A DNA stretch of 37,492 bases from Promethearchaeota archaeon (GCA_030599585.1 JAUVNS010000029.1:1-37492); one strand, 5' to 3'; shown: positions 1 to 37,492, counted from the stretch's first letter. The notes: generated by a model from the sequence alone, not told the origin. Translations and numbers: made by a program.

Positions 1-1
1 A

Positions 2-829
2 GGATTTGGAGGCCTAGCTGGGACGGCTCCAAAAATTGAAAATTATCCGGGATTTGAGAGTATCCACGGTCTTGAATTAACGGAAAAAATGAGGGAACAA
101 GCTGAAAAATGGGGAGCTACCTTTTTTTATGAAAAAGTATCCGCAATTAATCCAAAGGAAATGACTGTAACTACATCTGCAGGTGATATAAAAGCGAAAG
201 CTATCGTAATTGCTACTGGTTCGAAACACCTAACACTTGGATTGCCCAATGAATTTGATTTAATAGGTAACGGAATATCTTATTGTGCTACTTGCGATGG
301 ACCTTTATTTCGAGATCAAGTAGTTGCTACAGTTGGTGGTAGTAATGCTGCTGGTTTAGAAGTAATTTATCTCTCAGGTGTAGCAAAAAAAGTTTATCTT
401 ATTCATAGACGGCACTGTATGCGAGCAGAAGCATGTATTGTAGATGAGGTTGATTTATTACCCAATGTTGTACCAATGTATAATTGCGTTATTGAAGAGG
501 CTATACCTAAAGATAACAAATTAGGAGAACTAAAAATTAAGAATGTTGAAACTGGCGAAATAACTAATATAAATGTAAATGCTCTATTTATTGCTATAGG
601 ACTTGAGCCACAGACCGAAATGGCACAAAAAGTTGGAATAGAAATTGACGATGAAAAATTTATTAAAGTCAATAAGAAACAAGAAACTAATTTTCCGGGG
701 ATATATGCAGCAGGAGATGTAACAGGTGGAATACGACAGGTAACCACGGCGGTTGGTGAAGGAACTACAGCAGCGATGAATGCATATCTATTTATTAAAA
801 AAGGATGGTATGGAGAAGGAGCGAGTTAA
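2..829 (+). CDS. trxB: Thioredoxin-disulfide reductase, 5'-truncated by the window edge
   Basis: Frame is open from base 2 (GFGGLAGTAPKIENYPGF...) into the ORF at 89; ATG flavin motif (IATGS), redox CATC (SYCATCDG), HRRxxxRA NADPH motif, C-terminal GIYAAGD..QVTTAVGEG. Confidence 0.93.
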   Translation, partial: GFGGLAGTAPKIENYPGFESIHGLELTEKMREQAEKWGATFFYEKVSAINPKEMTVTTSAGDIKAKAIVIATGSKHLTLGLPNEFDLIGNGISYCATCDGPLFRDQVVATVGGSNAAGLEVIYLSGVAKKVYLIHRRHCMRAEACIVDEVDLLPNVVPMYNCVIEEAIPKDNKLGELKIKNVETGEITNINVNALFIAIGLEPQTEMAQKVGIEIDDEKFIKVNKKQETNFPGIYAAGDVTGGIRQVTTAVGEGTTAAMNAYLFIKKGWYGEGAS

Positions 830-880
830 CAAACAAAATAAGGCTTTTTCTGAAAAATTACCGAAAATTCAATGTCATCT

Positions 881-908
881 AGATATTACACCGTATTATG
901 TAATATCA
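881..908. promoter_or_regulatory. dif-like imperfect inverted repeat (11-6-11), candidate Xer recombination or binding site
   Basis: AGATATTACAC-CGTATT-ATGTAATATCA: arms match 9/11 as inverted repeat (GATATTACA/TGTAATATC perfect); flanked by ATGTCAT direct repeats (872-878, 911-917); ends 19 nt before the recombinase ATG. Confidence 0.5.
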
Positions 909-927
909 CGATGTCATTTCTTTTATT

Positions 928-1854
928 ATGGTAGATTATAAGGTTTCAGACTTTATCGATGATTTTCTAATTTCAAAGGAAGTAGAGGAGGGATGTGCGC
1001 CATCAACTATTAAAGCGTATCGATACGATCTTGAAAAACTTATTAGTCTAGTTGGTGATTTGAGCCTTGAGTCGCCAATACTTCGGCAGAAGATTAGGCT
1101 CTTTTTAAAACACCTGAAAGATTTAAATTATTCAAAAAAAGGTATCAGCCGAAAAATAGCTTCTCTGAGGTCTTACTTTAAGTTTTTGACTTTGAATGAA
1201 TTTATAACTAAAAATCCGATGGCAACAATTAAATCTCCTAAAATTAAGATAGAGGAGAGTTTACCGAAATTCCTAAATGTTGAGGACATTGAGGTAATTT
1301 TTAACAAGTTGAAGGATAAAAAACTATTTTACTCCAAAAAGAGCCAGAGATATTATTTAATTGTAAGATTACTTTATTCTACGATGGCTCGTGTCAGTGA
1401 GTTGTGCGACATCCAAATCAAAGATATTGATTTTAACAAAGGGTACATAAGATTAAAAGGGAAAGGTAGTAAGGAGAGGATTGTTCCGGTAGATTATCAT
1501 ACATTAAAACTTTTCACCGAGTATCTAGAAAATCGAATATCTTACAGCTCCGAAGATTATCTTCTAGTCAATACGCGATTCCAAAAGTTAAATCCTAGAG
1601 TAGTCCAAGCAGATGTGAAAACGATTAAAGAGAAGTGTGGTTTCCCAGATTCCAAAATTATAACACCTCATATTTTCAGACACACGGGCGCTACTCATCT
1701 AAGGCGTTCCGGTATGGATATTAGTGAATTACAGGATATACTGGGCCATAGCTCCCCAAATACAACAAGAATCTATGCAAAGAACGACATTACTAAACTA
1801 CGGCAGTCTTACTCGGAAATGCATCCTTTAAACAATAACGATTTAAATCTCTAA
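928..1854 (+). CDS. xerA: Tyrosine recombinase, XerA/XerC/XerD family
   Basis: N-terminal SAM-like domain (STIKAYRYDL, SRKIASLRSYFKFL); full catalytic set R (ARVSEL), K (KGKGSKER), HxxR (PHIFRH), LGH, Y (TRIY); 308 aa. Confidence 0.9.
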   Translation: MVDYKVSDFIDDFLISKEVEEGCAPSTIKAYRYDLEKLISLVGDLSLESPILRQKIRLFLKHLKDLNYSKKGISRKIASLRSYFKFLTLNEFITKNPMATIKSPKIKIEESLPKFLNVEDIEVIFNKLKDKKLFYSKKSQRYYLIVRLLYSTMARVSELCDIQIKDIDFNKGYIRLKGKGSKERIVPVDYHTLKLFTEYLENRISYSSEDYLLVNTRFQKLNPRVVQADVKTIKEKCGFPDSKIITPHIFRHTGATHLRRSGMDISELQDILGHSSPNTTRIYAKNDITKLRQSYSEMHPLNNNDLNL

Positions 1855-1970
1855 CTACAAGTTTAAAATAAATTTCTTCTATATCATTATAGGGGATATG
1901 TCTAATAATCCTCTAGGAAAAAGTCAAAAGTATAAGAAAGTTTAAACTTAATTTGTTCTATATTTACTTA

Positions 1971-1990
1971 TATATCACGATATATCACGA
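1971..1990. repeat. Tandem 10-bp direct repeat (TATATCACGA)x2 upstream of cdc6
   Basis: Seen directly at 1971-1980 and 1981-1990; the 10-mer ATATCACGAT at 1972-1981 also occurs at 903-912 upstream of xerA. Confidence 0.7.
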
Positions 1991-2016
1991 AAAATATATA
2001 TAAAAGTCGGTTAATA

Positions 2017-3207
2017 ATGGACGAGGAAGAATTTAGAAAGCAATTCACGACAAAATCAGTGTTTACTCAAGCTAACTCACTTGATATGAGCTATGTACCC
2101 GAAAAAGTATATTGTCGCGACGAAGTTATTAACAACCTTATCTATAACTTTAGACGGATTCTTGAAGAAGAAACACAACCGTCAGTCAATACGCTTTTGT
2201 TGGGACCAGGAGGCGTCGGTAAAACTTGTACAGCAAGATACTTTGGTAGAAACTTTAAAACAATAGCGTTAGAAAAAGGTGTAAATGTTTTTGTCGAATA
2301 TTACAACTGTATAAATTTCCGCTCCAAAAGTAAAATAATTCGCGAATTGTTGGCAAAGTACACTCACGGAAGCGGACGGGGATTCTCGGACGACGAAGCA
2401 CTAAAGCTTATTTTAAAGCAATTAATCCGCGAAAAGGGCTACATGTTACTAATAATAGATGAAGTCCATTTATTAAGATCTGACGAAATTTTAGCATTTT
2501 TAGATATTGCTGAAACCTATGGACATCAAAACGCGAAACTCTCAATAATTTTAATCTCCAGAAATAAAGATTGGATGACAATAGAAACTGAAAGGATTTT
2601 AAGTAGATTAAACGAGAAAATTAGACTCAAGCCTTATAATTACGAAGAAGCAAAACAGATATTGGAATATAGAAGCGAACTCGCCTTTAAAGAATACGTT
2701 ATTGATGACGGTATTTTGAGTATGATTAGTCAGATAGTTACAGACCACGAAAACATGCGTCACGGAATAGAGATTTTAAGAAAAGGTGGACTGTATGCCG
2801 ACAGGGAAAATTTAGATAGTGTAAACGCTGACATAATTAGAGCCGCCTCTAATGAAGTTTACCCCACATTTAGAGGAGAGATCGTTGACCAATTGAACGA
2901 TCAAGAACTATTTGCGCTCTTTGGAATTGCACGATCTTTGATAATTAAAGACGAGCCATTTACTCTAGTTGATGACGCTTTTGAAGAATATCAAGTAATA
3001 AGTGAGACATACTCAATTGAACCACATGTGAAAATGAGCTTCCGTAAGTACATCAGAACACTTAATCAATTGAAAATCATCGCATCTAAAACAGTCAGAA
3101 TCGAACAAGCAGAAAGAGGCAGGCACCTCGAAATTACTCTATTAGATATACCCGCCCTGAAATTGGAAGAGTTTTTAATTGAGATTTTTAACAAGAAATT
3201 TAACTAA
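2017..3207 (+). CDS. cdc6: Orc1/Cdc6 family replication initiator (AAA+ ATPase + winged helix)
   Basis: LDMSYVPEKVYCRDE N-terminal motif, Walker A GPGGVGKT, YNC, Walker B LIIDEVH, PYNYEE..ILEYR, C-terminal winged helix ending GRH; 396 aa. Confidence 0.92.
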   Translation: MDEEEFRKQFTTKSVFTQANSLDMSYVPEKVYCRDEVINNLIYNFRRILEEETQPSVNTLLLGPGGVGKTCTARYFGRNFKTIALEKGVNVFVEYYNCINFRSKSKIIRELLAKYTHGSGRGFSDDEALKLILKQLIREKGYMLLIIDEVHLLRSDEILAFLDIAETYGHQNAKLSIILISRNKDWMTIETERILSRLNEKIRLKPYNYEEAKQILEYRSELAFKEYVIDDGILSMISQIVTDHENMRHGIEILRKGGLYADRENLDSVNADIIRAASNEVYPTFRGEIVDQLNDQELFALFGIARSLIIKDEPFTLVDDAFEEYQVISETYSIEPHVKMSFRKYIRTLNQLKIIASKTVRIEQAERGRHLEITLLDIPALKLEEFLIEIFNKKFN

Positions 3208-3361
3208 TAAATAGTTTTACGCTATTAACTTCTTTTTTCACAAAATTATGCTTAAGAGATCAATTTTGGTTATGGTCATCAGAAGATATTAAACAAGTAA
3301 TTAATTCCATATCTTAAGGGATATTTTTAACTGTTTTATTTTGCTTTAGTTTGAATCTCAC

Positions 3362-4360
3362 ATGGTAAAGAAGAAAATTTTATTAACAGGAGCTTCAGGC
3401 ACTGTTGGTAAAGAAGTTTTTAAAGAATTATTAAACAGGACTAATAAATACGAAGTTAGTTTATTTTTGCGAGGGTCTCCTAAGAATAAGAAGCTTTTCA
3501 AACATTTTGTTGATAGGGTTAAAATATTCTGGGGTACTTTGCAGAACTTCTCAGAGGTTAAAAAGGCTGTCAATGGTCAAGATGTAGTACTCCATCTCGC
3601 TGCTGCTCTTCCAGATATTGGGTTCAAAAACCCCGAAATCTTGATATCTACAAATGTAGAGGGAACTCGAAACATAATAAATGCTATGTTAAGCCAGCCA
3701 AACAAACCTAAACTGATCTATACTTCTTCTGTCGCAGTTTATGGCGATCGACGGAAAAATCCCATAATCAAATTATCGGATTCGGTTGATAAGAATTCAA
3801 AAGATCTGTACACTACCACGAAAATAAATGCTGAAAAACTTGTAAAAGAATCAACTCTTAAATTCGTTATTTTTCGAGTTTCGTATGTTACAGCAACAGA
3901 TATGATTAAATTCAGAAAAGTAATGTTTTATATCGCTTTAGATACAAGCGTAGAAACTATTCATGCTAAAGATACTGGTTTAGCTCTAGTAAACGCTATA
4001 GAATCACAAGAAGTCTGGAATAAAACCTTCAACTTAGGGGGAGGCGAAAAGTGCCAAATCTCATATAGAGATAACCTTAACGATATGTTCGAATTAATGG
4101 GATTTGGAAGAAACTTTCTCCCAGACGAAGCTTTTTCAAAACACCATTCACATTGTGGATATTATGACACAGAAGAAATGAACTACCTGCAGGGAGTCTT
4201 AAATTTCCAAAATTCTACATTAGACGATTTTTATGAAGAAGTTAAAAAGTGGATAGGGGTTAAGAGATATTTAGTCCCACTAGTAAAGCCTATTCTAAGA
4301 TGGTATATTTTGCGAAAATCAGAATTTTATCAAGATTATAAAAAAAAGAATCAAAAGTAG
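3362..4360 (+). CDS. Extended SDR, NAD-dependent epimerase/dehydratase (3-beta-HSD-like)
   Basis: TGASGTVG Rossmann motif, HLAA, NVEGT, YTSSVAVYG, catalytic YxxxK (YTTTK). Confidence 0.85.
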   Translation: MVKKKILLTGASGTVGKEVFKELLNRTNKYEVSLFLRGSPKNKKLFKHFVDRVKIFWGTLQNFSEVKKAVNGQDVVLHLAAALPDIGFKNPEILISTNVEGTRNIINAMLSQPNKPKLIYTSSVAVYGDRRKNPIIKLSDSVDKNSKDLYTTTKINAEKLVKESTLKFVIFRVSYVTATDMIKFRKVMFYIALDTSVETIHAKDTGLALVNAIESQEVWNKTFNLGGGEKCQISYRDNLNDMFELMGFGRNFLPDEAFSKHHSHCGYYDTEEMNYLQGVLNFQNSTLDDFYEEVKKWIGVKRYLVPLVKPILRWYILRKSEFYQDYKKKNQK

Positions 4361-4381
4361 CGATTTAAAAGAATTTCAATT

Positions 4382-5149
4382 CTAATAGATAAAGGGAACC
4401 AACGCTTTTCTGTTTTTAGGGTAATCAGGGAAGGTTTCAAGATACCACTTATGATGTGAAAGCGCTCTTGGTGCCAAGTTTGCAAATGTCCAGGCAACAA
4501 AAATCAGACCAGGAAAAGACAAAGTCAATATAGCCCATCCTGTCCATTCAGTAATTTCTCCAAGGTAACTCGGACTACTAACCCATCGAAACATGCCTCC
4601 ATATGGTATTTTATATTCAGTTTCTCCGGGTTTACGTAAATTTCGAATTATTCGATCCGAATGAAGGTTGATAATAAAGCCTAAAAGAAAGATAAATAGT
4701 CCGGCTATAAAGAATGGAGAAAAAATCCAATCGTCGTGATAAGGTGCAGATAAAGCATAAATCCAACGAGCTTGTAGATATGTGTTTATTCCATTAAACA
4801 TCATTCCAAAGCTTACAATAGTTACTGGCATGGGTTGTTTCGCTCGGATTAAGAAAGGAAATATAAAAGTTCGCTGTCCATAGTGTAGCATCCAAATGAA
4901 TAAAAATACAATCGACACTACACTCGTTTTTCTCTCTCCTAAAAAGTAAATGATAAGGTAAATTACAACTGTTGGGATTTCCATAATGAACCAACCAAGT
5001 TTATTATTAATATTTGGCCCCCAACCTTTTCTAATATGCTGTCCATAAGGAGCAGATACAAAAAAAAGAAGAATGAAGACACCTACTCCTACGATACCGA
5101 AGAATAGCATTATAAAATTGAATATAATTATCTCACTCAAAAACAACAT
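4382..5149 (-). CDS. 3-oxo-5-alpha-steroid 4-dehydrogenase (steroid 5-alpha-reductase/DET2 family) membrane protein
   Basis: Multiple TM helices; APYG, GWFIMEIP, HYxQR, INLHSDxIxxNLRKPGExxYKIPYGGMFxxVSxPxYLGEIxEWxGWA, NLAPRAxxHHKWY..F.DYPKNRKALVPFIY are hallmark 5-alpha-reductase motifs. Confidence 0.9.
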   Translation of the reverse strand: MLFLSEIIIFNFIMLFFGIVGVGVFILLFFVSAPYGQHIRKGWGPNINNKLGWFIMEIPTVVIYLIIYFLGERKTSVVSIVFLFIWMLHYGQRTFIFPFLIRAKQPMPVTIVSFGMMFNGINTYLQARWIYALSAPYHDDWIFSPFFIAGLFIFLLGFIINLHSDRIIRNLRKPGETEYKIPYGGMFRWVSSPSYLGEITEWTGWAILTLSFPGLIFVAWTFANLAPRALSHHKWYLETFPDYPKNRKALVPFIY

Positions 5150-5252
5150 CCCTAATTTCCTATTACTAGATAATAAGAAAAATCCGATGCTATGAGAAGA
5201 ATTTAAACTAAATTAAAAGGATGATACATTGGTTAATCTGACGGGTATTTAA

Positions 5253-5483
5253 TTAGTAATTTTTTTTTTCTTCCTTACTTTTACTATACCAATCAAGCCA
5301 TTCCTTTCGACGATTTTTAGCTTTTTGCACTTCGTCTGTTGCTGCTCCGCGTTCGTCTCGTATGTTACTCCAATAGTGATCTAATTCGTAACGAGATAAT
5401 GATAATCCGCACGAACCACATACCATTAGACGATTATCGGGATTGTATTTCATCTTACCGGCGCATTCAGGACAACGAGCCAT
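5253..5483 (-). CDS. Small zinc-ribbon protein (TFIIB-like ribbon + helical tail)
   Basis: CPEC-x15-CGSC at the N-terminus, 76 aa, sits alone in the intergenic gap. Confidence 0.75.
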   Translation of the reverse strand: MARCPECAGKMKYNPDNRLMVCGSCGLSLSRYELDHYWSNIRDERGAATDEVQKAKNRRKEWLDWYSKSKEEKKNY

Positions 5484-5637
5484 AGTTTTTTCTCAAATAT
5501 TATAATTTTTCTTATCTCTAAGATTTATAGAATTATACACAATTAAAATAATTACTGCTTGGTAAATAAACTCCAAATTTATTTTCAATGCTGTATTACC
5601 TATTATTATTTAACTATTAACTCAATAACTATTTTAA

Positions 5638-6876
5638 ATGAGAAATATGAAATCAGATGTATATTATTTTACAGCAAGAACATTTAACCATAAGGAAAGT
5701 TTAAGCAGATTTAAGGGACCTTCGTCTCTGGAAAAAATTGGATTTAATAATAAAGTCCAGAAAGGAGATAACGTGGTAATTAAGACACACTTTGGTGCTT
5801 TAGAAAATGTACGATACCTACGGCCGAGTTACATTAGATTTTTGTGTGATCACGTAAAAAGTTTAGGAGCAGTACCATCTGTAGCAGAATCATGTGGCTG
5901 GGGTGCTCCAGAAGAATTTACGGGCATTCATACCGAATATAGTGGTCGCGCTGCTGAAGAAGAATATTTAGAAACTGCTAAAATTCATGGTTTTACAGAA
6001 GAAACCATGGGAGCGAAACTGCTAATGCTTGATGGACGCGTTGGGACGGATATAATAAAGCAAGCTGTTAATGGTAAACGATTTAAAGAAGTTTTAGTTG
6101 CAGGAAGGTTGAAGGAATTCGATCACATGATTATGGCAACACATTTTAAGGGACACGGGGGAGCTGGTTTTGGTGGTGCAATTAAAAATCTTGGGATTGG
6201 ATGTGTAAGCAAAGGTGGGAAAGTACAAGCGCATATGGGAAAAAAATTCGAATTTAATTTTGAAGCACCGATTTCTGACTACGAAAATTGTTTGAAAATC
6301 TGCCCGACAAATGCATTGGGAGAAAGTTTAGAAGGTAAATTAATTCGCGATGAAGGTAAATGTAGATATTGCTATATGTGTAAATCTGTTTGCAAAAACA
6401 ATGTTATTGATACTGGATCATCAACTCAAGAAGAATTTATTACACAAATGGTTGATAACGCTGCGGGAGTAATAGAATATTTCGGTAAAGAAAAAATATT
6501 TTATCTCAATTATGTGATAGATGTCACATGGCAATGTGACTGCACAGGTGGCTCAGATATACCATTTGTAAGCGATATTGGTATTTTATCCTCGTTAGAT
6601 CCAGTAGCAGTGGATCAATCAGCCGTGGATTTAATACACTTATCAAAGATGAATCCTCACTCAATTTTAGGGAACATTGGCAATATTTCTAAAGAAAAGT
6701 CTCATGATTGGTTCTCTTATATACCCCGATTTGACTCAGAAACAGGCAATATTGATTTAAATCCCGATGGGAAAGAATCTAGACATTGGGAAATACAATT
6801 GAAAGTGGCTGAAGAACTAGGACTTGGTACACGAGATTATAAGTTAATTGAAGTGAAACCGGAAGCTAAGAAATAG
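5638..6876 (+). CDS. DUF362 family Fe-S protein with ferredoxin-like insert
   Basis: VIKTHFG, HFKGHGGAGFGGAIKNLGIGC..K.GK..AH, CRYCYMCKSVC, CDC, DIGILSSLDPVAVDQ, AEELGLG motifs typical of DUF362 proteins. Confidence 0.85.
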   Translation: MRNMKSDVYYFTARTFNHKESLSRFKGPSSLEKIGFNNKVQKGDNVVIKTHFGALENVRYLRPSYIRFLCDHVKSLGAVPSVAESCGWGAPEEFTGIHTEYSGRAAEEEYLETAKIHGFTEETMGAKLLMLDGRVGTDIIKQAVNGKRFKEVLVAGRLKEFDHMIMATHFKGHGGAGFGGAIKNLGIGCVSKGGKVQAHMGKKFEFNFEAPISDYENCLKICPTNALGESLEGKLIRDEGKCRYCYMCKSVCKNNVIDTGSSTQEEFITQMVDNAAGVIEYFGKEKIFYLNYVIDVTWQCDCTGGSDIPFVSDIGILSSLDPVAVDQSAVDLIHLSKMNPHSILGNIGNISKEKSHDWFSYIPRFDSETGNIDLNPDGKESRHWEIQLKVAEELGLGTRDYKLIEVKPEAKK

Positions 6877-7022
6877 AATCAATACCCTATTTTTATTTTT
6901 AATGTGTATTTGAGATATTTGTCCTCTAATTCTAATTATCACCAAAAAATATTTTTCGTAAATTCAGTTAATTTATATTATGAAAATAATTAATTTTACT
7001 CATTACCTTTAAAGGTTTTATT

Positions 7023-8750
7023 ATGAAGCCACTTATAACTATAGAAGAAGTAAGGGATGCTTTGATTGGAAGGAATTTTACATTTCAAACTCCTTATGGG
7101 AAACGTTTACTTGTTTACACAGATTACACGGCGTCTGGAAGATCACTTAAATTTATTGAAAAATACTTGATAAAGATTCAAAGGGAATATGCCAATACAC
7201 ATACTGAAGACGATATAACTGGTCGTCATATGACTAACCTCATACATCAAGCTGAATTAATTATTAAAAAAGCTTTCAATGCAGAATCTAACTGCCAAAT
7301 TATAGCAATCGGTACCGGAGCAACAGGTGCGATAACTAAATTCCAAGAGATTATAGGTATCCGCTTCCCACCAGCAACAAAGAAATTATTACAGCAGATA
7401 ATGGATAAGTCCTCGAAAGAGAATGTTTTAGATCCAGCTTTTAGAAAAATCTATAATAAAGAGATCGACCGGTTAAAACCGGTTGTTTACATAGGGCCTT
7501 ACGAACATCATTCTAACGACATAATGTGGCGAGAAGCTATTGCGGAAGTAATAGCCATAAAACCTAATTCTGATGGATACATTGATTTAAAAGATTTAGA
7601 AAACAAAGTTTCAGATCCAAAATATAAAGATAGATTAAAAATAGGATCATTTTCGGCAGCCTCAAACATTACAGGAATTAAAACACCCGTTTACGAAATT
7701 GCTCGTATAATGCATAGATATGGAGGATTAGTGTGCTTTGACTATGCTGCGAGTGCTCCATATGTAAAAATCAATATGAATAATGACCCTGAAACATTTT
7801 TTGATGCTATTTTTATCTCTCCACACAAATTCGTAGGAGGGCCGGGGTCATCTGGAATTTTAGTATTCAATGAAAGAATATATGATCGTACGCTCTCTCC
7901 AACCTCTGCTGGAGGAGGAACTGTTGATTTTGTAAGCAGGACAACAGTCGATTATTCAGACGATATAGAGGTTAGGGAAAAAGCGGGCACTCCAGGAGTA
8001 TTGCAAACTATTAAAGCAGCTTTAGTTATTGATTTAAAAGATGCTCTTGGAATTGATATTATAGGGTCTAAAGAAAGAGAATATACAACTCGTGCTTTAG
8101 AGAGATTTTCTAAACTCCCCAATTTAGAAATTTTAGGCCCTAACGATCCGGAGAACCGGATTTCTATTATGTCATTTTTGATAAAACATGGAGATAAAAA
8201 GTTACACCCTAAATTCGTTACCAAACTTCTTAACGATCTGTTTGGAATTCAGAGTCGAGCTGGTTGTATGTGTGCAGGACCCTATGGACACTTGTTGCTT
8301 CAAATTAGTGAAGAAGTATCACAACAATTTCGCAAAATTACCAAACAAGGAAATCTTGGAATCAAGCCTGGTTGGTGTCGCGTTAATTTCCACTATTTAT
8401 TCTCAGAAGTAGAATTTCAATTTATTTGTCAGTCAATAGAATTTATTGTAGATTATGGGTATCTTTTTCTAAAGGATTATTCTTTTAACCTCAATACGGG
8501 AGAATGGGTCAACATTAATTTCAAAGACGATTACTTATCCGTTAAGCCGGATATTAAGACTGTGCTATCAACAAATTTGCAAAACTGTTTTGATGAAGAA
8601 GTTATTGATCAGAAAAAGGAATTCGCTAAATATCTACAATACGCTAAGGATTTAGTAAGTACCTTTGGAAAGGAAGAAAAATATCTTCATTTTGAAGATT
8701 CTGAAACCGAAAAACTAAGATGGTTTAATTTTCTACACATAAAAAAATAA
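7023..8750 (+). CDS. Class V PLP-dependent enzyme (cysteine desulfurase-like, long form)
   Basis: YTDYTASGR, YANTHTE, EHHSN, AASNITG, FDYAA, SPHKF (PLP lysine), GGGTV, GTP, RAGCMCAGPY. Confidence 0.87.
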   Translation: MKPLITIEEVRDALIGRNFTFQTPYGKRLLVYTDYTASGRSLKFIEKYLIKIQREYANTHTEDDITGRHMTNLIHQAELIIKKAFNAESNCQIIAIGTGATGAITKFQEIIGIRFPPATKKLLQQIMDKSSKENVLDPAFRKIYNKEIDRLKPVVYIGPYEHHSNDIMWREAIAEVIAIKPNSDGYIDLKDLENKVSDPKYKDRLKIGSFSAASNITGIKTPVYEIARIMHRYGGLVCFDYAASAPYVKINMNNDPETFFDAIFISPHKFVGGPGSSGILVFNERIYDRTLSPTSAGGGTVDFVSRTTVDYSDDIEVREKAGTPGVLQTIKAALVIDLKDALGIDIIGSKEREYTTRALERFSKLPNLEILGPNDPENRISIMSFLIKHGDKKLHPKFVTKLLNDLFGIQSRAGCMCAGPYGHLLLQISEEVSQQFRKITKQGNLGIKPGWCRVNFHYLFSEVEFQFICQSIEFIVDYGYLFLKDYSFNLNTGEWVNINFKDDYLSVKPDIKTVLSTNLQNCFDEEVIDQKKEFAKYLQYAKDLVSTFGKEEKYLHFEDSETEKLRWFNFLHIKK

Positions 8751-8837
8751 AAACTGGAGTATTCATAGCATCACAAAATTAAATTAAAGTGTTAGGATTA
8801 TAAAAAAAATATTAATAAAAATTTTATTTTTTTGTTT

Positions 8838-10178
8838 TTAAGAAGAAACATTCAAATTCTTAAACGTCATATAAGGAAAGAGAGTATTTTCAATAAATTC
8901 TCGTTCTTTTGAAATATACGCGCAATTCTTCACCATTTCAAGGACATTACCACTAACATTTCCGAGTTTAATTGGATTTTGGAACTCACCGTTTTTAATG
9001 TAATAACCACTTCTTATCTCCGCACCGAAGTTACCCGAAACCTCGTCTGGATTTAGCCACGAAAACTTGTCGATGTAATAACCTTCCTTTATATTAGATA
9101 CCATATCATTAAAAGATATGTCTCCGGGGAGTATTTTAAAATTACTTATCCCGTTAACAACCGTGCCACTTTCAGCCCGTTTTGCGTTTCCCGTTGATTT
9201 TTTCTCCTCCAACATTGCATACATTTGATCGTATAGTCTATTCTGAAAAACACCATTTTTTATAACTTCCGTTACTTGATGAGGATTACCCTCTGAGTCC
9301 CACGAATTAGAGCTCAGACCACCTTCTAACAATCCGTCATCAATAATAGTGATGTTTTCGCTAGCTACTACGTCCCCGATGTTGAATCGTGAAATTTTTT
9401 CGACATGGGCTTGACCAAGTGCATGAGTTCCAATAACGGGATTAATAGCCTCTTTTAAAACGCTTGGAGAAAAAATGACAAGGGCATTATCGGAGGGTTT
9501 AGGTTCTACTGCTTTAAGCGTGTCTTTAGCTCTTCTAGCCCAACTAGACACTCTCTCGTTTAAATTTAAGTGTTCTTTTTCTTTGTAATATCCGGAATCC
9601 CAGAACTCTGATAATTTACCATTTTCTTGAGCCTTCAAAGAAAACTCCATAAAAAAGTAGGTTTTTCTCGCATCTAATTTCAAATCATTGCTATTTCTCA
9701 AAAAACTATGATTGCTGTGAATCCTAAATCGCAAGAATGTAGGTAACACATCTTTTTGCTGATTCACCTCAGAGACGAGAACTTCTGCTAAATCCTTCTT
9801 AATCGTTAGAGGATCGCTTAATATGCTTTTGTCAGCCGTATTGATAGAGGAAATATTTACTTTTGATGGAAATTCGTACTTAGAACTTGAGTTTATTTTT
9901 GATAGTAACACACATGTTTCGATATTTTTCTCGATTTGGCTAGGCTCAAGGGAATTCCCTTTAACTACGCCTACACCTGTTTTATTTTCTTTTTGAGTAA
10001 GAATTCTTATAAAATATTCGTAATCACTTATCTCGCGCTCGTTCTCAGTCTTATCCTTTAAAAAGATAGTTTCAAAGATATTTTTTTCGACGAAGAATAT
10101 CTCAAATTCTTGGATTTTCTTCGATTTTAAAATAGCTTCAATTCTATCTAACCTTTCAATTGACATTTTTTCATTCAC
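8838..10178 (-). CDS. tldE: TldE/PmbA family metalloprotease partner subunit
   Basis: Overlaps the tldD stop; WDSEG, STGNAKR, ISNF.I.PG, SGNFG..G.YIKNGE..NPIK..VSGNVLEM; lacks HExxxH. Start may be ATG at 10166. Confidence 0.85.
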   Translation of the reverse strand: MNEKMSIERLDRIEAILKSKKIQEFEIFFVEKNIFETIFLKDKTENEREISDYEYFIRILTQKENKTGVGVVKGNSLEPSQIEKNIETCVLLSKINSSSKYEFPSKVNISSINTADKSILSDPLTIKKDLAEVLVSEVNQQKDVLPTFLRFRIHSNHSFLRNSNDLKLDARKTYFFMEFSLKAQENGKLSEFWDSGYYKEKEHLNLNERVSSWARRAKDTLKAVEPKPSDNALVIFSPSVLKEAINPVIGTHALGQAHVEKISRFNIGDVVASENITIIDDGLLEGGLSSNSWDSEGNPHQVTEVIKNGVFQNRLYDQMYAMLEEKKSTGNAKRAESGTVVNGISNFKILPGDISFNDMVSNIKEGYYIDKFSWLNPDEVSGNFGAEIRSGYYIKNGEFQNPIKLGNVSGNVLEMVKNCAYISKEREFIENTLFPYMTFKNLNVSS

Positions 10179-11566
10179 CCCGGACTCACCAATGTATTTT
10201 TAGCTCTAATATAACTACCTCCAGATGTAACGGGAACCATATCTTCACTACCTTTTCCACATGTTCCTCCATCTAGCCTCAAGGCATCCTTACTAACAGC
10301 ATCAATATTTTTTAGCATCTCAAGAACATCTCCACTTAAGGCGGTTGCTTTAAGAATCTTAGTTCTTTCTCCATTTTCAATAAGATAAGCTTTTTTTGAT
10401 GTGCATTGCATGCCTCCGCCAAGGGGATCCTCCATACCAAAATAACCATGAACTAGCATTACTCCTTCTTTAATTTCTGAGATCATTTCTTCCAGTTCAT
10501 AATCCCCAGAACCAAAATATGTATTAGTCATCCTCACATTGACAGGATGAGCAAAACTTTCTCGTCTACCGTTTCCTTGAGGTGTAGCATTTAGTTCTGA
10601 TGCTGTTCTTCTATCATATATAAAATTTTTTAATATCCCATCTTCAACTAGGATGTTGTGCCCAGCTTTTATTCCTTCGTCGTCGAAAAAGTATGATCCT
10701 AATTTCTTTTCTATAGAGGGAGTATCATAGATTGAACATATCTCAGACGCAACTTGCTTATTAAGGTATTGTTTCAAATAACTACGATCTCTGAGTATTT
10801 GATCTGCTTCCAAACCATGTCCAAAACTCTCATGCGCAATCAAACCGGTCATTTGTGGGTCTAAAATAATAGATTTCCTTCCTGCTGGTGGTAATACGGC
10901 TTTTAACATACCAAGCGAATTCTTAACTACTTGATCTAAAACTCCGTTTTCGAGTGAATCGAAAATCTCAAATCCCATTTCTCCTGATTTAACGAAGTAA
11001 TCATAATCTACTACAGATCCTTCTTTAGCAATAGGTACAATGAAAACACGAGTCCTTGGAATGACTTGCCTCAATTTGCATCCTTCGTTATTGACGAATA
11101 TTCGTTCAGTTAAAAGCTCTAAATACTTTATTCGGACATTTATAATTCTTTCGTCTGCATTTTTAACATAATTATAGATTTCTCTTACTTTTTTAATCTT
11201 TTCATCAATAGGGACATTAGTAGGATCAATCTTAGATTTTATTTCTTTATTTAAGTTCCAACCGTCGTGCTCAGCGATAAGGTTTCCTTTATTTGATACC
11301 TTAGGTATTTTTGTTTTAAGAATATTCAGATCTCCATTCGCTTCAATTGCTATTTCTTTCCACGAACCTAAAAAACTGCGGGCTACAACGCCAGATTTTT
11401 TAGTATTTACCGAAAAATTTTCAGCGGAGGGTGATTTTGCAATAATTGTTGATGAAATGGAATCATATAAGATGTCAAAGTATTGATCTCTTCGATTATA
11501 ATGGTTAGCTATCTCTTCAAAATCAGTAAAAATTTCGTCGTGTGATTTGTTACTCATAAAAACCAC
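10175..11566 (-). CDS. tldD: TldD family metalloprotease
   Basis: HESFGHGLEAD (HExxxH), FFDDEG, GNGRRES...VRMTNTY, CGKG..VPVTSGG. Likely start is ATG at 11557. Confidence 0.92.
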   Translation of the reverse strand: MVFMSNKSHDEIFTDFEEIANHYNRRDQYFDILYDSISSTIIAKSPSAENFSVNTKKSGVVARSFLGSWKEIAIEANGDLNILKTKIPKVSNKGNLIAEHDGWNLNKEIKSKIDPTNVPIDEKIKKVREIYNYVKNADERIINVRIKYLELLTERIFVNNEGCKLRQVIPRTRVFIVPIAKEGSVVDYDYFVKSGEMGFEIFDSLENGVLDQVVKNSLGMLKAVLPPAGRKSIILDPQMTGLIAHESFGHGLEADQILRDRSYLKQYLNKQVASEICSIYDTPSIEKKLGSYFFDDEGIKAGHNILVEDGILKNFIYDRRTASELNATPQGNGRRESFAHPVNVRMTNTYFGSGDYELEEMISEIKEGVMLVHGYFGMEDPLGGGMQCTSKKAYLIENGERTKILKATALSGDVLEMLKNIDAVSKDALRLDGGTCGKGSEDMVPVTSGGSYIRAKNTLVSPG

Positions 11567-11715
11567 TTTTTTTCAAATTTAAGTTAGAATTAAGATAATT
11601 TAATTTTAAAATATTTAGTGTAAAATAATACAACTAGAAATAAATAGCTTTAGAAGTTTTATTCTTTTAATTTAAAAGTACCTACTTAATAAATTCATCG
11701 CTCTACACCCTCTTT

Positions 11716-12639
11716 TTACACAGATTCTAAATCTCGAGATATATTAGTATCTATTGTTTCTTCTAAGTTCTCTGAATATTCTTCAATATTAGTTAACCTT
11801 TTTTCTAATATACTCATTGTCTCGATTAAGTTATTAATGGTATTTTGAATGTTTTTTACTCCGTTTTGAAGTTCGCCTATTTGGTCTAAGATGAAAGAAT
11901 TTACATCGGATTTTTTAACTGGCTCAACCAACCAAGAAAGGATGTTATGTAAAAACTTCTGATTATCTAGGGAATTAATACCTATATTGTCATCGCTACA
12001 AAAAATGTCTATATCGCCTAAAGCAATTACTTTTCCCTGCCCAAATTTAGCATAAGCTGCTATAACATGCAGTTGCTCCTTATCTTTTTCCCATTCTTCT
12101 GATGAATTATTGTAGATTTCTGACCAATTATTCAATTTACTGGTTTCTAAAAGAGCATTAGCTCCCTTTTTTAAGTATAAAGAGCAAGTTCCACCAATTG
12201 TTACTTCTCTTAATCCATTTAAAAAGTCAGTTTCTGGAAACTCGTGGATGTGTAAGATGCTTGAACAATTATGGTTTTTTGGGTTTTCTTCTTTTATGAG
12301 ATTCTTCTCAAATAAAAAACCAAAATGATTAGCAATATCATTAAGGTTTGTTTTTTGAAGGTAATCAGCTCCGTATTCACTTACAAGCAGTAAACTTCCT
12401 CCCAATCTAACGAAATTAACGATTTCTTTAATCTCGATGTTTGAGAAATAATCATCAATTGGATTACCTAGTATTAGCACATCTATATTTTCTAATACCT
12501 TTTTAGTTAAATCCTTATTTTCGTTTTTTTCAATTTTAAAATTTAGATTATGGAGAAGTTTTAAAAAGTCGGAAAAATCGTTGTCTAACGTGAGCATTTC
12601 GTTATGGTTTAAGTCAAATAAAATCGTTTTTCTCTGCAT
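11716..12639 (-). CDS. GIFT-domain (GldG/IFT52-like, DUF4350-like) protein with C-terminal coiled coil
   Basis: TILFDxxHNE, L..IDVLILGNP, FS..EI..I..FV..GGSLLLxxE.G..TNLN.I...FG, GKVIALGD..IF...N.KFL.NILSWL; heptad-like tail; no signal peptide or TM visible. Confidence 0.72.
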   Translation of the reverse strand: MQRKTILFDLNHNEMLTLDNDFSDFLKLLHNLNFKIEKNENKDLTKKVLENIDVLILGNPIDDYFSNIEIKEIVNFVRLGGSLLLVSEYGADYLQKTNLNDIANHFGFLFEKNLIKEENPKNHNCSSILHIHEFPETDFLNGLREVTIGGTCSLYLKKGANALLETSKLNNWSEIYNNSSEEWEKDKEQLHVIAAYAKFGQGKVIALGDIDIFCSDDNIGINSLDNQKFLHNILSWLVEPVKKSDVNSFILDQIGELQNGVKNIQNTINNLIETMSILEKRLTNIEEYSENLEETIDTNISRDLESV

Positions 12640-12822
12640 TTTTACTATAAAAAGATAAAAATACTGCTTTAAATATTATTCTAAAAATAATTCTTTTCAG
12701 AAAAATTTTATAAACTTTAAAGAATAATCCTTTTTGGATTATGTTTTTGATTGTAAAATCTAATAATAATCCCTTACTAAATTTTTAAAATGAGTAAGGT
12801 TAAGAAAATTAATGGATTGTGA

Positions 12823-14136
<1,314 letters not shown>

Positions 14137-14186
14137 TACAATATTTATTTTTTTTACTTTTTTAAAATCTTTATAGTTAAATTTTA

Positions 14187-14205
14187 CAGCATAACTATTA
14201 TGCTG
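14187..14205. promoter_or_regulatory. Perfect 8-3-8 palindrome, candidate operator of the DUF47-PiT operon
   Basis: CAGCATAA-CTA-TTATGCTG, about 100 nt upstream of the DUF47 start and downstream of purA's T-tract. Confidence 0.45.
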
Positions 14206-14306
14206 CAAACATATGTGAAGACATAAGCTTTTTTATAGAGCGAACAATAAATAGAATATAAAAAATATTAATTATTTCATAATAAGAAATTCATAAAATT
14301 TGGTAT

Positions 14307-14960
14307 GTGAATAAATTGAAATTGTTAAAAGAAAAGAAAAATGAACTGTATGAGGTTAACAAGGAATTTTTAGCCGAGACATTAAATGCCTCTGCTCTCT
14401 TACATGAAGCGCTCTCAACTTTTACAAATGACAAATTAAAAAAAGAATCCTTAAAAGGAGTCATTCAAGCAGAAAAAAGGTGTGATGAACTAAAAGATAA
14501 ATATACTCAAGTTCTTTACAGGGATAAAAGAGCCCTGCCTTTTTTAATTGAAGACAGGTTTAAAATTCTGATGATGGTAGATGCCGTAAACGATAAGATG
14601 GAGTTTTTTTCAAGATTTCTGGAAGTGTATCCTTTCAAGCTCTATAAGGAAATCAAAGACGAATTCAAAATATTATATAGCGCGTGCAGTCAAGCTGTCG
14701 AAGAGCTAGTGAATTGTGCGGTATTAATTGAGACTGATTTTGATGGTGCTTACAAGAAAACCTTTGAAATTGAAGAGAAAAAGAGAATAGCGCGCACGGC
14801 TAAGTTTAACTTGCTCGGAAAATTATACAAAATGAAAGACGATCCCACTAAAGTATACTTAACTTCAAAACTAGTCACTTATATGTATGATATTGTATCG
14901 TGGGCTGAAGAAACGTCAGATTATCTGAGAGGATTAATTATAAAATACCCAAGTAAATAG
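14307..14960 (+). CDS. DUF47 / PhoU-like phosphate transport regulator
   Basis: All-helical, two E..(C/A)D-type repeats (EKRCDELK; LPFLIEDR; AEETSD); immediately upstream of a PiT gene, the usual arrangement. Confidence 0.82.
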   Translation: MNKLKLLKEKKNELYEVNKEFLAETLNASALLHEALSTFTNDKLKKESLKGVIQAEKRCDELKDKYTQVLYRDKRALPFLIEDRFKILMMVDAVNDKMEFFSRFLEVYPFKLYKEIKDEFKILYSACSQAVEELVNCAVLIETDFDGAYKKTFEIEEKKRIARTAKFNLLGKLYKMKDDPTKVYLTSKLVTYMYDIVSWAEETSDYLRGLIIKYPSK

Positions 14961-14970
14961 AAATGGATGG

Positions 14971-15966
14971 ATGGGTAAAATGGCGTTAGAATACATCATA
15001 ATCATATTTTTAATCATAAGTGTGATCATTTCCTTTGGAATCGGTGCGAACGACGAAACGATGGCCCCTCTTTATGGATCACGAATTCTTAATATGAAAC
15101 AAATTCTCATCTTAGCAGCGATTTTTGCGATCGCTGGAGCATTGTTATTAGGGGAGGGTGTTTCTAAATCAGTCGGTGACAAGATCCTTTTATTAGATTA
15201 TGAAGCTAGTGGCATTAACCAGAATGCTGTTGTTATGACCATTTTGATTTCAACTGCCATTGTGTTGATATTATCTAGTGCTTTTGGGCTTCCAATTTCG
15301 TCAACTCACGCTACGATAGGGGGAATTATGGGACTAGGAATGTTATTAGGAGGTGGAGATGGTGTAAATTGGGGCACGATACTAGAAATGAGTATTTGGT
15401 GGTTAGCATCTCCGATAGTGGGCTATACAGTAACTTATGGCGTTGTTAAGATACTTAATAAACGTAAACTTAAGACCTTAAAAGGATTCCAAGACTTTGA
15501 AAGATCAGAGAATAAATATTCCTACATAATCTTAATTATAATATGTATTACAGCCTTCGCTAGAGCAGGAAATGATTGTTCTAACGCAGTGGGAATAGTG
15601 GTTGGAGTTGGAGACGAGATAAATCTAACATTATTATTAATCATGACTGGTTTTGGTTTGGCAGCTGGTGTAACGGTTTTAGGAAGAATCGTAATTAAAA
15701 GTTTAGGTAAGATGACGGAACTTCGACCGAGTACGGCATTTGCCGTGCAAGTACCCACGGCAGCTGTGATGCTTATTGGGACCATTCAGAAAATACCTCT
15801 TTCCGGTTCTCATTTGCTTGTAGCATCGTTAGTAGGACTTTCAAAAGCAAGCAAAACACCAATGAAAAAAGGATTATGGAAAATCATCGCAATTTGGTTA
15901 TTGACTTTTCCTATCGCCGCTATTCTCTCTATAATTCTATACTTTCCAATTAATCTTCTAATTTAA
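14971..15966 (+). CDS. pit: PiT family inorganic phosphate transporter
   Basis: GANDE and AGND signature repeats, GLPISSTHA, PLSGSH, about 10 TM helices. Confidence 0.9.
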   Translation: MGKMALEYIIIIFLIISVIISFGIGANDETMAPLYGSRILNMKQILILAAIFAIAGALLLGEGVSKSVGDKILLLDYEASGINQNAVVMTILISTAIVLILSSAFGLPISSTHATIGGIMGLGMLLGGGDGVNWGTILEMSIWWLASPIVGYTVTYGVVKILNKRKLKTLKGFQDFERSENKYSYIILIIICITAFARAGNDCSNAVGIVVGVGDEINLTLLLIMTGFGLAAGVTVLGRIVIKSLGKMTELRPSTAFAVQVPTAAVMLIGTIQKIPLSGSHLLVASLVGLSKASKTPMKKGLWKIIAIWLLTFPIAAILSIILYFPINLLI

Positions 15967-16089
15967 TTTATTTTTCTGAAGTGAATCTCAATAAAATTAA
16001 TCAAACCCCACGATCTTCAATTAGAAATTCCAAATAAGTATCGAAACTATTCGAGCTTCGGTCCGTACTTTATTCCTCTTTTTGGTAGA

Positions 16090-16683
16090 ATGTATTTCGG
16101 GAGAATCAAGACCATCATAAAGACAATTGCAGGGTTTAATAGAGACTTTTCGAAAATACTTGATATAGGTGGTGGACTGGGATTGTTTTCGATGAATTTC
16201 AAGCTAAATTTTCCTATGAGCAGCGTGATCATTTTGGATAAATCCTTGTATAAAGGAATAAAAGAAATTCTAACAAAATATCCTACTTTAAAAATAACTG
16301 ACTACGTTCAGGAGGATATTCAAGAAGAAACTTCTTTCGATTCTAATAGTTTTGATTTAATATTTGCTCTTGATATTTTGGAACATGTAGAAAATCCCTC
16401 AATTGCTATTGACGAAATTCTACGTATTCTGAAAGAAAATGGCTTTTTATTTATATCTGTTCCAACCGAGAGTATCTTGTTGACAATAGTAAGAAGGATG
16501 ATAGGAACGATTAAAAATATACAAGTCAACCCACACTGGTTGGGAAAAGTGAAATCTGAAAAAGGATTCTTTAAGATCTTACGTGAAAAAAACATTAACA
16601 TAATTTTCAAGAGAAGATATCCATTCAATATGCTTCCAAGGCTATTTTCTTACGATATTTTTTATTTAATTCAAAAACTCTGA
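16090..16683 (+). CDS. Class I SAM-dependent methyltransferase
   Basis: ILDIGGGLG, SFDLIFALDILEHV..P...EILRILK..G...ISVP. The frame stays open upstream to 15985, so the start may be earlier. Confidence 0.85.
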   Translation: MYFGRIKTIIKTIAGFNRDFSKILDIGGGLGLFSMNFKLNFPMSSVIILDKSLYKGIKEILTKYPTLKITDYVQEDIQEETSFDSNSFDLIFALDILEHVENPSIAIDEILRILKENGFLFISVPTESILLTIVRRMIGTIKNIQVNPHWLGKVKSEKGFFKILREKNINIIFKRRYPFNMLPRLFSYDIFYLIQKL

Positions 16684-16740
16684 TTTAAATCTCAACTACT
16701 CTTAATTAACATTTTAAATTAAAGGAAAAAACAGAAGACT

Positions 16741-17712
16741 ATGACAGAATTTAAATTTTTAGATTATGATGGAAAATCGCTCTTTACCAATTGTCTTGTA
16801 TATCAAAATGAGAAGAAAGTGCAAATCCATTTGCTACCCGTAATTCACATCGGTAACACCCCATATTATTCTGAACTACAAAATTATATTCAGGACCGTA
16901 TCTGTTTATTTGAGAAGCTCAATCTCATTACTTCCGATGTTGATTTAAAGAAATCTGTATCGAGCCTCGATGATTATTTAGAACTATCTGCTCAAGGAAT
17001 AGAAGAATTCTGGGATCGGTATAAAAAACTTTTAAAAAAATATTACAAAAAATTCCTCACCGGAGATATAAAATCACTCTGGAAAATGGTTAAAAAAGAA
17101 TTTAAAAATGTGAATGATGAAAGTCGCACAATTTATGATAATTGTGTCAAATCAGGTTTTGGAATTCAAAATTTATGTCCAATACAGCTATACTTATGCA
17201 AAATCATGAATTTAGACCACCAGATGATTGCAATTGATTATGTAAACGATATTCCTCAACGTACTAACTGGATACATACAGATTTAGATTTAGCCAAGAT
17301 TACAGAAAATGTGAATCTCAACGATCTAATGGAAGAAATTTTAATTGATCCTTCCCCGGAAATACTAGAAGTTACCCTGCAACAGATAAGATTTGTTTTA
17401 CTAAACATCCTCGTGATGAGGCGTTTTAAGAAGAGTCCCGAAGCGTCCAAAAGAAGGGAACTTTTAGCAGACGACTTAATTCAAGGTTTAACTCAAGAAT
17501 TCAAGGAAGTTATCAAAAACACACCAGATTATTTAATAGATAATAGAAATTCATTAGTCGAAGATAAAATTTTGAATTTAATCAGAGATCATGAGGAAAT
17601 CGTCGTTTTTTATGGTCTTGCTCACATGAGGGCACTAGAAGGGTTTTTACTTAAACAAGGTTTTAATCTTATAAGCAAACAGAGCTTTAAGGTGTTTAAA
17701 ATTGAAGATTAA
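16741..17712 (+). CDS. Uncharacterised protein, TraB/GumN-like metal-binding motifs
   Basis: LLPVIHIG..YY, LFE, RN.., IVVFYGLAHM..L...L.KQGF resemble the TraB/GumN motif set; family call tentative. Confidence 0.55.
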   Translation: MTEFKFLDYDGKSLFTNCLVYQNEKKVQIHLLPVIHIGNTPYYSELQNYIQDRICLFEKLNLITSDVDLKKSVSSLDDYLELSAQGIEEFWDRYKKLLKKYYKKFLTGDIKSLWKMVKKEFKNVNDESRTIYDNCVKSGFGIQNLCPIQLYLCKIMNLDHQMIAIDYVNDIPQRTNWIHTDLDLAKITENVNLNDLMEEILIDPSPEILEVTLQQIRFVLLNILVMRRFKKSPEASKRRELLADDLIQGLTQEFKEVIKNTPDYLIDNRNSLVEDKILNLIRDHEEIVVFYGLAHMRALEGFLLKQGFNLISKQSFKVFKIED

Positions 17713-17765
17713 AAAAATTAGATTGAGCTTTTTTAATTCCTTCCATAATAAGGAAAATATGGTTT

Positions 17766-19232
<1,467 letters not shown>

Positions 19233-19331
19233 TCAACTAAAAACAAGGGTTTCTTATTCCTTTCGGGCATGGAAAATCAAACTAAGGGAACTTTTTGGGT
19301 TTTTAGTGGAAATTTAAAGCACAGAAATAAA

Positions 19332-20156
19332 TTAATCGTTTTTTTTATGAGCTTTTATGGAAAAAATCATTGGTACTGAATGTTTAAACGTTTGAAATTC
19401 CCAATAATTATCTTCTCTTTGTTTCATATCCGGATGGATTTGAAAGAAGCTGAACGGAAACTCGTGAAGAAATTCTAATTCCAGCCCAACTTTCAACAAT
19501 GAATTAATAACGTGCTCCATAGGATGAAACCAATCGTACGTTTCAAAATTTTGTAATTTAATATTAGGATCGGCGTATGCACCCTCATCTTCATCAAAAT
19601 GATAAGGTTTTCCTTCGTTAAAATAATCGTAGCCAACTTGAAAAGCTCCTTCGTATTTTTCATCGATTAAATTACCAAAGGGGTGGTTTTCAACAATATA
19701 GAAGGTTCCTCCCGGTTTCAAGCAGTAATTTATAATTTCAGCCCATTTAAATAAATCGGGCAACCAGCCGATAACACCATTAGATGTGAAGACAATATCA
19801 AACTTATCCTCTAAAATATCTGGGATATCGTAAATATTGGCATTAATAAAGGTAGCAGGGAGATCTAATTCTTCGCTTAACTGCCGTGCAAGAGCTATAG
19901 CTTCATCTGAGAAATCTACACCAGTGACATTCGCCCCCATTCGCGCAAAAGAAAGCGTGTCCATACCAAAATGACATTGCAAATGTAATAATGTTTTACC
20001 TTCTACATTTCCTATTTCTTTGAGCTCAATTGGAAAAAGCGAAGATTTTCCGGATTTAAATCCATCTAAGTTATAGAATTTAGATTTCGCATTAACCGCA
20101 ACTAATTCGTTCCATCTTCTTAAATTTGTTTTGAAGTATTCCTCGTTATGTTTCAA
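19332..20156 (-). CDS. Class I SAM-dependent methyltransferase
   Basis: LLHLQCHFGMDTLS..RMGA.VTGVDFS, FDIVFTS.G...WLPDL..W.....LKPGG.FY..E.HP. Confidence 0.9.
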   Translation of the reverse strand: MKHNEEYFKTNLRRWNELVAVNAKSKFYNLDGFKSGKSSLFPIELKEIGNVEGKTLLHLQCHFGMDTLSFARMGANVTGVDFSDEAIALARQLSEELDLPATFINANIYDIPDILEDKFDIVFTSNGVIGWLPDLFKWAEIINYCLKPGGTFYIVENHPFGNLIDEKYEGAFQVGYDYFNEGKPYHFDEDEGAYADPNIKLQNFETYDWFHPMEHVINSLLKVGLELEFLHEFPFSFFQIHPDMKQREDNYWEFQTFKHSVPMIFSIKAHKKND

Positions 20157-20184
20157 ATAAAATCACTTATTGATGCCTGTAAAT

Positions 20185-20613
20185 TTAAAATTCTTTGCTC
20201 TGTAATTCGTCTTTTGAATTTGTTTCTCCGATTAACACGCTATTTTTCAGATTCAGATTTTTAAATTTAAATGAGCTATCCTTAGCAACGACGCAATTTT
20301 CCAGTTTAAAGTTTTCTCCTATAATAACATTTTCAAAGATGATTGTGTTTGACATTTCGACGTAATCTTGAATCTCAGAATTTGCACCTATGTATACATT
20401 CGGTCCTAAAAGAACATCGTCTCCAATTTTTACATTATCTTCTAAATAAACGGGTTCTATAAAAGTTGGATAATCTCCTACGAATTTTTCATGGCGGTTA
20501 CCTAATTTTGAAAAGAGCTTTTGCACCAATTCTTTTATATCTGATTTTTCAATACTATCAAAATTCCCAATAATTTCTTCAATCTTGATTAATTCTTCTT
20601 CCATAATATTCAC
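20185..20613 (-). CDS. Stand-alone left-handed beta-helix (hexapeptide repeat) protein
   Basis: IEPVYLEDNVKIGDDVLLGPNVYIGANSEI... repeats resemble the C-terminal LbH of NDP-sugar pyrophosphorylases; no catalytic nucleotidyltransferase domain. Confidence 0.75.
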   Translation of the reverse strand: MNIMEEELIKIEEIIGNFDSIEKSDIKELVQKLFSKLGNRHEKFVGDYPTFIEPVYLEDNVKIGDDVLLGPNVYIGANSEIQDYVEMSNTIIFENVIIGENFKLENCVVAKDSSFKFKNLNLKNSVLIGETNSKDELQSKEF

Positions 20614-20623
20614 TATTAGTAGT

Positions 20624-21340
20624 TTATAATCTCATTAAATTCATTAATTTTTCAATATTCTGCCCAGTTTTTGCACTTGTAGTAATTACTTCTATTTTAG
20701 GGTTGATTTTTTTTGCGTCAGAGATCATTTTATCGACATTAGTTCCAAGGCGTTCCTTTAAATCGATTTTATTAATGACCGCAATATCTGACATTTTAAA
20801 TAGCATTGGATGTTTTTCAACAACCCATTCACCCTCAGTTGTTGATACAACAATTAACCTCATATCAGTTCCTAAAGTAAATTCAGATGGGCATATTAAA
20901 TTGCCTACATTTTCGATAAAAACAAGATCGTAATTATTTAAATCTTTATTTTTGATTATTTGGTGAATATGATAAGCATTTAAGGCGCATTCTCGACCAG
21001 TATTAATCTGAACTGTTTCTGCTTTATGTTTTTCAATACGATCAGCGTCCACTCGAGTAGTAATATCTCCACAAATTACCAATATTCGGTATTGTGATGA
21101 TAATCTCTCGGTTATCCTTTCTAATAAAGCTGTTTTGCCTGCTCCGATAGCCCCTACAATATCAAAAGATTTTATGTTGTTTTCTTTAAATTTTTGATGT
21201 ATTCTATTAGCTAACAATTCGTTGTCTTTCTCAACTGCTTTTTTAGTCTCGATAACTTCGTCTCTTATCTCTTCTCGAGCTAAATTAATGCTTTCTACTT
21301 CTTTAATTCGCTCAATTTCTTTTTCTTTGTCTATTGGCAT
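20624..21340 (-). CDS. hypB: Hydrogenase nickel-incorporation GTPase HypB
   Basis: GAIGAGKTALLE, GD..T..DA.RI, QINTG.EC, FIENVGNLICP, STTEG...KHP.LF, INKIDL, SAKTG. Confidence 0.9.
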   Translation of the reverse strand: MPIDKEKEIERIKEVESINLAREEIRDEVIETKKAVEKDNELLANRIHQKFKENNIKSFDIVGAIGAGKTALLERITERLSSQYRILVICGDITTRVDADRIEKHKAETVQINTGRECALNAYHIHQIIKNKDLNNYDLVFIENVGNLICPSEFTLGTDMRLIVVSTTEGEWVVEKHPMLFKMSDIAVINKIDLKERLGTNVDKMISDAKKINPKIEVITTSAKTGQNIEKLMNLMRL

Positions 21341-21402
21341 CGTATTTTATTTTTTACTTTTGAATAAAAATATGAAAATTATGTTATTTTTCCTATGTCT
21401 CC

Positions 21403-22428
21403 TTATTTCTTCCATACGCGTTCCGTGTTACAAGGAACCGGTAAATCCTTCATAGTCAATAGCCCTGCATTTGCTTTTTTTACGATAGGAATTAAATTTA
21501 CCGTCATAGCAGAAGTACCCAAATCACCATGAACACCACCAATGATCTTTTGATAAATATTGGGGGTTCCTTTTATTTCGATACTATCGTATTCATCTTG
21601 ATCACCTGCGTACGCCTCGAAATCTAGGAGGACTATTACTTTACCATCTCTTTTAGCCCTAGCTTTGCTTTTTAATCCGCAAACATAACCTTTTGGTACT
21701 ACTTCTCCATAAGAAGTAGTAATTTCTGTTTCAGCAATCACTGCTTCAGGAGGATCTTCTGTTAAATCATCATATTCAAAACCTAAGGCATCACAAATCA
21801 TTTGTATTGATTCAGTTAATCCTACATGCCCAGTAATAATTTTATCGTCAATTTTTCGACGAAATTCTTCTGGTGCCAATCCCGTCCCGATCTTCTTCTG
21901 AAAGGGAACTCTTCTTTTAGCTGAATTCATCATTCTCGTTACCTTGATTGATTCAACGCTTTGACAAGGGGCTGTGACGACAATAGGCAATAAATCCATA
22001 AGATATCCTGGGTTAATACCAGTTCCAACGATCGTTACATTATTAGATTTTGCTAAAGAGTCCAATTCATCGGATAATTTTGGGTATTTCCTATAAGGGT
22101 ACGATAATTCTTCGCATATTGAGATAATATTGCTTCCAGAATTTGCCGCATGTCTGATAAGAGGCGCAACCTTTTCTAACGAAGAGGAAGTAGCTATTAT
22201 TACGACATCAATTTTGTTTTTTGCCAGAATAGGTACTAAGTCAGATTCTACAATAATATCAGTATTTTTTTCAAGATTTAAAATTTTACTAAGATTTAAT
22301 CCCTGAAGTTTAGGGTCAATATCAACAACGCCTTTAAAAGAGAGGTTTTCTCGTTTAAGAATAAGTTCCGCAACTATTCTTCCCATAGGTCCTAAACCCA
22401 CTTGCACTACATTAAATTTAGTCAACAT
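21403..22428 (-). CDS. 2,4-diaminopentanoate dehydrogenase (Ord)-like / DapB-N family oxidoreductase
   Basis: GLGPMG Rossmann motif, ATSS, SICEELSYP, GTGINPGYLMD, KKIGTG, GHVGL.ES, GGVHGD.GT.A..VN.IP...A..GL.TM.DLP. Confidence 0.8.
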   Translation of the reverse strand: MLTKFNVVQVGLGPMGRIVAELILKRENLSFKGVVDIDPKLQGLNLSKILNLEKNTDIIVESDLVPILAKNKIDVVIIATSSSLEKVAPLIRHAANSGSNIISICEELSYPYRKYPKLSDELDSLAKSNNVTIVGTGINPGYLMDLLPIVVTAPCQSVESIKVTRMMNSAKRRVPFQKKIGTGLAPEEFRRKIDDKIITGHVGLTESIQMICDALGFEYDDLTEDPPEAVIAETEITTSYGEVVPKGYVCGLKSKARAKRDGKVIVLLDFEAYAGDQDEYDSIEIKGTPNIYQKIIGGVHGDLGTSAMTVNLIPIVKKANAGLLTMKDLPVPCNTERVWKK

Positions 22429-22508
22429 AATAAATCAGAATAGATTAGCAAATAATTGGTAGTAAATAGTTTTTAGTATTTGGGCTTTTTTAAGACAATA
22501 CTAATATT

Positions 22509-23849
22509 TTACTTTATTGGAGAATTCGAAACGGAATGAGATATTTCTTTGAACACTTCAAGGATTTGAGACATATGTTCGTGAGTATTTACCATAGATA
22601 ATGCTCCCAGTCCATGTAAACCTGAGATTTTTCGGTTAAAAAGAGCTAATTGGAGCAATGCTTCTCTATTTTTATCTTTATATTCAATTATTTCCTTAAA
22701 TGAAGGGTTTTCAATCCATTTTGACATTATATGAAGCATAATCATTGATTTATGTCCTATTGCGAGCATTGGTAACTTTTCTTCATTAAAGAATTGGTTT
22801 AAAAGATTCCTCAAATTATCCCCTTCATCATTTATCCGAGAATAGTTTTGTTGAGATTCCCTTAACAAATTTAAAGTTTCTAGTCCTGCTATCATACTAA
22901 GAGGATAACCCGAAAAGGTACCTCCCCCAATCAAGACTTGATTTTCATTTTGTGGACTCGAACGTTCAATGATCTCGTTTTTCCCACCAATAGCACCTAT
23001 TGGTAGCCCTCCACCAATAATCTTTCCCATAGTAGTTAAATCAGGTAATATTTTTAATTCGTTCTGAAAGAGAGAGTCCCTAAAGCGATAGCCCGTAATT
23101 ACTTCGTCGAAAATAAGAAGAATACCCGCTTTTTCAGTTTCTTCACGTAATCTTGTTAAAAAATCGATATCAACGGGAAAACCCCCTCCGCCGCCTAATA
23201 GTGGTTCTAAAATTACAGCTGCTAAATCCGCTGAATTTTTTTTTATAATATCGAAAGCTTTATCGTTATTGATTTCAAAAGTAATAATTCCTGCGTCTTC
23301 TGCTTTCAATTGTCCTAAAGGAGCTTTTCCGTCTACTAAACCCCCAACATCATAGCATAACGTATCACTCGCTCCGTGCCATCCCATTACCGCTTTTGCT
23401 ACAAGTCTTCTTTTAGTATATGCTCGAGCTAGCCGTGTAGCATACATAGTAGCCTCAGTTCCACTGGTACAGAATCTAACTTTTTCAATACCCGGGTTAT
23501 CGTCAATCAATCTAGCTGCTAATTCAATTTGATATTTTGTATTTGTACCAAAATGCCAACCATACGATAAATGCTCTCTTATAACTTCTTGAATTTTAGG
23601 ATGATTGTGCCCCAAAATCATAGCAAAATGGCCGTTCCAAAAATCGAGATACTTATTTCCATCAATATCCGTAAGATAAGGCCCCATAGCCGACTTAATA
23701 ATAACGGGAAACCCACCAAGAGCAGTCAATCCAAAAGTTCGAATGTTATGCGATATACCCCCTGGTAGAACTTTGATGGCTGTTTCCCAGAGTTTTTTCG
23801 ATTTAGGTCTATTGCTTTGATATAGTTCAAGCTCTTCTTTAACGAACAT
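22509..23849 (-). CDS. Class III aminotransferase, HemL (glutamate-1-semialdehyde aminomutase)-like
   Basis: LPGG, DIDGNKYLD, ILGH.HP, SGTEATM.A.RLARAYT, LIFDEVITGYR, PDLTTMGKIIGGGLPIGA, GTFSG.P. SPVR and GCYHG of true HemL are altered (HNIR, MGWHG). Confidence 0.8.
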   Translation of the reverse strand: MFVKEELELYQSNRPKSKKLWETAIKVLPGGISHNIRTFGLTALGGFPVIIKSAMGPYLTDIDGNKYLDFWNGHFAMILGHNHPKIQEVIREHLSYGWHFGTNTKYQIELAARLIDDNPGIEKVRFCTSGTEATMYATRLARAYTKRRLVAKAVMGWHGASDTLCYDVGGLVDGKAPLGQLKAEDAGIITFEINNDKAFDIIKKNSADLAAVILEPLLGGGGGFPVDIDFLTRLREETEKAGILLIFDEVITGYRFRDSLFQNELKILPDLTTMGKIIGGGLPIGAIGGKNEIIERSSPQNENQVLIGGGTFSGYPLSMIAGLETLNLLRESQQNYSRINDEGDNLRNLLNQFFNEEKLPMLAIGHKSMIMLHIMSKWIENPSFKEIIEYKDKNREALLQLALFNRKISGLHGLGALSMVNTHEHMSQILEVFKEISHSVSNSPIK

Positions 23850-23962
23850 TTTCTTCTCATGAAGTTCAAATATTTTCAGTTTTTATGCTGATAAAATATG
23901 AAAATTAATGATTGTATTAAATTTTTTTAAATTATTACAAACCGTATCAGTGCTAGATATCC

Positions 23963-25351
23963 TTAGTTCTTAAATCCGCACTTAGGACAAGTAGAAATAC
24001 CTCTTAAAGTTAAACCACACATCTTACACAATTTAATAGTACTTCTTCTTGGGGGTTTCAGGGTAGTTATAGAAATCTTTTCTTTAGCTTGAGTGGAACC
24101 GTCTGATTCCCTTATTATTGTTTCAGTTGCTGATGGAAGCAGATTTCCTTTTAATTCATTTTTTTCAACGGCTATCTCCTGTCCAAAATACCCTCCAACT
24201 CTAACTTTTTTAGTGGGGAGAGATTCTTGTGGAATTTGGTTTAAACTTGGAGGGGTTTTAAGAGTTTCAGGATTTAATATTCCTTCGCCTATTGTTAATT
24301 TTTGGTCTCCTTCATCATAAGTAGTTTCATCGATAGTTTGGACTTCAGGAATATCCGTTTCAACTGCCCTGCTTATGATCTCTTCGTCCTCTATATCTTG
24401 TTCCACTTGCACTACTTCCTCCGCGTATTCTTCTTCATAAATCATTTCTACGTAATCTTCGTCGAGTTTTAAGAGTGTATCGCATTGAATGCATCTAAAT
24501 AGGTGTTTAAAACCTATATTATTTGATATTGAATAATCTGCAGCACAACACGTATGATATTTGGCATCACAATTAAAACACTTGTGAACTTCGTCGGAAT
24601 AAGCACTGCAAATGGGACATACTTCTTTTTCGCAAATGTCACATTTTTCTTCATCATCGGGATCAAGCGAAATCAAATCTACTGCTAATTTTTCGTAAAA
24701 GATTTTATCTTCATCAAGAATTTGATTATCTGATTCAGGATGAACCACATTAAATTCTGATCGATTTTGCATTAATGACGTGATTATGTTTAAAAAAGAT
24801 TTTCCTTCGTTACAATAAAGAACTCCCCCATGAGTTTCGCTCGTAACCACTTTCAATTTTACATCATCGTCGTAGAACTTTTGATCTCCTACGCGAATAA
24901 CATCAATAAATGTATCAAATTTCTTAGCTTTGAGTAGTAGATCGTAAAGAGCATTGTGATAATCGTCAGACAAGGTGCTAGGTGTGTCTGAAATTATTAT
25001 TATTCTATAATTTTTTCGAGCATCTCGACTTTTTCTAAAAATGTAAGCTAATATCTCGAATAACCCATTTTCAAATAAACTTCTCTCAGTTTCTCGAGTC
25101 TCCCATTTTTCTTCTAATACCTTTTCATACGATTCAAAATCATTTTCATCGTAAAGAGTCACAGGATTATCATCTTTTTGGAATATTAAGAGCCCATAGG
25201 AAGTTTGAGTGTTGAATTTAGCTTTTTCCTTCATGAAAGTAGTAATACTCTTAATAAGATTCTTTTTCTTTAAAAAATCTGTTACGAGATCAACATAAAA
25301 AATAAATTCTTCAGAATTCACTGACTTTTTCTTAAACATCTTATGTTCCAA
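23963..25351 (-). CDS. vWA-domain + PHD/RING-like zinc finger + C-terminal zinc ribbon protein (paralogue 2)
   Basis: N-terminal alpha/beta vWA-like region (FYVDL, YGLLIF, FENGL, RIIIISDTP, FIDVIRVG, SETHGG); CDIC-x4-CPIC-x9-CFNC-x4-HTCC...CIQC; acidic linker; CKMC-x8-CPKC at the C-terminus. Confidence 0.8.
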   Translation of the reverse strand: MEHKMFKKKSVNSEEFIFYVDLVTDFLKKKNLIKSITTFMKEKAKFNTQTSYGLLIFQKDDNPVTLYDENDFESYEKVLEEKWETRETERSLFENGLFEILAYIFRKSRDARKNYRIIIISDTPSTLSDDYHNALYDLLLKAKKFDTFIDVIRVGDQKFYDDDVKLKVVTSETHGGVLYCNEGKSFLNIITSLMQNRSEFNVVHPESDNQILDEDKIFYEKLAVDLISLDPDDEEKCDICEKEVCPICSAYSDEVHKCFNCDAKYHTCCAADYSISNNIGFKHLFRCIQCDTLLKLDEDYVEMIYEEEYAEEVVQVEQDIEDEEIISRAVETDIPEVQTIDETTYDEGDQKLTIGEGILNPETLKTPPSLNQIPQESLPTKKVRVGGYFGQEIAVEKNELKGNLLPSATETIIRESDGSTQAKEKISITTLKPPRRSTIKLCKMCGLTLRGISTCPKCGFKN

Positions 25352-25480
25352 GCGAAATATAAATTATATCCAAAATCAAAGTTAATTATATACACAATAA
25401 TAAGAGATTTTTTATTTATTTTTATTGATTACAATAAATATAAGAATTTTTAAATTGCTTAAAGAGAGTATAATTCGAAA

Positions 25481-26851
25481 TTAAGAATCAAGTTTGAATC
25501 CACAATAGGAACATGATTGTTTATCTATATCTTTCTCTTTTAATTGCCTTCCGCATCCAGGACAATTTATAAAAGTAGGTCTTTTTCGATTCTCAGAAGG
25601 GCTCCAGAATTTTGGAATTTCCGGTTTTTTAAGATTAAGTGGTGCTGTGGAATTGGTCTCTTTAACATCTGCGTGGTGAGAATTTTTATTGTTATTGAGA
25701 GAACTAACTTTTTCATACACTAGTTTATCACCTTCCTTTTTCATAGTGTACGTCTTTCCAAAAAACCCTCCAATCCTTACTTTTTGAGTACCTTGATTGG
25801 ATACTTCTGTACTTGTAGAAGCATCAACATCAATAGGTTCAGGTTCAGGTTCAGGAATACTAGCAACTTCATCTAGATCCATGCTTTCTTCTTCAGATTC
25901 TAAATATTCATCAATTGTTTCGACGGTATCCTCAAAAGGTGTTACAATTTCGTCTTGTCTAATTTTTAATAGAATTTCACATTTGGGACATCGAAAAATA
26001 TGAGGGATCCCAATATTATTCTGAATCGTATAATTAGTCACGCAACAATTATGAAATGCAGCTCCACATCCTTCACAAAGTTGCAAAGTATCGTTTATAT
26101 CGGCGCAACATGGGCATATTTCTTCTTGGCAAAGATGACATTTCAAACCAACATCATCGGTTTGCGAGGGTTTTAAACTCTTCGCTAAATTAGAATAAAA
26201 ATCGTAATCATCTTTGTGTATTTTAATTTTTTCTGATTTATCCACGAATAAATTAACAATTAGTTTTGTTTTGGTTAATTTCTTAATAATCGACAAAAAA
26301 TCTTTCTTTTCTGAGAGATAAAATATCCCTCCATTCGTGTCACTAGAGAGAATGTTTAATTTAACATCATCTTTAAAGAATCGTTCTTCTTTCTCTGAGA
26401 CTCGTATGATATCTATAAATGTTGGTATAACTTTTATTTTTGAAACTAAACCAAATAGTGCTTCTGTATAATCTTCAGATAGATCACTTGGTGTATCAGT
26501 AATTATGATTATTCTGTTATGCCTTGATTTTTTCTTTATGGACTCTGCGATATACGAGAAGATATAAAATAAACCGTTTTCAAAAAAGGATTGCTTTTTT
26601 GGGCGGGATTTCCAATTTTCTTCAATAGCATTTTCTATAATGCTAGAGTCTTTTTTATCAGTTATAAAAATTGGATTTCCTTCTTCTTGGAATATTAGTA
26701 AACCATAATGTCCTTTAATGTTGGTTTTGTTCTTCTCCGATATATAAAATTTTATGGCTTTGGAAACTTCCTTCTTCTTCAAAATGTCTTTAGCTAAATC
26801 TAAGTAGAAAAAAACATCTTCGTGCGGGCTCATAATGATTTTGAATAGCAA
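25481..26851 (-). CDS. vWA-domain + PHD/RING-like zinc finger + C-terminal zinc ribbon protein (paralogue 1)
   Basis: Collinear with the downstream gene: FYLDL, YGLLIFQ, FFENGLF, RIIIITDTPSDLS, FIDIIRV, SDTNGG; CHLC-x4-CPCC-x9-CEGC-x4-HNCC...CPKC; CPGC..CSYC tail. Start may be the ATG of MSPHED. Confidence 0.8.
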   Translation of the reverse strand: MLFKIIMSPHEDVFFYLDLAKDILKKKEVSKAIKFYISEKNKTNIKGHYGLLIFQEEGNPIFITDKKDSSIIENAIEENWKSRPKKQSFFENGLFYIFSYIAESIKKKSRHNRIIIITDTPSDLSEDYTEALFGLVSKIKVIPTFIDIIRVSEKEERFFKDDVKLNILSSDTNGGIFYLSEKKDFLSIIKKLTKTKLIVNLFVDKSEKIKIHKDDYDFYSNLAKSLKPSQTDDVGLKCHLCQEEICPCCADINDTLQLCEGCGAAFHNCCVTNYTIQNNIGIPHIFRCPKCEILLKIRQDEIVTPFEDTVETIDEYLESEEESMDLDEVASIPEPEPEPIDVDASTSTEVSNQGTQKVRIGGFFGKTYTMKKEGDKLVYEKVSSLNNNKNSHHADVKETNSTAPLNLKKPEIPKFWSPSENRKRPTFINCPGCGRQLKEKDIDKQSCSYCGFKLDS

Positions 26852-26928
26852 TAAGATATATATTTAGTGTAGAAAGTTATTCTTTAAATATTTTTTTTAT
26901 CTAAAAAACTTTAAAAAATAAATATTGA

Positions 26929-28950
26929 TTGTATATATTATTAAAAAGAAAAAGGAATGAGCTTAAAATGGAAGAATTTTTAAAAAACTTTCAACTTTCA
27001 GATAACGCTATTAAATTATATATTAAATGCCTTGGTCAACAGCCCTTATCATCGTCTGAACTCTATTCTTTTTTACCAAATATATCTCAAGAAGATTTTA
27101 ATAAAGTATTAGAAGACATCATTGATAACGGTTTATTTATTCCAAATTCCAATCAAAATCTAGGTATTTTGCAGTACTTAGCAATCCCGCCAATAAAACC
27201 TGTATTAAATTATTATGAAAACATAAACAATAATCTACCTAGCATTAAAAAACAATTACAAATTCTACTCTCAAAATCTTTAGCGACAATTTTCCAAGAT
27301 AATCAAATAATTGAATTGGATACGGTGTATGATGCAGCGCAAGAATTAAGAAAAGATGTGGAAGAAGATGTTATCATCCAGAAACAAGATATTGATGATA
27401 TTGTACAAGGAATGGAAAATTTAAAAGCTATAAAGGATGTATTGGAGAACTTACGTCAAACAATCAAGGGAGTAACTCAGACTCAATTTTCATCGTTAAT
27501 CAAACTAATTGCCAATATTAAAAATGATATTTATAGTAAAATTGAGAGTTTAGAGTTAAAAAAATCAGAGAAGGCTGTAAAAGAAATAGTAGAAGAAGCC
27601 TTTAAGGAAAATTTTAATAAATTGCTTGGAGATTTTACCGCCAACTTACACAAATTGATTGGAGACGAGTTTGCTAATACAATCGAGTCGCTTAACAATA
27701 TTCTTAATTCCACATTTCGATTTCGAGACGATTTTCAGATGGTATTACTTAACATGCTGTCTACAAATGAAAAAAAGATTAAAAAGATAATTGAACTGAT
27801 CACATCTAAGAAAAAGCTCTTAGAAAGTGACCTAAAGGAGTTCGAAAAAACAATAATAGATAATTTCACCGAAATAATAGGAAAATCCGTCGATTCGGTG
27901 TCATCACTAAACGAACCAATCAATAATACTTTAGATAGTTATTATAATATAATTAAAGAATCAATGGAGCAAGAATCCGATAACTTCTGGCAAATCAAAA
28001 ACATAATAAGAGCAAAAGAAGAAATAAAGAAGATTATTTCTCAATCTACTCAAAGCCTATTAGTAGTTGTTCCAAAATTAGAAGAAAATCTTTCATTCGA
28101 TGATTTTAAAGATAAATCAAGTACTACTAAAATTCAAATTGCTTCCTCAGAAGCTCATACAAATAGCCTCGTTAAAAAATATAAAGATCTAAAAATTTTT
28201 GAATATCGAAATCTTAAAAACGATAGTGTTATCATTTGTAAGGGGGACGATGATAGCCTTATAATTGGTATTATAGATATGGAATTAAAAAACTACTCAG
28301 ATAATTTTATTGGTTTTGCTTCAAAAAACAAATCACTAATAAAGTTGTTCCAATTTGTTGTTAAAGCGATATGGGATATTGGTAGCTCGAGTTTACAGGA
28401 AACCCCTAGAACTCTTAATATTACAGTCCCAAAAAAGGACAGCGTTTCAAAAACCTCAATAACCACAAAAGTATCTAAACCTGTTAGACCATCTCCGATA
28501 AAAACACCGATAAAAACTACTCCTACCCTGATAACTAAAAAACCAGTAATTAATCAAGTTAAAAAACAAAAAGCTATATCCTCGGAAGGTAAAATTGCTC
28601 ATTTAGCTGAAGAACTCAACAACAAAATCAAAGAACCTAAAAAAGCACGTGAATCTAGCCAAACACCAAAATTCACTGAAGAACCAAAGGAATTCGATGA
28701 ATCTGGCATTGTAATAAATAACGCGTTTAAGGATTTAATCAAAAAGCTACATAAGATTAAAGGTGATGAATTTAGTAAAGAAATGGCGATCATCGCAGAT
28801 TTAATTTTAGAGAAAAAAGGATTTAGTGTGACCCTTCACAAGATTAGAAGCAAAATCAACCAATATAAAAATCACATGAGTCATTTAAACGATGTAGATA
28901 TTAGTCACATTATTGAAAGTATTGAAGAATGGAAGGAACGCATCTTATAG
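26929..28950 (+). CDS. TrmB-like winged-HTH protein with long helical/coiled-coil insert and TrmB/PLD-like C-terminal domain
   Basis: FL..FQLS....KLY...L....LS..EL......S...F..VL..I...GL...YLAIPP (TrmB-type HTH); ~250 aa amphipathic helical region; EEIKKII..S.QSLLVVVP (TrmB effector/PLD-like start); K/T/P-rich linker; helical C-terminus. Likely ATG at 26968. Confidence 0.65.
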   Translation: MYILLKRKRNELKMEEFLKNFQLSDNAIKLYIKCLGQQPLSSSELYSFLPNISQEDFNKVLEDIIDNGLFIPNSNQNLGILQYLAIPPIKPVLNYYENINNNLPSIKKQLQILLSKSLATIFQDNQIIELDTVYDAAQELRKDVEEDVIIQKQDIDDIVQGMENLKAIKDVLENLRQTIKGVTQTQFSSLIKLIANIKNDIYSKIESLELKKSEKAVKEIVEEAFKENFNKLLGDFTANLHKLIGDEFANTIESLNNILNSTFRFRDDFQMVLLNMLSTNEKKIKKIIELITSKKKLLESDLKEFEKTIIDNFTEIIGKSVDSVSSLNEPINNTLDSYYNIIKESMEQESDNFWQIKNIIRAKEEIKKIISQSTQSLLVVVPKLEENLSFDDFKDKSSTTKIQIASSEAHTNSLVKKYKDLKIFEYRNLKNDSVIICKGDDDSLIIGIIDMELKNYSDNFIGFASKNKSLIKLFQFVVKAIWDIGSSSLQETPRTLNITVPKKDSVSKTSITTKVSKPVRPSPIKTPIKTTPTLITKKPVINQVKKQKAISSEGKIAHLAEELNNKIKEPKKARESSQTPKFTEEPKEFDESGIVINNAFKDLIKKLHKIKGDEFSKEMAIIADLILEKKGFSVTLHKIRSKINQYKNHMSHLNDVDISHIIESIEEWKERIL

Positions 28951-28990
28951 CTTGTATAAAATTAATCTTTTTAAAAAATTCTTGTAGCAA

Positions 28991-29776
28991 TTAATCTGAT
29001 TTTGTGTTTTTCCTTTTGGCTAGAAAGTTTATCAAAAAGGAGTGAAAGAGCGTCCAAACAAACAATATAAGAAATAATATCAAAAAAATAATTGCTACGG
29101 TCATTGATACAATAAAATTGGGATTCAATATACCAATGATGCCAAAAATCGGAGAGAGTGGAGCTAAAACAATAAAAACGTAATATACAATTTTCCCTTT
29201 TTCGCCAAATTTAATGTGCGTAGTTATATTTAACCAGCCAATGAAAATTAGTAGAAAGGGTACAAGGTAATAAGTTATATCCAAGAAAGGATAGGTTAAA
29301 CCACCCAATGCAAACGCGTAGAAATAATTTATATAGAAGAAACCTATCATTAAAAGACAACTTACAGGTGTGGGTACACCCGTATATCCAGGATCTTCGA
29401 GAATATTAAATCTAGCTAACCTTAACACTGCTCCTAAGGCGAAGCATATACATGCGATTATAAGGATAAAATCGTAGATTGTTCCAGTTTTGAACGCTTG
29501 AAAGGACAAGATTGCTGGAACAATACCGAACGTCAAAGAATCGCTTAAAGAATCTAATTCTCTGCCCATATCGTTTACAGTTCCCGTTTTTCTTGCGATA
29601 TATCCATCAATGAGATCGGTACCTAAAGTAATTGAGATTAGAAAGAAGCCTAAGGAAATAGCATCTCTCGTTCCAAATGAGCCACAAATTAGCGCAATAA
29701 TTCCTATCGTGGTCCCTATAAGCGTTACATAATCTTTAATTTTTAATAAACTTGGTATCGTTGTTTTTGTTGACAA
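28991..29776 (-). CDS. pssA: CDP-alcohol phosphatidyltransferase, archaetidylserine/phosphatidylserine synthase type
   Basis: DLIDGYIARK.....MGRELDSLSDSLTFGIVPA signature, LRLARFN, YTGVPTP; multiple TMs. Confidence 0.85.
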   Translation of the reverse strand: MSTKTTIPSLLKIKDYVTLIGTTIGIIALICGSFGTRDAISLGFFLISITLGTDLIDGYIARKTGTVNDMGRELDSLSDSLTFGIVPAILSFQAFKTGTIYDFILIIACICFALGAVLRLARFNILEDPGYTGVPTPVSCLLMIGFFYINYFYAFALGGLTYPFLDITYYLVPFLLIFIGWLNITTHIKFGEKGKIVYYVFIVLAPLSPIFGIIGILNPNFIVSMTVAIIFLILFLILFVWTLFHSFLINFLAKRKNTKSD

Positions 29777-29912
29777 TTTTTTCCCACTTCGTTATTATAC
29801 TATAATTAAAATCTTAGTTTAATTAAAACATTTCTTTATAATGCAAGTCGGGATTCCAACCTATCCTTACATTTATTAGACTAAGTTGATTATTGATGAT
29901 TAAAATAAAATA

Positions 29913-30704
29913 TTGAAAATTGTAAAAAAGGTTGATTTTGTGAGCTGTCCTAATTGTGGAGATCCGATTGACGAGAATCAAAAATTCTGCGAGAAATGTG
30001 GAGCAGAATTGAGATCGGTAAAAAAAACACCCGAAAAAGGTGAAAAAATTAGTTTAACCTCTTCTCCATCTCAAACACCCATAGGTAGTGCTAATTTGTT
30101 TGATATAAACCGGAATTATTACATAATTAAAGAACGCATGTGGGATATGGGATTTGGAGATATAATGGATGAGGAGGGAAAACTTATAGGGAAAATGCAT
30201 AGAATCCTTCTAAGCATAAGGAGAAGAGTTGAACTCCAAGAACTTGATGGCACCGTTGTTGCCACTATTCACAGTAAAATAGTTTCTGCCCGGGGTGCCC
30301 AAGATTTAAAAACCCCTGATGGAGAACTTATCGCCAGAATTAAAAAGAAAATATTAACATTCTTTAAGTCGAAATTCTTTTTGGAAGACCCTATGGGAAA
30401 TCGATGGTATGAAGCTGATGGAGACTTTTTTGGCTGGTCGTTTAAAATCTATGATGTAAATACTGGAAAATTAGTAGCAGAAATAGAAAAAGCCGACCGT
30501 TGGCGAGATGTCTTCTTAGGCGGAATTTTTGATTTTGCTGATAATTACGCCCTGAGAATTCTAGACAATGAGACCGACAGAAGGATATTAGTAGGATTCG
30601 TGTTATCAATTGATAATGTGATGCACGATTCGGGTGGAATGGGAGGTATGATGGGTGGAATGGGTCGCCGCCGTGGTCCTTTTGGAATGCCTCGTCGTAG
30701 ATAA
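29913..30704 (+). CDS. Zinc-ribbon + LURP-one/Tubby-C/scramblase-fold protein with GGM tail
   Basis: CPNCG-x7-FCEKCG; repeated I.D..G..(I/V)A.I.KK units; GDFFGWSFKI.D...VAEI.K; DNYALRI...D.RILVGFVLSID terminal helix. Confidence 0.78.
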   Translation: MKIVKKVDFVSCPNCGDPIDENQKFCEKCGAELRSVKKTPEKGEKISLTSSPSQTPIGSANLFDINRNYYIIKERMWDMGFGDIMDEEGKLIGKMHRILLSIRRRVELQELDGTVVATIHSKIVSARGAQDLKTPDGELIARIKKKILTFFKSKFFLEDPMGNRWYEADGDFFGWSFKIYDVNTGKLVAEIEKADRWRDVFLGGIFDFADNYALRILDNETDRRILVGFVLSIDNVMHDSGGMGGMMGGMGRRRGPFGMPRRR

Positions 30705-30753
30705 TGGTTTAAAAGTCTCTATATAAAAATAATTTCTATCTTTTTTTGAATTT

Positions 30754-31245
30754 TTATAGCTTTTTTCCACAGTTTTTGCAAAATTGCCAACTATAAGAAA
30801 TCTCTTCACCGCATTTTGTACATTTATTAGAGACAGGTTTTACCTTATAATCATCAACATTCTGTGTGTTTTTACTTGTTTTATTCGCGAGTAATACCGT
30901 TGAATTTATCATTTCACTTAAATTGATACTTTCTAAGCGGCCAATACTTCTGTTATTCGCCATAGTTATAGAAAACAAAAGACCGTCCCTGGTTTCAACG
31001 ACTACAACGTAAATTTTTTGGATTTTAGCGCTATAGGCTTTTTTAATTTGAGTTAAAGGAATTACAAAACCATCTTTATAATTATCAACTGAGGAACCCC
31101 TTTCAGTAAGGTTTATATTTGATTTTTTTACAAGTGAAAGTTCTATTGCTGATAAAACGATTCTTCCATATTCCATACTAAACTTCCAGTTTTTTACTAC
31201 TTCCCCTTCGCAAAAATAACCTTCGGTACTATATACTAACGCCAT
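30754..31245 (-). CDS. Putative PH/GRAM-like beta domain + C-terminal zinc ribbon protein
   Basis: G.IVLS..EL.LV, F.IPL.QIKK, beta strands then a terminal helix (PH-like pattern, tentative); CTKCG-x7-FCKNCG.KL. Confidence 0.6.
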   Translation of the reverse strand: MALVYSTEGYFCEGEVVKNWKFSMEYGRIVLSAIELSLVKKSNINLTERGSSVDNYKDGFVIPLTQIKKAYSAKIQKIYVVVVETRDGLLFSITMANNRSIGRLESINLSEMINSTVLLANKTSKNTQNVDDYKVKPVSNKCTKCGEEISYSWQFCKNCGKKL

Positions 31246-31417
31246 TTTTTTTTATTTTCTTTTTTATATTTTTTGTCTTATTCTTAGTTTCTTATTTTAT
31301 ATGTGTACTACCGTATTAATAAGTCTAGTAGTCCAATTTTTAAAAAGAGCAAAAATTTTTATAGCTATAATTTGATTATACCTTTAAAACCTTATATAAA
31401 GAAAAAGAGAGAAAAAT

Positions 31418-31957
31418 ATGTCGCTTCAAAAAACACGAGAATTTATGCTTAATGAGAAAATGATTTCTTTGACGGACAAGGGTGAGATCAGGAATTTAGA
31501 CAACGAATTACTAGGGACTTTTAGAGGAAAGTTAATAAAGATCGGTAATACCTACAGGATAAGAGATCTTGACGAGGTTCCCATATTGACAGTTGCAGAA
31601 AAGATAATCTCTCTTCGCTCATCTTATAAATTTTATAGAGGAGGGGAGAAAGAGGACGATAAATTAATTGGGCAGCTAAAAAGAAAGCTTGTATCCATTA
31701 AGCCTAGTTATTGGTTTGAGGATCCTAACGAGAATAAAGTTTTCACAATGAAGGGAAACCTCATGACGCTTAAATTCAAGATTTTAAAAGACGGCCAGGA
31801 AGTCGCCGAAATACGAAAAAAGTTATGGAAAAGTCTCCTAAAGAATACGTTTGGAATTAAAATGGCTCCAGATCTTGACGACGAATCCGCAATGCTTATC
31901 CTTGGCATAGTCATCATGCTCCACCACGAAAAAGAGGAAAATAGGAAAAGACGTTAA
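31418..31957 (+). CDS. LURP-one/Tubby-C/scramblase-fold protein
   Basis: F.LNEKMISL.D...I.......LG...GK, I.D.DE..IL...EK.ISL...Y, GNL....F.I...GQEVAEI.KK, TFGI....D.D...LILGIVI.L pattern of YxjI/LURP proteins. Confidence 0.8.
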   Translation: MSLQKTREFMLNEKMISLTDKGEIRNLDNELLGTFRGKLIKIGNTYRIRDLDEVPILTVAEKIISLRSSYKFYRGGEKEDDKLIGQLKRKLVSIKPSYWFEDPNENKVFTMKGNLMTLKFKILKDGQEVAEIRKKLWKSLLKNTFGIKMAPDLDDESAMLILGIVIMLHHEKEENRKRR

Positions 31958-32144
31958 GACTTAAGAGTCTAGTTTATTTCTTTGTTTTTTTTTTCTAATT
32001 TTGTTTTTTTTAATCCTAAAGTAAGTGCGTTTTCAAATAAATTTTAATATCGGAAATTTTATATTTTGGTAAAAGGACTATTACGTTAAATTAAACCGTT
32101 TTTAAATCTAATTTTTAAACTTAAACATGTTATAAAAATAACTT

Positions 32145-33071
32145 ATGACCGAAATCTACGATGAATTCATAGTTTACGACCTCGAAAACTCGGGAGACCG
32201 GACGAGATTAAATATTAAGCCAGAAGAGCTTAAAAATCATTTAAATCCGGAACAAGTGCTAATAATTATTCGTGAGGACCTTAGGAGGATTTTTATTTGG
32301 AAAGGAGTGAAATCTCCTGTAAGAAAAAGGTTCATAAGCTCTCGAGTAGCGCAGGATTTGCAAAGAGATTTAATTCAAGACGCCCGGTATCATAGATGTA
32401 AAATAGTCTCCATAGATCAAGGAGATGAACTCCAAGAATTTTTAAGCGCGTTCAGGTTAGAATCTATGGAAGTAACAGAGCGCCCTCCCGATATGCGCTA
32501 TGTAAGAAATGTTGAACGCGATAGGTTACTTGAGGTAGAACGCCTTGAAAGAGAATCAAAAGCGAAGAAGGTAAAACCTGAAGAAGAATACTATTCTCCA
32601 GCTTTAGAGGACACGACTGATGATATCGTAATGTCCTCAATTGGAATAGGACTCCCTTTGAAAAAAGAAAAAGGTCGATCTGTACAACCTTCTAGAAATA
32701 ATGCCACTATTGGATTAGCAGAAGAGGAAAAAGAAAAAATCAAAGAAAAAATATTAAAAATTAGCGTCCCAGAAAATATGGAACGTCAAAACCTAATTCT
32801 TGGACATACCTTATATGGCGCCGTTTCGAAAGTAACAGATGTTTTTGGGAAGAATGTTGTAGAGATTGTGTGGGAAAAAGTCAAGAAAGTTCCGAAAGGC
32901 GTACTTGAATTGGATGATAACGTATTTAGAGTTTATTTTGATGATAAGAAGGGAATAGTCGAAGCAATAGAAGTTCTCAAGAAAAGTGAACCGCCAGCCA
33001 AACCTAAAGTTGAAAAACCTAAGACCGCTACTAGAAGAGAACTACCAAAAATCCCTAGTAAAGAAGATTGA
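32145..33071 (+). CDS. Single gelsolin-like domain protein with additional C-terminal domain
   Basis: LNPEQVLIII.EDLRRIFIWKG.KSPVRKRFISSRVA..L......KIVSIDQGDE..EFL..F matches the gelsolin/villin repeat pattern (L.s.d.fild....iyvW.G..s...e...a...a..l......v....qG.E...F). Confidence 0.82.
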   Translation: MTEIYDEFIVYDLENSGDRTRLNIKPEELKNHLNPEQVLIIIREDLRRIFIWKGVKSPVRKRFISSRVAQDLQRDLIQDARYHRCKIVSIDQGDELQEFLSAFRLESMEVTERPPDMRYVRNVERDRLLEVERLERESKAKKVKPEEEYYSPALEDTTDDIVMSSIGIGLPLKKEKGRSVQPSRNNATIGLAEEEKEKIKEKILKISVPENMERQNLILGHTLYGAVSKVTDVFGKNVVEIVWEKVKKVPKGVLELDDNVFRVYFDDKKGIVEAIEVLKKSEPPAKPKVEKPKTATRRELPKIPSKED

Positions 33072-33137
33072 GTATCAAGTGGACTTTTTAATTAATACTT
33101 TTAAAATAAAGTTAAATATGCGAGATTCTCGCTGGTT

Positions 33138-33818
33138 TTATTGTTCGTACGAATCTTCGTCCTCTACTTCGATCTCTTTGAGGGTTTCCTTTTCTGATTC
33201 TTCTTCTGATTCTTCTAAATCATTGTTGTCAGCAATTTCTTGAACATTTTCAATAGTTTCAGGTGGTTTCTCCTCTTCTTTTTCCACTTCTACTTTTTTC
33301 TCGGGTTTGTTTTTCTTTTTAATTTTCTTTAAACCTTCAATTGCTTCTTTGCGTACTATCGGAGAAGGGTCTTTGAGAGCTTTTGCTAACACATCAAGAG
33401 AGTGAGGGTGTGCAAAATCGCCCAATTCATCAGCAGCTTCTTTTCGAACTAACGCGTCTCTGTCGTTTAATAGTATGTAAGCAAAAATCCCTAGAACCTC
33501 GTTTTCTCCTAATTCTCCTAATGTGTTTACAGCATCTTTCCTAACGCCGGGATTAGGATCTGTTAAAGCCGTGTTGGCTAATTCCTTTAATGTTCTATCC
33601 GAATATCCAAGCGGTTGTATGCCGCTTAAGTCCACTCCGCAAAATTTGCAGAAATTGTGTCCAATTTTAATGACTTTTCCACACGAAACGCAAATACGCT
33701 GAGTTTCAAAATCAACTCCAGGTTTTGTAAAGCTCGTGGGAGTTGGTTCACTTACAGGTTCTTTATTTACCCTATAAGGATTTTTCGCACGATTATGATT
33801 ATACTTATCGTTTCCCAT
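33138..33818 (-). CDS. Zinc-ribbon + HEAT-repeat (PBS-lyase type) protein with acidic tail
   Basis: CVSCG-x7-FCKFCG; three D.....VRK.A...L repeats; E/K-rich disordered C-terminus. Confidence 0.8.
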   Translation of the reverse strand: MGNDKYNHNRAKNPYRVNKEPVSEPTPTSFTKPGVDFETQRICVSCGKVIKIGHNFCKFCGVDLSGIQPLGYSDRTLKELANTALTDPNPGVRKDAVNTLGELGENEVLGIFAYILLNDRDALVRKEAADELGDFAHPHSLDVLAKALKDPSPIVRKEAIEGLKKIKKKNKPEKKVEVEKEEEKPPETIENVQEIADNNDLEESEEESEKETLKEIEVEDEDSYEQ

Positions 33819-34000
33819 TTTATATACTCTTTTTATTATTTCTTTAGATTGCTCCTTTTAACTTAAGATCATAATAGAATTTAGTTTTAATTAACTTAAT
33901 GGAGACCAATTTTTGAAAATCAAATATTTCAGTAAAAAAATGATCAATTTTTATATCGAAAGTGTGTTTATTAATTATTGGTTTCAAAAGGTAATCAATC

Positions 34001-34828
34001 GTGATAATTGATAGTCATGTGCACATTTGTGGACTTCCATTGAATCAGGATTACATAAAATGTACGACAACCAATGGTGAAGTAATTACATTACCATTCA
34101 AGAGAGCTAACTGCTCTGTAAATCACCTTCTAAAGACCATGGAAAAATATAACATTGATATGGCTCTTGTCAATGCAGTTCCGGGAGTAATAACTAATAG
34201 TCAATTGTCTCAAATCGTTAAGGAACATCCGGAAAAGATGATGGGATTTGCTTGGATTGACAAGCCTTTAGATGAAGATAAATCAGTAGATGAGTTGGAG
34301 GAAGCATATTACACTTTAAATCTCAAAGGTCTTAAATTGCATCCAGGAATTCAGCAATTAAACCCCGGAGATCCTAGAATTTATCCCCTTATTAGAAAAG
34401 CTGCTGAATTAAGTATGCCAGTCTTTATTCATACATATCCTTGGCCTATAGACACATTTAATTTTACAAAACCCGAGTATATCTATATACTAAAAAAGCA
34501 TGTTCCAGATGCAATAATCATAGTTGGTCACACAGGTTATCAACGTTTCATGGATCTCTTACCCCTTATGGATTATCCTGGAATCTATGTCGAAACCTCA
34601 TTTGGCCTTGAGTTGATTTCTAACTTGCATGGTATCAAATTTGCAGAAAGATTTATTCGTAGAATCGGTATTGATAAAGTTGTTTTTGGCTCAGATTGGA
34701 TGGGTACTCAAGATGGGAATCAAAGGATAGAGGAGAATAATTTGAAAATTTTCGATAAAATGGAACTTACAGAGGAAGAAAAAACTAAAATTCTGGGTGA
34801 GAATATCAGAAAGGTATTAGGATTATAA
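34001..34828 (+). CDS. Amidohydrolase_2 family metal-dependent hydrolase
   Basis: IIDSHVH, GLKLHP, PVFIHT, IIVGH.G, YVETS, KVVFGSDW, KILGEN. Confidence 0.88.
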   Translation: MIIDSHVHICGLPLNQDYIKCTTTNGEVITLPFKRANCSVNHLLKTMEKYNIDMALVNAVPGVITNSQLSQIVKEHPEKMMGFAWIDKPLDEDKSVDELEEAYYTLNLKGLKLHPGIQQLNPGDPRIYPLIRKAAELSMPVFIHTYPWPIDTFNFTKPEYIYILKKHVPDAIIIVGHTGYQRFMDLLPLMDYPGIYVETSFGLELISNLHGIKFAERFIRRIGIDKVVFGSDWMGTQDGNQRIEENNLKIFDKMELTEEEKTKILGENIRKVLGL

Positions 34829-34923
34829 TCATCTATTTCTCTAAATACTCAAATCCAATTTATCCTAGATGAGTTTGATATAGCTCGTAAAAAGTAAATA
34901 GGTTAAAAAAAAATTGTGTTGTT

Positions 34924-35985
34924 TTAAGCTATGGTTATATCCTTAGCTAAATAAACGTCTTGCACTGCGTTAAGTATTTTAATTCCCTCCGGTGTAGGTT
35001 TCTTAAATGCTTTTCTACCTAATATGAGTCCCATACCACCAGAGCGTTTGTTGATGACTGCTGCTTTCACAGCATCAGCTAAATCGTTTCCACCCGTTTC
35101 TCCACCAGAGTTAATTAATCCAACCCTTCCCATATAACAATTGGCTACTTGATAACGGTTCCATTCAATGGGATGATCTGTTGCTAATTTGTCGTAAACA
35201 AGCTTGTCGGTTTTCCCGAAATTTAAATCGAGGAAGCCACGATTTAACGTAGATAATTTCTGTTTTATAATATCAGCCTCTATGGTAACTCCGAGATAGT
35301 TTGCTTGGCTTTCTAAATCGTTTGCTGTGTGATAATCCTTTCCATCTTTTATAAATTCTTCCTTGTTTCTTAGATAGGTCCATAGGACGCAAGCTAGTCC
35401 AAGTTCGTGAGCGTATTTGAACGCTTCAGACGTTTCTTGAATGTGTCTCCTTGAGAATGGAGATCCAAAATATACTGTTGAGCCAATAGCTGCGGCGCCC
35501 ATATCCCAAGCTTGATCAACGGTAGCGAACATGGTTTGATCTGATAAGTTTGGTTTAGTGAGCAATTCGTTGTGATTAATTTTTACAATAAATGGAATTT
35601 TGTGCGCATACTTCCTACTAATTGAACCTAACACGCCAAGAGTAGACGCTACGCCGTTACACCCTCCCTCTAACGCTAATTTGACGATGTTTTCTGGATC
35701 GAAATATCGAGGATTGATCGCAAAACTGGCTGAAGCAGTATGTTCAATACCTTGATCTACAGGAAGAATAGAAATATAACCAGTGCCCGCTAATCTACCA
35801 CGCTGATTAAACATGCGTTCTAAATTATTCAGGACTAGATTATTACGATCAGAATGCTCCCAGACTCTATCTATAATATCTGGACCTGGAATATGAATCA
35901 TTTCTTTTGGAATACCTGTACACGTGTGATTTAAAAGCTTATCCGCATCATCGCCGAGTAATTTTTTAATTTCTTCAAAATTAAT
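34924..35985 (-). CDS. fbaB: Class I fructose-bisphosphate aldolase (FbaB/DhnA type), probable ATT start
   Basis: [73 protein letters not shown]. The conserved N-terminal [16 protein letters not shown] lies in frame upstream of the ORF-track ATG (35901), back to ATT 35985. Confidence 0.93.
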
Positions 35986-36081
35986 TTTCTTTCACCAGTT
36001 TTTTTAAGTTAAAACTAACAAAGAAATAAGAGCCTTACTATAAAATGTTTTACTTTTAATTTTTTACCTAAAAAATAGCGT

Positions 36082-36375
36082 TTAATCTGTATGAGAGTCG
36101 GAGTTAAAAAATTCTTTTAACAAATCAGAAAGAAGGTGATAATTATTTGAGTTAATCTTCGACTTACCGCATTCCATCTTTAATAAAATCTTACGTTTCT
36201 CAGGTCCGTTAGTTTCCAGTTTTATTGTTAATTTTTTGCTAAGATACTTAGAGTTTTCAGCTGTTTTTGAGCTTTTTCCCCACAAATCTTCTAATCGCTC
36301 TATTGCCCTTTCTTTCTTATTCGCACGGTCAATAGGATTTACGGTTTGAGTTCGGGTTTTCTCCATTACATTCAC
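36082..36375 (-). CDS. Hypothetical protein (97 aa, basic)
   Basis: Only sizeable ORF in a ~550 nt gap; no recognisable motif. Confidence 0.5.
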   Translation of the reverse strand: MNVMEKTRTQTVNPIDRANKKERAIERLEDLWGKSSKTAENSKYLSKKLTIKLETNGPEKRKILLKMECGKSKINSNNYHLLSDLLKEFFNSDSHTD

Positions 36376-36536
36376 ACTTCTCTAAAATTGAATATTTTTA
36401 CTAGTATATATATTTTTAAAACTTTCTATAAAAAGCCCATCATTCTATTAGTTCAACAACCGTCACTTAAATTGTGGAGAAATCTAAATAACAATAAATA
36501 AATGTAAAAAAAGTAGAAAATAAAAAAAAAAAGAAT

Positions 36537-37490
36537 TTAGAAATTTGCTATTAAAATCTGGAGATCAGTTAAAATTTGGTTACATAGCGTTTCAAAATCG
36601 TCACTGGTAACCCACGCATTCTTGAATATGCCATTTCCGAAATCTATTCCGTCTTCGTCAGTTTTTAACCCGGTTAATAAAGGTTTTATATCGTGTAGTA
36701 GCTTATCGTAAGCTTCCCCAAATTCCAGCGATATTACCAATACTTTTAATTCAATTAATTTATTTAGCATCGCATCTTTCCGCTGATCTGCGGGGTCACC
36801 CCACTGCTCGTCAGGACTTTCTTGGATTGCTAGCATAAGTTGGTCGATCTCCCATACAACAAATTCTTTCATTTCTTCAAATGTAATTGTAAACATTCCT
36901 AGTTCTAAAGTATATAGCGAATCTCCCTCACGATCGTCATCAGCATCCCATATTTCAATTTGAACGTTATGATCTCCAATTTCCATTGCCCATGAATTAA
37001 AAAACATAAATTCAAAATGAGTTTCAGTTTCTAAAGGTTCATATGAATCCACTATGATATCGTCAATAATGATGATAATCATTGAAATTCCCATATCATC
37101 CCCGGAAATATCATCTACAGCGTCAAACGAGATAGCTACATAATAGATCATTTCTTGGATATTAAGATTAGATATCTGAGGTGGTGTTGTGTCATCGTCA
37201 TCTATCGTAATTGGTACTGATAACGATGCAGATAAGGAATCTCCTAGTCTATCGTTGTCAGCATCTGTTGCGGTAAAAGTAAAGGAATGAGTCCCAGGAT
37301 CGCTTGGCACAACGTAAGTAACCGTTGATAATCCCGTAATTCCGGAGGGATCTGTTGCAGTGAATATGACCGTTCCTGGATCTTCGTCTGTAAAAGCTCC
37401 TGTGTATTCATAAGTAATGGTAGGAAGATCTTGATCGTCGTCTTCAATTGATATTGAGACGGTTAACGATGTAGATAAGGAATCTCCTAG
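36537..37490 (-). CDS. 3' part of a large repetitive acidic protein with Ig/cadherin-like repeats (5'-truncated)
   Basis: Frame open to the window end (LGDSLSTSLTVSISIEDDDQDLPTITY...); recurring DADxDRxGDSL motif; 28/29-nt DNA repeat at 37221-37249 and 37464-37492 (243-nt period); helical C-terminal domain. Confidence 0.8.
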   Translation of the reverse strand, partial: LGDSLSTSLTVSISIEDDDQDLPTITYEYTGAFTDEDPGTVIFTATDPSGITGLSTVTYVVPSDPGTHSFTFTATDADNDRLGDSLSASLSVPITIDDDDTTPPQISNLNIQEMIYYVAISFDAVDDISGDDMGISMIIIIIDDIIVDSYEPLETETHFEFMFFNSWAMEIGDHNVQIEIWDADDDREGDSLYTLELGMFTITFEEMKEFVVWEIDQLMLAIQESPDEQWGDPADQRKDAMLNKLIELKVLVISLEFGEAYDKLLHDIKPLLTGLKTDEDGIDFGNGIFKNAWVTSDDFETLCNQILTDLQILIANF

Positions 37491-37492
37491 TC

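Follow-up and report, generated by a model that had tools for sequence, protein, structure and literature searches.

A tandem pair of paralogous proteins with predicted vWA, RING-type and zinc-ribbon domains in a Loki-type Asgard archaeon

Introduction

Subunits that combine a vWA domain with a RING or another zinc finger belong to the core of eukaryotic TFIIH, of the proteasome lid and base and of COPII. In TFIIH the RING of p44 clamps p34. In a Loki-type Asgard archaeon two adjoining, co-directional genes, here called A and B, encode chains of a similar build. They lie in a DNA stretch of 37,492 nucleotides, the whole of which is referred to as the window. Are A and B archaeal counterparts of the TFIIH pair, as an initial annotation of the locus considered, or do they represent a separate use of the same building blocks?

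Results

Genes A and B are paralogues of common architecture

Gene A (P0001; 23963..25339, minus strand) codes for 458 amino acids from the ATG at 25339 or for 462 from a TTG at 25351. Gene B (P0002; 25481..26833, minus strand) codes for 450 amino acids from the ATG at 26833 or for 456 from a TTG at 26851. Because orthologues of A (55-98% identity to A) start with MFKK.. and those of B with MSPHED.., the two ATGs and not the upstream TTGs are the likely starts. The open reading frames bear out the initial description of two co-directional genes with one shared layout: both products carry a vWA domain, a RING-type finger and a zinc ribbon, and they are 35% identical over the full length (BLASTP, E 1e-86), which is far above chance. 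All motifs quoted initially, YGLLIFQ, FENGLF, RIIII(S/T)DTPS, DDVKL and NNIG..H.FRC, were found in A as well as in B. Neither protein had a Pfam or NCBIfam match above cut-off. The pair had been called undescribed, and in the literature on Asgard vWA, RING, Ssl1 or TFIIH proteins we found no paper on the A/B family. We conclude that A and B are cytosolic paralogues and belong to a family of vWA-RING proteins found throughout Lokiarchaeia, of which they form an uncharacterised branch.

The N-terminal vWA domain lacks a MIDAS

The vWA domain comprises approximately residues 10-200 in A (24752..25324, minus strand) and residues 12-200 in B (26252..26818, minus strand), where it is collinear with A and part of profile A2, which links it to MIDAS-bearing vWA paralogues (see below). 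The AF2 model of the N-terminal 300 residues had a mean pLDDT of 79.7, with values of about 88-94 across most of the vWA domain of A. The order of beta-strands and alpha-helices in the model is that of a vWA domain with its Rossmann-like alpha/beta fold. Foldseek yielded 422 matches at E<=0.001 and, among the matches listed, all were vWA-containing chains. With VIA the vWA model gave Z-scores of 14-19 over 170-186 residues. On the other hand, a profile of the N-terminal 300 residues retrieved only weak PHD/RING matches (E ~0.1) and no vWA chain from the PDB sequences. The claim that the N-terminal domain models as a vWA domain is thus borne out by a confident AF2 model and by both fold searches.

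The assignment to the Rpn10/Ssl1/Tfb4/MERIT40 subfamily, also proposed initially, stood in part. The best Foldseek matches were, in this order, p44 (8ebs_E, E 2.8e-10), Tfb4 (7o4k_4, E 3.2e-10), p34 (9e-8), Ssl1 and then Rpn10 (2e-7 to 4e-7), and the alignments to the four TFIIH chains extended into the finger. The leading VIA values were 18.9, 18.5 and 18.4, the first of them for p44 (184 residues, rmsd 3.6). Rpn10 reached 18.4 (8amz_W), 17.0 (8j4a_D) and 15.2 (3jco_W), archaeal ArnB 18.4, p34 16.5 (4pn7), ordinary vWA domains about 17 and the Sec23/24 trunk 15.8-16.2. These Z-scores are nearly tied between vWA families, and the predicted subfamily of A and B is accordingly a soft assignment. 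MERIT40/BABAM1 was not among the Foldseek and VIA matches listed, an absence which is not decisive by itself. Pfam Ssl1 (PF04056), Tfb4 (PF03850) and C1_4 (PF07975) did not match A or B, in the case of Ssl1 even at E<=1.

As initially noted, the DxSxS signature of a MIDAS is missing from the beta1 loop of both proteins. The loop sequence is FYVDLVTD (A) or FYLDLAKD (B), so that D-L-V-T-D and D-L-A-K-D replace DxSxS, and of the MIDAS positions D21 and D122 only are kept. With the metal-binding serines lost, the vWA domain is a docking module and not a metal-dependent adhesin.

A docking role is in keeping with Rpn10 and ArnB, whose vWA domains serve protein docking. Could A and B then be ubiquitin receptors similar to Rpn10 and MERIT40, or subunits of a proteasome or JAMM-type lid complex? 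Besides the fold similarity to Rpn10 nothing pointed in this direction: Rpn10 has UIMs, while no UIM or other ubiquitin-binding Pfam family matched A or B at E<=1, MERIT40 was missing among the matches listed, and no proteasome or JAMM genes are linked to A or B within the window. We consider this explanation extremely unlikely. ArnB is comparable in another respect, as it pairs with a zinc-finger protein, ArnA, and the title of the ArnA/ArnB PDB entry calls the complex an archaeal orthologue of the Sec23/24 core motif. ArnAB differs from A/B by a beta-sandwich, a helical domain and an FHA partner. The closest structural matches of ArnB outside the archaea are the WAV3 E3 ligases, RING-vWA proteins of plants and fungi, a likeness stated for ArnB only (PMC12852372).

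The finger is of the RING/PHD-type with an additional metal site

The vWA domain is followed by a cross-brace RING/PHD-type finger, residues 233-298 of A (24458..24655, minus strand). The potential ligands are arranged as C237-x2-C240-x4-C245-x2-C248-x9-C258-x2-C261-x4-H266-x-C268-C269-x17-C287-x2-C290. The finger of B (25955..26152, minus strand) has the same array with C238, C241, C246, C249, C259, C262, H267, C269/C270, C288 and C291. Hence the string of CxxC and HxxC pairs is present in both proteins as first described. Throughout the 66 members of the wider family, C237, C240, C258, C261, H266, C/H269, C287 and C290 are invariant, i.e. the eight Cys/His ligands of a binuclear RING cross-brace. 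With these eight defined, the extra CxxC pair of the initial description corresponds to C245/C248, the second CxxC of the string. Its presence goes along with that of C268 and D253, and the clade P0253-P0264 has lost all four together. Judged by this pattern, C245, C248, C268 and probably D253 (in B the corresponding array) probably constitute a third, lineage-specific zinc site within loop 1.

The finger was modelled with a pLDDT of 93-97. In the VIA comparison the leading matches were RING or RING-like, and RING/PHD-type domains predominated among the 50 matches listed. The best match was the RING of FANCL (Z 6.6, 62 residues, rmsd 2.4); the RING-type E3 ligase domains as a group (FANCL, listerin, Deltex, APC11/Rbx, Nse1, Slx1) had Z-scores of 5.0-6.6 over 53-69 residues. 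Matches to the RINGs of p44 and Ssl1 were weaker than those to true RINGs (4.9, 4.3 and 4.0; p44 4.9, Ssl1 4.3), and the RINGs of GATOR2 and the SEA-complex had 4.0-4.1. Taken absolutely, all of these Z-scores are modest, which is to be expected of so short a domain (65 residues). Foldseek mostly returned RING, PHD and other zinc-finger domains (FYVE, C2H2) with E-values of 0.08-0.7. Of the 66 family members, 20 matched Pfam Prok-RING_1, 16 PHD, 13 zf-RING_2 and 4 zf-ANAPC11. In a protein-atlas feature search of the finger the best named cluster was C1_4 at 0.76, which is below the useful level. Taken together, the model, the VIA matches and the Pfam matches of relatives agree with the initial view of a RING/PHD-type cross-brace.

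Does such a finger act in ubiquitin transfer? It shares the eight-ligand cross-brace fold with RING-type E3 domains and Pfam Prok-RING_1, yet it differs from the E3 domains by the extra, probably third, zinc site, by the ligand order and by the lack of a basic residue after the last ligand. In RING E3s this position is usually taken by a basic 'linchpin'. In A/B it is D, E or G, which speaks against a strongly activating RING. The ligand order C237, C240, C258, C261, H266, C269, C287, C290 is C4HC3, that of a PHD finger. Moreover, relatives exceed the PHD cut-off, e.g. P0282 with 26.1 versus 24 bits, and relatives also match C1 models. Signature and matches are thus equally compatible with a non-catalytic binding role.

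Linker, hairpin and C-terminal zinc ribbon

Residues 299-378 of A (24218..24457, minus strand) form an acidic, poorly conserved linker, which is predicted to be in part a long helix and then disordered. Its pLDDT was 51-63, and the alignment columns vary in length and sequence. The linker leads to a conserved motif, KKVRVGGYFG, in residues 381-395 (24167..24211, minus strand), predicted as a beta-hairpin with a pLDDT of about 86. G386, G387, F389 and G390 do not vary within A1, and the phenylalanine is near-invariant across clades. B likewise has an acidic, flexible linker ahead of its motif. The aligned motif of B is QKVRIGGFFGK (25742..25786, minus strand), which gives the consensus KxVRxGG(Y/F)FG for both proteins. 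A ends with a zinc ribbon (C442, C445, C455, C458; 23966..24034, minus strand) modelled at a pLDDT of 94-95. Its four cysteines are invariant in 39 sequences, and relatives match Zn_Ribbon_1 and Zn_ribbon_3. The ribbon of B (C430, C433, C447, C450; 25484..25573, minus strand) has a weak match to the zinc-ribbon family UPF0547.

The tandem arrangement was found in a single archaeal family

The A/B family was found in one order of Lokiarchaeia only; 239 genomes of other classes of Asgard archaea lacked it. Within this order the tandem arrangement is restricted to one family, f1, of which 129 of 134 genomes had matches. Where both matches were listed in f1, they were located on one contig and one strand about 1.5 kb apart (e.g. 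G237, G245, G188), and the order B then A is kept in orthologues at 58% identity. Closed genomes of the sister family f3 have either one copy or two unlinked copies. Joint conservation of the pair in relatives, which the initial annotation had made a touchstone, therefore applies to f1 and does not extend to f3, which in part speaks against the initial reading. Since one copy is enough in the sister family, formation of a heteromer was not essential to the ancestral function. In the best tree A and B split after f1 had diverged from f3 (SH-aLRT 96), in which case the duplication would be independent of that of p44/p34. An AU test did not reject the alternative that A and f3 form one clade (p 0.162), so that the duplication is dated by the best tree only.

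MIDAS-bearing paralogues in the host and the relation to TFIIH

The host genome encodes two further vWA-RING proteins, P0400 and P0401, which databases list as 'VWA domain-containing protein' or 'YegL'. Their vWA domain and first finger are homologous to those of A/B: hhalign of profile A2 with P0400 and P0401 gave probabilities of 95.5-96% (E 1.6e-8 and 3.6e-9) across vWA domain and finger. The finger also has the same spacing, C-x2-C-x17-C-x2-C-x4-H-x2-C...C-x2-C, and the same FRCPxC..LLK tail. Unlike A/B, both proteins keep the MIDAS signature DxSRSM (DxSxSM) and pass Pfam VWA, VWA_2 and Ssl1, the latter with 41.5 and 36.2 bits at a cut-off of 27 bits. At the C-terminus they possess a second RING/C1-like finger instead of a ribbon, and they are unlinked single genes of class-wide occurrence. 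Pfam Ssl1 matched in 155 of 160 genomes of the class Lokiarchaeia and in none of 239 of other Asgard classes. The best Tfb4 score genome-wide was 22.1 bits, on P0400, below the cut-off of 27 bits. Because P0400 and P0401 pass the Ssl1 cut-off and retain DxSxSM, they are nearer to p44 than A/B.

These data bear on the possibility that A and B are true counterparts or ancestors of p44/Ssl1 and p34/Tfb4, a heterodimer that would dock on an XPD-type helicase and regulate it. Like p44/GTF2H2 (Ssl1) and p34/GTF2H3 (Tfb4), A and B are paralogous chains with a vWA domain followed by zinc-binding domains; like p34 they are devoid of a functional MIDAS. The TFIIH chains lead the Foldseek matches with alignments reaching the finger, the finger has matches to the p44 and Ssl1 RINGs, and the genome contains three XPD-like helicase genes. 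However, none of the three is linked to A/B and there is no known XPD link. Neither A nor B matches Pfam Ssl1 or Tfb4, and unrelated vWA families reach almost the same vWA Z-scores. In addition, p44 carries a C4 finger and a RING, A/B one RING-type finger and a zinc ribbon, and the long acidic linker and the GG(Y/F)FG motif set A/B apart from p44/p34. The range of one archaeal order, with Pfam Ssl1 matches confined to Lokiarchaeia among the Asgard genomes, the tandem limited to f1 and a duplication that is lineage-specific in the best tree are also at odds with descent of the eukaryotic pair from A/B. Thus, A and B resemble p44 and p34 in architecture and predicted fold; orthology or ancestry is not supported. 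The initial suggestion of a pair ancestral to TFIIH modules was not sustained, and we regard direct kinship of this sort as highly unlikely.

Gene neighbourhood

Within the window we saw no operon-type clues, the neighbours being unrelated metabolic genes (aminotransferase, DAP dehydrogenase-like, CobW-type GTPase, pssA), and no ubiquitin-system gene next to A or B. Divergent from gene B is a gene for a 673-aa protein (26929-28950). The adjacency is kept throughout f1, even at 33% identity, and strong orthologues of the neighbour are limited to f1, the same range as that of the tandem pair. The protein itself had no Pfam match at E<=0.001 and noise only at E<=0.5; one of its relatives had a weak TrmB match (E 0.0044). 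If it is read as TrmB-like, A and B might be a non-catalytic scaffold or regulator whose finger and ribbon bind protein or nucleic acid and which acts with this neighbour in regulation of a transcription or chromatin type. The C4HC3 signature and the PHD and C1 matches of relatives would fit as well. Yet the whole block, including pssA, the LOR genes and the aminotransferase, is syntenic, so that the adjacency may simply reflect inherited gene order. In f3 the A/B-family gene has other neighbours, and in fold the finger comes closest to catalytic RINGs and not to PHD readers. A regulatory function of this kind appears unlikely to us.

A different context was seen in f3. Three closed genomes, each of a different genus, carry the single-copy orthologue and, next to it in divergent orientation, a Ras-family GTPase gene that is followed by an actin gene. 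Similarly, a gene for a 401-aa Arf/Gtr1-RagA-like GTPase is the divergent neighbour of P0400 and of two ~60%-identical orthologues. One may envisage A and B as adaptors for small GTPases, cytoskeleton or membrane traffic, i.e. as paralogous vWA and zinc-finger chains which sit on a Ras/Arf/Rag-type GTPase like Sec23/24 or GATOR. The Z-scores of the vWA model with ArnB and the Sec23/24 trunk and those of the finger with the GATOR2 and SEA-complex RINGs are consistent with such a role. Of the Sec23/Sec24 core of COPII, however, only the vWA trunk is matched; the finger of A/B is C-terminal to it whereas the zinc finger of Sec23/24 is N-terminal, and the beta-sandwich, helical and gelsolin domains are not predicted in A/B. 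No small GTPase gene is located beside A or B in the window or in f1 relatives, and the genes around the GTPase pairs are syntenic too. Small GTPase genes abound in Loki genomes, which makes adjacency by chance no rare event. All in all, we give this proposal little credence.

Discussion

We favor, at about even chances, the view that A and B operate jointly as a ubiquitin-ligase-type scaffold or adaptor, and not as shown ancestors of TFIIH subunits. That the two chains work together is suggested by the tandem arrangement, to which one archaeal family strictly keeps. The vWA face and the C-terminal hairpin and ribbon would hold a client or partner, while the RING-type finger might recruit a charged E2 from the ubiquitin-like system of the host or, alternatively, act as a clamp on the partner chain, in the way the p44 RING holds p34. 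In favor of this view, the host genome contains the parts that an E3 would need, two E2 genes (C34:250463-250891 and C28:99420-99887) and ubiquitin-like genes (C47:25993-26184 and a cluster on C28); against it, these genes are located on other contigs than A and B. When A(5-302) and B(7-302) were modelled as a complex without alignments, the score was 0.00, which carries no weight either way.

The same combination of vWA domain and zinc finger has been built and duplicated within one Asgard class, including a pair without a MIDAS as a parallel to p44/p34. Should A and B prove to be a RING ligase or adaptor of an archaeal ubiquitin-like system, they would offer a tractable model for the origin of heteromeric E3 scaffolds. 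A bolder version, which we judge quite improbable, is that Lokiarchaeia have evolved a heteromeric RING ligase of their own, with three zincs and built on a vWA scaffold. This ligase would supply the archaeal ubiquitin-like system with substrates, possibly small GTPases or proteins of the cytoskeleton, and the class-wide vWA-RING superfamily would be the prokaryotic stock of the eukaryotic vWA subunits of the p44, p34 and Rpn10 type. The range of one order for A/B and of one class for the superfamily, with no occurrence in other Asgard classes, calls for caution with respect to direct ancestry of the eukaryotic complexes.

A tandem pair of diverged paralogues

Genes A (P0001) and B (P0002) lie on the minus strand of the window, whose GC content is low at ~33%. 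The longest ORFs, both with a TTG start, span positions 23963-25351 (A) and 25481-26851 (B). Because all orthologues begin with MFKK (A) or MSPHED (B) at an ATG downstream of the window's TTG, the true starts are likely ATG 25339 and ATG 26833. This probably shortens A by 12 nt (25339-25351) and B by 18 nt (26833-26851). An AT-rich spacer of 141 nt separates the stop codon of B from the ATG of A. The proteins were 35% identical in a full-length alignment (E 1e-86), and each of the motifs that the initial annotation quoted as shared was indeed found in both. Against Pfam and NCBIfam, A and B stayed below every cut-off.

The N-terminal vWA domain

AlphaFold2, run on A residues 5-302 with 32 sequences, gave a model (mean pLDDT 79.7) whose strands and helices are ordered as in a vWA domain. 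Foldseek against the PDB returned TFIIH p44 (8ebs_E, E 2.8e-10), Tfb4 (7o4k_4), p34 and Ssl1 first, next Rpn10 (E about 2e-7 to 4e-7) and then vWF A1, BatB and ArnAB. VIA, a structure search independent of Foldseek, gave Z-scores of 18.9 for p44, 18.5 for Ssl1 and 18.4 for both Rpn10 and archaeal ArnB, with ordinary vWA domains at ~17 and Sec23/24 trunks at ~16. On the basis of the model, a vWA fold of the N-terminal domain is certain. The proposed membership in the Rpn10/Ssl1/Tfb4 subfamily held in part: the leaning towards p44, p34 and Rpn10 is real, but it is narrow, since the vWA families nearly tie in the VIA search. An Rpn10-like receptor, which the Rpn10 matches bring to mind, ranks fourth in support among the alternatives to the function favored below. 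The MIDAS serines are lost, with D-L-x-x-D in place of D-x-S-x-S, and only D21 and D122 remain of the site.

The zinc finger and C-terminal half

Among 66 family members the finger ligands C237, C240, C258, C261, H266, C287 and C290 were invariant, and C269 was replaced by His in one clade. The spacing C-x2-C-x17-C-x2-C-x4-H-x2-C-x17-C-x2-C is that of a C4HC3 cross-brace. Loop 1 holds a second CxxC (C245/C248), which co-varied with C268 and D253; all four residues were lost jointly in the clade P0253-P0264. This co-variation and joint loss suggest a third zinc site. In a model of just the finger and the C-terminal half, the finger reached a pLDDT of 93-97. The leading VIA matches were RING or RING-like, and RING/PHD-type fingers dominated the 50 matches listed. 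FANCL was best (Z 6.6, 62 residues, rmsd 2.4), followed by listerin (6.0), Deltex (5.9), APC11 (5.5), Nse1 (5.4) and Slx1 (5.0), compared with 4.9 and 4.3 for the TFIIH fingers of p44 and Ssl1. With Foldseek, most of the domains listed were RING, PHD or further zinc-finger types (FYVE, C2H2), and their E-values, 0.08-0.7, fell short of significance. Pfam matches among family members comprised Prok-RING_1, PHD, zf-RING_2, C1_1 and zf-ANAPC11.

The finger is followed by a predicted long helix, an acidic segment of variable length and the conserved motif K-x-V-R-x-G-G-(Y/F)-F-G, a predicted beta-hairpin (pLDDT ~86). The C-terminal end is a four-Cys zinc ribbon, invariant in 39 sequences (pLDDT 94-95).

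We infer that A and B jointly form a putative scaffold or E3-like adaptor. A literature search yielded no paper on the A/B family; a study of ArnAB describes a Sec23/24-like theme of vWA plus zinc finger and mentions the WAV3 RING-vWA ligases (PMC12852372). Genes for E2s, for ubiquitin-like proteins and for XPD-like helicases occur in the genome, none of them near A/B. Among the alternative readings, a non-catalytic regulator is the best supported and a TFIIH-like helicase partner the third in support.

Canonical vWA-RING paralogues and ancestry

Two unlinked genes of the same genome encode vWA-RING paralogues of 389-399 aa, P0400 and P0401, with an intact DxSRSM motif and two RING/PHD/C1-like fingers. 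Both matched Pfam VWA and VWA_2, and Ssl1 with 41.5 and 36.2 bits (cut-off 27). Profile-profile comparison linked A/B to P0400/P0401 over the vWA domain and first finger with 95.5-96% probability (E 1.6e-8 and 3.6e-9). Ssl1 was above cut-off in 155/160 genomes of the class Lokiarchaeia; the other Asgard classes (0/239 genomes) and the control genomes (0/14) gave no such match. From this profile link and the class-wide Ssl1 matches, A/B are a diverged, MIDAS-less offshoot of a vWA-RING superfamily spanning Lokiarchaeia. Judged by sequence, P0400 and P0401, not A/B, are the nearer relatives of p44/Ssl1. The suggestion that the pair is ancestral to TFIIH p44/p34 is weakened by these closer paralogues, by the near-tie of vWA families in fold score, by the narrow range of A/B and by a duplication that is probably lineage-specific.

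Range and duplication

Database searches returned hundreds of close relatives, the named ones nearly all from Asgard archaea of the Loki/Promethearchaeota type, annotated as 'hypothetical', 'VWA domain-containing', 'RING finger' or 'DC1 domain-containing' proteins. The family is small: when 1.8 billion cluster representatives were searched exhaustively with its profile, only 161 matched at E ≤ 0.001. Across 400 Asgard genomes the A/B profile matched 129/134 in the window's own family (f1), 14/14 in its sister family (f3) and 4/4 in f4. The same class also includes f2 and f5-f7, where all matches were weak and are probably paralogues; other Asgard classes had none (0/239).

Wherever both copies occurred among the f1 matches listed, they lay ~1.5 kb apart on one contig and strand, and the order B then A was kept in orthologues at 58% identity. 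Among closed f3 genomes, G143 and G135 had a single strong copy and G138 two unlinked ones. In a maximum-likelihood tree rooted with the MIDAS-bearing paralogues, the A and B clades (SH-aLRT 98 and 99) fell within a common clade (96) that excluded f3; thus our best estimate is that the tandem duplication arose inside f1. An AU test did not reject a grouping of A with f3 (p 0.16), so this timing is not firm. One relative with a single full-length copy (P0391) has a 249-aa ORF in the expected place of gene B (L034:6102-6851), which has no Pfam match and could be a remnant.

Genomic context

The genes on either side of A/B in the window are metabolic and unrelated to the pair. Divergent from gene B lies a plus-strand gene for a 673-aa protein (26929-28950) to which Pfam gives no family. 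It adjoins B throughout f1, even where only 33% identical, and its strong orthologues are confined to f1 (129/134 genomes). A role as third component or as regulator is possible; because the whole surrounding block is syntenic, the kept adjacency is a lead to a functional tie, not proof of one. Further along, positions 28991-31957 hold a CDP-alcohol phosphatidyltransferase gene, LURP/scramblase-like zinc-ribbon genes and another zinc-ribbon gene; relatives of ~60% identity keep this block in synteny with A/B. G138 has a gene for a PAN/Rpt-like proteasomal AAA ATPase upstream of its second, unlinked copy; after the ATPase gene come ~5 kb without an ORF of at least 100 aa (L032:1880-8255).

A GTPase-linked adaptor, second in support among the alternatives, is the reading on which neighbors of the relatives bear. 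In three closed f3 genomes a single-copy vWA-RING orthologue divergently adjoins a Ras-family small GTPase gene and then an actin gene (L029:6074-7864, L030:8791-10829, L031:5394-7295). P0400 is a second vWA-RING gene beside a small GTPase: it divergently adjoins an Arf/Gtr1-RagA-like GTPase of 401/402 aa (L003:814-3395, contig C24 of the window's genome), which also lies beside a ~60% identical P0400 orthologue in two other genomes (L037, L038).
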